Shown here in pieces: positions 1 to 64,000 of a DNA stretch of 64,000 bases. Position 1 is the stretch's first letter, and each line of letters starts with the position of its first letter. The position numbers were made by a program, and so were the translations under genes. Source of the DNA: an uncultured Methylomirabilota bacterium (lineage in GTDB: Bacteria; Methylomirabilota; Methylomirabilia; Methylomirabilales; 2-02-FULL-66-22); NCBI GenBank assembly GCA_963845565.1, contig CAWJSJ010000002.1, positions 2,464,001 through 2,528,000 on the forward strand, written 5' to 3'. Under the pieces are notes generated by a model, which made no database searches, was not told the DNA's origin, and was given only the letters and a program-made list of their open reading frames with translations.

Positions 1-1
1 G

Positions 2-277
2 TCCGCCGCCGGCCGGCTTCATACAGCTCCAGAAGAAGGTGTGATTCCATACCTGGGCTGCGTTGTTGAACATGCCGACGCGTGACGCATCGCCCGCCGA
101 GGCCAGGATGATCTCTTCCAGGGACTTCCCCTCGAACGGCGTGCCTGCGATCAGCTTGGTGAGATTGTCCACATAGGTCTTGTGGTGTTTCCCATAATGA
201 AAGCTGATGGTCTTGGCGGAATAATGCGGCTCCAGCAGGTTGTCGGCGTACGGAAGCGGGGGCAATTGGATGGCCAT
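2..277 (-). CDS. sodB: Fe/Mn superoxide dismutase, N-terminal part (runs off window)
   Basis: Manual translation [39 protein letters not shown]...[17 protein letters not shown] motif is typical of Fe-SOD; RBS GAGGAG; not in the ORF track. Confidence 0.93.
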
Positions 278-524
278 GGCTCTTCTCCTCTCCTGGTTGG
301 GTCCTGAGACGCTGGCGCGAGGCGTCCGGTGCCGTCACGTTGCCAAAGCATAACTCCGGTCCGATCCGTCCCGCAAGGGAAATGGCGTGAAGGGGTGTTC
401 GGAAAGATTCGCTTGGTATCGCGAACGGCTCTCGATACAATCCCTCGCGGTACGCGCCTGCACCTCGGTGCAGCGTTTCGATAGGGGGCCCACCGCGTCA
501 TTCGACCGAAACACGGGAGGCGTC

Positions 525-956
525 ATGATCACTCGTCAGGCGTTGAAGTTGAACTGGGACGGGACGAACCGGATCCTGCAGGCGGCGGTCCGGAAGGCGG
601 AGGAGATCGGCGTGCCGATGAGCATTGCCGTCGTGGACGAGGGGGGGCACCTCTTGGGCTTCGTGCGAACGGACCAGGGGAAGGCGCACAACATCCCCAT
701 GGCTCTCGCCAAGGCGCGGTCGGCGGCCTTCAAGCAGATTCCCACGGGAAAGACCGGCACGCTGGGGAATCCCCTGGACGATCACATGGCGATCGCGCTG
801 ACTCTGGCCGGGGGCCCGGAGAATTTTGTGACGTTCAGCGGCGGATTCCCGATCCTGCTGGGGGGCCACTGCGTGGGCGGCGTCGGGGTGAGCGGCGGAA
901 AGGGCGAGCAGGACATCGCCGTGGCGCAGGCCGGGCTCGAGGCCCTGGCGGGGTGA
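525..956 (+). CDS. GlcG/HbpS family heme-binding protein
   Basis: SIAVVDEGGHLLGF, AKARSAA, GGFPI...GGVGVSGG...DIAVA; RBS GGGAGG before ATG 525. Confidence 0.88.
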   Translation: MITRQALKLNWDGTNRILQAAVRKAEEIGVPMSIAVVDEGGHLLGFVRTDQGKAHNIPMALAKARSAAFKQIPTGKTGTLGNPLDDHMAIALTLAGGPENFVTFSGGFPILLGGHCVGGVGVSGGKGEQDIAVAQAGLEALAG

Positions 957-2215
957 TGGCGCCCCTCTTCGGCGGTGACGGCAGCGCGATGCGCGTGGAC
1001 TTCTCCCGACTGAGGCGAGACCTCGACGAACTCGGCGCGATCGGGCGGACCCCCGAGGGCGGCGTGTCGCGCCCTTCGTGGAGCGATGCCGACATGCAGG
1101 GCCGCCGGTGGCTACTCGACCGCATCGCGGCGGCGGGGCTCACGCCTCGGGTGGATGCTGCGGGCAACATTCTTGGTCGTTGGCAGCAGGGCGGTCCTGC
1201 GGTCCTGGTGGGTTCGCACCTGGATTCGGTGCCGAACGGCGGGGCGCTGGACGGGGCGCTGGGGGTCCTGGCCGGGCTCGAGTGCCTGCGGCGGATCAAG
1301 GAAACCGGAGTGCCCCTGCGTCACCCGGTAGAGCTGGTCGCGTTCACGGACGAGGAGGGGGCGTTCGGCGGCTTCTTCGGCAGCTATGCGTTCACCGGGT
1401 GCCTCGAGGCCAAGGACATCCCGGACCTCACGGATTCCGCGGGCGTCCGGATCATCGACGCCATGGCCCGGCACGGCGTGGATGCGCTGCAAGCCCCCAC
1501 GGCAAACCGGAGCCCAGAGGACATCCGGGCGTACGTGGAGCTGCACATCGAGCAGGGGCCGACGCTGGTCGCCAAGCAGGTTCCCATCGGCGTGGTGGAC
1601 GCCATCGTGGGTATCCGCCGCTTCGGCATCACCTTCCGGGGCCGGGCCGACCACGCGGGGACCACACCGATGACCGACCGGCGGGACGCCTTGCTGGGGG
1701 CGTCGGACCTGATCCAGCAGGGGCGTGAGCTGGTGCTTGCCGAAGGGACCCCGGCCAGCCGGCTGACGGTGGGCGTGCTGCAGGTCAAACCCGGCGCCGC
1801 CAACATCATTCCGGCAGAGGTCTATCTGAGCTACGAGCTCCGGGAAGTATCCGGCGCGATGCTTCGCACTCTGGCCGATCGATCGCGGGCATTGGCCGCG
1901 GACATCGCCACGGCGTGGGGGCTGACGGTGTCCATCGAGACGGTCATGGATGTCGAGCCGGTGCGGCTTGCCGACGAGGTCAAAGCCTGCATCGTGTCGG
2001 CCACAGAGGATCTCGGGATCAGACACCTGCGGCTCCCGGCCATGGCCGGCCACGATGCGCAGGTCGTGGGGCGCGTCGCCCCTGCGGGCATGATCTTCGT
2101 GCCGAGCAAGGACGGGCGCAGCCACTCGCCGCTGGAGTTCACCGCGGACGACGACCTCGAACGCGGAGCCAACGTGCTGCTGCTCACGCTCTTGAAGCTG
2201 GCTGGTACGACGTAG
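953..2215 (+). CDS. Zn-dependent M20 amidohydrolase (N-carbamoyl-amino acid/allantoate hydrolase family)
   Basis: GSHLDSVPNGGALDG, DEEG, ELHIEQG, HAGTTPM, GHDAQ, SHSPLE; start may be ATG 989. Confidence 0.93.
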   Translation: MMAPLFGGDGSAMRVDFSRLRRDLDELGAIGRTPEGGVSRPSWSDADMQGRRWLLDRIAAAGLTPRVDAAGNILGRWQQGGPAVLVGSHLDSVPNGGALDGALGVLAGLECLRRIKETGVPLRHPVELVAFTDEEGAFGGFFGSYAFTGCLEAKDIPDLTDSAGVRIIDAMARHGVDALQAPTANRSPEDIRAYVELHIEQGPTLVAKQVPIGVVDAIVGIRRFGITFRGRADHAGTTPMTDRRDALLGASDLIQQGRELVLAEGTPASRLTVGVLQVKPGAANIIPAEVYLSYELREVSGAMLRTLADRSRALAADIATAWGLTVSIETVMDVEPVRLADEVKACIVSATEDLGIRHLRLPAMAGHDAQVVGRVAPAGMIFVPSKDGRSHSPLEFTADDDLERGANVLLLTLLKLAGTT

Positions 2216-2229
2216 CCCAGGGTGCTTTC

Positions 2230-2721
2230 GTGGATCCGATCCTGATCGCCATCCATGCGCTGGTTGCGTGCCTGCTGCTTGCCGGTCTCGCCGGCTCCGT
2301 CCTGCCGTTCCTTCCCGGGACGCCGCTCATCTTTCTCGGCGCACTCGTCCACGCCCTGGCGACCGACTTCTCCCCGATCACTGCCGGGCGCCTGCTTGTC
2401 CTCGCCGGGTTAACGGCTTTCGCGTATCTGCTGGAATATGCCGGTGGGGCCCTGGGAGCCAAGACGTTTGGCGGCAGCGCGTGGGCGGTCGTGGGCGCGT
2501 TGGTCGGCGCCGTGGTGGGCCTCTTCTTTGGACCGCCCGGTCTCGTGATCGGACCCATGCTGGGGGCGGTGGCGGCGGAACTGCTCAAGAGCGGTGAGTT
2601 GCGACACAGCCTCAAGGCGGGTATCGGCGCGCTGGTCGGGCTGGTGCTTGGCCTATTCGCCCGTGTGACCCTGGCATTCGCGATGGTTGGCCTGTTCTTG
2701 TGGTGGCTGTGGGTGGCGTGA
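2230..2721 (+). CDS. DUF456 family membrane protein
   Basis: GSVLPFLPGTPLIF, GAKTFGGS, GPMLGAVAAE; GTG start. Confidence 0.85.
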   Translation: MDPILIAIHALVACLLLAGLAGSVLPFLPGTPLIFLGALVHALATDFSPITAGRLLVLAGLTAFAYLLEYAGGALGAKTFGGSAWAVVGALVGAVVGLFFGPPGLVIGPMLGAVAAELLKSGELRHSLKAGIGALVGLVLGLFARVTLAFAMVGLFLWWLWVA

Positions 2722-2843
2722 AAATAGGCCCACGATCTTTCATCCGGCTCAGCCCCGCCCTTGCGGCGACCTCGTGGCCAGACAATCGCGGCGGGAAATC
2801 CGTCGGGAAACGACGATCCCGCGAGGCCTGCGCCCGACCCGCG

Positions 2844-2953
2844 ATCACGGGCACGCCCAATCCGACCGCCTTCCAGTACACGGAACGGGGAACGATAGGA
2901 CAGGCTTCTATTACTACCGGGCGCGGTACTACGATCCGGCCCGGGGAGGGTTC
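2844..2953 (+). pseudogene. RHS repeat-associated core remnant
   Basis: ITGTPNPTAFQYT(E)R / frameshift / NDRTGFYYYRARYYDPARGGF matches the RHS core consensus FQYTGRExDxTGLYYYRARYYDP. Confidence 0.75.
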
Positions 2954-3243
2954 GCTTTCCTGCTCCGCTTGGGCGGCCAACCCACCGTCTCCGCACTGAC
3001 GTCGTGTCATTTTCTGCCGTCGCGATTGCAGGGTTTCCGGGTACGTGGCTGGCGGCTCGACCTCCCACCTTTCTAGAAAACCCTCAGTTCCAAAGGGATC
3101 CTGACGATTGACCAGGCCGGGACGACGGCGGTTCGCCCTGGAACGGCTATTGCATTTGTGGGCAGCCCGCGTATGGGAATTGCCGGGAAGTGAACGCGTC
3201 GGGGTGATACGAAACTCCAAGGAGCAGGTTGGGGGCAAAGCCG

Positions 3244-3741
3244 ATGTTGAAGACAGTCGTCGGGTTCATGACTCTCGTGGGGCTCTTGTTTCTTATCGGT
3301 TATGCGACCAGTGGCGCGCCGTCAGACCCCAACCTGACCGATCTTGGCCTTACGGCGTCCGCCGTTCGGGCGCAGAACGGCGCCTGGCTCATGCAGTTCG
3401 AGCTTCGGTATACCGGAGAGGCCCCCCTGGCGGTTGACGAACGGTCCCTCCCCTGGAAGAGCCCCAGGGAGCTTCTGATCGAGGCCTTTCAGTTGAACCC
3501 CGCCGGCACTCGCCTGGCACGCCCCGAGTCGCGTACGCGGGACCTTCCTCGGGCCTCGCTGACGCTGAATCCTGGCGACACGGTGTCGGGGCAGGTAAAT
3601 CTGTCCGCCAGACTTCCGGAGCTTGCCGCGGCTATCCAGGAGAGTGATGTGGTCCTGTTCTGGAGCCATCAAATAAGATCGGCTGACAGCCAGGTCCTGC
3701 CCCGGTTGAACGGAGGAGTCGTCATTCCGAAACAGAATTAA
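3244..3741 (+). CDS. Exported hypothetical protein (possible orphan immunity protein)
   Basis: Hydrophobic N-terminal signal/anchor followed by a beta-rich body; lies just after the RHS remnant. Confidence 0.6.
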   Translation: MLKTVVGFMTLVGLLFLIGYATSGAPSDPNLTDLGLTASAVRAQNGAWLMQFELRYTGEAPLAVDERSLPWKSPRELLIEAFQLNPAGTRLARPESRTRDLPRASLTLNPGDTVSGQVNLSARLPELAAAIQESDVVLFWSHQIRSADSQVLPRLNGGVVIPKQN

Positions 3742-4147
3742 GCTGCCCGCCTGGCCCTCTGCCAGGTGGATGACTTCACGGGGTGCCGGCGGGGAACCGA
3801 CCGGCACCCCATTTCTTTCGCCAGACCCACCGATTCTCTTGCCGACGTCCGATCGTTCCATTCCTACCGGGATCGAGCAGGGATTCGACCAGCCACGACT
3901 ACCTGTGCCGAAAGTGTCCCGGTTGGCGCCAGACAAAAACACGGCGGGGACGCCTGCCTCCCCGAAGTTGGAGTCGCCACGCGCCGGCAGGCCGGATTTG
4001 GCATTGACAGCCGATCCGGGACGCCCCATCTTTGTTGTATAGGTGCAGGGCACGAGTCGGTCGCTGACGCGGGCAGAGGGAGCGTCGGTTGGGGGGTCGG
4101 GCTTCGGCGGCGGCGGGTTCCCACAGATAACGGGAAGGAGGACGACC

Positions 4148-4972
4148 ATGTCCATCATTGCCATTTCCCGGGGGACGTTCAGCGGTGGGGAGGCGGTCGC
4201 AAAGGGCGTGGCCGATCGGTTGGGCTACCGGTGTGTGAGCCGAGAGGTGGTCCTGGAGGCGGCCTGGGCATACGGTATCCCGGCCGAGGAGTTGATTGAT
4301 GCGATGGAGAAGCGCCCGCCGCTCTGGCAGCGGCTGACCGGCGAGCGGAGTGACCACATCACCTTCGTGCGGGCCGCGCTGTGCGAGAACGCGCGCGGCG
4401 GCAAGGCGGTCTATCACGGGTACGTCGGGCATCTCTTCCTGCCGGGCGTCAGCCACGTCATCGGCGTGCGGGTGATCGCCGACATGGAGTATCGCACCCG
4501 GGCGGCGATGCAGCAGCGGAACCTCACGCGCAAGGAGGCGGTGAGTTACATCGAGACGGTGGACAAAGAGCGGCGGCAATGGACCCGATTCCTGTTCGAC
4601 GTGGACTGGGACGATCCGTCCCTTTACGACGTGGTCCTGAATCTCGGCCGCATGAGCATCGCCACCGCATGCGACACGGTCGTTCACCTGACCGAGCGGG
4701 ATGAGTTCAAGCCCACCGCGGACTCCATGCGGGCGATGCAGAACCTCACGCTCGGCAGTCAGGCGGCGGCGGTGCTGGCGCGGGATCCCCGCACGCGAGG
4801 CGCCGTCGTGCAGGTGATCGCGAACGATGGCGTGGTGACCGTTACCGGAACCACCCAGTCGCCGTCGGTGTTGGACGCTATCCCTGGGGTGGCGCGCCAG
4901 GTCGAGGGGGTGACGGACGTCAGGAACGAGGTGCGGTTCCTCCGGGAGGGGGCGGCCGGGGCACCGGACTGA
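4148..4972 (+). CDS. Cytidylate kinase-like family protein with C-terminal BON domain
   Basis: IIAISRGTFSGGEAVA, D..R.QWTRFLFDVDWDDPSLYDVVLN, GVVTVTG...VEGVTDVRNEV; RBS AAGGAG. Confidence 0.85.
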   Translation: MSIIAISRGTFSGGEAVAKGVADRLGYRCVSREVVLEAAWAYGIPAEELIDAMEKRPPLWQRLTGERSDHITFVRAALCENARGGKAVYHGYVGHLFLPGVSHVIGVRVIADMEYRTRAAMQQRNLTRKEAVSYIETVDKERRQWTRFLFDVDWDDPSLYDVVLNLGRMSIATACDTVVHLTERDEFKPTADSMRAMQNLTLGSQAAAVLARDPRTRGAVVQVIANDGVVTVTGTTQSPSVLDAIPGVARQVEGVTDVRNEVRFLREGAAGAPD

Positions 4973-4974
4973 CG

Positions 4975-5077
4975 GGTTAGGAGCCGTTACGAAATAACCT
5001 ATACATCTCTTTCTATTTCGTTACGGCTCCTTATGCCGTTTCGGAATGTTTCCGCTCAACTGATTCTTTGACAACGG
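4975..5077. repeat. 103-bp AT-rich palindromic repeat, copy 1 (family B)
   Basis: AGGAGCCGTTACGAAATA...TATTTCGTTACGGCTCCT inverted repeat; 2 mismatches versus the copy at 17618-17720. Confidence 0.9.
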
Positions 5078-5078
5078 T

Positions 5079-5549
5079 TTACCGTGCGGCGGCCCTGGCC
5101 CGGCGGATCTGGTCCGCGTGGTTATGGGCGTGCTCTGCGTAGATTTCGAGCCACCGCTCGACCGTGTACCGCCCGCTGTCGCTGTGGGTGCCCTCGCGGG
5201 TCCAGTCCGTCTCGGTCAGGTGATCGAGGATCTCCGCTGTCGTCTGGCGGGCGGCCCGAAAGGCATCCAGCGATGCCTGAATGGGTCGGGTGTAATGCAG
5301 ACGGCGTGCGTACTCCTCCTGGTCATACGCCTGAATCATCGGGCGGTCCTCGGCGAGCAATCGCCGCAGGCGGATGGCCGAAGTCATCTCGCTGTCGGCG
5401 AGGTGATGGACGATCTCCCGGGCAGACCACCTGCCCGGCGCCGGTCTGGCGTCCAGTTCCCGGTCCGAGATCCCCCGTAGCGCGTCGCTGACGACGCGGT
5501 ATCCCTCCCGGTACTTCTCGACCAGGGCCTGCCGACTCTTGCTGTCCAT
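5079..5549 (-). CDS. DinB/YfiT-like thiol transferase family
   Basis: PGRWSAREIVHHLADSE, YDQEEYA, HAHNHADQI. Confidence 0.9.
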   Translation of the reverse strand: MDSKSRQALVEKYREGYRVVSDALRGISDRELDARPAPGRWSAREIVHHLADSEMTSAIRLRRLLAEDRPMIQAYDQEEYARRLHYTRPIQASLDAFRAARQTTAEILDHLTETDWTREGTHSDSGRYTVERWLEIYAEHAHNHADQIRRARAAAR

Positions 5550-5663
5550 GTATCGCCCTCACAGCGTCGGACGCGATGACCACCTGCCCGGCGCCTTCCC
5601 GCGCACGTGGCCATCGCGTCCCTGGTGCGTTAATTGGACGCGCTACTTCGGAACGGCTCCTAA

Positions 5664-5815
5664 CAGGATGCTGAAAAACACGCTTTTGCTCAGGCTGCTC
5701 AAAAAGGTCCAGATGCAAGGCGGCGCGCGATGCGTGGTGCGAGGCGTACTTACGCGTACGTCGCAGCGCCGCGCGAGCGTGCCAACGCGGCAGATGGGCC
5801 TTTTTCAGCAGCCTG
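5664..5815. mobile_element. MITE-like repeat family A, copy 1
   Basis: TIR CAGGATGCTGAAAAA / TTTTTCAGCAGCCTG, flanked by CTAA on both sides. Confidence 0.8.
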
Positions 5816-6791
5816 CTAAGGGATCAGGACGATTTTCCCATAGGCACCCGGCGCCAGGACCTGGACGTGGGCCTTAGCCGCCTCGCGCAGCGGGAAGCTC
5901 CGTGCCGACCACCGGCTTCAGGACGCCGCCCGCCAGGCCGGCGCCGATGGCGGCGTGGAGCGAGGCCAGTTCCCGGTCGCTGGAGTTCCAGAGGGCCATG
6001 CCCAGGACGGTGGCTTCGCGGCCCATGGCGTCGCGGGGATTGATCTCGATCGTGCCGCGGTTGCCGATGACGACCACGCGGCCGTACTTGGCGACCACGG
6101 TGAGGTCCTTGGCCAGATTGACGTTGGCCAGCATCTCCAGGATGACATCGGCGCCGCGACCCTCGGTCAGCGTCATCAGCTCGTCCAGGTAGTCCGGTTT
6201 GGTGTGGTCGAGCACGTGCTGGGCGCCCTGCTGGGTGACGAGCGTGCGACCGCGCTCACTTCCCGCCGTTCCGATGATCCGCAACCCATGAGCGCGGCCA
6301 AGCTGGATGGCCGCGATGCCCACGCCGCCGCTGGCCCCATGGATGAAGAGCGTCTCCCCCGGGATGGCGCGGGCCTTGTGGTGCAGCGCCCGGGCTGCGG
6401 TCGCGTAGTTCACGCCCACGGCCGCCCCCTGCGCAAAGCTGAGTGGTGCCGGGAGAGGACACACCAGATCGGCGTCGCACGCCAGTAATTCCGCGTAGCA
6501 GCCGTTCAGCAGGCGCGCGTTTCCGCCCGCGGTGTAGACGCGGTCGCCAACCTTCACGCGCTGCACGCCCGCCGCGACGGCCTCGATGACTCCGGCCGCA
6601 TCGCCGCCGGGAATGTAGGGCATGGCGGGCATGTGCGCGTATCGCCCTGCCCGGATGTAGGTGTCCACCGGATTGACGCCGGCAGCCTTGATCCGGATCA
6701 GGACTTGCCCGGGTTTCAGCTGCGGGTCGGGCGCATCTTCGTACTGGAGCACGTCGGGTTCGCCCGGTTTGTGAACGCGAATCGCTTTCAT
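5816..6791 (-). CDS. NADPH:quinone reductase (zeta-crystallin/MDR), one-base frameshift near the 3' end
   Basis: AAGVNPVD, HGASGGVG; the true C-terminus LREAAKAHVQVLAPGAYGKIVLIP* continues in a shifted frame after ~5893 to TAG at 5816-5818. Confidence 0.88.
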
Positions 6792-6822
6792 GGTCGCATC
6801 CTCCTTGGTTGGTGCGCTGCCT

Positions 6823-7518
6823 CTACGGTAGGGGTCCGGTCAATCGCCGCACGCTTTCGTCGACGTCGGCGAAGCTCGCAAACAGGAGATCCGGGCGGGT
6901 CGCCTCCAATTCTTCCACCGAGTGCTGTCCGGTGGCGACGGCGACCGCGACGCAGCCCGAGGCCCTGGCGCAGTCCACGTCCAGCGGGGTGTCCCCGATG
7001 ATGACGATCTCCCGGAAGGGGACCTCCAGGCCGAGGAGGTCTTGGGCACGCTTGCGGGCGATGGCCGGCAACCGGCGCCGGTCGCTCTCGTCGGAGCCGT
7101 AGGCTGCCACGCGAAAGCAGGAAGCGAGGCCCGTGGGCTTGAGCTTCACGTTGGCGCCGCCCTCGACGTTCCCCGTCAGGATCCCGACCGCGGCATCCGG
7201 CGCGCGACCCAGCCGGCGGACCAGATCCGGAATCCCCGGCAGGACCGTCACGGGGTGGCCGTTGGAGAGCCGGGCATCCAGCAGTCGGACGTAGGTCTCG
7301 AAGCAGGACGGCAGCTTCTGGCGAATGGTCTCGTCGGACATCCCGGCGGCGCGAAGAACGTCCCGAACGATCAAGGGATCGGTTTTGCCGCGCCAGTCGT
7401 ACCCTGCAGGATCACCGGCGGTTCCGAAGACCGCTTGCATGGCCCCGACCAGCGAATGATACCCAGCCCGGTGGGCGTCCAGGAGCGTGCCGTCAATGTC
7501 GAACAGGAACAGACGCAT
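6823..7518 (-). CDS. HAD family hydrolase (phosphoglycolate phosphatase-like)
   Basis: LFDIDGTL, GKTD, LTGN, IGDTPLD. Confidence 0.9.
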   Translation of the reverse strand: MRLFLFDIDGTLLDAHRAGYHSLVGAMQAVFGTAGDPAGYDWRGKTDPLIVRDVLRAAGMSDETIRQKLPSCFETYVRLLDARLSNGHPVTVLPGIPDLVRRLGRAPDAAVGILTGNVEGGANVKLKPTGLASCFRVAAYGSDESDRRRLPAIARKRAQDLLGLEVPFREIVIIGDTPLDVDCARASGCVAVAVATGQHSVEELEATRPDLLFASFADVDESVRRLTGPLP

Positions 7519-7610
7519 GAGTCACCCTCGAACAACGTAGAAATAGGCAATGCGGCAATTCGGATTACCCGGTTGTCCGGGTACTGGATCGCGTGGTCCT
7601 CGAAGCCTAG

Positions 7611-7759
7611 CAGAATGCAAAAAGCCGCTTTCCCCAGGCTGCTCAAAAAGGCCAAGATGCAAGGCGGAGTGCCGCAGCCTGAGCGAGGCGTACTGGAAGT
7701 ACGTCGCAGCGAGCGGCGAGGCGCGCCAACGCAGCAGATGGGCCTTTTTCAGCAGCCTG
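7611..7759. mobile_element. MITE-like repeat family A, copy 2
   Basis: Same TIRs and internal GGCGTAC..GTACGTCGC hairpin; flanks CTAG/CTAA. Confidence 0.8.
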
Positions 7760-8602
7760 CTAATGCATCACGGAGCCACCCGCGACATTGATAGCCTGAC
7801 CCGTAAGGTATTCCGCGCCGTCGGATACCAGAAACGCGACCACCTCGGCCACGTCCTCGGGCCGGGTGAGGCGCCCAAGCGGATTCAGCGCCCCGCGACG
7901 GCGGATCTCCGCGGCGCGCGCCTCTTCGTCGTAGGTTCCGTCCGTCCGCCGACCGAGATAATCCAGCCGCTCCGAGTCCACACCGCCCGGGCAGACGGCG
8001 TTGACGGTGATCCCGGCGGGCGCCAGTTCCATCGCCAGGGATTGCGTGAATCCGACCAGACCGAACTTGGAGGCGCAGTAGGCCGCCAGGTTCGCGGTGC
8101 CCACCTTGGCCCGGTCGGAGGCGATGTTCACGATTCGGCCGTGGAGGTTCCGCTGGAGCATGGTGCGGGCCACCGCCTTCGACACCAGGAAGGTTCCCTT
8201 CAGGTTCGTGTCCAGCACGGTGTCCCAGGCCTCCTCCGGCAAGTCCACAACCGGGACGCGGTCCGCTCCCGGTGGGGCGGCGGCATTGTTGACGAGGATG
8301 TCGATCCGGCCAAAGGCGGCCAGGGCCTCGGCGATGACGTCGTCGATCTGACGAGCCGAGCGGATGTCCAGGAGGCCGACGATCGCACGGCGGCCCAACG
8401 CCTGGATCTCGGCGGCAACGGCGGGGAGGCCGCCCCACCGCCCGATCGGCTTGGCGGCGAGAACCTGCGTGCCCTTCGGAGCGATGTCGGTGAGCACCAG
8501 ATCGGCCCCGTCGTCCGCCAGTCGGCGGGCAATTCCGCGGCCGAGGCCGCGTTCGCCGCCACAGCCCGTGATCATGGCCACCTTGCCCTGCAGGCCCGTC
8601 AT
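7760..8602 (-). CDS. SDR family oxidoreductase
   Basis: TGCGGERGLG, NNAA, YCASK, NAVCPG. Confidence 0.92.
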   Translation of the reverse strand: MTGLQGKVAMITGCGGERGLGRGIARRLADDGADLVLTDIAPKGTQVLAAKPIGRWGGLPAVAAEIQALGRRAIVGLLDIRSARQIDDVIAEALAAFGRIDILVNNAAAPPGADRVPVVDLPEEAWDTVLDTNLKGTFLVSKAVARTMLQRNLHGRIVNIASDRAKVGTANLAAYCASKFGLVGFTQSLAMELAPAGITVNAVCPGGVDSERLDYLGRRTDGTYDEEARAAEIRRRGALNPLGRLTRPEDVAEVVAFLVSDGAEYLTGQAINVAGGSVMH

Positions 8603-9771
8603 TGTCGTCCCCGGCGGCGCCGGCCGGAATCCTCGCCCGGCGCTCCGCCCGTTCCTTCCTGCGCAGTTTCTACCTTGGTAACGGGCGCCTGTCCAGTTGC
8701 GCGATCGGCCGGCGTCTTTACATACGTCCGGGTGAGGTAGGCCACGATCTGGTCAAGAGCAGCCTGGTCCGCCCCCAGGCCGTTGTCCACCATCCGGGCG
8801 ACCAGATCCCTGGCCGCAGCCTCCGATGCCGGCGGCGCCTGCTCCACGCTGTTCAGCGAGTGGCAGCCGTTACAGGTGGTTTCGAAAACTGCCTTGGCCT
8901 TGGCCAGGTCGGCGGTCTCGCGCGGCGGCGCCGCCGGGATTCTGGAGGGTGCGGCGGGCGTCTTGACGGTCGTCGGGCGCACCTGCACGCGCTCCTGCTG
9001 TCGCTTGAGCTGGACGGACTTCTGGAGATCCGGGGAGATGGCGACCAGATAGGCCGTGGCGTACCACTGCTCCATCTCCGAGATCGGGTCAAAGACCGAG
9101 CGCTCCGCCATCCGCCTCACGAGATCCACCCAGTTCTCTGGCGTTCGCGGTTTGGCCAGGATCGTGCGCAGGTCGTGGCACTGGACGCACTTGCGGAGCA
9201 GGACGCCGCGCCCCTGGCTGAGGCCGGAGGGACTGGCGATCTGCTGGAGCGGGATGTCGGCGGGAAGGCCGGCCCCGGGCAGGAGCGCTTTCACGCGCTC
9301 GACGCCTCGATCGCCGAGTGCCGTTCCCCCCGTCGTGTGGCGGCTCATGTACACCTCGCGGAGCGCCAGGGGGGCGGACAACCCGATCAGAATCGTGGTG
9401 CAGACGAACAGGATGATGCCGAGCAGGGGCGCGGTACTCGACTCCAGATGCCGGAAGACGCGGACGATCAGGATCTTCACAAAGAGCACGGCGCCGATGG
9501 CCAGGCCCATGACGAGGTGCGCCACCGTCCGCGCGGGCAGTTCGACCTGGTACGCCCACAGCCGTGGCACCATCTGGAGCATGAGGGACAGGTAGATGGC
9601 CAAAAAGACGTACCCCAGGACTCGGTGGAGCAGCATGAGCGATCGCGGGGCGGAACTGACCAGGCGCTCATGGTCGAAGGGGTAGCCCCACAGCTTGAAC
9701 ATCAAGAGGACGTTGGCCAAGCCGACCACCCAGAACGCAATCCCGAGAACGGTGTTTTCCAGTGTTCCCAT
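8599..9771 (-). CDS. Membrane protein with four TM helices (His-containing) and two c-type heme motifs
   Basis: TM His in LLHRVLGY and AHLVMG; CVQCH and CNGCH, each followed by a V.RM distal-Met motif. Confidence 0.8.
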   Translation of the reverse strand: MGTLENTVLGIAFWVVGLANVLLMFKLWGYPFDHERLVSSAPRSLMLLHRVLGYVFLAIYLSLMLQMVPRLWAYQVELPARTVAHLVMGLAIGAVLFVKILIVRVFRHLESSTAPLLGIILFVCTTILIGLSAPLALREVYMSRHTTGGTALGDRGVERVKALLPGAGLPADIPLQQIASPSGLSQGRGVLLRKCVQCHDLRTILAKPRTPENWVDLVRRMAERSVFDPISEMEQWYATAYLVAISPDLQKSVQLKRQQERVQVRPTTVKTPAAPSRIPAAPPRETADLAKAKAVFETTCNGCHSLNSVEQAPPASEAAARDLVARMVDNGLGADQAALDQIVAYLTRTYVKTPADRATGQAPVTKVETAQEGTGGAPGEDSGRRRRGRQ

Positions 9772-9788
9772 GCCTACCTCGATGCTAC

Positions 9789-9958
9789 CAGGCTACTGAA
9801 AAAGGCCCATCTGCGGCGTTGTCTCGCCTCGCCACTCGCTGCGACGTACTTCCAGTACGCCTTGGCCCATCTGCGATGGGCACCCCGTCTCTGGCTCGCC
9901 GCCTTGCATCTGGGCCTTTTTGAGTAGCCCGGGCGAGAACGCGTCCTTCAAGACTCCG
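9789..9958. mobile_element. MITE-like repeat family A, copy 3 (reverse orientation, internal duplication)
   Basis: CAGGCTACTGAAAAAGGCCCATCTGC start; GGCCCATCTGC occurs twice. Confidence 0.75.
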
Positions 9959-9974
9959 CTCGAGTCGCCGGTGT

Positions 9975-10001
9975 GAATCTGCGCAATCTGCGTAATCTGT
10001 G
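9975..10001. repeat. 3x 9-bp tandem repeat AATCTGYGN
   Basis: aatctgcgc aatctgcgt aatctgtgg. Confidence 0.6.
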
Positions 10002-10018
10002 GATAAATCCCGTCGGGC

Positions 10019-11167
10019 CTACACGGGCTTGACGTGTTTCAGCGCCTCGAACATCGCCACGATGTTCTGGGGCGGAACCTCCGCCTGGATGTTGTGGACG
10101 GACGCCGGGATGTAGCCGGGGCGCAGGTCGCCGACGCGCCGCGCGACCTCGGCGCGAACTTCGTCCGGCGTGCCCTTGGGGAGCACCCGCTGGGTATCGA
10201 TAGCGCCCCAGAAGACGAGATGCTTGCCGAACTCGCGCCGGAGCCGCGCCGTATCCATGTCCGCCGCCGCGACCTGCACCGGGTTCAGGACCTGGACGCC
10301 GACGTCGATGAAATCCGGGATCAGGGCGTAGACAGACCCGCAGCTGTGGAACGCGATCTTGGCCGGGGAGCGATCCCGCAGAAACTGGATCAGGCGCGCC
10401 ATCCGCGGCTTGAAGATCGTCCGGAAGGTGGCGGGAGAGATCAGGGGGCCCGTCTGGATGCCATAGTCGTCCGCCAGGTAGAGGATGTCCACGGCATTTC
10501 CGACGGCCTTCAGGGTCTCCTCGGCCATGGCGAGCTGGATCTCCAGGGTGCGATCCAGCAACGCCTCGCAGAACTCGGGATTGATCTTGAGCTGCACGAG
10601 CCAGTTCTCGAAGCCGCACATGAACTGTCCGACGGAAAAGATCCGCCCGGGGACGTGGACCACCAGCGCGCAATCCGTCTCGCGGCGAAGGCGCTCCGTC
10701 TCCCGGCGAAGACCGACAGCATCGGTCTTGGCCCGCGAAGGCCACGAATGCGCATCCAGATCCGCCAGTGTCAAGTCCTCCTTGTCAAACGGGGCGTGCG
10801 TCACATAGTAGTGCCCGTGCGGGGGGCGCCGCCGTACCACACCCCACGCATCCGTGAACTCCGCCTCCTTCTCATGGGCCGCCTCGTCAAAAATGCCGCG
10901 GGTGCCGGAGTCTTCCGGCGTCTGGGCGACGACCAGCCGCAGGTCCACATCGAACCGCTCCAAGATCGCGTCATCCGGCCAGGCGAGGAGGGAGCGCTCG
11001 CTCTGGACGCGCACCGCCCCCGGGACGCCGAGGTGCGCCTTCAGGGCCTGGTACGCGTACAGATTGATGCCGCTGGCCGGGCACCCCCCGAGATCGATGG
11101 GCAGACGGTCCGGTGTCTCGTGGTTGAGGACGGTCAGAACGCGATCGCGATGCGAGAGAACGCTCAT
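10019..11167 (-). CDS. Uroporphyrinogen decarboxylase/MtaA-CmuA family protein
   Basis: HETPDRLPIDLGG, FTDAWG, DDYGIQ, HSCG, LNPVQ, FWGAID, HNIQ. Confidence 0.9.
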   Translation of the reverse strand: MSVLSHRDRVLTVLNHETPDRLPIDLGGCPASGINLYAYQALKAHLGVPGAVRVQSERSLLAWPDDAILERFDVDLRLVVAQTPEDSGTRGIFDEAAHEKEAEFTDAWGVVRRRPPHGHYYVTHAPFDKEDLTLADLDAHSWPSRAKTDAVGLRRETERLRRETDCALVVHVPGRIFSVGQFMCGFENWLVQLKINPEFCEALLDRTLEIQLAMAEETLKAVGNAVDILYLADDYGIQTGPLISPATFRTIFKPRMARLIQFLRDRSPAKIAFHSCGSVYALIPDFIDVGVQVLNPVQVAAADMDTARLRREFGKHLVFWGAIDTQRVLPKGTPDEVRAEVARRVGDLRPGYIPASVHNIQAEVPPQNIVAMFEALKHVKPV

Positions 11168-11237
11168 GGATTGACCTCCGTTGGGCACGGGAGAATGTTG
11201 TTTCTCCCCGGGACTATAGTGAAGCGAGGCGCGGTGG

Positions 11238-12413
11238 TCAATGCGCTTCCCGCGCGGCGCTGCGGGGCGGGTCCCGCATGAAGAACGCGAAAGGGAGTGT
11301 GGCGAGGGGAACGAGGCCGAGGAGATTGAAGGTGGGTTGGACGCCGATGCGATCGGCCACCATGCCGAAGAGCACCGCGGCAAGGCCGGTGGCGATGTAA
11401 TTCAAGCTGAAGTAGAGGCCACCGGCCAGGCTGCGCGCCTCCGGCAGCCACTCCTGCAGGGTGGCCAGCGCCACCGGGGTTGTGCTGAACACAACCAGTC
11501 CGGTCAAGGCGAGCAGGGGAAAGATCAGCAGGTGCGGCCCGAAGACCATGGCGCAGAAGCATGGGATGGCGACGGTCTGGGCGAGGAGAAGCGTCCGCCG
11601 TCGGCCCAGCCGGTCGGAGATGGTGCCGCCCGCCATCGCCCCGGCGGCCCCTGCCAACTCGAGGACGCCGTACCCCACCGCCGCCTGCGCCAAGCTGAAC
11701 CCCCGCGTGGTCAGGTAGGTTGGCGTGAAGACCCCCAGGCTGCCGACGAGGAGGGCGCGGGTCCAGACGAATGCCAGTAAGAGCAGCAGGGGTCCGCGGC
11801 GATCGCGCAGGATCGCGCGGAGGTCGGCGTGCTCGATGGGCCGTGCGGCGCGCGGGATTGGCCCGACCATCCGGAACAGGAGGATCGAGAACAGCACGCC
11901 GGGAATGGCAGCCAGGTAGCTTCGCTCCAGGCCGACCCCTTGCACGATCAGGACGATCAGGATGGGTCCGAGGGCCCGCCCCAACTCGCCGCCGGTCATG
12001 AAGAAGGACATCCCGGCGCCGACCCGCTCCCCGCTCACGTGAGCGATCATGGCCGGAGCCGGGGCATGATACGAGGCGTGACTCAGGCCGACAAGGGAAA
12101 GGAGCAGGGCCACGAGACCGTAACTGGGAGCGACGCCGACGAGACTCATGAAGACCGCCGTCGCGCCGGGCGCCAGGATCACGAAGAGTCGGGCGCTGGT
12201 CCGATCGGCCAGATAGCCGATGAAGGGCTGAACCAGCGACGAGGATCGCAGGAAGGTGGCCAGGGAGCCGGCGAGCGTGTTGGACAGGGAGAGCTTCGCT
12301 TGGAGGAGCGGCAGGAGTGGCGCCAGGAAAGCCGGATACATATCATGGATCGCATGACCGACGGAGAGCAGGATCACCCGGGCGGTATGGAAGGCGTGAG
12401 GAGGGGAGCTCAA
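11238..12413 (-). CDS. MFS transporter (Fsr-like)
   Basis: HAIHDMY..LAPLLP, QPFIGYLADR, SFFMTGGELG, GGTISDRLGRR. Confidence 0.9.
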   Translation of the reverse strand: MSSPPHAFHTARVILLSVGHAIHDMYPAFLAPLLPLLQAKLSLSNTLAGSLATFLRSSSLVQPFIGYLADRTSARLFVILAPGATAVFMSLVGVAPSYGLVALLLSLVGLSHASYHAPAPAMIAHVSGERVGAGMSFFMTGGELGRALGPILIVLIVQGVGLERSYLAAIPGVLFSILLFRMVGPIPRAARPIEHADLRAILRDRRGPLLLLLAFVWTRALLVGSLGVFTPTYLTTRGFSLAQAAVGYGVLELAGAAGAMAGGTISDRLGRRRTLLLAQTVAIPCFCAMVFGPHLLIFPLLALTGLVVFSTTPVALATLQEWLPEARSLAGGLYFSLNYIATGLAAVLFGMVADRIGVQPTFNLLGLVPLATLPFAFFMRDPPRSAAREAH

Positions 12414-12584
12414 TCAATCCTCCGATCGAACGGGAAAAACGCGCGCGACACGCCCGGTGCCTCCGCAAAGCCATGGACGGGGCCTATGCCCTTTGATATC
12501 GTATCATGACGATGGACGTTTCTCGAACCGACTTTCTCTGGATGTTTCGCACCACAGCCAAGCGTAGAGGAGGGACACAGGATC

Positions 12585-13001
12585 ATGGCGGATCGACTGC
12601 AAGCGGGCATGACATTCGAGAAGACGATCACGGTGACGGACGACCTGTCGGCGAAGCACCTTGCCGGGCAGGGGGGGATTGCGGTGTTTTCCACCCCCGA
12701 ACTGGTGCGATTCGTCGAGATCTGCGCGCTAGAGGGGATGCGGCCGTTCCTGGCGGAGGGTCAGGAGACGGTCGGCACGCGCGTGGACATCCGGCACCTC
12801 GCGGCAACGCCGGTCGGGATGCGGGTCACGGCCAAGTGCACGTTGACGGAGGTGGACCGACGACGGCTGGGTTTCACCTTCGAGGTGCACGACGAGCTGG
12901 ACAAGATTGGCGAGGGTACCCACGAACGGTTCATCATCGATCGGGAGAAGCAGCAGCAGCGCCTGCAGGAAAAGCTGACGCGCTGGAAACCCGCAAAGTA
13001 A
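12585..13001 (+). CDS. Fluoroacetyl-CoA (FlK-like) hotdog thioesterase
   Basis: VFSTP, E, TVG..VDIRHLAATPVG, IGEGTHERFII. Confidence 0.9.
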   Translation: MADRLQAGMTFEKTITVTDDLSAKHLAGQGGIAVFSTPELVRFVEICALEGMRPFLAEGQETVGTRVDIRHLAATPVGMRVTAKCTLTEVDRRRLGFTFEVHDELDKIGEGTHERFIIDREKQQQRLQEKLTRWKPAK

Positions 13002-13069
13002 CAAACACTCACGCGTCGTCGCGTACGCGAGACGCCGCGCGAGATGTGCGGTTTTCAGCAAACGGCCGT

Positions 13070-13112
13070 CATGTGGCGCCCGGGGATTCCCATCCCGGGC
13101 GCCACATGTTTG
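13070..13112 (+). terminator. Strong hairpin between convergent genes
   Basis: CATGTGGCGCCCGGG / CCCGGGCGCCACATG 15-bp perfect stem followed by a short T run. Confidence 0.7.
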
Positions 13113-13123
13113 GGGGGCACTAG

Positions 13124-13275
13124 CTGACTGCTGAACAACCCGTTTTCACCCAGGCTGCTCAAAAAGGTTCAGATGCAAGGCGGCGAGCCGAAGGCCAAGC
13201 GAGGCGTACTGGAGGTACGCCGCAGTGAGTGCCAAGGCGAGGCAACGCCGCAGATGAGCCTTTTTCAGCAGCCTG
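13124..13275. mobile_element. MITE-like repeat family A, copy 4
   Basis: Same TIRs; the right TIR overlaps the CDGSH stop codon. Confidence 0.8.
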
Positions 13276-13513
13276 TGAGCGACTTGTGCGTTCCGTCGCA
13301 GAATGGTTTGTTCTTCGAGTGCTTGCACTGACAGAGGTAGGCGGTTTCGGTTTTCTCGGCCTTGAACACCACCGGAGTCAAATCGGTGACCTTGTGGGAC
13401 CCGTCGCAGAATGGTTGAGTCTTGGACAGACCACATGCGCACCACGCGTACGTCTTCCCTGCTTCGAGCGGAACGGCGGCCGGTTGCTTGGCAGCGATCT
13501 TCGGTTCACTCAT
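13265..13513 (-). CDS. CDGSH iron-sulfur domain protein (two CDGSH motifs)
   Basis: WCACGLSKTQPFCDGSH and LCQCKHSKNKPFCDGTH. Confidence 0.93.
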   Translation of the reverse strand: MSEPKIAAKQPAAVPLEAGKTYAWCACGLSKTQPFCDGSHKVTDLTPVVFKAEKTETAYLCQCKHSKNKPFCDGTHKSLTGC

Positions 13514-14003
13514 GGCGACCTCCTGACACGAGTGGCGATGCCGCATCGGCAGCGACTCCCGGCTGACGCGGCGTTCCGAACATGAAACGGTCGAGGATGA
13601 AGAACTTGAACACCCAGATGATGCCGAAGGCGATCAGGTTCACGAGGTTGAGGACGATCTGCGCGTCGGAGTACCTCCCAGCGACTCCGGCAGCGAACGT
13701 GGAGACCACAAGGCCAAGAAACGCGAGCCCCCAGAACGGAGCGATCTCCTTGACGAGGTGATTCTTGGAGGTCTTCTCCCACACCCAGTACCGCGCCAAC
13801 ACGTACGCCGGGCCGGCGCTGACGGCGATCGCAAAAATGTTCGACGCCACGAATGACCACCCGAACCCCGTGTGAGCCAACACCAAGAGGCTTTGGCCAA
13901 ACGCGACGTTGAACAGGGACACGATGACAAATCGCCGTACCTTTTTTCCGTACTCGCGCGCCACGCGCGCCACGAGCGGTCCTGCGGATTCCGGGATGGT
14001 CAT
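13506..14003 (-). CDS. GtrA family membrane protein
   Basis: RFVIVSLFN, YVLARYWVW, KFFILDRFMF. Confidence 0.8.
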   Translation of the reverse strand: MTIPESAGPLVARVAREYGKKVRRFVIVSLFNVAFGQSLLVLAHTGFGWSFVASNIFAIAVSAGPAYVLARYWVWEKTSKNHLVKEIAPFWGLAFLGLVVSTFAAGVAGRYSDAQIVLNLVNLIAFGIIWVFKFFILDRFMFGTPRQPGVAADAASPLVSGGRHE

Positions 14004-14139
14004 CTAGACATCTCTCCATGTTTCCACTGGGGGATCCATTACTCCCACGCGCCGGGCCACGACGACTTGAACCTTCACGTCGGTGCCGTCTCGCGAAGGC
14101 GCCCGGCGTCCGGGCGGCACAGCCGTGCACGAGAAGTGG

Positions 14140-14168
14140 AGTATGCGCGGGGAGGTGCAAGCTGTCAA
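14140..14168 (-). promoter_or_regulatory. sigma70-type promoter upstream of the GtrA gene
   Basis: TTGACA-17 nt-CATACT on the minus strand. Confidence 0.6.
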
Positions 14169-14227
14169 GAACCCTTGCCTCGGGGCGGACGCTGCGCCGG
14201 ATGTCTTGCCCGGGGCGCGCAGCGCGC

Positions 14228-15937
14228 TCAGTGCCCGGCGGCGGCAGCCGCCCGGAGCGCGTCGAGTCCCGCCTCCAGGCCATCTCTCGTGACGCGGATG
14301 GCCACGGGACGGGAGAAGAAGAGTGTGGAGAAGTCCTCGCGCTTGGGTACGACCGGGTGGCCCATCTTGGCCAGCGCGGCGAGCGCTTTCGCGCCCACCC
14401 GATCGTCCACCCAGAGGTCTCCACCCTCCGCGTGCACCCGCGGCGCCTCGATGGCCGACTGCGGGCTCAGCCGCAGGTCGGCCAGATTGGAGAGGACCTG
14501 TGGGATCGCCGAGATGATCTTGCGGCCTCCGGGGGCGCCCAGGGTGAGATACGGTTCGCCTCGCCGGAACGCCAGCACGGGGACCATGTTCACCAGCGCG
14601 CGCTTCCCGGGGGCGATCGAGTTGGGTTTCCCCGGCTCTGGGTCGAACCAGAGCATCCCGTTCGAGAGGAGGATTCCGGTGCCCGGCACGACGACGCGCG
14701 ATCCGAACAGGGACACGGCGGTATGGGTGAGCGACACCAGATTCCGGTGGCGGTCCACAGTTCCGATGTGCGTCGTGCAATCGCCGGCGGCATTGCCCGA
14801 CCGGGCCGGTCGGCTGGCTCGCGGCTCGTTGGTTTGGACGAGCCACGGGTTGGGCGCCGGCTTCGCGGATCGCGGGCCGCGTGGTCGGAGACAGGCGGCC
14901 ACGGCGCCGCCGTATTCGGCGGACGTCAACACGCTCCACGGCGCCTCCACGCACTCCGGGTCGCCCAGCCACGTCAGGCGATCCTGGAAACCGTATCGCA
15001 CCGCTTCTGCGCGGAGATGGAGGCCGCGTGCCGTGTCGCATCCGACCTGTTCGGACGGAAACGCCGAGAGGATGTTCAGGATCTGCAGGGCCGTGGGCCC
15101 TCCGGTCGCGCCGGGCGAGAAGTGTACCTCCAGGCCGCGATACCGGCCGACGAGAGGCGCCAGGGTCCGCACCTGATACCCGGCGAGATCCGCCGCCGTC
15201 ACGAATCCGCCGTGGGCCGCCATCTCGGCGCACATGGCCTGGCCGAGGGCGCCGGCGTAGAAGGCGCGCGGCCCCTCCTTGGCGAGAAGCGCGAGGCTGC
15301 GCGCAAGATCGGGTTGTTGGATGCGATCGCCATCCGCCAGGGTCGGCGGTCGATGGATATAGTGGCCGGAACGCAGGTGCGTGCGGGCCGTTTCGGGAAA
15401 GGCTGCGAGCTCCTCTGCGTGGACCGCCATGGTGAGGGCGTGGTACCAGTCGGGGACGAAACCGTCCCGCGCCAGCGCGATGGCGGGCGCCATCACGTCG
15501 GCCAGGTCCATCGTGCCGTACCGCTCCAGCGCCGAGGAAAGCCCCGCCACCGAACCCGGCACGGCCACCGAACGATGGCCGAAGATGTTGGTGTCGTCCA
15601 CGACCTTGCGCCAGGGGAAGAGATCGGAGGCCACCCCGTCGGTGAGCGGGTACACGGTCTCGTGACACGCCGCCGGCGCTTGGACGTTGAAGTCCAGGGC
15701 GACGGTCTCGCCTCGCTTTGCCAGATGGATGAGCATCGTGCCTCCGCCGGCGATGGAGGACATGAAGGGCTCGACCACGGTCATGGCAAAGGCGGTGGCG
15801 ACGGCGGCGTCAACCGCATTTCCCCCGCGCTGCAAGATGGACGCGCCCACCTCGGCGCCCAGCGCGTGCGCGGCGACCACCATGCCGCGGCGGGTGCGAG
15901 GGGTGGTTTTCGTGACGAGGGTGGCTGACCGGATCAT
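14228..15937 (-). CDS. ggt: Gamma-glutamyltransferase
   Basis: GGNAVDAAVA, VAVPG, CTTH nucleophile, LGAPGGRKI. Confidence 0.93.
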   Translation of the reverse strand: MIRSATLVTKTTPRTRRGMVVAAHALGAEVGASILQRGGNAVDAAVATAFAMTVVEPFMSSIAGGGTMLIHLAKRGETVALDFNVQAPAACHETVYPLTDGVASDLFPWRKVVDDTNIFGHRSVAVPGSVAGLSSALERYGTMDLADVMAPAIALARDGFVPDWYHALTMAVHAEELAAFPETARTHLRSGHYIHRPPTLADGDRIQQPDLARSLALLAKEGPRAFYAGALGQAMCAEMAAHGGFVTAADLAGYQVRTLAPLVGRYRGLEVHFSPGATGGPTALQILNILSAFPSEQVGCDTARGLHLRAEAVRYGFQDRLTWLGDPECVEAPWSVLTSAEYGGAVAACLRPRGPRSAKPAPNPWLVQTNEPRASRPARSGNAAGDCTTHIGTVDRHRNLVSLTHTAVSLFGSRVVVPGTGILLSNGMLWFDPEPGKPNSIAPGKRALVNMVPVLAFRRGEPYLTLGAPGGRKIISAIPQVLSNLADLRLSPQSAIEAPRVHAEGGDLWVDDRVGAKALAALAKMGHPVVPKREDFSTLFFSRPVAIRVTRDGLEAGLDALRAAAAAGH

Positions 15938-16046
15938 GCGCTCCGTCTCCCGGTGGTGGAGGTTGTGGGAAGGATCATTCACCACGCAGGGGCGGATCGT
16001 GCCGGTCCGCCCCTGTTCTTTGACGACGCACGTCTCCTGGTGACGC

Positions 16047-16460
16047 CTACGCGGCTCCGAGGGCTTTGGCCGCCTTCTTGACGTCCTTGGGATTCACCCA
16101 CAGAATCATTCCGAACCGGTCGGCGCCGGCCATGATCGCCTGGGTTGCGGTGGCGTTGATCTTTTCCCCTGCCAGCGTTCCGAGAAGGTCTGCCACCACG
16201 CCAATGCGATCCTCTCCGTACACCAGGAAGCACTTCTTGGGGCCGACCGTCTTCCACCCCGCCTTTCGTGCGGCGGCCTTGAAGGCCGGGGCGTTCGCGG
16301 GGACGAAGTCCAGCTGCGCCCGGCGGCCCTTCGGGAAGCCCGAGAAGGCGAGCAGGAACACGCCCGCGTGGCGCAGCTGATCGAGAATCCGAGCGGCCTC
16401 TCCCGGCTTATCCGGTGTTTCGATGTAGTAGTAGTCCACCAATCGAGCGGTCTCGGTCAT
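16047..16460 (-). CDS. Hypothetical protein, tandem ACT-like domains
   Basis: PDKPGEAARIL and EDRIGVVADLL..LA...IN; RBS AAGGAGG. Confidence 0.7.
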   Translation of the reverse strand: MTETARLVDYYYIETPDKPGEAARILDQLRHAGVFLLAFSGFPKGRRAQLDFVPANAPAFKAAARKAGWKTVGPKKCFLVYGEDRIGVVADLLGTLAGEKINATATQAIMAGADRFGMILWVNPKDVKKAAKALGAA

Positions 16461-16754
16461 GGGGCCCTCCTTTCCTTCGGTGAGGCGTTCCGTCGCCGCG
16501 GTGGATACCGGCATGGTGGGGGGCGCGTCATTTGTGCGCTGGCCCCCCGGAGTCGAGAGCGGGATAGTGTCCGCGGGACACGGGACCTATATCAGGCCCT
16601 CCGGTGGGTGTCAATATGGACCGGATTTCGGGGGGATTCCGAGGGAAAGGAACACGGGGCGGCATCCGCGAATGCCGCCCCGTGGAAGGTGCAGACTGCT
16701 CTCGGGTTACTTTCCGAACGTCAGGACACCTGCGCCTGGTTGGAATCCGTGCCT

Positions 16755-17597
16755 TTACTCGAGCGTCAGCGAATAACCGACGTTGCAGAACGCCACGGCG
16801 TCGCCGAACTCGCGGGCGAGCTTGGCGCCGGCCTCGAGACCGGTGCAGTGCGAGAGGCCGAGGCGTCGAACCTGCCGTTCTCTGAGCGTGGCGATCGTCT
16901 GGTGAAGTTGCTCCGCGGGCGCAAATCCCAGGTGTGTGCCGCCGATGACGGTGTGGATCGGTTTTCCGGGAAGCCGGTCGCGCACGTGATCCAGCGTGTT
17001 GATGAGCCCGGAATGACAGCAGCCCAAAATGAGCGTCAGGCCGTCGGCGCCCTCCACGACCATGGAGAGATCGTCGCGAAACGGATCGCGCTCGACGGTA
17101 TCTCCGTGCGGGATAAAGAGACGATCATCGCCCGTCTCGTAACTGCTCCGGCGCGGGACCTCGCCGGTCAGGTGGACACCCGGAGCGATCTCGCGAAAGG
17201 CGGGTGCGAGGTCGAAGGTCGCCCCCATGCCTTCCAGGGCCTCCCGCTTGAAGGGCAACCCGGCATACTGCACCTTGCCGTTGGCCCGCTTCCCAAAGCG
17301 GTCCGCGAAGATGCCGGGGTGGCCGTACACCGGGATCGGCTTTCCGATGGCGCCCAGCGCGGCCACCAGGCCTCCGGTGTGGTCCTTGTGCCCGTGGCTG
17401 AGGACGATGGCGTCCGCCGTCCGCAGGTCCTTGCCCAGCCGTGCCGCGTTGTGGAGCAGGGCGGCCCCGGCGCCCGTATCGAAGAGAATGCGGCGATCCG
17501 GTCGTTCGAGGAACAGAGAGAACCCGTGTTCGCCGATCAGACCGTCCGATTTTCCGGGGACCGTGTTCTCGACCAGGATCGTGATCGTGGTGGACAT
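16755..17597 (-). CDS. MBL-fold metallo-hydrolase
   Basis: EHGFS, LFDTG, SHGHKDHTGG, GCCHSG, GGTHL, HCTG. Confidence 0.92.
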   Translation of the reverse strand: MSTTITILVENTVPGKSDGLIGEHGFSLFLERPDRRILFDTGAGAALLHNAARLGKDLRTADAIVLSHGHKDHTGGLVAALGAIGKPIPVYGHPGIFADRFGKRANGKVQYAGLPFKREALEGMGATFDLAPAFREIAPGVHLTGEVPRRSSYETGDDRLFIPHGDTVERDPFRDDLSMVVEGADGLTLILGCCHSGLINTLDHVRDRLPGKPIHTVIGGTHLGFAPAEQLHQTIATLRERQVRRLGLSHCTGLEAGAKLAREFGDAVAFCNVGYSLTLE

Positions 17598-17617
17598 GCC
17601 AGCCTCCCAGGCGGCGC

Positions 17618-17720
17618 GGTTAGGAGCCGTTACGAAATAACCTATACATCTCTTTCTATTTCGTTACGGCTCCTTATGCCGTTTCGGAATGTCTCCGCTC
17701 AACTAATTCTTTGACAACGG
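17618..17720. repeat. 103-bp palindromic repeat, copy 2 (family B)
   Basis: Near-identical to 4975-5077. Confidence 0.9.
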
Positions 17721-17730
17721 CTTAGAGGTT

Positions 17731-18039
17731 TCAGGTGTCGCAGCACGCGGTCGGTGTGGCGACTTCGGCGGCCTGCTGCGCCCGGTAGAAATCAGCCAGG
17801 ATATTGCCGGGGTTGCACGGTTCGCAGCCGAGACAGGCGTGCGGACTCCGGATGTTCATGGCTTGCCGGACCTCGGGCAGGAGTCGCCCCTGGTCCGCAC
17901 TCGGAGGGAGGTCCTCCAGGGCCAGCCGAATCTCCATGAGCGCCCCCTGCAGACACTCGCACCCGGCACACTTTTCCTCGCGCAGGCGGGGCAAGATCGC
18001 GTTCCAGGTTGTCTCGATCAGGCGCAGGTTCGCCGCCAT
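17731..18039 (-). CDS. Cys-rich hypothetical protein
   Basis: CAGCEC...CLGCEPC...CCDT; RBS GGAGG; cotranscribed position after DUF2892. Confidence 0.75.
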   Translation of the reverse strand: MAANLRLIETTWNAILPRLREEKCAGCECLQGALMEIRLALEDLPPSADQGRLLPEVRQAMNIRSPHACLGCEPCNPGNILADFYRAQQAAEVATPTACCDT

Positions 18040-18056
18040 TCGTCCTCCCCTTCCGA

Positions 18057-18254
18057 TCAGGAGCGCGCCTCGCGGACGCCGAGCTTGCGCAGGATGTCTT
18101 CCATCAGGCACCAGCGCGTCAACGCCGACTGGAACAGGTTCGCGCCGACGAACGCCGTGAAGAAGAGCCAGTACGGGCTGTGCAACTGGCTGAGCGCCAG
18201 GCTCGCCAGGACCAACGTGCCCGCAATCAATCGAATCCAGCGTTCGAGCGTCAT
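18057..18254 (-). CDS. DUF2892 (YgaP-like) membrane protein
   Basis: ERWIRLIAG...FVGANLFQSALTRWC. Confidence 0.9.
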   Translation of the reverse strand: MTLERWIRLIAGTLVLASLALSQLHSPYWLFFTAFVGANLFQSALTRWCLMEDILRKLGVREARS

Positions 18255-18283
18255 GGGTGTGTCTCCAGCTTCCGCGTCTTGCG

Positions 18284-18436
18284 CTAGGGCTTCTTCTCTG
18301 GCGTGGGTTTCGCGTCCTCGGTGCTCGACGAGCACCCGGTGGCGACGCCTCAGGTGGGCAGCCCGGCCTTCCGCATGATGAACTGCAGCACCAGCCAGAT
18401 GCCGATGATCAGGACGATCGTTCCGATGGCTTCCAC
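18284..18436 (-). CDS. Putative 50-aa membrane selenoprotein (UGA at 18350-18352)
   Basis: RBS AAAGGAGG, GTG; MEAIGTIVLIIGIWLVLQFIMRKAGLPT-U-GVATGCSSSTEDAKPTPEKKP*; SECIS-like hairpin after the UGA. Confidence 0.75.
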
Positions 18437-18533
18437 GATACCCTCCTTTCGTCGAGAATGAAAAACTGACAGAGCTGCGATCGCAACCGGCCAACTGGGG
18501 AACTCGCGATGCCCGGTTGTTCCAATCTCGGTC

Positions 18534-21500
18534 CTATGTTGCCGCGCTGTGCGCGGCCTCGTGCCGCTTCTCCATGTAGTATAGCACCGGAACGGCCATC
18601 CGGCTCAGTAACGTCGAAGCGACCTCGCCGGCCATGAGCGAGATGGCCAGCCCCTGGAAGATCGGATCGAACAGGATCACGAAGGCGCCCACCACCACGG
18701 CCGCGGCGGTGAGCAGCATGGGCCGGAACCGGACCGCCCCGGCGTCCACGACCGCCTCTTCCAAGGGCATCCCCTGCGCGATGCGGAGTTCGATGAAGTC
18801 CACCAGGATGATGGAGTTCCGCACGATGATGCCCGCCCCGGCAATGAACCCGATCATGGACGTGGCCGTGAAAAAGGCCCCCATCAGGCCGTGGGCCGGC
18901 AGGATCCCGACCAGCGTCAAGGGGATCGGCGCCATGATGGTGAGCGGGGTGACGAAATTGCGAAACCAGCCGACCACCAGGACGTAGATCAGGACGAGGA
19001 CGGCGGCGAAGGCGATCCCCAGGTCGCGAAAGACCTCGATGGTGATGTGCCACTCGCCGTCCCACTTCATGCTCAGCGTGTCGGTGCGGAACGGCTGCTC
19101 GGACGAGTAGCGGGTCAGGCGGTACCCTTCGGGGAGCCGCATGGCGTCCAGGGCGCGGTTCATCTGGAAGATGGCGTACACCGGGCTCTCTTCCGCGCCC
19201 GCCACGTCACCGGTCACGTACACCACGCGCTTCATGTTCTTCCGGTAAATGTTGTGCCCTTCGGGGGTTTCCTCGAGCCGGACGATCTCGCGCAGGGGCA
19301 CCAGCCGACCGCCGTTGCCGATGACGTTGATCTCGGTGAGGGAGGTGGCACCGGACCGCTCCTCGCGGGGCAGGCGCAGGAGGATTGGGACATCCTCCTT
19401 CTCTTTCGCGAGGTGGACCAGGCCGATCTCCGTTCCCCCGACAGCCATCCGCAGGGTCTGGACCACCTGCTCGACGGTGACGCCATTTAGCGCCGCCTTC
19501 TCCCGATCCACCACGAAGCGGACGCGGGGCTGCGGATCCTCCATATACCAGTCCACGTCCACCACGCCGGGCGTCTTGGTAAAGACGGTCTTGATGTCTC
19601 GCGCGACCGCGATCTGACGGTTGTAGTCCGGCCCGTACACCTCGGCCACCAAGGTCTGCAGGACCGGCGGGCCCGGGGGGACCTCCGCCACCTTGGCGCG
19701 AGCGCCATACCGCTCGGCGATCGCTTGAATCCCGGGACGAACGCGCTTGGCGATGTCGTGGCTCTGGGTGCGGCGCTCGTCCTTGGGCAAGAGGTTCACC
19801 TGCAGGTCGGCCTGGTGTGGGGCCTGTCGCAGGAAGTAGTGGCGGACCAGACCGTTGAAATTGTACGGCGAGGCGGAGCCGACGTACATCTGGTAGTCCG
19901 TCACCTCGGGCACCGTCGCCACGTATTGTCCGATCTCTCGCGTGACGCGCGCTGTCTGTTCCAGGGTGGTGCCCTCGGGTAGGTCCACGATGACCTGGAA
20001 CTCGCTCTTGTTGTCGAAGGGGAGCATCTTGACGTGCACCAGCCCAAAATAGACCAGCGACGCGGCGGCCAGCAGCAGCCCGGCGACGCCCCCCAGAAAG
20101 GCCCAGCGTTTCCAGACGGAGCGGATCAGTGGCGTCATCATGGCGCGGTAGAGCCGGGTGGTCCAATCCTCGTGCCCCTCGGTGTGTGCCGCGGTCTTCT
20201 CCCCTTTCAGCATCCGGTAGGCCGCCCACGGGGAGATGATGAAGGCGATGAAGAGCGAGAAGAGCATCGCCACGGAGGCGCCGACCGGGATGGGGCGCAT
20301 GTAGGGGCCCATCAGGCCGCCGACGAATGCCATGGGCAGGATGGCGGCGATGACGCCCCAGGTGGCCAGGATGGTGGGGTTTCCAACCTCCGCCACCGCC
20401 TCGACCGCCACCCGGACGAGCGGCCGCCCGTGATTCTCCGGCAGGTGGAAATGGCGCGAGATGTTCTCAACCACCACGATGGCATCGTCCACCAGAATCC
20501 CGATGGAGAAGATCAGGGCGAAGAGCGTGACGCGGTTCAGTGTGTATCCGTACAGGTAATAGAGCAGGAGCGTGAGGGCCAGCGTGACCGGCACGGCCAA
20601 CAAGACCACGACGGCGGAACGCCAGCCCAGGAACACGGCAATCAGGATGGCTACCGAGACCGTCGCCAGGATGAGGTGCTTCAGCAGTTCGTTGGATTTC
20701 TCCTGGGCTGTCTCGCCGTAGTTTCGCGTGATCGACACCTGGACATCGTGGGGAATCAGGACGCCCTTCAGCGACTCGACTTTTTCGACGACCTTGTCGG
20801 CGATGACGATGGCATTCGTGCCCTTCCGCTTGGCCACCGAGATGGTGACGGCCGGGTAGTCCTGGCCGACCGGCCGGGAACCCAACCCCTGGGCTATGTG
20901 GCCCTGCGCGGCTGCGGTGTGGGCCGCCGCGCCTACGCCGAAGAAGACGTACGAGCGCGGCTCCTCCGGCCCATCCACGATGCGGGCCACATCCCGAAGG
21001 TACACCGGTCGCCCGTCCGCGGCCCCGACGACCACCCGGCCCACGTCCTCTGCTCGCTCCAGGAATCGGGCGGCGTCCACGAGGATCTCGCGGTTGTCGC
21101 TGCTCACGCTGCCGGCACGCAGCTCTCGGTTGGTCGCGGTGAGGGCCCCCGCCACGGCCGCCGGCGCCAGTCGGTAGGCCGCCAGGCGCGCCGGGTCGAG
21201 GAGGACTCGCACCTGTCGTCGCTCGCCGCCCAGCAGTCGGGTCTCGGAGACGTCGGGGATGTCCTTGATCTGATCGTCGAGCTGGGCCGCGACCCGCCGC
21301 AACGTGTACCCGTCCACGCGGTCGCTCCACAGGGTAATGGCGAGGATGGGCACGTCGTCGATGGAGCGAGGCTTGATGAGGGGCGTCGAGGCCCCCGGCG
21401 GGATGAGGTCGAAATTGGCGTACATCTTGTTGTAGAGCTTGACGATGCTCTTCTCTTCATCCTCGCCTACCTTGAAACGGACGACGGCGAAGCTCTGGCC

Positions 21501-21830
21501 CGGGCTGCTGGTGGAGTAGACGTACTCCACGCCTGGGATCTCCATCAGCTTCTTCTCCATCGGGATGGTGACGCGCTGTTCGACCTCTTGGGCGCTCGCC
21601 CCCGGCATCTGGACGAACACGTCCATCATCGGAACGATGATCTGCGGCTCTTCCTCGCGCGGCGTGGCCACGATCGCGAAGAGGCCCAGCAAGAGCGACG
21701 CCACCACCAGGAGCGGGGTCAGGCGCGAGTCGATGAACGTCCGCGCCATGTGGCCGGCCAGGCCCAGCGGTCCGGTGTACGGTTCAGATTCTGGCGGTGT
21801 TAGTGTGTCCGGTTGTTGGTGAGTCATCAC
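18534..21830 (-). CDS. RND efflux permease (AcrB/CusA superfamily)
   Basis: [42 protein letters not shown]. Confidence 0.96.
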
Positions 21831-21855
21831 GTCTCGCTGTCAGGTATGGCGGCTT

Positions 21856-21924
21856 GGTTCGGCAGTTCGACGGTTCGGTCGTTCGGCTGTACCGTCGAAC
21901 CGCCGAACTATCGAACCGCCGGAC
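21856..21924. repeat. Inverted array of 8-bp units (4x GTTCGNNN facing 4x NNNCGAAC)
   Basis: gttcggca gttcgacg gttcggtc gttcggct .. cgtcgaac cgccgaac tatcgaac cgccggac. Confidence 0.7.
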
Positions 21925-21930
21925 GTTTCA

Positions 21931-23127
21931 TTATCGTTGAATGCGGGCGCCGTCGGTCACGCGCTCGACGCCACTGGTAATCACCTGCTCTCCGCTGGTG
22001 AGGCCCGAGAGAACTTCGATCCCGCCTGAATGCATCGCACCCGTCCGGATCAGACGGAAGCGGGCGATGCCGTCCTGGCCGACGACGTAGACGCCCTGGA
22101 GCTGGCCGCGCTCGACCACGGCCTGGCGCGCGACCTGGATGGCCTGCCGCCGGCCTGCGGGAATCCAGGCCCGGCCAAAGAGGCCGGAACGGAGTTGCGG
22201 GGAGGCGGGGAGGTCGAGTCGCACCAGGGTCGTACGGGTGGCCTGGTCGGCGGTGGGGACGATCTCGCTGACGGGGGCGGCACCGGAGAAGCCCGCGCCC
22301 TCTACCGCCACCTGTAGGGATTGACCGCGCTTGAGGCCGGCAATCTGGGAGTCGGGGACCACCGCTTCTAGCCAGTAGCGCCGGTTATCCTCCAGCGTGA
22401 GCAAAGGGGCGCCGGGCGCTGCGAGTCCTCCCACCTCGGTGTGCTTGGTTGTCACGATCCCGGCAAACGGCGCGGCGATCTTGGCGTAGCCGCGCATGAC
22501 CTGGGTGCCGGCGATCTCGGTCCGGGCGGTCTCGATTCTGGCCAGGACCTGCGCGCGTTTCGACTGGATCGCCTGGCCCTCGGCGATGGCGCGATCCACG
22601 GCCGCCGCCGCCGCTTTTTGCTGCGCGGCCACCTGGTCGTACTCTTGAGGGGCCACGGACTTGCGATCCAGCAACCGCTGATACCGGGCCAGGGTGGAGA
22701 CGGCGAGATCCCGTTGGGCCTCCGCCGCGGCCTGGCCGGCGGCCGCGGCCGCGATCCCGCGATCCACCTCGGCCATGGCCGCCTCCGCTTCGCGGAGCCC
22801 GGCCTCGGCGCGTCGCGTCTGGGCGGCGATGTCCTGGTCGTCCAACTCGATGAGGAGTTGGCCGGCTTCCACCACGCTGCCCTCGCGGACATGTACGGCG
22901 ACGATCCGCCCCACGATCTTGCTGGAGAGGGTCGTGACGGTCCGGGACCTGACGGTGCCCGTCACCTCGGCCAGGTCATCGAGGTCGGTCGCAGTCGCGG
23001 CGCCGACGGTCACGTCACGAACGACCGGTGGCTCCGCCGCCTTGGGCGGGTGCGCGGAATCCTTTCCGCAGGCGGCCAGGGATAAGGCAATCAGGGCCAA
23101 AGCAAATGCGCGCCGTGAGATGGACAT
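21931..23127 (-). CDS. RND periplasmic adaptor (lipoprotein)
   Basis: LAAC lipobox, VHVREGSVVEAGQLL, IAAPFAGIV. Confidence 0.94.
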   Translation of the reverse strand: MSISRRAFALALIALSLAACGKDSAHPPKAAEPPVVRDVTVGAATATDLDDLAEVTGTVRSRTVTTLSSKIVGRIVAVHVREGSVVEAGQLLIELDDQDIAAQTRRAEAGLREAEAAMAEVDRGIAAAAAGQAAAEAQRDLAVSTLARYQRLLDRKSVAPQEYDQVAAQQKAAAAAVDRAIAEGQAIQSKRAQVLARIETARTEIAGTQVMRGYAKIAAPFAGIVTTKHTEVGGLAAPGAPLLTLEDNRRYWLEAVVPDSQIAGLKRGQSLQVAVEGAGFSGAAPVSEIVPTADQATRTTLVRLDLPASPQLRSGLFGRAWIPAGRRQAIQVARQAVVERGQLQGVYVVGQDGIARFRLIRTGAMHSGGIEVLSGLTSGEQVITSGVERVTDGARIQR

Positions 23128-23130
23128 GGC

Positions 23131-24510
23131 TCAGAACCTCGCGCGGTCGAGTTGGCCCAGGCTGAGATCGAGCCGAGCCTGACTCACCGTGGCGTCGTAT
23201 AGCGTCCGGGTCAGGTTGGTGCGGGACGCCGTCAGGGCCGTCTCGCTGTCCAGCAGTTCGACGATGGTCGTGAGTCCGGCGTCGTACCGGTCCTGCACGA
23301 TGCGCAGGCTTTCCTCTGCCTGGCTGACCGCCTCCCGGGCCACCGTGATCCGCTCCCGCGCAGTCTGATGGGCCAGGAACGCATCGTGGACCTCCAGGCC
23401 GATGGCATTACCGAGGCGCTCGCGCTGGGCCATGGCCCGCTGGTGGTACGCCTGCGCCTCGACGATCCGGGCGCGATCCGCTCCGCCGTTGAAGAGGTTC
23501 AGGTTGAGGATGACGCCGACCGACCAGCTATCCTGACCGCTCCCGGCGAACCGGTTGTTATTGATCTCGTAGTTCCCCATGAGGTGCATGGATGGGAGGA
23601 GGGCCCCCTTGGTGCGGAGGACGTCCTTCTCCAGTCGCTGGACCTCCAGGTCCATCTGCCGGTAGTCCGGCCGATGGGCGCGGGCCACGTCGCCGAGCCC
23701 TTCCAGGCGGTCGTGCGTGACGGGCGGAATCTCCAGGCCGCCTGCGATCTGGTGTGGCTGCTCCAGCGGAAGGCCCATCGCCTCGTTGAGCGCGACCCGG
23801 GACAACCGGACCTGATTGGCCGCCGCGATGGCCTCTTCCTGCAAGCGCGCCAGTCGGACGCGGGCGGCCAGCGCATCCGAGGCCACCACGACGCCGGCGT
23901 CGTAGCGTGCCTCGGCTGCGGCAAGGTTGGCCTTGGCGGTCCGGACGGCCGCCGCCACCGTCGTGTGCGCTTCCCGTGAAAGCAGAACGGCGGTGTAGGA
24001 CCGGATCACGCCGAAGATGACCTCCTGTTCGGCTCGGGCACGACCGAGTTCCGCCGCGTCCCGGCCGAGCTGGGCTTGCTGGAAACCCAGGATGGTCCGG
24101 CCCCCAAGGAAGAGCGGAATGGCGCCGCTCAGGTTGGTTCGCCAGTTGGTGATGGGGTCGGGGTGGTTCAGCTTGTCCACGGCGAAGTCGGCGGAGGTGA
24201 ACCGGCCCTGGTTCAGCAGGGAGCCGAAGGCGTACACGGGGTTGTCGCTCTGGATGACGCCTTCGGAGAAGTCCACCCGGGGGAGGAAGCCGGCCCGCGC
24301 CTGCTCGACGCCGGACGCGGCCGCCGCGGCATGATACTCCGCGACGCGGAGGGCCGGGTGCTTCTCAAGGGCGGTCTTCACGGCCTGCGTCAAAGTCAAC
24401 CCTTCCGCTGACGTGATCTCGATCGAGGCAGCAGCCGCGAGTCCGGTCGAAGCGGCGAGGGACAGGCAGATGCCCAACCAACCGAAGGCGACGATTCTTG
24501 AGAAGCTCAT
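23131..24510 (-). CDS. TolC family outer membrane protein
   Basis: LTLTQAVKTALEKHP, ARAGFLP, RYDAG repeats. Confidence 0.92.
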   Translation of the reverse strand: MSFSRIVAFGWLGICLSLAASTGLAAAASIEITSAEGLTLTQAVKTALEKHPALRVAEYHAAAAASGVEQARAGFLPRVDFSEGVIQSDNPVYAFGSLLNQGRFTSADFAVDKLNHPDPITNWRTNLSGAIPLFLGGRTILGFQQAQLGRDAAELGRARAEQEVIFGVIRSYTAVLLSREAHTTVAAAVRTAKANLAAAEARYDAGVVVASDALAARVRLARLQEEAIAAANQVRLSRVALNEAMGLPLEQPHQIAGGLEIPPVTHDRLEGLGDVARAHRPDYRQMDLEVQRLEKDVLRTKGALLPSMHLMGNYEINNNRFAGSGQDSWSVGVILNLNLFNGGADRARIVEAQAYHQRAMAQRERLGNAIGLEVHDAFLAHQTARERITVAREAVSQAEESLRIVQDRYDAGLTTIVELLDSETALTASRTNLTRTLYDATVSQARLDLSLGQLDRARF

Positions 24511-24626
24511 GATGGTCTCCGCGGGTGAGATCCCCGACACTACCCATTCGGTCCAGAACCGGCGGAAAGGGTTCATGGGAGCGAAAAGAAGGCGCAACAA
24601 GAGGGCAGGCGATCAACAAATCAAAG

Positions 24627-24654
24627 AATATACCAAGCGGTCAGTATAATGCAA
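24627..24654 (-). promoter_or_regulatory. sigma70-like promoter overlapped by a TetR-like palindrome
   Basis: TTGCAT-16 nt-TATATT with TATACTGACCGCTTGGTATA across the spacer and -10. Confidence 0.55.
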
Positions 24655-24804
24655 TCATGGCGTTAGCCGTTGGGTGACGCGACGCCATGGATCCATAGTT
24701 CCCGTTCCCAATGGGGACTGAACGGGGGCTTGATCGGTGCCCCGAGTCTAGCCCTGCCTCCATCCTCACGAAAGCACGATGCTGGCGCGGGGAGGGCATT
24801 CCGG

Positions 24805-24833
24805 TTGACACGCGGCGGGCCCTTCGATAGGCT
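24805..24833 (+). promoter_or_regulatory. sigma70-type promoter for the CoA-disulfide reductase gene
   Basis: TTGACA-17 nt-TAGGCT. Confidence 0.5.
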
Positions 24834-25042
24834 TCCCCGCAATTCACCGAGCCCGCGTGCTTAAACGCCGATCATGCGCCGGCGGATGCGGTGTCGAGGG
24901 GATCCCGATAATCTATCTGTGGTCTGCTTAACAGCCACCCGTATGGGCCTCGATCCGACGTGCCGCTCGTCCCAAACGGGACACGGCGCTGCGGGCTCCG
25001 AAAACAGCGACCTTCTGTGCCCAACCCTCACGTGGAGTTCAC

Positions 25043-26752
25043 ATGAGCCGACAACGCGATTCTCAACCGACTCCCTTGGAGAATACCAGCCCTCCGCGTC
25101 GCGTGCTCATTGTCGGTGGCGTCGCAGGGGGTGCCTCGTGCGCCGCGCGCCTGCGGCGGCTGGACGAGTCCGTCGAGATCGTCGTGTTCGAGCGCGGCCC
25201 CTACGTCTCGTTCGCTAACTGTGGGCTGCCGTACTACGTCGGGAACGTCATTGCCGACGAGCGTGCCCTGCTGGTCGCGTCGCGCGAGATGTTTCGAACA
25301 CGCTTCAATGTCGACGTGCAGACGGAAACGGAAGTCACCGGCATCGACCGCCGCGCCTGCACGATTACGGTGCGCGACGGCCGCACCGGCACCAGCCGGA
25401 CGGAACGCTACGACGCGCTGGTGCTGTCCCCGGGCGCGGCGCCGATCCGTCCGCCGCTCCCTGGCGTGGACCTTCCCGGCGTCTTCGCGGTGCGCACCAT
25501 CCCCGACTCCCGCCGGATCCGGTCCTGGATCACCGAGCGCCACGCCACGAGCGCGGTCGTCGTCGGGGGCGGTTTCATCGGCTTGGAGATGGTCGAGAAC
25601 CTGCACCAGCGCGAACTGGCCGTGACCGTGCTGGAGAAACTCCCGCAGCTGATGCCCCCGCTCGATCCGGAGATGGCGCTGCCGCTCAGGGAGCATCTGG
25701 TCGCCAAGGGGGTGAAGCTCCAGCTGGGCGACGGACTCGCGAGCATTGAGACGCGGGATGGGGGCGGGTTGGTCGTCGTCGCCGAGAGCGGCGCGCGGTT
25801 GCCCGCAGATCTTGTCATTCTCGCCATCGGCGTGCGGCCCGAGACCGCGCTGGCCAAGGCGGCCGGCCTTGACCTCGGGCCGCGCGGCGGCATTGTCGTC
25901 GATGCGCAGATGCGGACGGCCGATCCGCACATCTGGGCCGTGGGCGATGCTGTCGAAGTGCCCGATGTGGTCACGGGTCAAGAGACCGTGCTGCCCCTGG
26001 CCGGACCGGCCAATCGTCAGGGTCGTGTGGCCGCCGAGGCGATCGCCGGGCGGGCGACGAAGTTCCGCGGGGTCCAGGCCACGGCAGTCGTGGGAGTCCT
26101 GGGCCTGACCGCCGCCTCGACCGGGGCCAGCGAGAAGGGCCTCCGACGGGCCGGCATCACGAATTTCGAAAAAGTATATCTGCATCCGGGACATCACGCG
26201 GGCTATTACCCCGGCGCGCGCCCTATTCATCTCAAGCTCCTGTTCTCGGTGCCGGACGGCCGCATTCTTGGTGCGCAAGCGGTGGGGCTCGAGGGCGTGG
26301 AGAAACGCATCGATGTCATCGCGACCGCGATTCAGTTCCGCGGCACGGTACACGATCTCGCCGAGGCCGAATTGTGTTATGCACCGCAGTACGGGGCTGC
26401 GAAAGATCCGGTGAACCTCGCCGGGATGCTTGCGGTAAATGTGCTGACAGGCGACATGCCGGTGGCTGACTGGTCGGCGCTTGCCGGCACCGATGGGGTA
26501 GTGCTCGACGTGCGCGAACCCGACGAGTTCGCCGCCGGGCACATCCCCCACGCGATCAACCTGCCGCTCTCCCAGTTGCGCGCCCGGTGCGGCGAGCTGC
26601 CCCGGGATCGCGACCTCTGGATCTGTTGTGTCGTGGGACAGCGGGCGTACTACGCGACGCGTTTCTTGGCGCAGCGCGGATATCGGGCACGGAACTTGTC
26701 TGGAGGCTATACGACGTACCTGGCACTCAAGACTTCCGGCCTGGTGCCCTGA
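25043..26752 (+). CDS. CoA-disulfide/persulfide reductase with C-terminal rhodanese domain (CoADR-RHD/Npsr-like)
   Basis: GGVAGG, SFANCGLPY, GGGFIGLE, YAPQY, LDVREPDEF...CCVVGQRAY. Confidence 0.93.
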   Translation: MSRQRDSQPTPLENTSPPRRVLIVGGVAGGASCAARLRRLDESVEIVVFERGPYVSFANCGLPYYVGNVIADERALLVASREMFRTRFNVDVQTETEVTGIDRRACTITVRDGRTGTSRTERYDALVLSPGAAPIRPPLPGVDLPGVFAVRTIPDSRRIRSWITERHATSAVVVGGGFIGLEMVENLHQRELAVTVLEKLPQLMPPLDPEMALPLREHLVAKGVKLQLGDGLASIETRDGGGLVVVAESGARLPADLVILAIGVRPETALAKAAGLDLGPRGGIVVDAQMRTADPHIWAVGDAVEVPDVVTGQETVLPLAGPANRQGRVAAEAIAGRATKFRGVQATAVVGVLGLTAASTGASEKGLRRAGITNFEKVYLHPGHHAGYYPGARPIHLKLLFSVPDGRILGAQAVGLEGVEKRIDVIATAIQFRGTVHDLAEAELCYAPQYGAAKDPVNLAGMLAVNVLTGDMPVADWSALAGTDGVVLDVREPDEFAAGHIPHAINLPLSQLRARCGELPRDRDLWICCVVGQRAYYATRFLAQRGYRARNLSGGYTTYLALKTSGLVP

Positions 26753-26815
26753 CCGACGGTTTCGCCTGAGCGCCCTCGGTGCCTTTGCGACGGGCTCGTT
26801 TTCTTCGGATTGGGG

Positions 26816-27976
26816 TTAGATCACGGGCCCGACCACGTAGATGTCCATCGACTTGGTGTAGCCGCAGATCTCGGCCTTGGTGAGCCGTCCGGAGGCGAAC
26901 TCCACCATTTCACCGAACAAACGGTGCCCGGCCGCGGGCAGGGACTCCGTTCCTTCCATGATCGTGCCCACATAGACATCCATGTGGTCCCGGAGTTTCT
27001 CCCAGGTCACGCGGTTGCCGGTGACCTTTACCACCGGGACGAACGGAAAGCCCTGCGGCGCCCCCCGCCCCGTCGCGAAGGCGATCATGGTGCATCCCGC
27101 GGCCGCCAGGCCCGTCAGGATCTCGGGCTCCCGCCCCGGGGAATCCATGACCACCAGGCCGGTGACCGTCGGGGGCACGCCGTACTCGTAGGTCGCCTGG
27201 ATCGGAGCGGTCCCGGCCTTGGCGATGGCGCCCAGCGATTTCTCCTCGATGGTTGTCAGGCCGCCCTTGATATTTCCCCCGGTCGGCTGGCCCCCGCGCA
27301 TGTCGCAGCCCATGGCCTTGGCCCGCGCCTCCATGCGGTGCACCAGGCCGAGGATTTCCGAGGCCACGGCGTCGTTCTTGGCGTGCCGGGTCAGGATATG
27401 CTCCGCCCCGATGAACTCCGTGACCTCCCCCAGGACCGAGGTTCCCCCGGCGGCGACGACGAGGTCCGACGCGATGCCCACGGCCGGATTCGCGAACAAT
27501 CCCTGGGTGGTGTCGGAGGCTCCGCACTTCAGTCCCAGCCTCAATTCGGATATCGGGCAGAGCGTGGCGGGGAGGGTCGAGGCCTCCATCACCAATTGCT
27601 GCGCCAGGAGCTGTCCGCGGGCCACGGATCGCGCGGCTCCGCCCTCTTCTTGGATCACGAGCTGCTCGACGCGCTTCCCCGCGGCGGCGATACCCTTCGC
27701 CACCTCCTCGAGGACCACGCTCTCGCAGCCCAGGCTGACCAGCAGGACGGAGGCGAGGTTGGGGTTCTTGCCCAGATTGACGAGCGTCTGACTGACCCGC
27801 GCCACATCCACCGGCGTCTGGCCGCAGCCCTGCTGATGGAGGAAGGCGGCTGTTCCCTGCACGCCGGCCGCGATGCGCTCGCTCGCCTCGTTGGCGCAGA
27901 CCACGGTGGAGAGGATCCCCACGTAGTTCCGGGTTCCCACGCGCCCGTCCGCCCGCCGGTACCCCTTAAACTCCAT
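26816..27976 (-). CDS. UxaA family dehydratase, large subunit (altronate dehydratase/SuyB-like)
   Basis: GYRRADGRVGTRN, HQQGC, LGCE, KCGASD, GGLTTIEEKSLG. Confidence 0.92.
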   Translation of the reverse strand: MEFKGYRRADGRVGTRNYVGILSTVVCANEASERIAAGVQGTAAFLHQQGCGQTPVDVARVSQTLVNLGKNPNLASVLLVSLGCESVVLEEVAKGIAAAGKRVEQLVIQEEGGAARSVARGQLLAQQLVMEASTLPATLCPISELRLGLKCGASDTTQGLFANPAVGIASDLVVAAGGTSVLGEVTEFIGAEHILTRHAKNDAVASEILGLVHRMEARAKAMGCDMRGGQPTGGNIKGGLTTIEEKSLGAIAKAGTAPIQATYEYGVPPTVTGLVVMDSPGREPEILTGLAAAGCTMIAFATGRGAPQGFPFVPVVKVTGNRVTWEKLRDHMDVYVGTIMEGTESLPAAGHRLFGEMVEFASGRLTKAEICGYTKSMDIYVVGPVI

Positions 27977-28292
27977 GGCTGGTTCCTTTCGCCTCGAGGT
28001 CGCCCCGTCCGCGGAGGCTCTCGATATTGTGGATGTGCGCGTGGGCGCCCGCCGGGATTTCCTGGGTGGCGCGGCCCATCACCTCACCGTATTTCAGGAT
28101 GTCCGTTCCCGCCGGGATGTCGGTCAGGGCGAGCTTGTGGCCGAAGGGGATTGCCTGGCGTACCTGCACCGACCGCGTGTGGTCCGCCACGCCCACCACG
28201 ATCTTTTCGCCGACGGCGAGATCCCGGAGCGCCGTCGCGACGTTATCGTTCTCGCGAATCGCGATGGCGTCGATACCAGCGTGAGATGGCAC
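27966..28292 (-). CDS. UxaA family SAF-domain small subunit (SuyA-like)
   Basis: DNVATAL, IPFGHKLAL, KYGEVMG, HIHN. Confidence 0.9.
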   Translation of the reverse strand: MPSHAGIDAIAIRENDNVATALRDLAVGEKIVVGVADHTRSVQVRQAIPFGHKLALTDIPAGTDILKYGEVMGRATQEIPAGAHAHIHNIESLRGRGDLEAKGTSHGV

Positions 28293-28373
28293 GTTGCCTC
28301 CTTTCCCGGCCGACCGTGGGCACCGCCGACGGTCGAGGTGTCGGCGGCGGCCGCGGTTCGGAAAAACGGTTGT

Positions 28374-28844
28374 CTAGCGTGTACGCAATGTCGCAATCAG
28401 TCGCGTCGGCATGAGGAGCAGGTCGAGGGCATCCTGGATGCGGGTTACCACGATCTCCGCGGCGCCAATCACAGCGCCGGCTGCGCCTTCCCGCCCGACC
28501 ACGGCGACCCCGAGCGCCGCCTCCCGCAACATCAGGGCATCGTTGCTGCCGTTGCCGATCGCGACAGTAGCGGCCGCGCCGAGGGTGCGAACAAAAGCGG
28601 CTTTTGCCTCGACGTGGTCGCCCGGTGGGAGGACGTGGACCCGGGCGCCCAGCCCCTCCAGTCCGGCCGCCGTGCCGAAAGTATCGGCCGTGACCACGTG
28701 GAGGTGAAGCCGCTCGCTCAGGGCGCGCAGGCGCCGCGCCACCGATTCCGGCACGCGGCCGTCGACGGCGAGCGTGCCATTCAAGTCCAGCACCAGATGC
28801 GATAACTGAATCTGCCCCCGACCTGGAACGTCCAGAACCAACAT
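28374..28844 (-). CDS. Soluble P-type ATPase-like HAD phosphatase
   Basis: LDLNGTLA, TADTFG, IGNGSND, GREGA. Confidence 0.88.
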   Translation of the reverse strand: MLVLDVPGRGQIQLSHLVLDLNGTLAVDGRVPESVARRLRALSERLHLHVVTADTFGTAAGLEGLGARVHVLPPGDHVEAKAAFVRTLGAAATVAIGNGSNDALMLREAALGVAVVGREGAAGAVIGAAEIVVTRIQDALDLLLMPTRLIATLRTR

Positions 28845-28895
28845 AGCATAACCCTGCGAGGATTGTCCGCAGCCTTCACATCCGAGCCGCCCGCG

Positions 28896-29549
28896 TTACC
28901 GCAAGGCCGCCGCGAGCCCGATGACGTCGCCTGCCGGAAGACGGGACGGAGTCGGCCAAATGCCACGCGGAAAACAGCCGCTCCGCCACCGAAGCTGCTG
29001 AAGTCGCCCGCCCAAGGCGTCTCGGACCAGGGCACGGAGCGACGCCAGCGTGTAGTCGTGCGCCTGCCCGAGGAGCGGCTGGGAGGCCTGCGGGCCGAGG
29101 CGCCGCGAGAGGCCCCCGAGACTCCGGCGGTTCAAGACCACCAGGATCAGCCCAGACCGCGCCACCCGGGCGGCCTCTGCGACAGCCTGGCGGGGGTCCC
29201 CGAGAAACTCCAGGGCGGTCACGAACAGGACCGCGTCCACGGACCGACTCCGCATCGGCAGGTGCAGGGCGTCGCCCAGCAGAGCAACGGCGCCCGGCCA
29301 GCGGCGCCGCATCGCCGCGAGCATGCCGGGCGATCGCTCGAGGCCGATTGCTTGCGTCCCGCGGCTGCGGAGCCATTCGGTGAAATGCCCCGTGCCGCAT
29401 CCGATCTCCACGACCCGATCCGCGACCGGCACCTGCCGCAGCAGCCAGGAAATCAGCGCCTGTTCCTCTCGGTCAACCCGCTGGCCCTTGGGGGTGGCGT
29501 ACCACCGCTCGTACCGGTCAGCCGTCGCGTCGAAGATGTCCCACGACAT
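28896..29549 (-). CDS. Class I SAM methyltransferase
   Basis: YERWY, VEIGCGTG, GDALHLP. Confidence 0.88.
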   Translation of the reverse strand: MSWDIFDATADRYERWYATPKGQRVDREEQALISWLLRQVPVADRVVEIGCGTGHFTEWLRSRGTQAIGLERSPGMLAAMRRRWPGAVALLGDALHLPMRSRSVDAVLFVTALEFLGDPRQAVAEAARVARSGLILVVLNRRSLGGLSRRLGPQASQPLLGQAHDYTLASLRALVRDALGGRLQQLRWRSGCFPRGIWPTPSRLPAGDVIGLAAALR

Positions 29550-29560
29550 CGAGGGCATCC

Positions 29561-29803
29561 CTAAATCGGGCACGCGTTCGAGACGGTCACCGTCATCACG
29601 ACATGGCCGGTTGCGGCCGCGCGGAGGAAGGACGCCTTGAGCGCGTCGAAGAGCACGCCGGCTTCGCCGGTCACGAGCGTGCTCATAGGCCCAGGCGTGA
29701 CGGCCAGGGCACCGGCGGCCAGGACGGCCTGCATCTCCCGAATCGCGGGGGACAACCGATCCTGGCGAAGCGGGTACAAACTGATCTGGGCGCTGACATC
29801 CAT
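29561..29803 (-). CDS. YkoF/thiamine-binding (DUF77-like) protein
   Basis: AQISLYPL, GPMSTLVTGE, SNACP. Confidence 0.82.
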   Translation of the reverse strand: MDVSAQISLYPLRQDRLSPAIREMQAVLAAGALAVTPGPMSTLVTGEAGVLFDALKASFLRAAATGHVVMTVTVSNACPI

Positions 29804-29945
29804 GGCGCATGGCTCCTCGGGCAGGACGAGGGCCGAGACGCGGTTGACGGCGCCTCGGCTCTGGGTCCGTCGCCTATCCCCCTCGCACGCTGACATCTCT
29901 GCCTGTGTGATCCACGACTCCGATTTCGCTTCAGGGATCGTTTAG

Positions 29946-30132
29946 CAGGCTGCGACGCCCCCTTTCGACCAGGCCGCTCAAAACGGTCCAGGTGCCAGGC
30001 GGCACGCCGGAGGCGGGGTACCCAGCACCGCTGGGTCCAGGCGTACTGGAAGTACGTCGCAGCGAGTGCCGAGGCGAGCGGGGTACCCGTCCGCAGATGG
30101 GTCACCGCAGATGGGCCGTTTTCAGCGGCCTG
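29946..30132. mobile_element. MITE-like repeat family A, copy 5 (expanded)
   Basis: TTAG-CAGGCTGC...TTTTCAGCGGCCTG-CTAG. Confidence 0.75.
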
Positions 30133-30687
30133 CTAGAGCCCCTTGCGGTCCAGCCAGACGAGCAACGCCCCACAGCCGACGACCATGGGGATGATGACCA
30201 CCCAGTGGTTCACCCCCAGGAGGCCGGGGAGCGTGAGTTTTCCGTACGCCCCGACCTTCAACAAATTGTTCTGGATCAGCGGATACACCTCCGAGTACAG
30301 CCCTGCACCGATCAGGATTCCCAGGATGCCGCGCAGCAACCCATCCACTCGACCCTCACCGAGGGCCCCGGCGCACGTGCCGGGTCAGAACCCGAGGAGC
30401 AGCATCCCGATGCCGAAGATCACTCCGCCCAGGATGTTCGCGGTGAGGATGGTCGGCTTGATGTGCAGGTTGACGAGCCCGAAATCCTTGAGGAGATAGA
30501 CTCCCACCATTCCGGCCAGGATCCCCCCGAACATGACCTTGAGGACGGTCAGGTCCGTGAGCCGGAAGAAGGCCACGATCTTGTCGTAGCGCGTGACCTG
30601 CGCCTTTTGCAGAATGAACCCGAAGGCGATACCCGTCGCCAGCCCAAGAATCAGGCGGGCATTCCCCGTGATCTCTAGTGGTCCCAT
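30133..30687 (-). CDS. YeeE/YedE family transporter subunit, selenocysteine at codon 101
   Basis: FGFILQK...GGVIFGIGMLLLGF-U-PGT (family motif G.CPGT); frame stays open across TGA 30385-30387; hairpin follows. Confidence 0.9.
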
Positions 30688-30689
30688 GC

Positions 30690-31211
30690 TCAGGCCCTCC
30701 GGAAGATCAGGCGCGCGGCGAGGATCCCCGCGGCCATCATGGCGATCAAGAAAAGGAATCCGCTTGCGGCAAGCTGCAGGCCCCCACTGAGCCCGTGGCC
30801 GCTCGTTCACCCATCGGCGAAGCGGGCGCCGAATCCCACCAGGATCCCGCCGAGGATTCCGAGGGCCCATCGCCGGCCAACGCTCGTGCCAAAGCGGTTC
30901 ACCCAGGCCTCGGGAAGCTTCGTGGTGAAATGCACCGTGCCTCGGCTCAACCTGGCCGCCAGGTAGGCTCCGACGGGGATGCCCAGCACGAGCAGGAACT
31001 GCCAGTCCACGATGGGTTTGGTAGCCTTGTAGTAGGCGTTCTGCGCCACGTGCTCCGGCGCCACCACGCTCAGAGCCATCCCCGCCGCCCGCGAGAACGT
31101 CGTAGAGGTCCCGAGCGAAGTGTTGGCGGTGTAGAAGATGACCATGCTGAGGAGGCCCAGGAGCAACCCCGCCTGCCACCAGGGCCACTCCGTCTTGCGG
31201 AGCCAGTTCAT
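30690..31211 (-). CDS. YeeE/YedE family transporter subunit, selenocysteine at codon 135
   Basis: GFGARFADG-U-TSGHGLSG (family motif GARxAxGCTSGH); TGA 30807-30809; hairpin follows. Confidence 0.9.
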
Positions 31212-31384
31212 AGGCTACCCTCCTTCGTTTAGGAAATCAGACCCGGGCGATATCCATCCGCCGGCCGATCCGGCGTGGAGTGGTTCAAGAATAGTCGTTG
31301 CCGTTTTCGAGCGCAAGCGGCTATCGAATGATCCACACCGGGAGCCCGTCGATTTGCTTGGTAGGCGTCAGCGATGATCTCCAC

Positions 31385-31969
31385 TCAAAACAGGACCACG
31401 GACAGGACGACCCCGACGCCGACAACGATGAGGAGATCCACCTTCATCATGAGCGCGACCCACGCCGCCCCCATGAGTCCCCAGGTTCGCCAGTCCTGGA
31501 GAGCCTCCCGGCCAAAACCATACGCCACCAAGAGCAACATCCCAAGGAACGCCGCCAGGATACCCCGGACCATCGCCTGGACGAGCCGCAGGCGCTTGAT
31601 CCGGTCGTAATAGGGGGCCAGCGTGGCGACCATCAGGAACGACGGGAAGAACACCGCCATGGTGCCCAGGAGCGCCCCCACGATCCCGCCGGCCTTGTAC
31701 GCCACGAAGGTTGCCGTGATCACGATCGGACCCGGCGTGACCTGTCCGAGTGCGATACCGTCCATGAACTCTCGCGTGGTCACCCACCCGAAGCGGTCCA
31801 CGACCTCTCGCTGGATGAGGGGAATGGTCGTGAAGCCCCCTCCAAAGGCCATGAGGTCAACCTTCATGAAAACGAGATTCAGCGCGGACAGCGTGGGCGC
31901 GAAGGCGAGCGGAAGCAGCAGGATACACCCGGCCACCGCTCCCGCAACGAGCCAGTTTCGGGCGGTCAT
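31385..31969 (-). CDS. Short-chain chromate transporter (CHR), C-half
   Basis: AFGGG, GQVTPGP. Confidence 0.9.
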   Translation of the reverse strand: MTARNWLVAGAVAGCILLLPLAFAPTLSALNLVFMKVDLMAFGGGFTTIPLIQREVVDRFGWVTTREFMDGIALGQVTPGPIVITATFVAYKAGGIVGALLGTMAVFFPSFLMVATLAPYYDRIKRLRLVQAMVRGILAAFLGMLLLVAYGFGREALQDWRTWGLMGAAWVALMMKVDLLIVVGVGVVLSVVLF

Positions 31970-32532
31970 TGGCTCCCACCTTTTCCTGGAGAAGCGGGGC
32001 GCGCCTCACCGCGGAACAGGACCGGAGCCATCAGGGCCGCTCCGAGGAGGACCAGCACGAGATTCACCCGGAGTGCCAGCGCCACGAAGGCCAGAATCAC
32101 CAGCAGAACCCCTTGCCACCCGTGGACGGCCACCCGGGTCAGTGAAACGCAGGCGTTCAGGATGATGGCTACCACAATGGCTCCGAGTCCGGTGAACACG
32201 GCACGGACCACGGCAAGGTCCCCAAAGGTGAAATAGACCGCGGACAGCCCAGTCATCAGGAGGAACGCCGGCAGGACAAACGCCACTGCTGCGGCCGTCG
32301 CTCCGGACACGCCCCGGAGGCGGTACCCGATGTAGGTGGCCATCTGCATCATGGTGGCACCGGGTATGAGTTGGCAGAGGGCCATGCCCTCCTTGAAGTC
32401 CTGCTCGGTCAGCCAGTGGCGCCGTCCGACGCACTCCTGGCGCAGGGTGGCCATCATCGCCGGCCCGCCATACGCGGTGGCGCCCAGGCGCACGAAGGCG
32501 CCAAGCAAGGTGCGCAACGACACGGGATTCAT
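31966..32532 (-). CDS. Short-chain chromate transporter (CHR), N-half
   Basis: LGATAYGGP, WLTEQDF, CQLIPG, FVLPAF. Confidence 0.9.
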   Translation of the reverse strand: MNPVSLRTLLGAFVRLGATAYGGPAMMATLRQECVGRRHWLTEQDFKEGMALCQLIPGATMMQMATYIGYRLRGVSGATAAAVAFVLPAFLLMTGLSAVYFTFGDLAVVRAVFTGLGAIVVAIILNACVSLTRVAVHGWQGVLLVILAFVALALRVNLVLVLLGAALMAPVLFRGEARPASPGKGGSQ

Positions 32533-33029
32533 GCGGAGGACCTCCGACCCTGCAGATGTTCTTGGTGGGAACCGGCCGAAGGTTGTTCGACGAACTTCGC
32601 CGTCGCAGTGGCCATGACCACGCCGGCTTGACGAAGCTCCGCGGCCAGGTAGTGAATTTGGTGACCGGAGTTCTCGATGCGGGCACGAACGGATACGGTG
32701 CGTTCCGTGGCGACCGGGTGGTGAAAGCGCACGCAGAGCTCCCCGGTGAGTGCCGTGCGCCCCTGCGCAAAGAGGCAATTGGTCATCGCGCCGTCCAGGA
32801 GCAAGCAGATGATGCCGCCATGAAGCGTGTTGGGGTACCCTTCGAAAAGCCTCCCGCAATCGAATTCGGCCTGCACGCTACCATCCGGAAGGGGGTCGAA
32901 ATTGAGATGGAGTCCCGCCGGGTTCTCCGATCCACACAGGATACAATGTGGATGACGGCGTTGCCGGATGTGCGCCAGTTGGTCGGCATGAGGTTCTGGG
33001 AATTCCGTTGGCGTGCACGAGTCTGACAT
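32529..33029 (-). CDS. PaaI family thioesterase
   Basis: CILCGSENPAGL, EGYPNTLHGG..LLD. Confidence 0.88.
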   Translation of the reverse strand: MSDSCTPTEFPEPHADQLAHIRQRRHPHCILCGSENPAGLHLNFDPLPDGSVQAEFDCGRLFEGYPNTLHGGIICLLLDGAMTNCLFAQGRTALTGELCVRFHHPVATERTVSVRARIENSGHQIHYLAAELRQAGVVMATATAKFVEQPSAGSHQEHLQGRRSSA

Positions 33030-33074
33030 ACATTCTCCTCTGTGTCCACGCACCTTCCGATCAGTCTCCGGCGG

Positions 33075-33722
33075 CTAGGAACGTTTGTACCCCGTCAGGA
33101 TCTTGCTCTTTCCGGGTGGGAGAACCTCCCTGTGAACCCGTGAGAACACTCGGCCGAGCTCGTGCATCTCGCCGCCCAGAAACGCCCGGGCCCCTTCCGC
33201 GCCGATGACCGCCAACCGCAGGGAGAACAGGAATCGGGGGAGGGGTCGGGTTGGCACTTCGTGTTCCATGGCCAGGAATCTTCCCCCGGGCGAGAGCGAC
33301 CGAGCGACCTCCTGGAGCATCGTCCCTCGGGTCGGGCCCTTCAACTCGTACAGGGCATACGCGCACACCACGGCGTCGAACACTCCGTCCTTGAAGGGCA
33401 GGGCCGAAGCGTCGGCCTGTACCCAGCGGATGGCGGACAGTCCCGCCTGCCGCGCCGCGGCCACTCCGCGGGAAAGCATTCCCCGCGAGAAGTCGAGCCC
33501 GACAACGACCGCGTCAGCCGGCGCACTTTCCCTCAGCGCCCGCGTCACGGCGCCCGTCCCGCAGCACAGATCCAGGACGCACCGGACGGTCACGCGCGTC
33601 GCGCGCTCGGCCAGGGCTCGTCGCATAGGGCCGGTCGGCTCTCCCGAGTGCCACGCGACGAAGCGGTCGTAGACCAGAGAGAACAGGTCGTAGTACCGCC
33701 GTCGAGCCGTTCGCGTCCCCAC
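33075..33722 (-). CDS. Class I SAM methyltransferase (UbiE-like)
   Basis: LDLCCGTG, GLDFSRGML, ADASALPFKDGVFD. Confidence 0.88.
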   Translation of the reverse strand: MGTRTARRRYYDLFSLVYDRFVAWHSGEPTGPMRRALAERATRVTVRCVLDLCCGTGAVTRALRESAPADAVVVGLDFSRGMLSRGVAAARQAGLSAIRWVQADASALPFKDGVFDAVVCAYALYELKGPTRGTMLQEVARSLSPGGRFLAMEHEVPTRPLPRFLFSLRLAVIGAEGARAFLGGEMHELGRVFSRVHREVLPPGKSKILTGYKRS

Positions 33723-33729
33723 GCTGTTG

Positions 33730-33927
33730 TCAGATCCGAGCCAGGAGTCCGCGCAAGCGTCGGAGGAACACGGCCCCCTCGATCACCAACCAGGCGAGCT
33801 CGACCAGGAGCGGCTCAGAGTCCCGGCTGACCGAACGCCGCCTGGGCAGCGGGACCAAGGGGGCGACGTCGTCCGTTTTCTCCGTTCCGCGTTCGCGGTC
33901 ATCCACGACGTGCTTTTCATCCTGCAT
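33730..33927 (-). CDS. Small hypothetical protein
   Basis: GGGAGG RBS then ATG; fills the gap just upstream of the methyltransferase; no motif. Confidence 0.35.
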   Translation of the reverse strand: MQDEKHVVDDRERGTEKTDDVAPLVPLPRRRSVSRDSEPLLVELAWLVIEGAVFLRRLRGLLARI

Positions 33928-34090
33928 GATGACGACCCTCCCGCCTGTTGCGCCCGGGTCACCGCCGGGTCGTAGCGCACGCGGCCCGCCAGGCAGAACG
34001 TCACGAAAGACTTCGACCAGAAACTGCGCTTGTCGAGTCCGACCTTCATGGCCTCTGGTCTCTTCATCGACCCGACTGACTTGGGCCTTC

Positions 34091-35227
34091 TCACCGGACC
34101 GACACGCTGACCTCGATCGGCGAGAGTAGGCCCTGAGCGAACTGATCCACGTAGGTTTTCCATGCCTCGAAGTCCGCAAACTGCCCACCCTTGTCCCAGC
34201 AGAAACCGGCCCAATACGAGGCCATGTTGTCGGCTGGTACCCGGGTCAACATAAGCAGGTTGCGCTGGTCTTCCGTCTGTTTCTCATAGAGCTTGGGGTC
34301 CACTATGACCACCAGCCCCTGCCTGCCGGCATTCTGCTCCATGGGCTCCCACTTGGCCAGCCAGCCCCGCTCTGTGTTGACCTCCCAGCGCTCTCCACTG
34401 ACCTTCTTGAGCCCGATGCCTGTGAGCAGGGCCGTTGGCTTCTCAGGTTTGTAGAGGCTTCGGAAGTGGCCCACGTTCTGCCCGGCGTCCAGAGAGATCC
34501 GTTTGACCTCGGAGACCATTACGCCGTTGACCTCGAACGGCTCATAGGTCAACTCAAACATTACGCGGATCGGTCCATTGGCCAGGACGCGGGAATTCAC
34601 ATGGTTCTTGGAGACCCACAGCCTGTCTACTGCCCACAGACCATTGCCGCCGCACCCGCGGCTTAGCCCGGCCGAGTAGAGGTCCCCGCCGTCACCCGTG
34701 TCTGCGTGGTAGTTGTCCACCATGTACCAGTCATTGATGACCATGCGGCGCGTGCGCTTGGACCAGATGTCCACCGTGCTGCTGACCAGCAGTTCGCGGA
34801 CATAGGTCTCCAGGGCCTTGCCGTACATCCGATGGGCGATGCGATCATTTTCCCAGCAGAAGTCGTCAAACCGCTCCCGTACAAAGCGGCCATAGGCCCT
34901 GAACTGGTCCTTGGTGTACACCCACTTGTCACCCACGGTGGCCGTGAAGGTCTGGGACTGGCCAGCAGCAAAGTCGGCCTGGAAGATCACTTGGTCCGCG
35001 GTGTAGTCCCCATCGGTGTCGACCGTCTGGCAGAGCAGTTCCTTGCCAGTCGCGTCCTTGATATGGATTCTGGTCAAGTCCTTTTCGCCGAGTGCTGCCA
35101 GATCTTTGACCGAAAGCTCGATCGTCTGATCGGGTCGGGCGATCTGAAGCGTGTTGACGGCCGTTACCGTTCCTAGCCCCGTTCCCGTCCCGCTATCCTG
35201 CGGACCGGGTGAGTCTCCTTTCGGCAT
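34091..35227 (-). CDS. DUF4861 family protein
   Basis: RFVRERFDDFCWENDRIAHRMYG, DIWSK, YH.D.G.G.D.Y..G, NGPIR..FELTY, KRISLDAG, YWAGFCWDK. Confidence 0.8.
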   Translation of the reverse strand: MPKGDSPGPQDSGTGTGLGTVTAVNTLQIARPDQTIELSVKDLAALGEKDLTRIHIKDATGKELLCQTVDTDGDYTADQVIFQADFAAGQSQTFTATVGDKWVYTKDQFRAYGRFVRERFDDFCWENDRIAHRMYGKALETYVRELLVSSTVDIWSKRTRRMVINDWYMVDNYHADTGDGGDLYSAGLSRGCGGNGLWAVDRLWVSKNHVNSRVLANGPIRVMFELTYEPFEVNGVMVSEVKRISLDAGQNVGHFRSLYKPEKPTALLTGIGLKKVSGERWEVNTERGWLAKWEPMEQNAGRQGLVVIVDPKLYEKQTEDQRNLLMLTRVPADNMASYWAGFCWDKGGQFADFEAWKTYVDQFAQGLLSPIEVSVSVR

Positions 35228-35532
35228 GATCGGGTTTCCCTTTCTTGAAGATTGTTTCTTATTTCCCCTGGTTATCGCGGTCCCGCACTTCGGGCATTTC
35301 CGTCCCATGCAGGAAACTCCACGCTTACTGTGCGGCGCGTAAGACAGGCTACACGTTCGACAGCACGGCACTGAGTTCTGGGCTCGGAGGGTCCGACGGG
35401 CTGCCGCTGCGGGACCGGCGTCCGCTCCGCGGCGCCGTCCGGCGGGACCTTCACAGAACCATCACCCTTGGCGATTCCTGCTGCGTTCTGCATGATAGCC
35501 CTTCCTCCTGCAGCACCACCGCTTGCAGCCTC

Positions 35533-35931
35533 TCAATGCGCGAGTTCGGGACGCTGAGTGAGACGCCCCTCGATGAAGGCCCGCACGGCCTCCTGGATGT
35601 CGTGCAGGTCGGTCAAGACCGGGCGGATGCCCACCTCCTCGAGGTTTCGCTGCATCCCCATTCCCATGCCGCCCGCCAGGACCGCCTGGCAATCCGCGAT
35701 GACGGCCAACATCTGGCCGTGTCGGTTCCGGCTTGCGGGATCGAACCCATGCGGGCCCGAGCTGTGATGGTCGTCCCCACCTTGTGGGGCAAAGGTGTGG
35801 TGGCCCGCCTTGTCGCGCAGCTCCTGCTGGAGAATGCGCCCGTCCTCCACGGTGAACACGAGGTAATGTCGAGCCCGACCGAAATGCTGACTGATCGTCT
35901 TCCCGTCATCGGTGATGGCTGCAATCTTCAC
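35533..35931 (-). CDS. NifB/NifX (MTH1175-like) family protein with His-rich insert
   Basis: ISQHFGRA, DCQAVLAGGMG. Confidence 0.88.
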   Translation of the reverse strand: MKIAAITDDGKTISQHFGRARHYLVFTVEDGRILQQELRDKAGHHTFAPQGGDDHHSSGPHGFDPASRNRHGQMLAVIADCQAVLAGGMGMGMQRNLEEVGIRPVLTDLHDIQEAVRAFIEGRLTQRPELAH

Positions 35932-36185
35932 TGGTCTGCTCCTGTCGTTCTCCTGTTGTTTGCCGCTGCCGGGGTCTCTCGCGGTGCGCAGGTTGCGTTG
36001 GTGGAGACCTTGCGCGGGGTGGAGCAGGAGATATCCCCACTTCCGCGTGGAACGCGCAGGTTGAGCTTTCGAACATAGGGAGAGAAGGTCCGAGTGCCGC
36101 CCCCCTCGCTGACTACCCGCACATGCCAGCGGCGCGGGTAGACTCGAATGGTCCTTCCGACCGACTCCAGCGCATGTCACCTCGC

Positions 36186-36650
36186 TCATCGCGCTCGACG
36201 CCAGCCCGCCCAGACAGGGATGCCTGCTGCGTCCCTCAACACGAGCACGCTGTCGCCTTTTCGCAGCTCCACTGCAATCACGGCCGGGAGCCCCTCGGCG
36301 AAGGCCTTCGCTCCCATGACCTCGATTCGATCTCCGAGCTCAATCCGAGCGTCCAGATGTTCAATGTACCACGCTGGGCCGAGTTGAACCGGAATACTCA
36401 CCGCTTTCATGGTCAAGAGCAAAGAGATCCCCTCGGCCATCCCCGGCATCGGGACGGTCGTGCTGATTTCCGTCACTTCCCCTGAAAAACTCGAAATTCT
36501 CGACGGGTTGTAGCAGCGGTTATAGGGCGAGTCCGCTCCCCAACCGCCGCTGCCACGCCATCCCTCCCACCCGTTCGCCCGGGCGGGGAGCGACATGACG
36601 ATGCATCCGGTCACCAGCGCAACTACGCCCAGGACACCCAAGCGCTTCAT
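36186..36650 (-). CDS. Exported OB-fold-like hypothetical protein
   Basis: Signal peptide; WRGSGGWG, V.LGPAWY, GDRIEV.G, LRDAAGIPVWAGW. Confidence 0.7.
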   Translation of the reverse strand: MKRLGVLGVVALVTGCIVMSLPARANGWEGWRGSGGWGADSPYNRCYNPSRISSFSGEVTEISTTVPMPGMAEGISLLLTMKAVSIPVQLGPAWYIEHLDARIELGDRIEVMGAKAFAEGLPAVIAVELRKGDSVLVLRDAAGIPVWAGWRRAR

Positions 36651-36698
36651 GGCAGGCCTCCTTTACTCCGCAGGCTCGCCCCGGTTGCCGGGCGACAA

Positions 36699-37598
36699 TC
36701 ATCGGATTGCCTCGAGCGTGGCGCGCGTTTCCTGCCAGACTCCGCGAAGCGCCTTCGCGGCAGGCCCGTCGGCGATCTCCACGACGCTCTTCCGTTGACC
36801 CTGTGCATGAGTGAACACAGGGTCATAGGGTATCCGCCCGACGATCCGGATTCCACGTGCTTGGCACCATCGCTCGATGGCCGAGGCGACGTCCGGGTTG
36901 AGGTCGGCCTTGTTGATGCACACGGCCATCGGAATCCGAAAATGCGCCGTGAGGGCGGCCAACCGCTCCAGATCGTGCTGACCCGAGAGGGTCGGCTCCG
37001 CCACGCCGAGGACCAGATCCGTTCCGGCGACGGAGGCGATGACGGGGCATCCGATGCCGGGCGAACCATCCACCAGGAGCAGGTCCAGGTCCCGCTCCTT
37101 CGCCACGGCTCGCGCTCCTTCGCGGACAAGCGTCACCAGCTTCCCGGAGTTTTCCCCGCCGGGGTCCAAGCGCGCGTGGACCAGCGGCCCATGGCGCGTC
37201 TCGGAGATATACCACTCGCCGTCGCGCCCGAGGCTGAACTCCACCGCCTGGGTGGGGCAGACGTGCGAACACACGCCGCAGCCCTCGCAGGCGAGGGGAT
37301 CCACGCGATACGTCTTCGCAATGGCCCCGTTACCGGGCCCGTCGAACGCAATGGCTCCGAACCGACAATGTTCGGCGCATGCGCCACAGCCCGCGCACCG
37401 ATCCGCGACGATGTGGGCCCGCCGCCTTCCCTGGAACTCCTGGACCTGCAGCGTCCGCGGCGTGAGGATCAGGTGAAGATCGGCGGCGTCCACATCGCAA
37501 TCGGCCAGCACCTTCCGATCCGCCAGCGCGGCGAACGCGGCGACCAGGCTCGTCTTGCCCGTCCCGCCCTTGCCGCTGAGGACGACCATCTCCTTCAC
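36699..37598 (-). CDS. MinD/CobQ-like P-loop ATPase with 4Fe-4S dicluster
   Basis: SGKGGTGKT, DCDVDAADL, two CxxCxxCxxxC motifs, GGENSGKLV, DGSPGIGCP. Confidence 0.93.
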   Translation of the reverse strand: MKEMVVLSGKGGTGKTSLVAAFAALADRKVLADCDVDAADLHLILTPRTLQVQEFQGRRRAHIVADRCAGCGACAEHCRFGAIAFDGPGNGAIAKTYRVDPLACEGCGVCSHVCPTQAVEFSLGRDGEWYISETRHGPLVHARLDPGGENSGKLVTLVREGARAVAKERDLDLLLVDGSPGIGCPVIASVAGTDLVLGVAEPTLSGQHDLERLAALTAHFRIPMAVCINKADLNPDVASAIERWCQARGIRIVGRIPYDPVFTHAQGQRKSVVEIADGPAAKALRGVWQETRATLEAIR

Positions 37599-38443
37599 GA
37601 GCGCACCGCCGAGCGGAGCCGACCGAAGAGGTCGTTCATCCAGCGGTCGAATCCCGGGAAGCTGCGAGCGGCCAATTCGCCGCGGGAATAGATTTCAGCG
37701 ATACGGCGGTCCTCGGGAATCTGCAGCAGGACCGGGATGTTGGACTGGGCACAGTACCGCTGGACCCCGTCGCCGCCCGGACCCACGCGATTGATCGCGA
37801 CCCCGTGAGGCACGCCCACTTTTCGAATGGCGTCGACGGCCAGTGTGAGATCGTGGAGCCCGAAGACGGTCGGTTCCGCGACGAGGAGGACAAAATCGGC
37901 GCCTCGGACGGTTTCAATCATGGGGCACGACGTCCCCGGTGGCGCGTCCAGGATGGCGATCCCCGCGCGCGGCAGGTGCCTTTTCACGGCCCGGATGATC
38001 GGTGGGGACATCGGCTGGCCGATCTGGAGCCGTCCCTCCACGAACTGTATGGGCCCGGAAGCGCCTCGGGCAACCTCCCCGATCGCTCGCGGGATCTCCC
38101 GGATGGCCTTCTCCGGGCAAACCAAGGCGCAGCCCCCGCAGCCACAACACAACTCGGGAAACGTCAGCACGGCACTCCCCAGGCAGACGATCGCGTGGGA
38201 CTGGCAGAACTCGCCGCAGCGCCCGCACCGTGTGCAGCGGGCCTCATCCACCTCTGGGACGGGGATGGTGACCGCCTCCCGGCTCGTGATGACCGGCTTC
38301 AGGAAGATGTGCCCGTTGGGCGCCTCCACGTCACAGTCGAGGTAGGTCACCGAGTGATCCTGGTCTGCCAGGACGCTGGCCAGATTCGTGGCCAGAATGG
38401 TCTTCCCGGTGCCGCCCTTACCGCTGGCGAAGACGATCCGCAT
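37595..38443 (-). CDS. MinD/CobQ-like P-loop ATPase with 4Fe-4S dicluster
   Basis: ASGKGGTGKT, DCDVEAPN, two ferredoxin motifs, DAPPGTSCP. Confidence 0.93.
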   Translation of the reverse strand: MRIVFASGKGGTGKTILATNLASVLADQDHSVTYLDCDVEAPNGHIFLKPVITSREAVTIPVPEVDEARCTRCGRCGEFCQSHAIVCLGSAVLTFPELCCGCGGCALVCPEKAIREIPRAIGEVARGASGPIQFVEGRLQIGQPMSPPIIRAVKRHLPRAGIAILDAPPGTSCPMIETVRGADFVLLVAEPTVFGLHDLTLAVDAIRKVGVPHGVAINRVGPGGDGVQRYCAQSNIPVLLQIPEDRRIAEIYSRGELAARSFPGFDRWMNDLFGRLRSAVRS

Positions 38444-38582
38444 GCGCGTTCCCTTGGATACTACCGTGCCACACGGCGACTCCGCCGCTACGTTTCAGAC
38501 GCCAACCTTCGGTCCGACAGTTGCTCGAAACGCTTGCGGGTCCATCCGGGGAAGGCATCGCCCTCCCCGGATGTCAATCCTG

Positions 38583-38939
38583 TTATTCAGCCTTCGCGCC
38601 GCTTTCGAGCTTCTGAATGCGCTGTTGCAGCGATTGCAACGTCTGCTCCAGGTACCCGGCCTGGGCCTTCAGCGCATTCACTTCGACCTCTGGGGGCATC
38701 GCCTGCGCAACAGGCGTCGCGTAGGGATAGGGTCCGGCGCCCCAGGCCGGAACGCCCATCCCGGCTCTCGCCCAGCCCGGCAAGCCCGTGGCATGGAACC
38801 AGTGCCGCCACCCCCGGCCGCCACCCCGCCCCCCGGCCGAACTGAGGATTCCCGGTGCCCCAGCCCCGCCGCAATATCCGGCGCCGCGGCCCGTCAGTGG
38901 GCCGCCGCCCATCGGTCCCGTGCGATCTCCTCGTGGCAT
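38583..38939 (-). CDS. DUF5320 family protein
   Basis: MPRGDRTGPMGGGPLTGRGAGYC, ATGLPGWAR, C-terminal coiled coil. Confidence 0.9.
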   Translation of the reverse strand: MPRGDRTGPMGGGPLTGRGAGYCGGAGAPGILSSAGGRGGGRGWRHWFHATGLPGWARAGMGVPAWGAGPYPYATPVAQAMPPEVEVNALKAQAGYLEQTLQSLQQRIQKLESGAKAE

Positions 38940-38988
38940 CGTAGTCCCTCCTTTCGTCGCCCGGTCTCGCCGAGAATGTGAGACCGTC

Positions 38989-39351
38989 TTACCAGTGGGG
39001 TTGAACATCGGCCTCCGCAGCCTCCTGCAGGAGACCAGCCTGGAACTGCTTCACGGCGTCCTGGACCGTTCCCTCCGCCACTCCGGTGTAGACGCGAACA
39101 CCGGCAGCATGCAGCGCCCGGTACGCGTTGGGGCCGCAGTGGCCCGTGAGCACTGCGTGAACTCCCTGGTCTGCCATCAACCGCGCTGCCTGGATGCCCG
39201 CGCCTTGCCCGGAGCTGCTCGCTTCCCGGTTGTCGAGCGCTCGAACGGCTCCGGTGTCCGTATCCATGACGACGAACGCTGCCGCCCGGCCGAACCGAGT
39301 GTCCACGGCTGCCTCAAGATCCACTCCCTTTGCAGTGACCGCGATGATCAT
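38989..39351 (-). CDS. NifB/NifX (MTH1175/Orp-like) protein
   Basis: VDTRFGRA, GAGIQAA, LTGHCGPNA, QPHW. Confidence 0.9.
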   Translation of the reverse strand: MIIAVTAKGVDLEAAVDTRFGRAAAFVVMDTDTGAVRALDNREASSSGQGAGIQAARLMADQGVHAVLTGHCGPNAYRALHAAGVRVYTGVAEGTVQDAVKQFQAGLLQEAAEADVQPHW

Positions 39352-39389
39352 TCTCGGGTCTCCCTCTGGCTCGGTGTTGCTCCGGGGGG

Positions 39390-39785
39390 TCAGGTCTGTC
39401 CGTGGCCCTGGGGACCAGCCGGAGTACAGTGGTGCCGCCAACGGCCCCGACAGCCCGGCATCCTCCAGCGGGAGTCCGACAGGCGCTTCGTCAGGTACGC
39501 CCGCAAGACGCCCTCCACGGGGCCCGACACCCACGGGATCACGACCACTCCCGAGGCAGAAACGATCTCTGCCAACGGTCGGGAGATGGCGCCGCAAATG
39601 AGGACATTCACCTCCAGTTCCGTCAACCGCCGCGCGCGCTGAGTCAGGAAAGAGTCTCCCCCAATCTCGACGACGATACGGGGTCCGCGCTCCGCCCCTT
39701 GCTCCACGTCGACGAGGAGAAGCCGATTCGACGTGTCGAAGACGGGTGAGATGCGATCATTCCAAACCGCGATGGCCACCTGCAT
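39390..39785 (-). CDS. NifB/NifX family protein
   Basis: RISPVFD, VLICGAIS, WRMPGC. Confidence 0.88.
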   Translation of the reverse strand: MQVAIAVWNDRISPVFDTSNRLLLVDVEQGAERGPRIVVEIGGDSFLTQRARRLTELEVNVLICGAISRPLAEIVSASGVVVIPWVSGPVEGVLRAYLTKRLSDSRWRMPGCRGRWRHHCTPAGPQGHGQT

Positions 39786-39813
39786 CGAGTCCCCCATGTT
39801 CACTGGGGTGTAG

Positions 39814-39830
39814 AGCATCTACCGTGCCAA
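39814..39830 (-). promoter_or_regulatory. sigma54 -24/-12 promoter
   Basis: TTGGCACGGTAGATGCT (GG-N10-GC). Confidence 0.8.
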
Positions 39831-40074
39831 CGCATTCCTGCGTCGGCCTCCACCGCAATCGGCGATAAGGACTGACGTTTTTAGCCCGTGCGTCGCAGGT
39901 GCGGCCAAGAGCACGTGTCCAGCGGTGCAAGGCCGCAATCATCGAAGGGGATCCGTGAATGCATCCGTGCTACGCGTTCTGGGTGTCGCAGGGAGAGCAG
40001 GGCCGACCCATGAGCCTTCGTGAGCCCGCCGCACCGATCGACCGGTTTGTGGATGAACCAAGGGTCCCGTGCCC

Positions 40075-40275
40075 TCAACTGCAGGCGAATCCTGGAACGG
40101 CGCATCCGCAGGGCTCGCCCTTGGCGCACTCCAACCCGCAGGTGGGGACCAGGGCGCATGCCACCCCCGTCTTGGCGCACTCGGGACACATCGGCGTGCC
40201 CATGGCCTGCGCGTGTTCGCGCGTCAACTCAACGATCAACCCGCACTGCTGGCATTTGTACTTGTAAATCGTCAC
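40075..40275 (-). CDS. FmdB-like zinc-ribbon, Cys-rich small protein
   Basis: TIYKYKCQQCG...CPEC plus six further Cys; GTG start. Confidence 0.6.
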   Translation of the reverse strand: MTIYKYKCQQCGLIVELTREHAQAMGTPMCPECAKTGVACALVPTCGLECAKGEPCGCAVPGFACS

Positions 40276-40408
40276 TGTCCCGGTCTGGCTGTGTCGCAGC
40301 CCTGCAGGTGTTAGCCGCTCCAACACTGACGAAGGCGGCGATGGAGGCGAAGCACGGTGGGATGATCCGCTGGGCGGTCGATGCCTTCCCTTGAACTTCC
40401 GCCGCACC

Positions 40409-40975
40409 TCATCGCGGCGAGCCAATCACGTCCTCGATGGCCCTTGCCAGATCCTCGTAGGCGCACGATCCGACCTGAACTCCCCGGATCCGGCCGTCAG
40501 GGCCCAGGAGGACGAATGTCGGAACGCCTTCCAGCGCATACACACGCACGGTGTGGTCGTCCCCGAGGAGATAACACCACGAGTGGCCGTGGACCTGGGC
40601 GAAGGCCTTGACTCTCGTGGCACGCCGGTCGAAGGCGACAGTCAGGAAGGAGACCCGGTTTCCGTACACCTCGTGGAGTCGAGTGAGAACGGGGGCCATG
40701 GTCCGGCAGTGCGGACAGTCCGTGGACATAAACTCCAGGAGTACAGGTTTCGAGCCGAGGAACTCGTTCAGGGTCCGGGTTCGTCCGTCCAGGTCCGGAA
40801 GCGAGAGCGGCGGGGCCACAGGTTGGCGCTGGTCGGCCGCCAGTCCAGGGGCAGCGCCGCCCGCCCCAACGAAGGCGAGAACCACGAGTGCCGTTGTGTA
40901 CCCGCCGAGGAGGCGAACCACGGTTCGCGTGATCCGCACACACAGGCATGCCGGAGAAGGCCCGAGGTCACGCAT
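40409..40975 (-). CDS. TlpA-like thiol-disulfide oxidoreductase
   Basis: LPDLDG, LLEFMSTDCPHC, GVPT. Confidence 0.88.
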   Translation of the reverse strand: MRDLGPSPACLCVRITRTVVRLLGGYTTALVVLAFVGAGGAAPGLAADQRQPVAPPLSLPDLDGRTRTLNEFLGSKPVLLEFMSTDCPHCRTMAPVLTRLHEVYGNRVSFLTVAFDRRATRVKAFAQVHGHSWCYLLGDDHTVRVYALEGVPTFVLLGPDGRIRGVQVGSCAYEDLARAIEDVIGSPR

Positions 40976-41483
40976 TGTCTGCCTCGGGACGGCTCGATTC
41001 GATCCGCGCATACCTCCAGACCCAGAGGGCCGCAAGGAATGTGGCCGCGAGAAGCCCGAATGCCGCCAGGCAATACGGACACAGGGCTTGGATCACGAAG
41101 ACCTCCACGCCCGTCATTCCCAACTCGAAACACAGCCCGAGCCCGGCAACAAGGACGAGGAGGGTGGGCATCCTGCAGGGCCCCCACCTGGGCACGAAGA
41201 AGCACGCAGCGGCGAGGCCGAAGAGCGCTGCAAATCCGAAGAGGCCAATCAGCGCCACGGGAATGCCGGCGATCTCGGCATACGGGCTCGCCAAGACCTT
41301 GTCGCAGGAGATCGTATCGGTGAAGGTGCAGAGGCCTTTTTTGGGATTACCGGCGATGGCGGCATGGAGCGAAAGCAAGTAGGCGGCAACTCCGATTCCG
41401 GAACCGCTGAAAATGAGGGCGACGCCGAGCGCCCTTCGGTCCACCCCGTGTGGACGCCGAGAAACAAAGAAAGCTTTGGGCAC
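40968..41483 (-). CDS. Vitamin K epoxide reductase (VKOR) family protein
   Basis: C..ISCDKVLASPYA..GIPVA, ALCPYC. Confidence 0.9.
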   Translation of the reverse strand: MPKAFFVSRRPHGVDRRALGVALIFSGSGIGVAAYLLSLHAAIAGNPKKGLCTFTDTISCDKVLASPYAEIAGIPVALIGLFGFAALFGLAAACFFVPRWGPCRMPTLLVLVAGLGLCFELGMTGVEVFVIQALCPYCLAAFGLLAATFLAALWVWRYARIESSRPEADNA

Positions 41484-41539
41484 AGGTCCTCCTCCGTGAT
41501 TCCGTGGGCGAGGCGTCAGTTCGTCATGGCGCCAACGAG

Positions 41540-41670
41540 TCACTCGGCTTTGGCCTCGAATGACTGTAGCGCGAGATAGCTCGGCCCGAAGCGCTTGATG
41601 GTGTCCACCTGCTTGTCGAACGCATCGAAATGGCCTTCCTCGGCGGTCACGAACGCCTCACACATTATCT
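41540..41670 (-). pseudogene. Bacterioferritin-like C-terminal fragment
   Basis: EEGHFDAFDKQVDTIKRFGPSYLALQSF; the upstream part of the gene is missing. Confidence 0.6.
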
Positions 41671-41836
41671 TTGGAGCAAGAGCAGTGGAACGGCACCCGA
41701 AGCTCGCGTGGATTCCTCGCCCTGCAGACCACGCAGGCGACATTGATACCCCGATGTACTCGGTCCAGGTATGCCTGCGACTCGGCCGGTGTTTCGGCAA
41801 TGCGCATGTTTATCCTGCAGCTGATCGCAGGGTGAG

Positions 41837-42193
41837 CTACCGCGAGTCTTGGCTCTCCAGTTCTCGGATTCGCTGCTGCAGCGCTTCCAGTTGCCGCTCC
41901 AGCGACCGGGCTTGGTCCTGCAACTCCGCCAACGCGGTCTCTCGGTCGCCGGCTCCGATGGCGCGCTGGTCTGGCAACCCCTCGAGCGATGGCGGCGGCT
42001 CAGAGGGCGGCAACGCCGGACCAGTGGAACTCCGCCGGCTCAAGGCTCGCCCACCCCACGTCAGCAGGCCCAGGGCGAGGCTTCCCAAGATCTGCGTGGC
42101 GATTCCCGGCTGGCCGATACCTCTGCAGAAACCGCGGCCGCGGCCAGTCATCGGCCCACGGCCGGTTGGACCCGTTCCATTCTCCCACGGCAT
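41837..42193 (-). CDS. DUF5320-like protein
   Basis: MPWENGTGPTGRGPMTGRGRGFC; coiled-coil C-terminus. Confidence 0.8.
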   Translation of the reverse strand: MPWENGTGPTGRGPMTGRGRGFCRGIGQPGIATQILGSLALGLLTWGGRALSRRSSTGPALPPSEPPPSLEGLPDQRAIGAGDRETALAELQDQARSLERQLEALQQRIRELESQDSR

Positions 42194-42255
42194 GGCTGCC
42201 CCTCCTCTTTAGACGAGACGATCAGACACCTCGGGCCGATCACTCACCTGGCTTT

Positions 42256-42272
42256 AGCATCACTCATGCCAA
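42256..42272 (-). promoter_or_regulatory. sigma54 -24/-12 promoter
   Basis: TTGGCATGAGTGATGCT. Confidence 0.78.
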
Positions 42273-42492
42273 GGCCGGCTAGACCGCCAACCCGCGGGAA
42301 AAACGCGCATTCCTGTTTCTCGCTCTCACACACACTGCAGAGCTGCAATCGTGGAGCATGCCGCCGGTTGCACGTTCGCGGTCAAACCGGATGTGCTACG
42401 GTAGGGGATCGGCAGTCTCGGGAGTGGAGGCCCAGGGATTATCGGCGGGGTTGGGGCGAAAGGCAGCCCGTCGCCCCCGGCCGGCGGGTCCG

Positions 42493-43776
42493 TTAGATTC
42501 CCGCTTCCGGCGTTTGGATTCCGCCCGCCGCGGAAAGCCGAGCAACGATGTCGCGCATGATGACCGCCGTCGGGGAATCCGTGTAGCTGGCGATGTGCGC
42601 GCGTCCCTCGTCGCAGGATTCGGCGATTTTCGGGTCCATGGGAATGGAACCCAGAAATGGGACACCCATGTCCTCAGCGATGCGCCGTCCGCCCCCGCTG
42701 CGAAACACAGGCGTCACTTCGCCGCAGCGGGGGCAGACGAAGCCGCTCATGTTCTCCACAACGCCCAGCACCGGGACGCCCACCTGGCGGCAGAACGAGA
42801 TGGACTTCCGCACGTCAACCGCCGCGACCTTCTGGGGGGTGGTGACGACCACCGCGCCGTCGACCGTGCCGAGCAACTGGCAGACGGACAGGGGCTCATC
42901 GCCCGTGCCGGGCGGCGAGTCGACGACCAGGACATCCAGATCCCCCCAGGCCACATCCTTGAGGAACTGTTGAATGGCCTTCATCTTCAAGGGTCCCCGC
43001 CAAATCACGGCATCGTCTGGGTTCTTCAGGAAGAAGCCGAGGGACAGTACCTTCAGCCCGCCCGTCTCCACCGGGAGCAGCTTGCCCTCCGCCTCATGCA
43101 GGGTGGCCGCTTCCAGACCCAGCATGGTCGGCACGCTAGGACCGTGAAGGTCCACGTCCAGGAGTCCCACTTTCCGGCCGGCCAGGACAAAGGCCACGGC
43201 CAGGTTGACCGCCACCGTGCTCTTGCCGACGCCCCCCTTGCCCGAGAGCACGAGGATTTTCAGGCCGATCCGGCAGAGGGTGGCCTGCAGTTGCTGGCGC
43301 TCCGCGAATGCCTCCTCGCTCTCCCCGTCCAGGCGCTGGCGTGCCGCGCACGAGGCGTCGGAGCAGCTCCCGCACTCCGGCCTGCCGTCCGATCCCGTCC
43401 GGCGGGCGGTATCCTCGCAGGCGGCCTTGAGGGTGTTGGCCGCCAGCAGGGCGCAGTGTTCGACTTCCGCGGGCAGCCCGCCAAGAGCCGCCAGGATGTC
43501 CCGCTGGCCGATGGCCCTCGCCTTCGACAATCGCGTGCCCTGCGCCAGGCAGGTGGCCATGCTGCCGCAAGCCAGGGAAGGCCCACAGCCATCAGTGACG
43601 AAAGATGCCTTGTGTATCATTCCATCGCGCACCAACACCCAGAACTCCATGGTATCGCCGCACGGTCCGGTAATCCGGGCATGGCCGTCGAAGGTCGCCA
43701 GCGGCCCGGTGTTTCGCGGGTGCTGGGCGTGATCGATCACCGTCGGAGACACGATCTGCGGCTCAGGGGACTCCAT
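42493..43776 (-). CDS. NifU/IscU-domain + Mrp/ApbC (NBP35) Fe-S carrier ATPase fusion
   Basis: GPCGDTM, DGCG, EHCA then SGKGGVGKST, DVDLHGPS, DSPPGTGD, ENMSGFVCPRC. Confidence 0.92.
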   Translation of the reverse strand: MESPEPQIVSPTVIDHAQHPRNTGPLATFDGHARITGPCGDTMEFWVLVRDGMIHKASFVTDGCGPSLACGSMATCLAQGTRLSKARAIGQRDILAALGGLPAEVEHCALLAANTLKAACEDTARRTGSDGRPECGSCSDASCAARQRLDGESEEAFAERQQLQATLCRIGLKILVLSGKGGVGKSTVAVNLAVAFVLAGRKVGLLDVDLHGPSVPTMLGLEAATLHEAEGKLLPVETGGLKVLSLGFFLKNPDDAVIWRGPLKMKAIQQFLKDVAWGDLDVLVVDSPPGTGDEPLSVCQLLGTVDGAVVVTTPQKVAAVDVRKSISFCRQVGVPVLGVVENMSGFVCPRCGEVTPVFRSGGGRRIAEDMGVPFLGSIPMDPKIAESCDEGRAHIASYTDSPTAVIMRDIVARLSAAGGIQTPEAGI

Positions 43777-44761
43777 GGGTATCCTCCAGACGGGGAGTTT
43801 CGCGCTCCTGATGACGTGTCCGCACGGATTCGAAGAACACGGCCCCGTCCTTGCGGATCGGCGCCACCGCTCCCTGGTCGGTGAGGCGATCAAGTCGTTT
43901 GGTGACCTCGCCAATGTGAAAACCCAGCCCCTCGGCGATCCCTCGGGCCGTGCAGGGTCGCCGCCGGAGCAGGGCGAGGATATCCCCATCCGTTACCGAG
44001 CCGGGCCACGTGGGTGTCCAACGGCCGGTCGGGCCTTCGATGATCGTCTCCGCCTGACCGGGAAACAACCTTGCAAACGCAGCCATCCGGTCAGGAGGAA
44101 CGGGGAGCGCGGACTCTTCACAGGGGGGGCGGCTGACGGTGTTGAGCTGGATTCTGGCCGGGCGGATACGTCGGGTGAGGGTCGCGATCTTCTCTACCTC
44201 GGCCTGGATCCCGGTGACGCCGGCCACGAGCATGACCTCAAGCCAAACCGGCTTGGCGAAGCGCTCTCGGAATGTGATGAGGCCTTCCACCATGGCGTCG
44301 AAACCGATGCTCTCGTGGGGACGGTTGACCAGCTCGAACAGCTCCGCATCTCCGACATCCAGGGACGGAAGGACCAAGTCTGCCTCCATGAGCGCATCCT
44401 GGATGTCGCGCGCTCCGAGGAGTGACCCGTTGGTGAGGACCGCGACGGGAACCGGAGTCAGCCGTTTGATGCCCGCGATCAGCTCGCCGATCCGGGCGTG
44501 CAGCGTCGGTTCCCCCGATCCAGCCAGGCTCACGTAATCCGGCGTGGCGCCCGTTCGAAGCTTCTCCTCGAGCTGGGCCAGGATGTCTTCGACCGGCACG
44601 TAGTCCCGGCAGGCGGTCGTCAGGTCCGTGGTGCGACCCAGTTGACAGTAGATGCAGTCATAGGTGCAGGTCTTGAAGGGCACCAGATCCACCCCCAGCG
44701 AGCGGCCTAGTCGCCGCGACGGCACGGGCCCGTACACATGCCGGCGGTCGCCCTTGGTCAT
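43763..44761 (-). CDS. Radical SAM protein with C-terminal winged HTH
   Basis: YGPVPSRRLGRSLG, CTYDCIYC, GSGEPTL. Confidence 0.92.
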   Translation of the reverse strand: MTKGDRRHVYGPVPSRRLGRSLGVDLVPFKTCTYDCIYCQLGRTTDLTTACRDYVPVEDILAQLEEKLRTGATPDYVSLAGSGEPTLHARIGELIAGIKRLTPVPVAVLTNGSLLGARDIQDALMEADLVLPSLDVGDAELFELVNRPHESIGFDAMVEGLITFRERFAKPVWLEVMLVAGVTGIQAEVEKIATLTRRIRPARIQLNTVSRPPCEESALPVPPDRMAAFARLFPGQAETIIEGPTGRWTPTWPGSVTDGDILALLRRRPCTARGIAEGLGFHIGEVTKRLDRLTDQGAVAPIRKDGAVFFESVRTRHQERETPRLEDTHGVP

Positions 44762-45024
44762 CGATCGCCCTCGCAGGGCGGTCGATCGCACCGCTCCGGA
44801 CGACCACAGCACGTGGCGCCATTCTCCCGGAAGCCGCAGCCGCCCCCGTGCCCCTCCCTTTCATGCGCGGCGCCGCCCCGCACGAGGATTCCTGCTCCGC
44901 CGCTGAGGAGCCTGCGCACCTCGCCGCCGCACTCCGGGCAGGCCGTGAGTGGGGGCTCCGTGATGGCCTGCCGTCGCTCGAACTGGCGGCCGCAGTGTTG
45001 GCACTTATACTCGTACGCTAGCAT
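44758..45024 (-). CDS. FmdB family zinc-ribbon protein
   Basis: YEYKCQHCG..FE...CPECGG; Cys-rich tail. Confidence 0.85.
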   Translation of the reverse strand: MLAYEYKCQHCGRQFERRQAITEPPLTACPECGGEVRRLLSGGAGILVRGGAAHEREGHGGGCGFRENGATCCGRPERCDRPPCEGDR

Positions 45025-45039
45025 AGCTATCTCCGCCCG

Positions 45040-45172
45040 GCTCCCGCACCGGATGCAGCGGACCGCATCCACCTCCGGGACGGGGATGGTGACCGCCTGC
45101 CGGCTCGTGATGACCGGCGTCAGGAAGATGTGCCCGTTGGGCGCTTCCACGTCACAGTGAGGTAGGTCACCG
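45040..45172 (-). pseudogene. Fragment of a duplicated P-loop ATPase (paralog of ~38220-38352)
   Basis: CDVEAPNGHIFLTPVITSRQAVTIPVPEVD; DNA nearly identical to the intact gene. Confidence 0.85.
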
Positions 45173-45190
45173 CTGAGAAGCCCACCGCGA

Positions 45191-45421
45191 TCAGGGCTTT
45201 CGGGTCATGGCGATGCCGCAGTCCGGACACGTCATCTGGAGACAGGGGATCCCGCGCTGGTGCGGCACCGGTTTCCCGCACTTCGGGCACACGCATTCCC
45301 CTTGCGGTCCACCCGCGAATCCGCCCTGGCCGCCCCGACCGCCCTGGCCACCACCTCGCCCCATACCCCGCCCCATGCCCTTACCACCTCCGCCCCGACC
45401 GCCCTGACCTCCGCCTGGCAT
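45191..45421 (-). CDS. Gly-rich small protein with CxCxxC..C..CxxC motif
   Basis: GGPQGECVCPKCG..PHQRGIPC..TCPDCG..MTR; RBS AAAGGGG. Confidence 0.8.
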   Translation of the reverse strand: MPGGGQGGRGGGGKGMGRGMGRGGGQGGRGGQGGFAGGPQGECVCPKCGKPVPHQRGIPCLQMTCPDCGIAMTRKP

Positions 45422-45466
45422 ATGGCACCCCTTTCTTAGTTCAGCCGTTGAACGAGACGCTTCCGT

Positions 45467-45505
45467 TCTCGCCCGGGGGAGGGGAATTCTCTCCCCCGGG
45501 CGAGA
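45467..45505. terminator. Long GC hairpin
   Basis: TCTCGCCCGGGGGAG / CTCCCCCGGGCGAGA. Confidence 0.5.
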
Positions 45506-45510
45506 GTCGG

Positions 45511-45705
45511 CTACTCGGGCTTCGCCGTTCCTTCGAGGTTCTGGATGCGCTGTCGCAGGGAGTGCAGTGTCTGCTCCAGATGCGCGGCGTGGGCCTTCAA
45601 GGCCGCGCTGAGGAATCCCGGTGTGCCAGCCCCGCCGCAATATCCGGCGCCGCGGCCCGTCAGGGGGCCGCCGCCCATCGGTCCCGTGCGATCTCCCCGT
45701 GGCAT
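45511..45705 (-). pseudogene. DUF5320 paralog, 162 nt shorter (in-frame internal deletion)
   Basis: N- and C-termini match 38583-38939; the middle is absent. Confidence 0.75.
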
Positions 45706-45754
45706 CGTCGTTCCTCCTTCCGTCGCCCGGTCTCCGCGACCATCGGAGACCGTT

Positions 45755-45952
45755 TCACCAATGGGGTTGAATATCGACCCCTGCGGCCTCGCGCAGCAGT
45801 CCGGCCTGGTACTTCCTGACGGCGTCCCGGACGGTGCCCTCCGCCAGTCCGGTGTAGACCTGCACCCCGGCGGTCTGGAGCGCCCGGTACGCGTTGGGGC
45901 CGCAGTGGCCCGTGACCACTGCTTGCACTCCCTGGGCTGCTATCAGCCGCAA
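45755..45952 (-). pseudogene. NifB/NifX paralog, C-terminal half only
   Basis: VTGHCGPNAYRAL...QPHW matches 38989-39351; 5' half absent. Confidence 0.8.
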
Positions 45953-46311
45953 CCCCTATGCCGTTGGCGTCGCGCGCCACATCCGGGCATTCGCCAGCGG
46001 GGCTCCGAAAGCGTTCCCACCAGGTACGCCCGCAGCACTTCCTCCACGGGACCTGCCACCCAAGGAACGATAGCGATTCCCGCGGCGGACACGCACCCCG
46101 CAAGAGGTCGCGAGATGGCCCCGCACACGAGGACATTCACGCCGAGCTCGGCGAGGCGCTTTGCCCGCTCGGCCGGGGACGATGCCTGTGCGACCTCCAC
46201 CACCTGGCGACCCCGCTCGACGCCATCCGCGAGGTCCAGGAGCAGCAGGCGACCTGCCGTGTCGAAGACCGGGGAGACGCGGTCGTTCCAGACGGAAGCT
46301 GCGAGTCTCAT
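45943..46311 (-). CDS. NifB/NifX family protein (paralog of 39390-39785)
   Basis: RVSPVFD, VLVCGAIS, WRMPGC. Confidence 0.85.
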   Translation of the reverse strand: MRLAASVWNDRVSPVFDTAGRLLLLDLADGVERGRQVVEVAQASSPAERAKRLAELGVNVLVCGAISRPLAGCVSAAGIAIVPWVAGPVEEVLRAYLVGTLSEPRWRMPGCGARRQRHRGCG

Positions 46312-46338
46312 AGCGGACCTCCCACGCCGGAATGAGGA

Positions 46339-46355
46339 AGCATGCGATGTGCCAA
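46339..46355 (-). promoter_or_regulatory. sigma54 -24/-12 promoter
   Basis: TTGGCACATCGCATGCT. Confidence 0.8.
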
Positions 46356-46790
46356 CTCGTGCTGGTTCCCGTTTTGCGCCGAACAGGTCGGAAAGATTGG
46401 TGTTCTTGCGCAGTAGCGTGGCAGGAGTGCGAGGGGGGCCGCCGAGGAGTGCAAGATTGCAATTAATAGAAGGCGGCCCGGGTTGCATCTTCGCCGCGGG
46501 TCACGCGAGGCCCGCCACGGGCGCATCGCGTCCACCGTCCGCTGACCCACAGAGAGAGCGGCCGGAGCGCACTGCGGCACTGCGTTCACGCTAAGGGCGC
46601 GCTTGGGGCAGGAGGTGACGGGCAACGGGCTCGGGAATTGCACTACGCTCCCCAGGCGCAAAGCATGCTGCCGGTTGCCACGCGCGTGAGGCTGATCGGC
46701 TATTGACAGCCCCATTCGCTCCGAGATAACTTGCCCGCGCTCTGGCAAGGCAAACGGCACCCAGGGAAACCATTAACCAAAGGATACCGT

Positions 46791-48071
46791 GTGAACAGGG
46801 CAGCGGAGCAATCGGTCAAGCACCTACCAGCCTTTCTCGGCGATGGCATTGCTTTCCTCGTCCGGCAGCAGCGGGACTGGAGAGTCACCGTCTTACGCAC
46901 CTCGCTCGATAAGCTCGCCTACCAGATGGTCTTTCCCTACCTGTCCATCTACATCGTGGCCCTGGGGGCGACGGGCACCCAACTCGGCATCGTCAACAGC
47001 ATCGGCATGATCGTCGCCGGTGTCTGCGGACCCTTTACCGGGGGGCTCATTGACCGGATCGGGCCGAAGAAGATTTACCTCATCGGCATCGGCTTCATGG
47101 CCATCTCCTACCTGACCTTTGGTCTCGCGCAAGACTGGGAGATTACGATCATCGCCATGGTTGGCTACTGGTTGGGCTATGCCACCAGCATTCACAGTTG
47201 CGCGACCATCTGCGGTAACTGCCTGGTCAACCGAGATAGGGCCACCGGGATGCTGATCTGTGAAACGGTTGCCGCCGGTCTGTTGGGCGTGGCCGGGCCG
47301 ATGTTGGCAACCTGGCTGGTCACCCTGTGCGGTGGGGTGACTACCGGCGGCATACGGCCCCTGTTCATCTCAGGCCTCATCCTCACGATCGTCACGTTCG
47401 TGGTTGTCCTGACGCAGTTGTCGGAGCGCAAGTGGGCGCATGTGGGGAACAGCAGACCTCACCTTTATCGGGACATTGCACAGGTGTTTCGCGGCGGCAA
47501 GAATCTGAAGAAGTGGGTGGTCATCTCCGCGATCACCCAGTTGCCGCTGGGGATGGTCTTTCCCTACACGCAGGTCTTCGCCCATTCGATCAAAGGGGCC
47601 AATGAATTCATCTTGGGGGCAATGGTGACCGGATCGGCGCTCGCATCGATCGTGTGTGCGATTCCGTTGGGTAGGCTGGCCGATAGGATCGGCAGGAAAC
47701 GAGTCTTGTACTTCACCATTCCCCTGTTCTGGATTTCCAACCTGATGCTCATCTTCGCACCATCGCCAGTATTCCTGCTCATTGCGGGCACCCTGCAAGG
47801 CTTCTTCTTCATCGGCGGACCGATCGCGTCTGCGATAGAAAGAGAACTGGTACCTCCGGAGCAGATGGGGCGATGGCTGGGCATCAATCGCTTCTTCAGG
47901 ATGGTGCTGAGCGCCATCCTGGCCCTGACCGCGGGCATCATCTGGGATCAGATCGGGCCGCAGTACATCTTCATCATCTTCGTGGGTATCGACCTGCTGA
48001 TCAGGATGCCCCTGCTGATCGCCATCCCGGAAACCTTGCACACGCACCTGGGATCGAAGGCAGGTGCGTGA
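46791..48071 (+). CDS. MFS transporter
   Basis: GGLIDRIGPKK, GRLADRIGRKR, about 12 hydrophobic segments. Confidence 0.9.
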   Translation: MNRAAEQSVKHLPAFLGDGIAFLVRQQRDWRVTVLRTSLDKLAYQMVFPYLSIYIVALGATGTQLGIVNSIGMIVAGVCGPFTGGLIDRIGPKKIYLIGIGFMAISYLTFGLAQDWEITIIAMVGYWLGYATSIHSCATICGNCLVNRDRATGMLICETVAAGLLGVAGPMLATWLVTLCGGVTTGGIRPLFISGLILTIVTFVVVLTQLSERKWAHVGNSRPHLYRDIAQVFRGGKNLKKWVVISAITQLPLGMVFPYTQVFAHSIKGANEFILGAMVTGSALASIVCAIPLGRLADRIGRKRVLYFTIPLFWISNLMLIFAPSPVFLLIAGTLQGFFFIGGPIASAIERELVPPEQMGRWLGINRFFRMVLSAILALTAGIIWDQIGPQYIFIIFVGIDLLIRMPLLIAIPETLHTHLGSKAGA

Positions 48072-48311
48072 GACCTGGTTTTTGCGCTGGCGCGCAAATA
48101 CCAAACGGGGAACGCAAAGAATTTCGTGCACGAGGCGGCCGACCCGGCTCATCACGGGGGCACGTGATGGGAGGCGCCTCAAGCGATTCGAGGCGTATTC
48201 CGTCCTGCGTACTCCGGCGACTCCGGCCACGGGGCCACCGGTTCCACGCCATCAGCTTTCGGTGTTTCTGGTACGTCTTCGATGACGGCAAGCGGCGATT
48301 CAGCTCTTGCC

Positions 48312-49283
48312 TCAACGCGACCGAGACCCCGTTCTCCCTGCCCGCACGTCCGCAATGAAATCGGCGATCATCGGGTCCAACGGGTACCGGAGTACAAATC
48401 CGAAATCGTCGAACGCTGCCGTGGTGTCCATCTTGTAGCTGAGCGAGCGATTGGCGACCCGCATGGCCTCGCTTCGGTCCCAGTCAAAGTCGATCTGTGC
48501 CTCGGGCAGATGGTGCCGGAGCACGGCAGCCACCTCTTTCAAGGTCGCCGAGAAGCCGTGGATGTTGTACATCCGGCCTCGCAGCCGGGAGGCGTTGGCT
48601 CGCTTGAGGTCCACGAGGCTTTGGACGACGTCCTTGACGTAGATGTGGGCGCACGGGCAATCTGGGTCGGAATGAACCGTGTAGGGCAATCCCTGGGCTG
48701 CGCGCTCGATGACCCCGGACCAGTCCCCAAAGTGATGCGTGATCCGGCGACCGGGGCCGACGACCATGGCATAGCGCGCTCCGCGGAAGTTCACCCCGTA
48801 CTGGCGGTGATACTGCAGTCCGAGCAGTTCGGCGCAGAGCTTGGTGGTGCCGTACATGTTCTCGGGCCGCTGTGGGGTGTCATCGGTGACAGCCCGCGGG
48901 ACGTTGGCCAAGCCGTATGTCGTCCCAGAGCCGACGAACAGGACATCCGGGACATCGAGGAGACGGGCGGCCTCCAGGACGTTCAACGTGCCGCCCACGT
49001 TTGTGCGGAAACCACTGGCGGCGCTTGCCTCGCAGTCAGCGCTGAGGACGGCCGCAGTGTGGTAAATGCAGTCCACCCGATGTCGTCGCACCGCGTCCAA
49101 GACATGCACCCACTCGCCGACGTCGCCGCGGGCGATCTCGACCCGCCCAGCGAGGTCGGTCGCGTGGCGCGGCAGGTCCGCTTGGCGCTGGAAGAGCACG
49201 ACCTCTTCGCCGTCGGCCAGGAGCCGGCGAGCCAGATGGATCCCGACAAGTCCCGTGCCGCCGGTGATCAAATTCCGGCTCAC
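48312..49283 (-). CDS. NAD-dependent epimerase/dehydratase (Thr dehydrogenase-like)
   Basis: ITGGTGLVG, HTAAVLS, YGTTK. Confidence 0.9.
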   Translation of the reverse strand: MSRNLITGGTGLVGIHLARRLLADGEEVVLFQRQADLPRHATDLAGRVEIARGDVGEWVHVLDAVRRHRVDCIYHTAAVLSADCEASAASGFRTNVGGTLNVLEAARLLDVPDVLFVGSGTTYGLANVPRAVTDDTPQRPENMYGTTKLCAELLGLQYHRQYGVNFRGARYAMVVGPGRRITHHFGDWSGVIERAAQGLPYTVHSDPDCPCAHIYVKDVVQSLVDLKRANASRLRGRMYNIHGFSATLKEVAAVLRHHLPEAQIDFDWDRSEAMRVANRSLSYKMDTTAAFDDFGFVLRYPLDPMIADFIADVRAGRTGSRSR

Positions 49284-50059
49284 GGGGCGCCCCCTGCATC
49301 CTTCACCAGGGCGACGGCACGAACCCACGCCCCGCCCGCCTGATGGACCTTGACCGGGAAGGCACAGACAAGGAACCCGACGTGGGGGAGACGATCGAGG
49401 TTCGTTAGCCACTCGAGGATGCACATGCCGTATTCCCCCGCGGCCCGATGCCCCTGCATGTACGCGTTCCGGTTCCGGCCCTGGCGCAGATCCGCAAGCT
49501 GCATCTCGACGGGTCGATCCCAGATGCCGGAGTCAATGCCAACGACGCGGATACCTTGCCGGCCCAGCCAGGCGGTCGCCTCTGCCGTCACACCCGGATT
49601 CATCCGGTCGCACCCCGGCTCCCCGTAATGCGCAGCGGTTCCGGTTCGGAGTAACACGATGTCCCCGGGCTTCAGGGTGTACTCGATGGACGCCAAGGCG
49701 CTGCGGAGGTCCGGGACGAGAATGTCGTCACCGGGCTGCTTGCCGCTGAGATCGAGCCAGACGCCGTCTCCCATGCACCAGTCCAGCGGGATCTGGTCAA
49801 TGGTAAGTGCCGGACTCTTGCCTGTCGTGGCGCCATAATGCCACGGGGCATCCATGTGTGTGCCAGTATGGGTGGTGAGGAAGTGGAACTCCTCCATGGC
49901 GTTCGCGCGACCGCCGAGGTCTTCCGGATCCAAACCGGCGCGCTCCGCGACGAGGCGGCCGCGGGTTGCGTGGTCGAGGTAGCTGATCCGGGCGGGCATG
50001 AGAAATCCGCCCCCGTTTTGGAGAGGAAGGCTCAGGTCTACGATCCGGTAGCCGTTCAT
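49280..50059 (-). CDS. Cyclase family (kynurenine formamidase-like) protein
   Basis: HTGTHMDAPWH, GDIVLLRTG, VGID, RAVA. Confidence 0.9.
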   Translation of the reverse strand: MNGYRIVDLSLPLQNGGGFLMPARISYLDHATRGRLVAERAGLDPEDLGGRANAMEEFHFLTTHTGTHMDAPWHYGATTGKSPALTIDQIPLDWCMGDGVWLDLSGKQPGDDILVPDLRSALASIEYTLKPGDIVLLRTGTAAHYGEPGCDRMNPGVTAEATAWLGRQGIRVVGIDSGIWDRPVEMQLADLRQGRNRNAYMQGHRAAGEYGMCILEWLTNLDRLPHVGFLVCAFPVKVHQAGGAWVRAVALVKDAGGAP

Positions 50060-50075
50060 GCAGCCCTCCGCGGAT

Positions 50076-50522
50076 TCAGTCATATGCCAGGCGCGTCGTC
50101 TCGTCGCACAGGGTCGGCTCCAAAAGCGGGCGCCATTCCGGTGCACTCCAGGTTCCCAGATTGGTGTGGGTCGTGAAGTATTTCTGCGGGATCGGATGCG
50201 TTCCCACGACCACAGGCACGCCATACTTCTCTTCGATGAAAGCCTGAAACCGGGGCAGATGCTGGCACGGCGGATACCCGACGACGAGCCCGGTGGCCAG
50301 ATGGATGACCGTGGCACCGTTCTTCTTCATCTCCTCGGGGGCATACTCGATGTTGCCGCCGGGACAGCCCGCGCAGGTCGTGTAGCCGACCAGCTCGACG
50401 TCCTGGCCGCGATAGCGGGCGAAGGCACCCTCGCGATTACGCAGCGACCGCAAGCACTTGCCTCCCGCACAGGTGTGGTACCGGTGGCAGATGATGATCC
50501 CGACACGGACAGGCGTTTCCAT
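50076..50522 (-). CDS. CGGC domain protein
   Basis: CAGGKC, CAGCPG, GYPPC, VVVGTH. Confidence 0.88.
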   Translation of the reverse strand: METPVRVGIIICHRYHTCAGGKCLRSLRNREGAFARYRGQDVELVGYTTCAGCPGGNIEYAPEEMKKNGATVIHLATGLVVGYPPCQHLPRFQAFIEEKYGVPVVVGTHPIPQKYFTTHTNLGTWSAPEWRPLLEPTLCDETTRLAYD

Positions 50523-50621
50523 GGCGCTCCCTGTGTTGTGTGCATCAGCAGAATGTGGATGGACGCGAGCCGGGAACCGCGCCGGTTGTCGCGGCCCCGG
50601 CCCCATGATGTTCGACGACGG

Positions 50622-51593
50622 CTACTTCTTCTTCAGCAAGCCCACGGAATCCAATATCGGTTCCAGGCTCTTCTCCATGCCGACCAGGAACTGCTCGAAC
50701 TGCTGGTGGTCCATGTAGGTCCGCGGCAAGGCCAGCTTGTCCATCAGGGCGATATATTCCGGATCCTCCGCGGCTTTCTTGAACCCATCTCGGAGGATCT
50801 GCAGGGCCTCCGGCGGCGTTCCCTTTGCCACGGTGAGGCCCCGCCAGTCGAACACCGGGTTCTCGATGGGGAACCCGGCCTCGGCGAACGTCGGGACGTC
50901 CGGAAACGCCGGATGTCGCGCGGGGCTATTCGCGCCGAGCAGCCGTATCTGCTTGACTTGGTAGAACTGCAGCACTTCGTCCATGCCAGTCGTGGCCACG
51001 CTGACGTGACCCCCGACAAGCGCGGTGCGCGTGGGTGCCGCGCCGTCGAACGGGACGAAGGTGAATTTCAGTCCGTACTTATTCGCCAGTGAGGCGGCAG
51101 CGAGATGCCACGCCTGGCCAGGCCCGGCATGCCCCACGGTCAGGACGCCGGGGTTCGCCTTGGCGTAGTCAACGAGATCTTTCATGGTCTTGAACGGAGA
51201 GTCCATCCGCACTGACAATCCGGCCTGGCTCCGGTTCAACAGCGCGATCAGGTCAAAGTCCCGATAGGAAAGATCGGACATGCCGAGGAGCCGATAGGCG
51301 CTCAGGTGGAAGGTCACAACCGCCACGGTGTACCCGTCCGGCTTGGACATGGCGACCGAGTTCATACCCACGACGCCGGTCCCGCCCACGCGATTGATCA
51401 CGTTCATGTTCACGCCGAAGAACTTCTTGCTGTTCTTGACCAGCGTGCGGGCGAGCGTGTCTGTCCCACCCCCCGCCGCCCAAGGGACGACCAGGGTGAT
51501 ATCCCTCTCGGGGAAAGCGGCGAGGGCAGAGAGGGGGAGTGCAATGGACGCGACTAGAATGGCCACCAGCCCCAACCCACATCTCGATTTCAT
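50622..51593 (-). CDS. Tripartite tricarboxylate transporter substrate-binding protein (TctC/Bug)
   Basis: FPERDITLVVPWAAGGGTD, PDGYT, VPFDGAA. Confidence 0.92.
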   Translation of the reverse strand: MKSRCGLGLVAILVASIALPLSALAAFPERDITLVVPWAAGGGTDTLARTLVKNSKKFFGVNMNVINRVGGTGVVGMNSVAMSKPDGYTVAVVTFHLSAYRLLGMSDLSYRDFDLIALLNRSQAGLSVRMDSPFKTMKDLVDYAKANPGVLTVGHAGPGQAWHLAAASLANKYGLKFTFVPFDGAAPTRTALVGGHVSVATTGMDEVLQFYQVKQIRLLGANSPARHPAFPDVPTFAEAGFPIENPVFDWRGLTVAKGTPPEALQILRDGFKKAAEDPEYIALMDKLALPRTYMDHQQFEQFLVGMEKSLEPILDSVGLLKKK

Positions 51594-51682
51594 GACGGCC
51601 TCCCGTTGGCGAGCCGACGTATGCGGCCCGCGATCGCACGAACGGTTGCGGTGAGCACGGCAGACAGGGATCGCCTCCTTTC

Positions 51683-52720
51683 TCAAGCGAGTGTGCCTTC
51701 GGTGAGGTACCCTGCCCGACGGGCGATCGCCACACCACCGAGAATGGCAAGGCGGTCAACCTCCTCGATGGCCGAGATCTCCCGGATCTCCCGGATCACT
51801 CCGTGGTACCGGCCGAGCAGGTAGCGGAAGAGCCGGCACCGTGCCGGATGGCCGATGAGGACGAAGGGTACGTCCGGGGCGAAGCCGAGCAATGGAAAGT
51901 CGCGAAAGGCTTGGAGGTCTTCAGCGGCAATGGCAGCCTCCAGGAAGAGCCGGCGCAGCGGCGCCGGGACGCCGAGGAGCACCTCCAGGAAGCGGGGCAT
52001 GAGCAGCGCCCGCAAGAACCCGGCGTGGACGACGGCGTCGTAGGCACTCTCGACGACTTCAATGTCCAGAGCGTCGGAGTCGGCCTCCGGCGCCTCGACG
52101 GACTTGCCGATCGAGGTACCCTGGCGGATGGCCTCGAAGACCTGGCCGCTGAGGGTGGTCAGGGACCCGGCGATCTTCCCCTCCATCGTCACCGGAATGT
52201 ACTTGGTGTGCGAGCTGAGTACGACCGCCGTGAATGGCGGCGCCGGAATCCCGGGGAGCGCGAGGAGACCCATGATCTGAGTCTCCTCTCCCCGCATGAA
52301 GTCCACCCGGCGAATGTCGCGGTAGGTGGCCTCGGCAGGGTAGGCGTTCTTGAGGCCTCGAATAAAGACAAGCTGGACATCGACCGGGAACACGGTCTGG
52401 TCCCGCACCGGCAACACACCAGTGGCCAGGTCGTCGAGCCCCGCCGGTGCCGTCAGATGGGGAATCTCCAGGAGCCCGATCTCGGAGGTGATCATCCCCG
52501 AGGTGACCGCGCAGGCGAGATCCCGAACTTGGAGGCCAGCCTCGCGCACCGTGCGCTCGAAGAGCTCCGCGAGTCCATCCCGGAGGGTTTGCCGGGAGCC
52601 ACTGATGGCGGTGTCGCGGACGCCGATCTTCTTCGTCCCCTTGGCGATGACGCCCAGCCGGTCGTTCAACAGATACACGCGGGAGTTCGTCGTCCCGCAG
52701 TCGATCACGGCAAGATGCAT
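51683..52720 (-). CDS. dgoK: 2-dehydro-3-deoxygalactonokinase family
   Basis: IDCGTTNSR, SGMITSEIG, DFMRGEETQ, SHTKY. Confidence 0.88.
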   Translation of the reverse strand: MHLAVIDCGTTNSRVYLLNDRLGVIAKGTKKIGVRDTAISGSRQTLRDGLAELFERTVREAGLQVRDLACAVTSGMITSEIGLLEIPHLTAPAGLDDLATGVLPVRDQTVFPVDVQLVFIRGLKNAYPAEATYRDIRRVDFMRGEETQIMGLLALPGIPAPPFTAVVLSSHTKYIPVTMEGKIAGSLTTLSGQVFEAIRQGTSIGKSVEAPEADSDALDIEVVESAYDAVVHAGFLRALLMPRFLEVLLGVPAPLRRLFLEAAIAAEDLQAFRDFPLLGFAPDVPFVLIGHPARCRLFRYLLGRYHGVIREIREISAIEEVDRLAILGGVAIARRAGYLTEGTLA

Positions 52721-52757
52721 GGTCGTCTCTCCGGTTCCGATGCCGCGTCGTTCCCGA

Positions 52758-53642
52758 TTAGCCCAGGAACCCCGCCTTCACTAGCTCCTCTCGCATTGCC
52801 GCCGTCTCGCGGTCGCCGAGAGCGATGAAGGGCTCGCGCGGGCAGGCGTCGCAGACACCACGAATCTTCAAGAGGGCATAGACCGCCACGACCGTGGACT
52901 TGGCCAGGTACATGATGTCCCGGAGTTCGTTGACCCTGGCCTGGAGCGTTCGTGCGCGATCCATCTGGAACGTCGTGGCCGCCTCGTGGAGGTCCCGGCA
53001 GATCTCGGGGAAGGCATTCCCGAGTCCCGGGATGAAGGCGCGCACCCCAATCGTGGCCGCGTACAGGAACATCGCCTCGGTGCCAAGGACCACATCGAAA
53101 TCCGGCCGGCGGATCTTCTGCACGAAGTTGGCCAGCGTCATGATGTCGAAGCTGCTGTCCTTGATCCCTGCCACGCCCAGGTCCGCCAGCTCCTGGAGGA
53201 GGGGTACGTCGATCGCGACGCCGGTGAATTTCGGGTTGTTGTACGCATAGACCGGGATCTTCACTGCCTGGACCAGTCGCTCGAAGTAGAGTTTGATGCT
53301 CTCGCGGGTATGATGAAAGTAGTAGGGGACCACCGAAGAGATCGTGACCGCGCCTGCCCCTTCGGCATGCCGAGCCAGCGTCACCGCGTCGCGGACATTG
53401 GTGGCGCCCACATGGACGACGAGTTGGATGGCGGGGGCGATGGTCTTTGCGACAACATCGATCACCCGTTCCTTCTCCTCAATATTCATCAGCGGGCCGT
53501 TGCCGTATGAACCGCAGATGAATAGCCCGTGGACACGCTCGGACAGGAAATGGACCAGCTTCGTCAGGTTGTACTCGTCCAGGCTCCCGTCGGGCGCAAA
53601 CGGAGTGACCATGGGGGGGATAACGCCTTCGAGCTTCTTCAT
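52758..53642 (-). CDS. DHDPS/NanA family aldolase-lyase
   Basis: PPMVTPF, YNNP, GIKDSS. Confidence 0.9.
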   Translation of the reverse strand: MKKLEGVIPPMVTPFAPDGSLDEYNLTKLVHFLSERVHGLFICGSYGNGPLMNIEEKERVIDVVAKTIAPAIQLVVHVGATNVRDAVTLARHAEGAGAVTISSVVPYYFHHTRESIKLYFERLVQAVKIPVYAYNNPKFTGVAIDVPLLQELADLGVAGIKDSSFDIMTLANFVQKIRRPDFDVVLGTEAMFLYAATIGVRAFIPGLGNAFPEICRDLHEAATTFQMDRARTLQARVNELRDIMYLAKSTVVAVYALLKIRGVCDACPREPFIALGDRETAAMREELVKAGFLG

Positions 53643-53834
53643 TGGTGACCTCCGATCGGCGGGCGGTGAGCCCAAGACGATCTTTCCGCGCTTCACGCGT
53701 TCCCTCCAGACATCTACCGCAGGTCCGTCCTCGGGCTGTCGCCGCCGGGCGGTCCGGTTCGTGGCGGGACAGCACTTTCATCATATCATACCGGCGCCGG
53801 CGGGCGACGCGACGACCCTGTGCCAGCGTCTGGG

Positions 53835-54595
53835 TCAGGCGGAACGCACGGGGTTCCGCAGGACACCGATCCCGTCCACGGACACCTCGACGACATCTCC
53901 GGGCTTCATGGCCGCAACCCCGCGTGGCGTGCCTGCGCTGATGATATCCCCGGGGAACAGTGTCATGCACTGGGAGAGGTAGTGCACGAGGAACGGGATG
54001 CTGAAGATCATGTCGCTCAGGGAGGCTTCTTGCATCAGCGTTCCGTTCAGGCGTGTGCGCAGGACCAGCCGAGATGGATCCAGGCCCGTGGCGACGCACG
54101 GACCTACCGGGGCGAACGTATCGAAGCCCTTGGAGCGCGTCAATTGCCCCTGAGCCGCGCTGAGCGGGCGTTCGGTGATGTCGTTCAGGCAGGTGTACCC
54201 CAGGATGGCTTGCGTGGCTTCCTCAAGGGAGACATCTTTGATCTGGCGCTTGATCACCGCGGCCAGCTTCCCCCTCGTAATCCACCTGTTCGGCGACCCG
54301 CGGGAACGACGATGGGGTCGTCGGGACCGATTAGCGTCGTCAGCGGCTTGAGGAAGTGGGCGGGGAATTTCGGCGTGGGCATGCCGATTTCCTCGATGTG
54401 GTCGCGGAAGTTGAGGCCGACACAAAGAATTTTGGTGGGTTCCACCGGGGCCAACAGGCGAACGTCGCCGATCTGGTGAGATGTCGAGCTGATGCGGAAG
54501 TCCCCATAGATGGAACCTGTGACCTCTTTGACGATGTCGTCTTCCCAAACACCGTACCGAACCTGCAGACCTGACTCGAACCGGACAAGCTTCAT
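53835..54595 (-). CDS. Fumarylacetoacetate hydrolase family protein (frameshifted near 54270-54300)
   Basis: KILCVGLNF..H, FLKP; YTCLND, SKGFDTF, PGDIISAGTP in a second frame. Confidence 0.85.
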
Positions 54596-54709
54596 TTCTC
54601 TCTCCCAATTTTTCAAATGTCTCACGCCCTGCGTCTCGTCGTTCCGCTTACCCGAATTACGTGTGGTATTCAAGATCTCCTCGGGAATCCCGCACCGTAC
54701 GCCAGCCTT

Positions 54710-55993
54710 TCACTCCATGAGGAGCGCGGGGAGCCAGAGGCTGACGGCCGGCACGAAGGTGACCAGGAGTAGGACGATGACGTCGGCGATCAGGAACGGG
54801 ATGGACGCCCGGAAGATCGTGACGATGTCGAGCTTCGTGATCGTCGAAGCGACGTTCAGGCACATCCCCACGGGCGGCGTGACCAGGCCGATGGCCATGC
54901 CGACGATCAGGATGGCGCCGAACTGTATCGGGGAGACGCCGAGCGCCTTCATGGCCGGCATGAAGACCGGCGTGAGGAGGATGATCGCCGGGGCCACATC
55001 CACAAAGAACCCGACGAGCAGGATGATGACATCCAGGACGAGCAGGATGACCCAGAGCGGGAAGATCGAGGCCGATGAGCAAGTGCCGCCACCTGGTCCG
55101 GCACGCGCTCCAGCGCCAGGATCCAGGTGTACAGGGCCGGAGAACGCGGTGATGACCATCACATTGGCGCTGATCAGGATGATGCCGCGGAGCATCGGTG
55201 GGACGTGTCCGACTTCAAGCCGCGGAAGACAAGGTGCCCACGGCGAATGCGTAGAGGACACCCACGCCGGCGGCTTCGGTGGCGGTGGTCAGGCCGATGA
55301 CCACTGACCCGATCACGAAGACGGGCATCAGCAGCGGGAGGATACCGTTGTGCAGTCGGCTCAGGATCGCGGGACGGTGAATTGAATATCGCTTCGACGG
55401 GTAGCGCGCTTCGTCGAGATGATGCCGTTGATCGACATCTGTACCAGGCCGATGAGGATCAGACCGGGGATGGCGCCGGACAGGAAAAGCCGGCCGACCG
55501 ACTCCGAGGCGATGAAGGCGATAGATGACCATCGGGATGCTCGGGCGGGATGATCATTCCCGTTGGTGGACGCGGCCACGGTGATTCCGCCGGCGAATTC
55601 GCGCGAGTAGCCACGCCGCTCCATTTCGGGAATCAGGACGGAGCCGATCGAGGCCGCATCGGCCACGGACGACCCGGAGATGCCGCCAGATGATCATGCT
55701 GGACATGACGCAGACCATGCCCAGCCCACCCCGCAAGCCGCCCGACGAGGAGCATGCTGAAATCGATCAGCCGTGCGGTCAGCCCACCCTGGTTCATCAT
55801 CGCGCCCATGAGCATGAACAGGGGGAGGGCCAGCATGAGTTCCGTGTCCATTCCCGGAGAAGACGCGCTGTGGGAATCACCAGCAGGAGCCCCGGCTGGT
55901 ACGGACGAAGTAGAGCAGGCGGACAGGCCCAGCGCGTACGCGATGGGAGCCCCGCACCACGAGGACGGCCAGACCACCGAGCAGGATGAGCAT
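54710..55993 (-). CDS. TRAP transporter large permease DctM (many frameshifts)
   Basis: LALPLFMLMG..MNQGGL, ADAASIGSVLIPEM..GY, SVGRLFLSGAIPG, TATEA, IGLVTPPVG spread over several frames. Confidence 0.8.
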
Positions 55994-56005
55994 GGGCGCC
56001 TCTTC

Positions 56006-56485
56006 TCACCGGCCGCGACACTCCTGCCGGGTATCGGCGAATCGCCAGCCAGAGGGCGTACAGGGCGACCAGCCCGCAACCGACGGGTACGCTCAAGAGC
56101 ACAACGCCTTGCGGGATTCGGAGGACGGGCGAGGGAAACTGACCGACCGAACGAATCCAGGGGATGCTCAGGATGACGACCAACCCGTGTCAGGCGCGAC
56201 CACGAGATAGATTGATCCGTCGCATCCAGCGCCGGGCCCGTGGCGGAAAGCGGTCCACGAACAGCGGGATGGCAATGTGCTCCCCCTTGGCAGAGCAACA
56301 CGGCGGCGCCGATGGCGAGGTGTAGATGAAGCAGAGACAGGGCGAATTCCTGTCCGCCGACGATGGTGGTGATGAAGAAAGTACCGCAGGATGACAAGGA
56401 CGATAATCGGCCACCGTGATGACGAGGAACAGATAACCGAGCAGGACCTCCAGAAAACGGGCCAGCTCGCGGCGAGACGACTCAT
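56006..56485 (-). CDS. TRAP transporter small permease DctQ (frameshifted)
   Basis: VILRYF, GEHIAI, SPVLRIP, SVPVG in different frames. Confidence 0.7.
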
Positions 56486-56567
56486 GACCTGCACCCTTTC
56501 TCCGAGAGGGCGCTGCGGGGCGGTTGCGAGGCCGCCGCAGCGCCCGTGGCGCTCCGAGGGTGACGAG

Positions 56568-57581
56568 CTAGCGCTTAGCCTGGGCCAGGGCGCCGTCAAT
56601 CTCCGCCCGCGTGAAGAAACCCGCGCTTACATAGTGATCCCACACTGGGGTGACCTTCGCCACAAAGGCCTTGTGGTTCTCCGCCGTGATCCGGTTGGAC
56701 TGCAGCTTCTGGGTCAAGAGCGCCTGGTAGTCCTTCTCGGACGCCAACCACACCTCGTCGCTCTTGGCCATGGCCGCCTTGGCCGCGGCGGTGAAGACCA
56801 CCTTGAGGTCGGTCGGAAGGGCCTCGTACCAGGCGAGGCTGACGTAGAACGGATCGGGGTGGATCTGGTAGTTGACCTCGGTGAAATACTTCTGGACCTC
56901 GTAGAACTTCATCTCCACGATGTTCGAGGAGGGGTTTTCCTGCCCGTCCACCACGCGGGTCTTCAAGGCCATGTAGGTCTCGCCGTACGGCACCTGTTGC
57001 GGGCTGGCCCCCAGCGCGGTCATGGTTCGGATGATGGAGTCGATCGGGGGCGTCCGCATCTTGAGACCCTTCATGTCATCCGGGGAGGCAAGCGGCCGAA
57101 CATTGTTGGTGAATTGCCGGAAGCCTCCGGCAACCCCTGTGACCGGCACGTAGAACCCGTTGGCTCGGGCGCCATTATTGATCTGCTCCCCGAAGTCGCT
57201 GCGGATCACCTTCGTCGCCTGCTCGATGTCTGCGAACAGGAAGGGCAAGGTGTACAGGAGGTACTTCTTGTTTGCCCGCTCGAAGAGGGCGCCACGGGTA
57301 CCCTGGATATTCCCCACCTTCACCATGTCCATGAGTTCGGGCTCTTTCCCGAGAACTCCCGCGGCGTAGAGTTCGACCTTGATCTGGCCCTTGGACGCGG
57401 ATTCAAGCTGCTCCTTGAAAAAGATCATGGATTTGTGCCGGGGGTGCGTGTCCGGCTGCGCGTGGGCGAACTTGAACGCATACGTGGCCGCAGAGACGTC
57501 GCCCACCCACGGCGCCGGCCCCAGCGTGACGGAAAGCAAGACGAAGGCCGGTAGAACTGCCCAGGAAAACGTGTGCTTCAT
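56568..57581 (-). CDS. TRAP substrate-binding protein DctP
   Basis: Signal peptide; GFRQFT, DMKGLKMR, VVDGQENP, KFYEVQKY. Confidence 0.93.
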   Translation of the reverse strand: MKHTFSWAVLPAFVLLSVTLGPAPWVGDVSAATYAFKFAHAQPDTHPRHKSMIFFKEQLESASKGQIKVELYAAGVLGKEPELMDMVKVGNIQGTRGALFERANKKYLLYTLPFLFADIEQATKVIRSDFGEQINNGARANGFYVPVTGVAGGFRQFTNNVRPLASPDDMKGLKMRTPPIDSIIRTMTALGASPQQVPYGETYMALKTRVVDGQENPSSNIVEMKFYEVQKYFTEVNYQIHPDPFYVSLAWYEALPTDLKVVFTAAAKAAMAKSDEVWLASEKDYQALLTQKLQSNRITAENHKAFVAKVTPVWDHYVSAGFFTRAEIDGALAQAKR

Positions 57582-57690
57582 GGTGTCCGCTCCTTCTCGT
57601 GGAATTGTCCTTGACGGAGCCCGGGAGGGTCCACGGACTTCTTGTAGCAGCCCTCCCGGGTCTTGGAACCTGTGCTCGGCGAAGGTGAGG

Positions 57691-58407
57691 CTATTTCTCC
57701 ATGGCCGGCTTCCACACCTTCCAGACGTTGCCAACGAGGTTCGGCCCAGGGGTGAGCGTCAGTTCCCCCGGCATCCAGCCTGCCGGCGTGGCCTCTTTGC
57801 CGCCCGAGGCCCGCACGTGTTGGTACGCTTGGATCTGGCGGACCGACTCGGCGAACTTGCGGCCCACCGGCGGGGTGAGTACTTCCATGGCCTGGATGAC
57901 TCCGTCCGGGTCGATGATGAAGCGACCCCGCAGTTCGATCCCTTGGCCTTCGTCATAGACCCCGAACGCCCGGCCGACATTGCCGGCCTGATCCGATGCC
58001 ATGTGGAAGGGGACGCCGCCGTCCACCATCTTCACCAGTTCGTGGTCGTTCCACATCTTGTGGACGAAATGGCTGTCCACACTGACGGAGATGACCTCCG
58101 CGCCCAGCTTCTGCAGGACAGGATACTTGTCGGCGACCGCCGACACTTCCGTCGCTCAGACAAAGGTGAAATCACCGGGGTAGAAGCACAGCAACACCCA
58201 TTTCCCCAGGTAGTCCGACAGCTTGACCGAGGTGAACCCGCCGCGGTAGTACGCCGGGGCGGAGAAGTCGGGAGCCTTCTGTCCTACGCGCGCAGTCACG
58301 ATTTTCTCCTCCTTCTTCGTCGGGGTCTCGGCGGATTGTGGCCCGCCAGTCTCCTGCCCCGCGACCGTCCCGGTCACGCGAGCGCAGCCTTGCGGTTGCT
58401 CTGCCAT
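57691..58407 (-). CDS. prxU: AhpC-type peroxiredoxin with Sec as the peroxidatic residue (PrxU-like)
   Basis: [13 protein letters not shown] (family FTFVCPTE); TGA 58156-58158 in frame; hairpin UGUCGGC-GGUC-GCCGACA. Confidence 0.92.
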
Positions 58408-58528
58408 GTGTCCTCCTTTCCGGGGCGAATGCCCCCGTTTCCTTGGCCGGTTCTGATCGGCATGGTTTCCCGCAGAGTTCCCGCGGGGCCATAACGCATC
58501 GGGCGGACCTCACCAGTACAGTCCGGGA

Positions 58529-58545
58529 GGCATCGCGCGTGCCAG
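58529..58545 (-). promoter_or_regulatory. sigma54 -24/-12 promoter upstream of prxU
   Basis: CTGGCACGCGCGATGCC. Confidence 0.75.
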
Positions 58546-58656
58546 TTGCCCAGCGGAGAGGGAAACGGGATTGCGACAGACGAATGCTGGGCGAGGGGAT
58601 TTAGGGGAGAAGGAAGGGCCTAGAGCGGATTGCGCATTTGCACCTTTGACAGTGGA

Positions 58657-60033
58657 TCATGGTTGCGAGTCTGCAACCGCGGGGGTACGGGGAATCTGCA
58701 AACGATGCTGCTTCATCTTCCGCCAAAGGGTGGTCTTGTGAATCCCCAGGGCCTTGGCGGCAGCCAGACGGTTCCAACCGTGGTGCCGCAGCGTCTCGAG
58801 GATGACGTGGGCCTCGAGGTCGTGCAGAGTGCTCGGGCCGGCCACCGGTGCGGATTGATCGGCGGGGCGGAGAGATTCCGGAAGGTGCTGCGGATGAATC
58901 ACGCCGCCGGGGCAGAGAATGAACGCGTGCTCGATGATGTTCTCGAGTTCGCGCACGTTTCCCGGATAGTCATGGGTCATCAGAATCCGCATGGTCTCCG
59001 GGGTCAGCCCCTCGATGTCTCTTCCGCGAAGCCGGCCGAACCGGGCGACGAAATGCTCGGCGAGGAGGGGGATATCCTCCCGCCGGTCGCGGAGCGGGGG
59101 AAGGGTGATGCGGACGATATTGATGCGGTAATACAGGTCTTGCCGGAACGTCCCCGCCTTCACGAGATCGGCAAGGCGCTTGTTGGAGGCTGTCACGATC
59201 CGGACGTCCGCTTTCACGGACTCGGTGCCGCCGAGCGGCTCGTAGGTCTTCTGCTCGAGCACGCGGAGGAGCCGCACCTGGAGGGCAGGGGATATGTCGC
59301 CGATCTCGTCGAGGAAAATGGTCCCGCCATCGGCCAGGGCGAAGCGTCCCGGCTTGTCCTTCCGCGCATCCGTGAAGGCGCCGGCCTTGTACCCGAAGAG
59401 CTCCGACTCCAGCAGGGTGTCGGGAAGCGCGCCACAGTTGACCGTCACCAGCGGCCCGGCCCGGCGAGGGCTCAACGCGTGGAGTGCTCGCGCCACCAGT
59501 TCCTTTCCGGTACCGCTTTCGCCCTCGATCAGCACCGTGCTGCTGCTCTCTGCAACGGCCGGCAGCATGGCGAAGATCCGCTGCATCGCCGGGCTCTTGC
59601 TGATGATGTCGGCAAACGTGTACTGGTGGGCGATCTCGGCACGCAGTTGCTCGACCAGCCGCAGGTCGCGAAACGTCTCGACCCCGCCCAGGATTTGGCC
59701 CCCGCGATCCTTGAGTACTGCGGTGCTCACGCTGATGGGCGCCCGATCGCCGTCCGATCGAAGAATATACACCTGGCGGTTCACCACCGGCCGCCCCGTG
59801 TGCATGGTTTCCTTCATGGCGCACTGGGCTTCACAAATGGATGCCCGGAAGACCTCGCAGCACGGCTGGCCTATGGCCTCGTGGCGGGGAACGCCCGTGA
59901 TCTGTTCGGCCGCACGATTGAAGGAGGTAATCCGGAATCCGTCGTCCACGGTGAACACCCCGTCGGCAACCGAATCCAGAATCACGGCCACCTCGTTGGA
60001 TGACAAGGCGGGATCTTTCTTGGTTATTCCCAT
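58657..60033 (-). CDS. PAS-domain sigma54-dependent activator (OrpR-like)
   Basis: PAS with PCCEVF..ICEAQC, GESGTGKE, ESELFGY, GAFTDA, Fis-type HTH. Confidence 0.95.
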   Translation of the reverse strand: MGITKKDPALSSNEVAVILDSVADGVFTVDDGFRITSFNRAAEQITGVPRHEAIGQPCCEVFRASICEAQCAMKETMHTGRPVVNRQVYILRSDGDRAPISVSTAVLKDRGGQILGGVETFRDLRLVEQLRAEIAHQYTFADIISKSPAMQRIFAMLPAVAESSSTVLIEGESGTGKELVARALHALSPRRAGPLVTVNCGALPDTLLESELFGYKAGAFTDARKDKPGRFALADGGTIFLDEIGDISPALQVRLLRVLEQKTYEPLGGTESVKADVRIVTASNKRLADLVKAGTFRQDLYYRINIVRITLPPLRDRREDIPLLAEHFVARFGRLRGRDIEGLTPETMRILMTHDYPGNVRELENIIEHAFILCPGGVIHPQHLPESLRPADQSAPVAGPSTLHDLEAHVILETLRHHGWNRLAAAKALGIHKTTLWRKMKQHRLQIPRTPAVADSQP

Positions 60034-60242
60034 ACCAATGCCTCATTGCTAAGGCTGGCGCCGAGACCCGCTACGAGGGCTTCTCGGCCGGCCGGCAACC
60101 GACTGATGCGATTAGGATTCTAGCCGAATCCACCCCTCCGCGCCACAACGCTCTCTAACATACCCTGAGCCGCAGCCCGGACGAATGCTCGATTCTTCGT
60201 AGAGATCATCCACAGGCTCGTAGGGGAGAAACGCTGAGGATC

Positions 60243-60259
60243 TTGGCACCGCCTGTGCA
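60243..60259 (+). promoter_or_regulatory. Candidate sigma54 promoter for the HybA/NrfD operon
   Basis: TTGGCACCGCCTGTGCA; about 340 nt upstream of the ATG. Confidence 0.55.
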
Positions 60260-60599
60260 GCGCGTTTTGCGTGATAACACTTCCTCATAGATGTCTATCG
60301 GCCAGCAAGATGCAGTCCATAAAGCAGCCTCCGAGAATTCTGCGCCGGGGGACGGAAAGGATTGTCGCCAGCCATTGTTCGAAACCTCTTGATGGTGAAT
60401 CCGGTCCAAGCTTTCCTGGTATCGACTGAAAAAGTCGAGACGGGTTGCGTCCGGGTGGCTCGCCGGACCGTTGATGGGCCTGCTGGGTGCGCGGCGCGAC
60501 GCGATCCGGCGCCACTCGGCCGGAACACGAACGGGCGAAGCGGTCGGGAGCGAGCACATTCGGCGCGTGGGGCCGGAAGGACATGAAAGAGGAGAGGGC

Positions 60600-61574
60600 A
60601 TGCATTTGAATCGACGAACGCTGCTGAAACTGGGGATTGCGGCGACGTCGGGGGTTGGCGCTCCCGCCCTGGCGGCCCAAGAAGCCCAGACGGCAAAGGA
60701 GAGACCGGCGTCCTCCCCGGACTATGTGGGCGTCCTGGTGGATACCACGCTCTGCATCGGGTGCCGAAAGTGCGAGGAGGCCTGCAACCGCCGGAACCAT
60801 CTTCCCCGCACGGCCGAATCCTTCTCCGACAGGGATGTCCTCCGCTCCTTCCGTCGGCCTTCCGAAACCGCCTTTACGGTCGTGAACCAGTTCCCGGGGC
60901 GTCCATCCCCGGATCAGGCCGGTTTGCCCCAGACCTACTGCAAGGTCCAGTGCATGCACTGCCTCTACCCGTCCTGCGTTTCGGCGTGCATCGTGGGCGC
61001 GCTGACCAAGTCCGCCGACGGCGCCGTGGTCTACAACCCCACCATCTGCATCGGGTGCCGATACTGCCAGGTTGCCTGTCCCTTCGAGATCCCGGCTTAC
61101 GAATTCCACGTTGCGCTCACCCCTCGAGTGCGCAAGTGCGAATTCTGCGCCGACCAGGCCAAAGGGACCGGCGCCGATCCTGCGTGCGCCGCCTCCTGTC
61201 CCACCGAGGCGCTGGTCTTCGGCCGCCGGGCGGACCTGGTCGCTATGGCGAAGGACCGTCTGAAGCGACGCCCGGACCGTTACGTCAATCACCTCTACGG
61301 CGAAACCGAAGTGGGCGGGACCTCCTGGCTGTACCTGACCGGGAGGCCGGTCCGGGAGGTCGGCCTGCTGGACCTCCCCGACACCCCTCCTCCAAAGTTG
61401 ACCGAAGCCATCCAGCACGGGATTTTCGAGTACGGCATCATCCCCGTGGCATTTTTCGGTCTGCTGGCCGGGATCATGTGGCGCAACCACCGGAAGCATC
61501 CGGACGACACCCCGCACGCGGGGGAAGAGCACGACACCCCTTCCGCGCACACGCCCGAGGGAGGTGGGAAATGA
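60600..61574 (+). CDS. Tat-exported 4Fe-4S dicluster protein (HybA/HmcB-like)
   Basis: NRRTLLK Tat motif, four ferredoxin Cys groups, GETEVGGTSWLY, C-terminal TM helix. Confidence 0.92.
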   Translation: MHLNRRTLLKLGIAATSGVGAPALAAQEAQTAKERPASSPDYVGVLVDTTLCIGCRKCEEACNRRNHLPRTAESFSDRDVLRSFRRPSETAFTVVNQFPGRPSPDQAGLPQTYCKVQCMHCLYPSCVSACIVGALTKSADGAVVYNPTICIGCRYCQVACPFEIPAYEFHVALTPRVRKCEFCADQAKGTGADPACAASCPTEALVFGRRADLVAMAKDRLKRRPDRYVNHLYGETEVGGTSWLYLTGRPVREVGLLDLPDTPPPKLTEAIQHGIFEYGIIPVAFFGLLAGIMWRNHRKHPDDTPHAGEEHDTPSAHTPEGGGK

Positions 61575-64000
61575 CCCCCGCAATCCACAACGACCAGCCG
61601 CATCGGATCGAAAAGCCCTTCTTCACCTTCGGCACCTTGACCCTCTTGATCTTCATGGGCGTTGGCTTCTCTTTCGGCGTCACGCGCGTGCTCCTCGGGC
61701 TGGGCTCGGTGACAAATCTGGACAACCACAATCCCTGGGGTATCTGGATCTCCTTCGACGTGGCGTGCGGCGTCGCCCTGGCGGCCGGCGGGTTCACGAC
61801 CGGCGCCCTGGTCGACATCTTCGGCCGGAAGAAATACCTGCCCCTGCTCCGTCCCGCCCTCCTCACGGCGTTTCTGGGTTATCTCTGGGTCGTCATCGCG
61901 CTGAGCTTCGACCTGGGCCGGTACTGGAATCTCTGGCGTCCGATCTTCAACTGGCAGGGCAACTCCGTACTCTTCGAGGTAGGCATGTGCGTTACGGTCT
62001 ACCTCATCGTCCTGAGCGTGGAAATGAGCCCGTACGTGCTGGAAGGGCTGAAGGCGCGGATCGACGAGGGGGCCTGGGGAGCCATTCTGCTGCGGCGTTT
62101 CGAGAAGCCCCTTCTGGCGTTGGCTGCCGGGGTCCGGATCGTCCTCCCGCTGTTCATCGTCGCCGGCGTGGTGCTCTCTTTCATGCATCAGTCCTCCCTG
62201 GGATCGCTGATGCTCATCGCCCCCACCAAGCTGAGCCCCCTGTGGAACACCCCGATCCTCCCCCTCCTCTTCCTCCTGTCGGCGATCATGGTGGGTTTCC
62301 CGATGGTGATCTTGGAATCCATCTACGCCAACATCAGCTTTGGCCGTAGCCCGGAGATGGAACTCCTCACGCCGTTGGCCCGCATCGTTCCGTGGTTCGT
62401 CGGCACCTACGGCGTGGTGAAGATCGGCGACCTTGTCGTCCGCTACGGTCAGTTGAATTTTCTCGATCACCCCGCGGCCACGACGTCCCTGGTCGTCGAG
62501 ATCCTCTTGGGTATAGTCGCCCCGTTCCTGCTCTTCCTCAACAAGGCGGTTCGCCGGTCCGAGGGATGGCTCTTCTTCACCGTATCCTTGATCATCTTCG
62601 GCGTGGTGCTCAACCGCATCAACGTCTTCCTGGTCGGCTACAACCCGCCGTACTCAGCCAAGGCGTACTTCCCGTCGATCGGCGAGATCGCGATGACGGT
62701 GGCCATCGTCTCCAGCATTCTGTTCTGCTACCGGTTCTTTGTGACGTTCTTCCCCATCCTGCCGGGTTACGTGCCTGCGACGGAAACCCAGCTCGCCCGG
62801 ATGCGCGTGGAGCGGGAGCGGACCGTCAATCCCTTCTGGACCTGGGTGATACGCGGGAACCGCCATCGCCTTCCTCCTGGGTTTCATCGCGTTGTACAAC
62901 CTCGTGCATATCCGAGGCGCACCAAGCGACCGAGAAAACGGTCGAGGAGATCCAGCGCGTCAAGGCGGAGCTGCCGGCTCGTGCCGGACGTCCGTGGCGG
63001 GTACGGCCTACCCTCAGCGGCCCGAAGGCGTACAGGAATTATTACCTGCTGAACAGCACGGTGCTCGGCGCCAAGTCGGACGACTACGAGCCGGTGCGGT
63101 TCTCCCATCGCATCCACGACGAGCTGACCGGGGGGGATTGCGGGGTCTGCCACCATCGCTACGCGATCGGCCGAGGAAGACCGCGTGGGGCTGGATATCA
63201 AGGACCTGCACACGGCGATGGACATCAAGCTGGGCGGCGCCCTGTTCGGCTTGCCATGACGACATGGCGAAGAACCCGCCGCAGAGCTGCGCCCGCTGCC
63301 ATGGGCTGCCCAACGAAGCGGATGCCCCCTCGCGCATCGGCCTCAAAGGGGCCTATCACCGCCAGTGCATCGGGTGCCACGAGCGCCAGCTCAAGCCGGC
63401 GTTCGCGCCCACCGCATGCGCCTCCTGCCACCATCCCTGGACGCCGGACCACTCCACGCTGGTGGACTTCACCGGCAAGCCCAGTCCGCAGGACGTGACC
63501 CGGAACTGCTTGAGCTGCCACCCGAAGGTGGGACAGGACGTGTTGAAGACGGCCCACTGGAACTGGAAGGGATACTCGCCTACGCTGAAGGGATACGAGC
63601 ACCGGATCGACATCAGCCTGACGCATGATGGTCAACAACTCCTGCATCGCCATCGGCCCCAACCTCCAGGAGTGCGCCTCCTGCCACATCGGCTATGGCT
63701 GGGTGGACGCGAAATTCGACTTCACCGACCCGACCAACATCGATTGCCTTGTCTGCCATGACACGACCGGAACGTACCGGAAGGACCCCGGCAAGGGCGG
63801 GCTCCCCGACCCGTCGCTGGATCTGGCCGCGATCGCGAAAAAGGTGGGACGGCCCTCCCGGCAGGCCTGCGGTTCCTGCCACTTTCGCAAGCGGCGGAGC
63901 CCCGTACGCCAAGCATGGGGATCTGGAACCCGCGCTGGCCGACCCGCCGGCGGACTTCGACATGCACATGGGCACGCTCAAGATGCGCTGCCAGGATTGC
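61571..64000 (+). CDS. NrfD/HybB/HmcC membrane subunit apparently fused to a multiheme cytochrome c (c3-like + octaheme tetrathionate reductase-like); frameshifted, runs off window
   Basis: PWGIWISFDV..GVALAAGG, DLGRYW, HQSSLGSL; then 9 CxxCH plus CQDC at the window edge; HWNW, NN.C, CHIGYGW, IDCLVCHD, KHGDL. Confidence 0.8.

What the first reader, a model, noticed from the sequence alone, without database searches (positions are those of the whole stretch)
18284..18436. Hidden 50-aa membrane selenopeptide inside an RND efflux operon
Seen: between the RND permease and DUF2892 genes, a strong RBS (AAAGGAGG) and GTG open a frame giving one TM helix, RKAGLPT, then TGA (18350-18352). The frame continues GVATGCSSSTEDAKPTPEKKP to TAG, 29 nt before the next gene. 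After the UGA comes G-GCGUC-GCCACCG-GGUGCUC-[GUC]-GAGCACC-GAG-GACGC, a two-tier stem whose loop starts with G 20 nt from the UGA. Known: this fits the bacterial SECIS model (G in the first two loop positions, loop roughly 16-37 nt after UGA). Inference: a U-x5-C membrane peptide acting as a redox or chalcogen-carrying accessory of the pump, like AcrZ in size but with Sec. It is absent from the ORF track and I cannot assign it to a named family; whether it is new needs a search.
Basis: partly seen in the sequence, partly recalled or inferred. Interest (0 to 1): 0.92.

Follow-up and report, generated by a model that had tools for sequence, protein, structure and literature searches.

The report
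Tiny membrane selenoprotein, uncatalogued family
A 50-residue membrane protein that gene finders cut short at a UGA 'stop' almost certainly carries selenocysteine there; it belongs to a widespread family not found in the selenoprotein catalogues checked, and it probably acts as a small sulfur/redox relay on the inner face of the membrane.

Summary
- Codon: all 51 homologous loci from the host phylum have TGA at this codon, none TAA or TAG. Other sets gave 79 TGA + 2 Cys and 43 TGA + 32 Cys, again no TAA/TAG.
- Cys homologues align at the UGA (HHalign 94% with X there).
- A G-loop hairpin with compensatory pairs follows UGA forms and mostly decays in Cys forms.
- 71 of 72 Acidobacteriota genomes with the UGA form have selA, against 125 of 179 others.
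The family is large (at least 558 GTDB loci). It matches nothing in Pfam or NCBIfam, and no entry in a 2026 list of 119 selenoprotein families looks like it.
Corrections: the usual motif is U/C-x4-C (the window's x5 is a minority), and the gene is not tied to RND pumps (28 of 217 loci within 1.5 kb). Its commonest neighbour is YgaP/DUF2892, and Cys forms occur fused to thioredoxin. A membrane-anchored thiol/sulfane-sulfur relay is likelier than an AcrZ-like subunit. The function is inferred, not shown.

The parts
18442..18449 (-). Shine-Dalgarno AAAGGAGG, 5 nt before the GTG start
   Evidence: SD-like motifs precede the start in the homologues
18284..18436 (-). 50-aa ORF with Sec29 and Cys35: single TM helix, R/K-rich interface segment, U-x5-C, disordered charged tail
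18368..18433 (-). Hydrophobic helix, residues 2-23; N-out/C-in by the positive-inside rule (inferred)
   Evidence: helix; charge bias toward the C side in 192 of 216 homologues
18350..18352 (-). In-frame UGA read as selenocysteine
   Evidence: TGA in 51 of 51 loci of the host phylum; Cys codons in other homologues
18312..18348 (-). Bacterial SECIS: lower stem plus 7-bp upper stem (18336-18330 with 18326-18320) and GUC loop (18329-18327), 20 nt after the UGA
   Evidence: the genome's own SelD has a 7-bp stem with a G-first triloop 17 nt after its UGA
18332..18334 (-). Cys35 codon (TGC), lying inside the SECIS stem; likely resolving cysteine
   Evidence: second Cys in 28 of 28 Cys-form homologues, most of which have no strong SECIS
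18060..18254 (-). YgaP-like/DUF2892 two-helix membrane protein with a conserved Trp-Cys; commonest neighbour of the family
   Evidence: PF11127; W48 and C49 invariant in 16 neighbours
18534..21830 (-). RND permease, 97 nt upstream
   Evidence: PF00873; below all named NCBIfam cut-offs
21931..23127 (-). RND periplasmic adaptor
   Evidence: TIGR01730 over cut-off
23131..24600 (-). Outer-membrane efflux protein (ORF as listed; true start probably later)
   Evidence: PF02321
25043..26752 (+). Divergent CoA-disulfide-reductase-like flavoprotein; probable reductant source for the cluster (inferred)
   Evidence: TIGR03385 461 bits, under its 579 cut-off; a similar protein beside another family member carries a rhodanese domain

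Best explanation
It is a real gene for a 50-residue inner-membrane selenoprotein. Strongly supported by comparative evidence (about 0.97): the UGA is decoded as Sec through the hairpin behind it, and the tail is translated. Inferred topology: one helix anchors it N-out, so the U-x4/5-C pair sits just inside the cytoplasmic face of the membrane. Inferred mechanism (about 0.6): it is a minimal thiol/selenol relay. The selenolate attacks a disulfide, persulfide or polysulfide on a membrane partner or small molecule; the second Cys resolves the adduct to an intramolecular Se-S bond or releases the sulfur; a thioredoxin-fold protein or CoA-disulfide reductase re-reduces it. In this window it would serve a sulfur-stress export cluster (OEP-adaptor-RND, YgaP-like protein, divergent CoA-disulfide reductase), most plausibly by exchanging with the conserved Cys of the YgaP-like protein. 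No binding partner or substrate is shown.
For: RECODING. (1) TGA in 51 of 51 host-phylum loci; 34 of these came from a profile ending before the codon. The next in-frame stop of the same loci is TGA 31, TAG 16, TAA 4; long-ORF stops in this genome are 1093 TGA of 1864. (2) GTDB best 80 loci: 79 TGA, 2 TGC in 81 copies. Metagenome best 80: 43 TGA, 32 TGC/TGT, 5 not parsed. (3) The window's subfamily aligns to the Cys subfamily with X at the UGA: probability 94%, E 1e-7, X opposite Cys. (4) G-loop hairpin at or below -7.5 kcal/mol in 136 of 189 TGA forms, 9 of 28 Cys forms, 13 of 181 after the true stops, 17 of 189 shuffles. At a fixed 23-nt offset, 81.5% of stem cells pair, against 19.5-45% when slid, with A-U/G-C/C-G swaps; loop starts with G in 98 of 102. 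(5) selA in 71 of 72 Acidobacteriota genomes with the TGA form, against 125 of 179 others. The host has tRNA-Sec, selA and a TGA-containing selD. (6) In the host genus, spacing changes after the UGA keep the frame in 17 of 17 loci, and the tail's stop overlaps the next start codon in 12 of 17, with three different downstream genes. (7) At least 5 Sec/Cys switches are forced on the tree. FUNCTION. (8) Four protein clusters fuse the Cys form to a WCGPC thioredoxin. (9) In 26 of 34 class-level relatives a TIGR02187 disulfide oxidoreductase lies within 1.5 kb; its own in-frame TGA was seen in the 8 of 9 inspected loci that the script printed. (10) Other neighbours: YgaP, DUF302, OsmC, ArsR, rhodanese, SQR, TauE, TlpA, CoA-disulfide reductase. 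(11) In Azospira an RND/SQR operon and a DUF2892 gene respond to H2S (PMC5358917, passages).
Against: No protein-level evidence of Sec insertion. This assembly's selB is in pieces with three single-base insertions at homopolymers; 5 of 5 kin searched have an over-cut-off selB, so sequencing error is likely but not shown. selA was not found in 6 of 48 TGA-form MAGs (completeness not given). The GTDB and metagenome sets are the best 80 of 558 and 342, ranked partly on the tail, so TAA/TAG forms could rank lower. Kin are not independent, so the tallies overstate. 14 of 189 TGA forms lack the second Cys. The window's subfamily sits on a long branch. Neighbourhoods vary: only 38 of 76 GTDB TGA loci have a thiol/sulfur gene of my panel within 1.5 kb, and there is no random-locus control. 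Usp, heavy-metal P-type ATPase and copper-oxidase neighbours also occur. The thioredoxin fusions are four related Cys-form clusters, perhaps one event. In Azospira, deleting those genes left the H2S oxidation rate unchanged.
Confidence: 0.6

Rival explanations
1. It is a Sec membrane peptide, but it works as a soft-metal or metalloid ligand (Cu, Hg, As), handing ions to exporters rather than cycling sulfur.
For: Heavy-metal P-type ATPases in 11 of 217 loci, multicopper oxidase in 3, ArsR in 27. 11 of 28 Cys forms carry a further Cys at +10. The 2026 review links most predicted transporter selenoproteins to metal resistance (PMC13188914, part 5).
Against: Thiol/sulfur genes outnumber metal genes among neighbours. 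The fusions are to thioredoxin. The window's RND scores below the CusA/CzcA cut-off (292 against 701).
Confidence: 0.2
2. One reading: an AcrZ-like subunit that binds the RND permease and tunes it, with Sec as a redox switch.
For: Directly behind the RND permease in 14 of 17 loci of the host genus. Same size and inferred N-out orientation as AcrZ (PMC7267776 passages).
Against: An RND permease lies within 1.5 kb in only 28 of 217 loci, and anywhere in the fetched DNA in 46 (many loci are short). No match to any Pfam or NCBIfam model. The conserved feature is the U/C-x4-C pair, which is kept with thioredoxin-type partners.
Confidence: 0.12
3. The gene ends at UGA as a 28-residue peptide, and the hairpin is a terminator, RNA-stability element or palindromic operator.
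For: TGA is the commonest stop in this genome (1093 of 1864). Databases hold it that way: 96 of the top 120 hits end at this point. The upper stem is a perfect DNA palindrome in the host genus.
Against: Never TAA or TAG in any parsed locus. Cys homologues continue with the same x4-C. The stem sequence varies while pairing and the loop G are kept, and it decays in Cys forms. No U-tract. Co-occurrence with selA. Tail stops are coupled to downstream starts.
Confidence: 0.03

Closest known systems
Bacterial selenoproteins with UxxC/CxxU redox motifs (119 families in Table 1 of PMC13188914)
   Same: In-frame UGA, bSECIS-type hairpin, Cys homologues, a second Cys nearby, clustering with thiol-redox genes
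   Different: By name and motif no listed family is a single-helix peptide with U-x4-C. No NCBIfam 20.0 or Pfam match for Sec or Cys forms. No thioredoxin fold.
AcrZ (E. coli, 49 aa; PMC7267776)
   Same: Size, single helix, N-out orientation (inferred here), RND pump nearby in this lineage
   Different: No sequence match; carries Sec/Cys-x4-Cys; most homologues are not beside an RND gene
YgaP-like TM domain / DUF2892 (PF11127; E. coli YgaP, PMC4730233 abstract)
   Same: Small membrane protein with a conserved Cys after the helix; commonest neighbour; faint likeness of the helix-Gly-x-x-Cys end
   Different: Two helices rather than one; HHalign probability only 14%, so homology is not shown
Eukaryotic SELENOK/SELENOS (recalled, not from a call)
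   Same: Small single-pass membrane selenoproteins with a disordered cytoplasmic part that bears Sec
   Different: Their Sec is near the C terminus and their SECIS is in the 3' UTR; homology was not tested, so this is an analogy only

Membership tests
Bacterial selenoprotein (SECIS/SelB recoding) | Conserved in-frame UGA, not exchanged with TAA/TAG | tested here: met
   51 of 51; 79 of 81; 43 of 75 parsed, the rest Cys
Bacterial selenoprotein (SECIS/SelB recoding) | Cys homologues aligned to the UGA | tested here: met
Bacterial selenoprotein (SECIS/SelB recoding) | bSECIS model: 3-9 nt loop, 4-16 bp upper stem, G in the first two loop positions, 16-37 nt spacing, energy at or below -7.5 (PMC13188914) | tested here: met
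   Window: 3-nt loop, 7 bp, G first, 20 nt, -21 kcal/mol for the whole hairpin; family. bSECISearch itself was not available.
Bacterial selenoprotein (SECIS/SelB recoding) | selA, selD and tRNA-Sec in the genome | tested here: met
Bacterial selenoprotein (SECIS/SelB recoding) | Intact selB in the genome | tested here: inconclusive
   Present beside tRNA-Sec but with three single-base insertions in this assembly; over cut-off in 5 of 5 kin
Bacterial selenoprotein (SECIS/SelB recoding) | Selenium in the protein | not testable with these tools
   needs 75Se or mass spectrometry
Any catalogued selenoprotein family (NCBIfam 20.0, Pfam, 2026 list) | Profile match | tested here: not met
   0 families for the window's form and for 9 other Sec/Cys forms in NCBIfam and 3 in Pfam
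AcrZ-type RND accessory | Sequence match to AcrZ | tested here: not met
   no Pfam, NCBIfam or PDB-sequence hit
AcrZ-type RND accessory | Physical binding to the RND transmembrane domain | not tested
   the one complex job went to another pair
YgaP-like_TM / DUF2892 | PF11127 match, two helices | tested here: not met

The most novel reading that the evidence does not exclude
A widespread, uncatalogued class of bacterial membrane microselenoproteins: a bare membrane anchor plus a U-x4-C pair that works as a general thioredoxin-coupled sulfur/selenium relay at the cytoplasmic membrane surface. It would be plugged into different modules (YgaP/RND sulfur export, OsmC, protein disulfide oxidoreductase, SQR) and be present in about 30% of sampled Acidobacteriota, which would make it one of the commoner selenoproteins of soil and sediment bacteria.
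Probability: 0.5. Interest if true: 0.85.

Novelty: new variant of a known kind. Interest (0 to 1): 0.72.

Why it matters
Databases mostly hold it as a 28-31 residue stub. At 50 residues it is fully synthesizable, so the chemistry of a membrane-surface Sec/Cys pair can be tested directly. Natural Sec and Cys versions, with several switches between them, give a ready comparison. It also points to a redox role for the uncharacterised YgaP/DUF2892 and DUF302 proteins that travel with it.

Tried and rejected
- Viral contigs: no relative.
- Single-sequence protein search with a distant member: no candidate.
- PDB sequence search: only E above 1. ESM Atlas: one unnamed cluster at 0.85, a lead only.
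- Complex prediction of a natural Cys-form peptide with its adjacent YgaP-like protein (locus L210): no verdict, score 0.01, which is no evidence either way. The RND pair was not modelled.
- AlphaFold model of the peptide: only the helix is confident (pTM 0.37); no fold search was run.
- RNA runs: four runs hold contigs of relatives over the stretch. Two contigs span the UGA and hairpin (X5 record 19, X6 record 29), but contigs cannot show transcription, so this was not used.
- Homology to YgaP's C-terminal half: rejected (14%).
- Start/stop overlap across the whole family (65 of 188 TGA forms): near chance and not used; only the host-genus cases with identified downstream genes are counted.
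- selA in the host phylum is near universal (215 of 251), so it does not discriminate.
- One search was meant to sample Verrucomicrobiota but returned the same Acidobacteriota set, so Cys form against selA absence was not tested in a Sec-poor phylum (only 1 of 2 Cys-form genomes has selA).
- In one search, 71 matches were listed. The 51 loci examined are the stronger ones; about 20 weak partial matches were not fetched.
- Three database hits have Trp and one Arg at the Sec position, and two more Trp; their DNA was not seen. Alternative-code gene calls are a guess.
- translated 25043-26752 on the wrong strand; corrected.

Full report
Observation. The feature is on the minus strand. A strong Shine-Dalgarno (18449-18442) and GTG (18436) open a frame with one hydrophobic helix, RKAGLPT, TGA (18352-18350) and 21 more codons to TAG at 18284. 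It lies 97 nt behind an RND permease and 29 nt before a YgaP-like/DUF2892 gene. The 7-bp stem with a GUC loop 20 nt after the UGA is in the minimum-energy fold. By itself it is only about 2 standard deviations better than shuffles, so the window alone would not settle the matter.

Host machinery. The genome has tRNA-Sec, selA over the cut-off and selD with its own in-frame TGA. That TGA is followed by a 7-bp stem with a G-first triloop at 17 nt, the same build as here. selB lies near tRNA-Sec but is broken by three single-base insertions at homopolymers. Five of five same-genus genomes searched have an over-cut-off selB, so I read the breaks as sequencing error, unproven. No tool named the host; from the make-up of its phylum I guess Methylomirabilota (inference).

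The codon. 15 of 20 same-genus genomes carry the gene, all with one TGA inside. A profile of only the part before the codon reached two other families of the class. All 51 loci examined have TGA there, while their next in-frame stops are 31 TGA, 16 TAG and 4 TAA. About 20 weak matches were not fetched. The best 80, mostly titled Acidobacteriota with some Binatia/delta proteobacteria, gave 79 TGA and 2 TGC. A metagenome scan with a Cys-form alignment gave 43 TGA, 32 TGC/TGT and 5 unparsed among the best 80 of 342. These two sets are ranked partly on the tail and so are not unbiased. In protein databases, 96 of the top 120 hits stop at this codon, 20 continue with Cys, 3 with Trp and 1 with Arg; one Cys form is labelled Planctomycetota. 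The window's subfamily is divergent (long branch) but aligns to the Cys subfamily at 94% probability with X in place of the UGA, X falling on the Cys.

The hairpin. A G-loop stem at or below -7.5 kcal/mol follows 136 of 189 distinct TGA forms, 9 of 28 Cys forms, 13 of 181 true stops and 17 of 189 shuffles. Fixing the loop at 23 nt in 102 TGA forms, 81.5% of stem cells pair, against 19.5-45% for slid partners, with A-U, G-C and C-G exchanged at the same pair. The two Cys forms in that set keep a stem with one more broken pair, as expected after recent loss of Sec. This fits the bSECIS model as given in PMC13188914 (part 2 of 10 read). It does not fit an operator, because the stem sequence changes, or a terminator.

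Co-occurrence and translation of the tail. In an even sample of 251 Acidobacteriota genomes, 76 match the family and 72 show the TGA inside the match. 71 of those 72 have selA, against 125 of the other 179. Kin are not independent, and three unpublished genomes (G323, G348, G446) are in this tally. Among GTDB TGA-form genomes, 42 of the 48 searched have selA (50 of 80 loci were submitted). In the host genus the Cys codon lies 12 or 15 nt after the UGA, always in frame. In 12 of 17 loci the tail's stop overlaps the next start codon, with YgaP-like, OsmC-like and small Cys-rich genes as the downstream partner. The tree of 109 rows (39 columns, weakly resolved) forces at least 5 Sec/Cys switches. 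I put Sec recoding at about 0.97.

Anatomy. The conserved core is helix - W[VI]LPRxG[VI]xT - U/C - x4 - C, and the rest of the tail is variable and charged. The second Cys is at x4 in 151, x5 in 24 and absent in 14 of 189 TGA forms. It is present in 28 of 28 Cys forms, where the SECIS constraint is largely gone, so it is kept for the protein. The window's x5 spacing is a minority form. Net charge is higher after the helix in 192 of 216 homologues, which suggests N-out/C-in and a cytoplasmic U-x-C pair (inference).

Context and mechanism. Within 1.5 kb of 217 distinct loci lie YgaP-like genes (66), DUF302 (35), this RND type (28), protein disulfide oxidoreductase TIGR02187 (26), ArsR (22), OsmC (16), Usp (13), TlpA-like (11), CoA-disulfide reductase (10), and SQR, TauE, SoxB-like and P-type ATPase (4 each). 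Loci differ in length, there is no random control, and rhodanese counts overlap YgaP and are left out. In the class-level relatives the upstream oxidoreductase is itself a selenoprotein gene. Four database clusters fuse the Cys form to a complete thioredoxin. In the window, a CoA-disulfide-reductase-like gene is divergent from the operon. An RND/SQR operon and a DUF2892 gene respond to H2S in Azospira, though deleting them did not slow H2S oxidation (PMC5358917, passages). E. coli YgaP is a membrane sulfurtransferase (PMC4730233, abstract). I therefore commit to a membrane-anchored selenol/thiol relay, recycled by thioredoxin-type proteins and serving sulfur or disulfide stress (0.6). A soft-metal ligand (0.2) and an AcrZ-like pump subunit (0.12; AcrZ facts from PMC7267776 passages) are the rivals. 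No partner or substrate is shown.

What is known. Neither Pfam nor NCBIfam 20.0 matches Sec or Cys forms. Table 1 of the 2026 review (parts 3-5 read) lists 119 families, none resembling this by name or motif. Passages of deep-Sep (PMC12013277) and BSepDB (PMC13326102) show nothing like it; deep-Sep's new families are in that table. Ten literature searches, including the motif words, found no description. I could not read Haft & Tolstoy 2025 or the groundwater study cited as ref. 66, which reports unvalidated new candidates and a Methylomirabilota genome with 63 selenoprotein genes. No supplements were read. The family could be listed in those places. Earlier notes of this scan hold no look-alike. 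One note reports a Sec form of DUF2892 in another genome, unchecked here.

Verdict. A real and widespread, apparently uncatalogued small membrane selenoprotein family. The recoding mechanism is the known one; the architecture is new among the bacterial selenoproteins I could check; the function is inferred. Interest 0.72.

Noticed in passing
G000:C4:5502-7391 (outside the window): selB is split by three single-base insertions at homopolymers; probably long-read error, since kin are intact
   Followed up: partly
window 17731-18039 (-): Small Cys-rich protein (CxxCxC and CxxCxxC) behind the YgaP-like gene, with a weak match to the N-terminal part of an MtrA model (E 8e-6, far below cut-off); found in 8 of 17 same-genus loci
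   Followed up: partly
window 16755-17597 (-): MBL-fold hydrolase conserved downstream in 15 of 17 same-genus loci; role unknown
   Followed up: no
window 25043-26752 (+): CoA-disulfide-reductase-like flavoprotein divergent from the efflux operon; no regulator gene was seen between them
   Followed up: partly
L061-L096, directly upstream of the peptide gene: TIGR02187 protein disulfide oxidoreductase with an in-frame TGA in its U-x-x-C motif: two selenoprotein genes in tandem
   Followed up: yes
P0158, P0159, P0161, P0162: Cys-form peptide fused N-terminally to thioredoxin, giving a membrane-anchored thioredoxin with an extra C-x4-C
   Followed up: partly
L223-L225, L097, L100: Cys forms that still carry a SECIS-like stem, suggesting recent Sec-to-Cys change
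   Followed up: partly
P0003: Database protein in which the Sec codon and spacer are missing but the CSSST tail is kept in frame; natural deletion or assembly error, DNA not seen
   Followed up: no
L158:731-1144 and similar: DUF302 is the nearest conserved neighbour in many Acidobacteriota loci (26 of 76 within 1.5 kb); possible partner, untested
   Followed up: no
L120 (G270): Record titled Verrucomicrobiia, but the genome search places it with the Acidobacteriota sample; record titles of these MAGs can mislead
   Followed up: partly

Follow-up and report, generated by a model that had tools for sequence, protein, structure and literature searches.

Two adjacent genes of an uncultured Methylomirabilota bacterium, here called A and B, are almost certainly both selenoprotein genes in which selenocysteine (Sec, U) is inserted at an in-frame TGA codon, and their products probably form a heterodimer made of the two halves of a YeeE/YedE-type transporter. 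The reading of the codons as Sec, which comes from sequence comparison, is supported by the alignment of both TGAs with conserved cysteines, by selection on the hairpins that follow them, and by selA, a Sec-encoding selD and tRNA-Sec in the genome. Gene A is a member of a catalogued family, while Sec in half B (FUPGTC) and the double form are absent from the catalogues that we checked.

Two half-length YeeE genes and their TGA codons

The genes lie on the minus strand of the window, the whole stretch of 64,000 nucleotides that was analysed. The C-half gene stands first: gene A (31211–30690) encodes 173 aa, a PmpA/YedE-type C-terminal YeeE half with four predicted transmembrane helices. Gene B (30687–30133) comes second and encodes 184 aa, the N-terminal half plus the linker helix H7, with five predicted transmembrane helices. 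As the initial annotation had read them, A contains GARFADG-TGA-TSGHG and B contains LLLGF-TGA-PGT, and both frames stay open to family-like C-termini, that of A to FRRA with a terminal TGA at 30692–30690 and that of B to a TAG at 30135–30133. A GGAGG-type ribosome-binding site for A can be read directly from the sequence at 31216–31224 (minus strand). At the junction of the two genes (30688–30700, minus strand), the GGAGG site of B is placed inside the last codons of A, and the stop codon of A ends 2 nt before the ATG of B, a layout that suggests translational coupling of A and B. No match to a sigma-70 promoter was found in window positions 29700–31500. Six RNA runs contain 14–26% of the sequence words of the locus, and these were not counted as evidence of expression. 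A second Sec codon at the terminal TGA of A (30692–30690) was considered and ruled out; this TGA is a true stop, because the aligned stretch of Spirochaeta thermophila YeeE (StYeeE) finishes at the same FRRA, because most Cys homologues are 172–174 aa long, and because the codon sits between the GGAGG site and the ATG of B.

With Sec read as Cys, A and B score 81.6 and 53.6 bits against PF04143 (gathering cut-off 27), A matching the C-terminal half of the profile (171–309) and B the N-terminal half, and their annotated membership of the YeeE/YedE family was thus borne out. In the alignment with StYeeE, the TGA of A (30809–30807, minus strand; codon 135 of 173, Sec135) coincides with Cys293 on the periplasmic side, and that of B (30387–30385, minus strand; codon 101 of 184, Sec101) with Cys91 in the middle of the protein, so that the proposed placement of Sec at the conserved Cys holds in both halves. 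Sec101 is followed by Cys105, giving a UxxxC motif. Of 120 full-length homologues of B, 119 have Cys at position 101. Sequencing errors do not account for the TGAs, because both are also found on two other metagenome contigs that are 99% identical to the window (L070 and L071) and in dozens of relatives. Among the matches listed, 80 of 120 gene A homologues stop just before the Sec codon; this is the gene-caller truncation that had been predicted, and these genes are consequently misannotated.

Hairpins and selenocysteine machinery

Each TGA is followed by a SECIS-type hairpin with the position and loop originally described. The hairpin of A (30770–30806, minus strand) has a 7-pair upper stem, CGGGCUC/GGGCCUG, the loop AGUGG 18 nt after the UGA, and a lower stem, CGAGC/GCUUG. 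That of B (30349–30384, minus strand) has a stem of 7–9 pairs, seven of them GGCCCUC/GAGGGUC, and a GGN loop, here GGU, 24 nt after the UGA. The folding energies of 60-mers were not unusual relative to shuffled sequences (z 0.77 for A and 0.11 for B), and support for the hairpins therefore comes from their position and conservation. Under a SECIS-like scoring rule of our own, which is not bSECISearch, A scores −9.5 and B −9.7 kcal/mol, against a background in the same genome where 634 of 7085 Cys codons (9%) and 88 of 957 terminal TGAs reach −8. As a comparison set we used selD and 14 candidates from an ab initio TGA screen, all 15 chosen by motif. In 12 of these other selenoprotein candidates the UGA is followed by a hairpin of 6–8 pairs with a G-containing loop at 16–26 nt and a score of −7.9 or better. 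Within the best 80 of 176 metagenome loci, a score of −8 or lower was reached by 29 of 31 distinct A-Sec contexts vs 4 of 15 A-Cys contexts, and by 25 of 27 B-Sec contexts vs 1 of 5 B-Cys contexts.

Synonymous sites within the hairpins point the same way. In the Sec versions of A the codons CTC (51/51) and AGT (49/49) are invariant, whereas 18 Cys versions use AGC 11 times and AGT 7 times; in the Sec versions of B, CCC and GCC are each found in 65 of 65 sequences, whereas six Cys versions use three codons at each site. These sites are frozen where Sec is encoded and free where Cys is, which indicates at the sequence level that the hairpins are under selection. Pairing was also examined across relatives, in sequences that are kin, so that the counts overstate independent events: in the upper stem of A, C-G takes the place of G-C in 18 of 43 sequences, whichever register is used, the lower stem of A is 82% paired vs 14–38% when slid, and the stem of B is 90% paired, with one pair altered on both sides in 3 of 38.

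The host genome (5.36 Mb in six contigs) holds the SelB and tRNA-Sec that the initial annotation looked to, with tRNA-Sec(TCA), a selA above cut-off and a selD that has an in-frame TGA of its own. The selB gene is present with three frameshifts in the assembly (G000:C4:5483-7400; near C4 5633, 5721 and 5936). Each consists of a single added base when compared with the intact selB of the relative G009, and contigs from other public runs are without the extra base at all three places, one of them being otherwise identical over 262 nt; the three insertions are thus probably assembly errors. A TRAP permease gene upstream of selB also looks frameshifted. We searched ten further genomes with Sec forms (among G004, G016, G021, G024, G051, G227 and G251–G255), and all except G252 have selA or selB. 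In G252, a carrier of the double-Sec pair, neither gene was found and the tRNA-Sec match is marginal, which may reflect incompleteness, misbinning or decay.

These data bear on the alternative that the TGAs are real stops or signs of decay, in pseudogenes or in a strain unable to insert Sec. The frameshifts of selB in the assembly and the ordinary folding energies would fit such a reading. Against it stand the selB of G009 and the contigs of other runs, which lack the extra bases, the selection seen on the hairpins, and the 52 distinct pairs from several lineages that keep both TGAs and have intact frames beyond them, and we consider it highly improbable.

Genome-wide, motif and hairpin together indicate about 15 further selenoprotein candidates, which from their motifs we take to include Prx, Trx/TlpA, AhpD-like, NifU-like, DsrE-like and GrdB-like proteins. 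Another selenoprotein candidate lies within the window itself, a peroxiredoxin at 58158 (minus strand) with DFTFV-TGA-ATE and a strong SECIS-type hairpin.

Distribution of selenocysteine and cysteine in the family

The distribution of Sec and Cys, for which the initial annotation had proposed a survey, was examined in relatives fetched with B residues 1–100 only, which excludes the Sec site. Among the best 80 of 176 metagenome loci, with 17 duplicates dropped, the states of A and B are U/U in 38, C/U in 9, C/C in 5 and U/C in none; in nine further loci of this set one half is cut off (all U), and two are damaged. An exact pattern requiring both TGAs (A-TSG[HQ] with B-G[FY]UPGT at a spacing of 415–445) found at least 11 loci in GTDB species genomes, a lower bound because the pattern missed G024, a U/U carrier. 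They comprise six from Deltaproteobacteria/Binatia, one each from Rokubacteria, Methylomirabilota and Solibacteraceae, and two unclassified, and four of the 11 were already among the relatives of the window's pair. All of them are 68–88% identical to A and B, and we therefore regard them as one clade scattered over lineages. Of 251 genomes from the host phylum, only 17 gave a match to gene A at E ≤ 1e-15. In the relatives, A and B are adjacent at a fixed spacing.

We built a tree from 105 concatenated A+B pairs with the Sec columns masked and 10 short loci omitted. The double-Sec clade (SH-aLRT 99) contains 68 pairs, namely 52 U/U, 10 C/U, 5 C/C, 1 damaged and no U/C, and the double-Sec pair is present in Methylomirabilota, Rokubacteria and Binatia. 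In unrooted counts over the clade and a single outgroup row, nine changes are needed at the A site and three at the B site. The C/U state needs six changes, of which the starred branches require at least four, and several C/U rows are nested within groups of U/U. Cys repeatedly takes the place of Sec in A, even in a relative of 94% identity, and thus two selenium atoms are not required. Some Cys-A genes retain the hairpin whole or in part, which suggests that Sec was lost from A, with the direction of change drawn from these remnants and the counts being unrooted.

A second double-Sec lineage was found neither among 29 loci of the sister subfamily, from another phylum sample, nor among nine distant loci. 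The sister loci are 22 U/C and 7 C/C, with Cys in the partner half B in 29 of 29. The nine distant loci, which have a TGA within B or close to it, are 8 C/U and 1 C/C. In this distant split subfamily Sec stands at the C91 site in L021 and in 8 of 9 fetched loci; L021 and L183–L190 have the B-half motif G[YL]UPGT[SA] with Cys in A, and in 6 of these 9 the hairpin is clear by our own score. Full-length three-Cys TsuA-like YeeE genes of the host's order also have a TGA at the C91 site in 9 of 15 loci (L025, L027, L030, L031, L033 and L035–L038), in the motif GGUASG and with Cys retained at C22 and C293. Judged from sequence, Sec across the family is found at the outer site alone, at both sites, or at the middle site alone.

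The initial annotation had remarked that Sec variants of this family may already be catalogued. This is so for the A-type half: two reviews tabulate a Sec-containing YeeE/YedE family that has one Sec and the motif GUxSG (PMC13188914, PMC9312934), and a 2016 survey supplement lists five such proteins from five organisms (PMC5029168). The representative printed in the deep-Sep supplements, WP_012471001.1, and the two further examples given there are all A-type halves (PMC12013277), and the representative reads ADGUPSGHGL, the same site as ADGUTSGHGL in A. Gene A fits this half-size C-terminal type, with GUxSG at the C293 site, whereas gene B differs in encoding the N-terminal half and in having FUPGT where C91 stands in StYeeE; each catalogued entry has one Sec, whereas the window's pair carries two. 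For the B-type half the remark does not hold in the catalogues searched: GFUPG, GYUPG, UPGTC and GGUASG are absent from four supplementary files of the 2016 survey and deep-Sep, and a 2026 review has no UxxxC or B-type entry. The literature searched, which covered few subscription papers, holds no description of a double-Sec pair.

The direct neighbours of the window's pair are a split chromate transporter, a YkoF-like protein and a methyltransferase. The chromate-transporter gene pair (31385–32859, minus strand), just upstream, stands beside A and B only in near kin, in 9 of 94 clade loci. No conserved operon partner was found among these 94 loci, and the commonest neighbour, a family-less, weakly MamS-like protein, occurs in 24 of them, mostly within one lineage. 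A CoA-disulfide reductase-rhodanese fusion, presumably persulfide-reductase-like by analogy, is encoded at 25043–26752 (plus strand); genes homologous to it are found close to the pair in 6 of the 94 clade loci and 3 of the 29 sister loci. In a Rokubacteria locus (L059), the double-Sec pair is directly downstream of soxB and of genes for a SoxH-like hydrolase, flavocytochrome c and cytochrome c. An element of roughly 170 bp with inverted ends (29960–30137) starts at the stop codon of gene B; it is MITE-like, and all six contigs hold many copies of it, complete or partial. Further away (35533–39818, minus strand) lie genes for three NifB/NifX-type FeMo-co-binding proteins, two P-loop 4Fe-4S ATPases and a DUF5320 protein.

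Probable assembly of the pair and its possible cargo

A heterodimer, as had been proposed, is supported by the fold match of B, the sequence match of A to the C-half of StYeeE, the fixed adjacency of the genes and a weak complex score. B was modelled through a Cys orthologue of 83% identity (pLDDT 77). The model shows five long helices and superposes on residues 1–185 of StYeeE, and hence B includes H7. It matches 8J4C with Z 9.4 (rmsd 3.1, 168 residues aligned; next unrelated match Z 5.9), and its best Foldseek match is 6LEP (E 0.07, TM 0.61). The single-chain model of A is poor (pLDDT 60.5) and had no match in the fold search; by profile, A matches the C-half of StYeeE with E 6e-8. The five predicted helices of B and the four of A restore a nine-helix protein, and the loop charges are compatible, in a topology taken from homology, with B having its N-terminus out and C-terminus in and A having both ends in. 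Complex prediction with Cys orthologues gave 0.50 vs 0.00 for the best control (runs agreeing in ≥ 99% of contacts, partner pLDDT ≥ 70), a score graded weak since values of ≤ 0.60 were given by 18 of 157 solved complexes and also by the two mismatches, out of 215, that passed; it may reflect the likeness of the modelled chains to solved single-chain YeeE. The proposal of a heterodimer has precedents and weak support from modelling.

These precedents are Cys proteins. A split YeeE heterodimer, PmpA/PmpB, has been proposed in Serratia in a paper whose main text does not mention selenocysteine (PMC11582611), and in the closest system that has been tested, YedE1/YedE2 of Cupriavidus and Sinorhizobium, both halves and both Cys are needed for import of zero-valent sulfur, with a persulfide intermediate proposed (PMC10812762). 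Like the window's pair, these are two adjacent half genes with one residue each, Cys or Sec, matching C91 or C293. They differ in being about 130 aa with four helices each, without H7 and with Cys, whereas the window's pair has 173 and 184 aa, H7 in B, Sec at both sites and an extra Cys at +4 in B. The single-chain TsuA/YeeE proteins (S. thermophila, 6LEO/8J4C, and E. coli) share the fold, the C91 and C293 positions and K67 with the pair, but have three Cys, R215 and a YeeD partner (PMC7449682), while the pair is split with the C-half gene first. K67 of StYeeE is the invariant K77 of B, and E241 aligns with the invariant Q71 of A; C22 aligns with T32 of B and R215 with an Ala/Asn stretch of A, so that both of these residues are absent from the pair. 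The Cys sites of StYeeE lie about 7 Å apart, C293 towards the periplasm, C91 in the centre and C22 on the cytoplasmic side; C91A and C293A are inactive and C22A is still active, and crystals contain a C22–C91 disulfide (PMC7449682).

In the mechanism that we propose, A and B would be co-translated and assemble as one antiparallel nine-helix YeeE-fold channel, B giving H1–H7 (N-terminus out, C-terminus in) and A giving H8–H13 (both ends in). This would place Sec135 of A at the mouth on the periplasmic side and Sec101 of B where the channel narrows in its centre. The cargo would be sulfane sulfur (polysulfide or persulfide sulfur), imported as by the Cys-only split YedE1E2. The outer selenolate would attack the S-S bond to give a selenyl-sulfide, and the sulfur would be handed to the middle selenolate, from which a cytoplasmic thiol would take it up; Cys105, which lies one turn of the helix beyond Sec101, may resolve the adduct or stand in for the missing inner Cys22. 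Sec is ionised at neutral pH and is a poorer hydrogen-bond donor and better nucleophile than a thiol, and Sec at both sites would therefore favour a covalent relay of sulfane sulfur over one of S-H-S hydrogen bonds. Sulfane sulfur as the cargo, with covalent chemistry, is an analogy to which we give not quite an even chance. More tentative, and with the odds somewhat against it, is the fuller proposal that the whole conserved channel pathway is built of Sec on two chains (U135 and U101, with C105 resolving) and works by covalent selenyl-sulfide transfer of sulfur.

The +4 Cys and the neighbours of the pair also bear on a different function. The heterodimer could move electrons and not sulfur, as a transmembrane thiol-disulfide relay like CcdA/DsbD that reduces periplasmic or membrane targets, with U101xxxC105 and U135 cycling between selenol and selenenyl-sulfide or diselenide. 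UxxxC is found in 67 of 68 clade rows and in 0 of 29 sister rows, and in the model of B U101 caps a short helix (102–110) with C105 in its first turn, an arrangement that would suit such a relay, as would the C22–C91 disulfide of StYeeE. Recurrent neighbours are thiol-redox and stress proteins: among the 94 clade loci there are 10 protein disulfide oxidoreductases, 7 OsmC-like proteins, 6 CoA-disulfide reductase-rhodanese fusions and 6 1-Cys Prx. These neighbours, together with the soxB and flavocytochrome c genes ahead of the Rokubacteria pair, also speak for sulfane sulfur as the cargo. The neighbours lean to thiol-redox and sulfur functions, though the neighbourhood is unconserved and many of the counted loci are close kin. 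However, CxxxC is also present in Cys-only relatives, the 94 clade loci show no conserved gene for a dedicated thioredoxin partner next to A and B, and TsuA, YedE1E2 and SoxT move or sense sulfur species (PMC7449682, PMC10812762, PMC11582611). We consider an electron relay unlikely.

The selenol relay for sulfur or selenium species that the initial annotation had put forward is plausible, but thiosulfate and selenium are less likely cargoes than sulfane sulfur. A TsuA-like thiosulfate channel, with Sec standing in for Cys in a non-covalent relay, draws support from the common fold and the same two essential positions, from the activity of StYeeE C22A (PMC7449682), from the conserved lysine K77, and from the full-length three-Cys genes of the host's order that also take Sec at the C91 site. 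On the TsuA models NF041049 and NF052577, however, A and B reach 21–48 bits vs cut-offs of 645 and 400, a weak test since half-length proteins cannot attain full-length cut-offs. Cys22 and Arg215 are absent, no YeeD/TusA-like gene was found in the window flanks or, with one TusA-like query, in the 94 clade loci (short loci, median 3.7 kb), and on general grounds an anionic selenolate is ill-suited to the passage of anions by hydrogen bonds. This makes a thiosulfate channel quite unlikely.

Import of selenium species (selenide, selenopersulfide or selenite) for selenium homeostasis would accord with the link of YedE proteins to selenium use (PMC9312934, PMC11582611) and with the many selenoprotein candidates of the host. 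The seleno-YedE (TIGR04112) and YedE/FdhT (NF033796) proteins belong to the same Pfam family as A and B and are linked to selenium metabolism, but they are full-length, and A and B score about 30 bits on these models vs cut-offs of 200 and 350. The host genome has a separate full-length seleno-YedE (G000:C1:356539-359139; 473.8 bits vs the TIGR04112 cut-off of 200), which argues against a role of A and B in selenium supply; it adjoins a TusA-like ORF and a cysteine desulfurase/Sec-lyase-like gene. Furthermore, no sel genes are among the recurrent neighbours of the pair, and a selenium-dependent importer would be expected to fail under selenium starvation. Selenium import thus appears improbable.

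Half B is a selenoprotein type absent from the catalogues searched, and the relay of sulfane sulfur through two Sec residues would touch on a dispute over how YeeE-fold proteins use their cysteines. S-H-S hydrogen bonds (PMC7449682) and a persulfide intermediate (PMC10812762) have both been put forward, and the SoxT paper doubts direct transfer of sulfur between sites about 7 Å apart (PMC11582611). Sec that is selected for at both essential positions argues for nucleophilic chemistry, and near-identical natural U/U and C/U pairs, with A halves 94–95% identical, make the mechanism testable. If the pathway is indeed built of Sec throughout, the natural series of U/C, U/U, C/U and C/C pairs would test the hydrogen-bond against the covalent working of YeeE-fold proteins.
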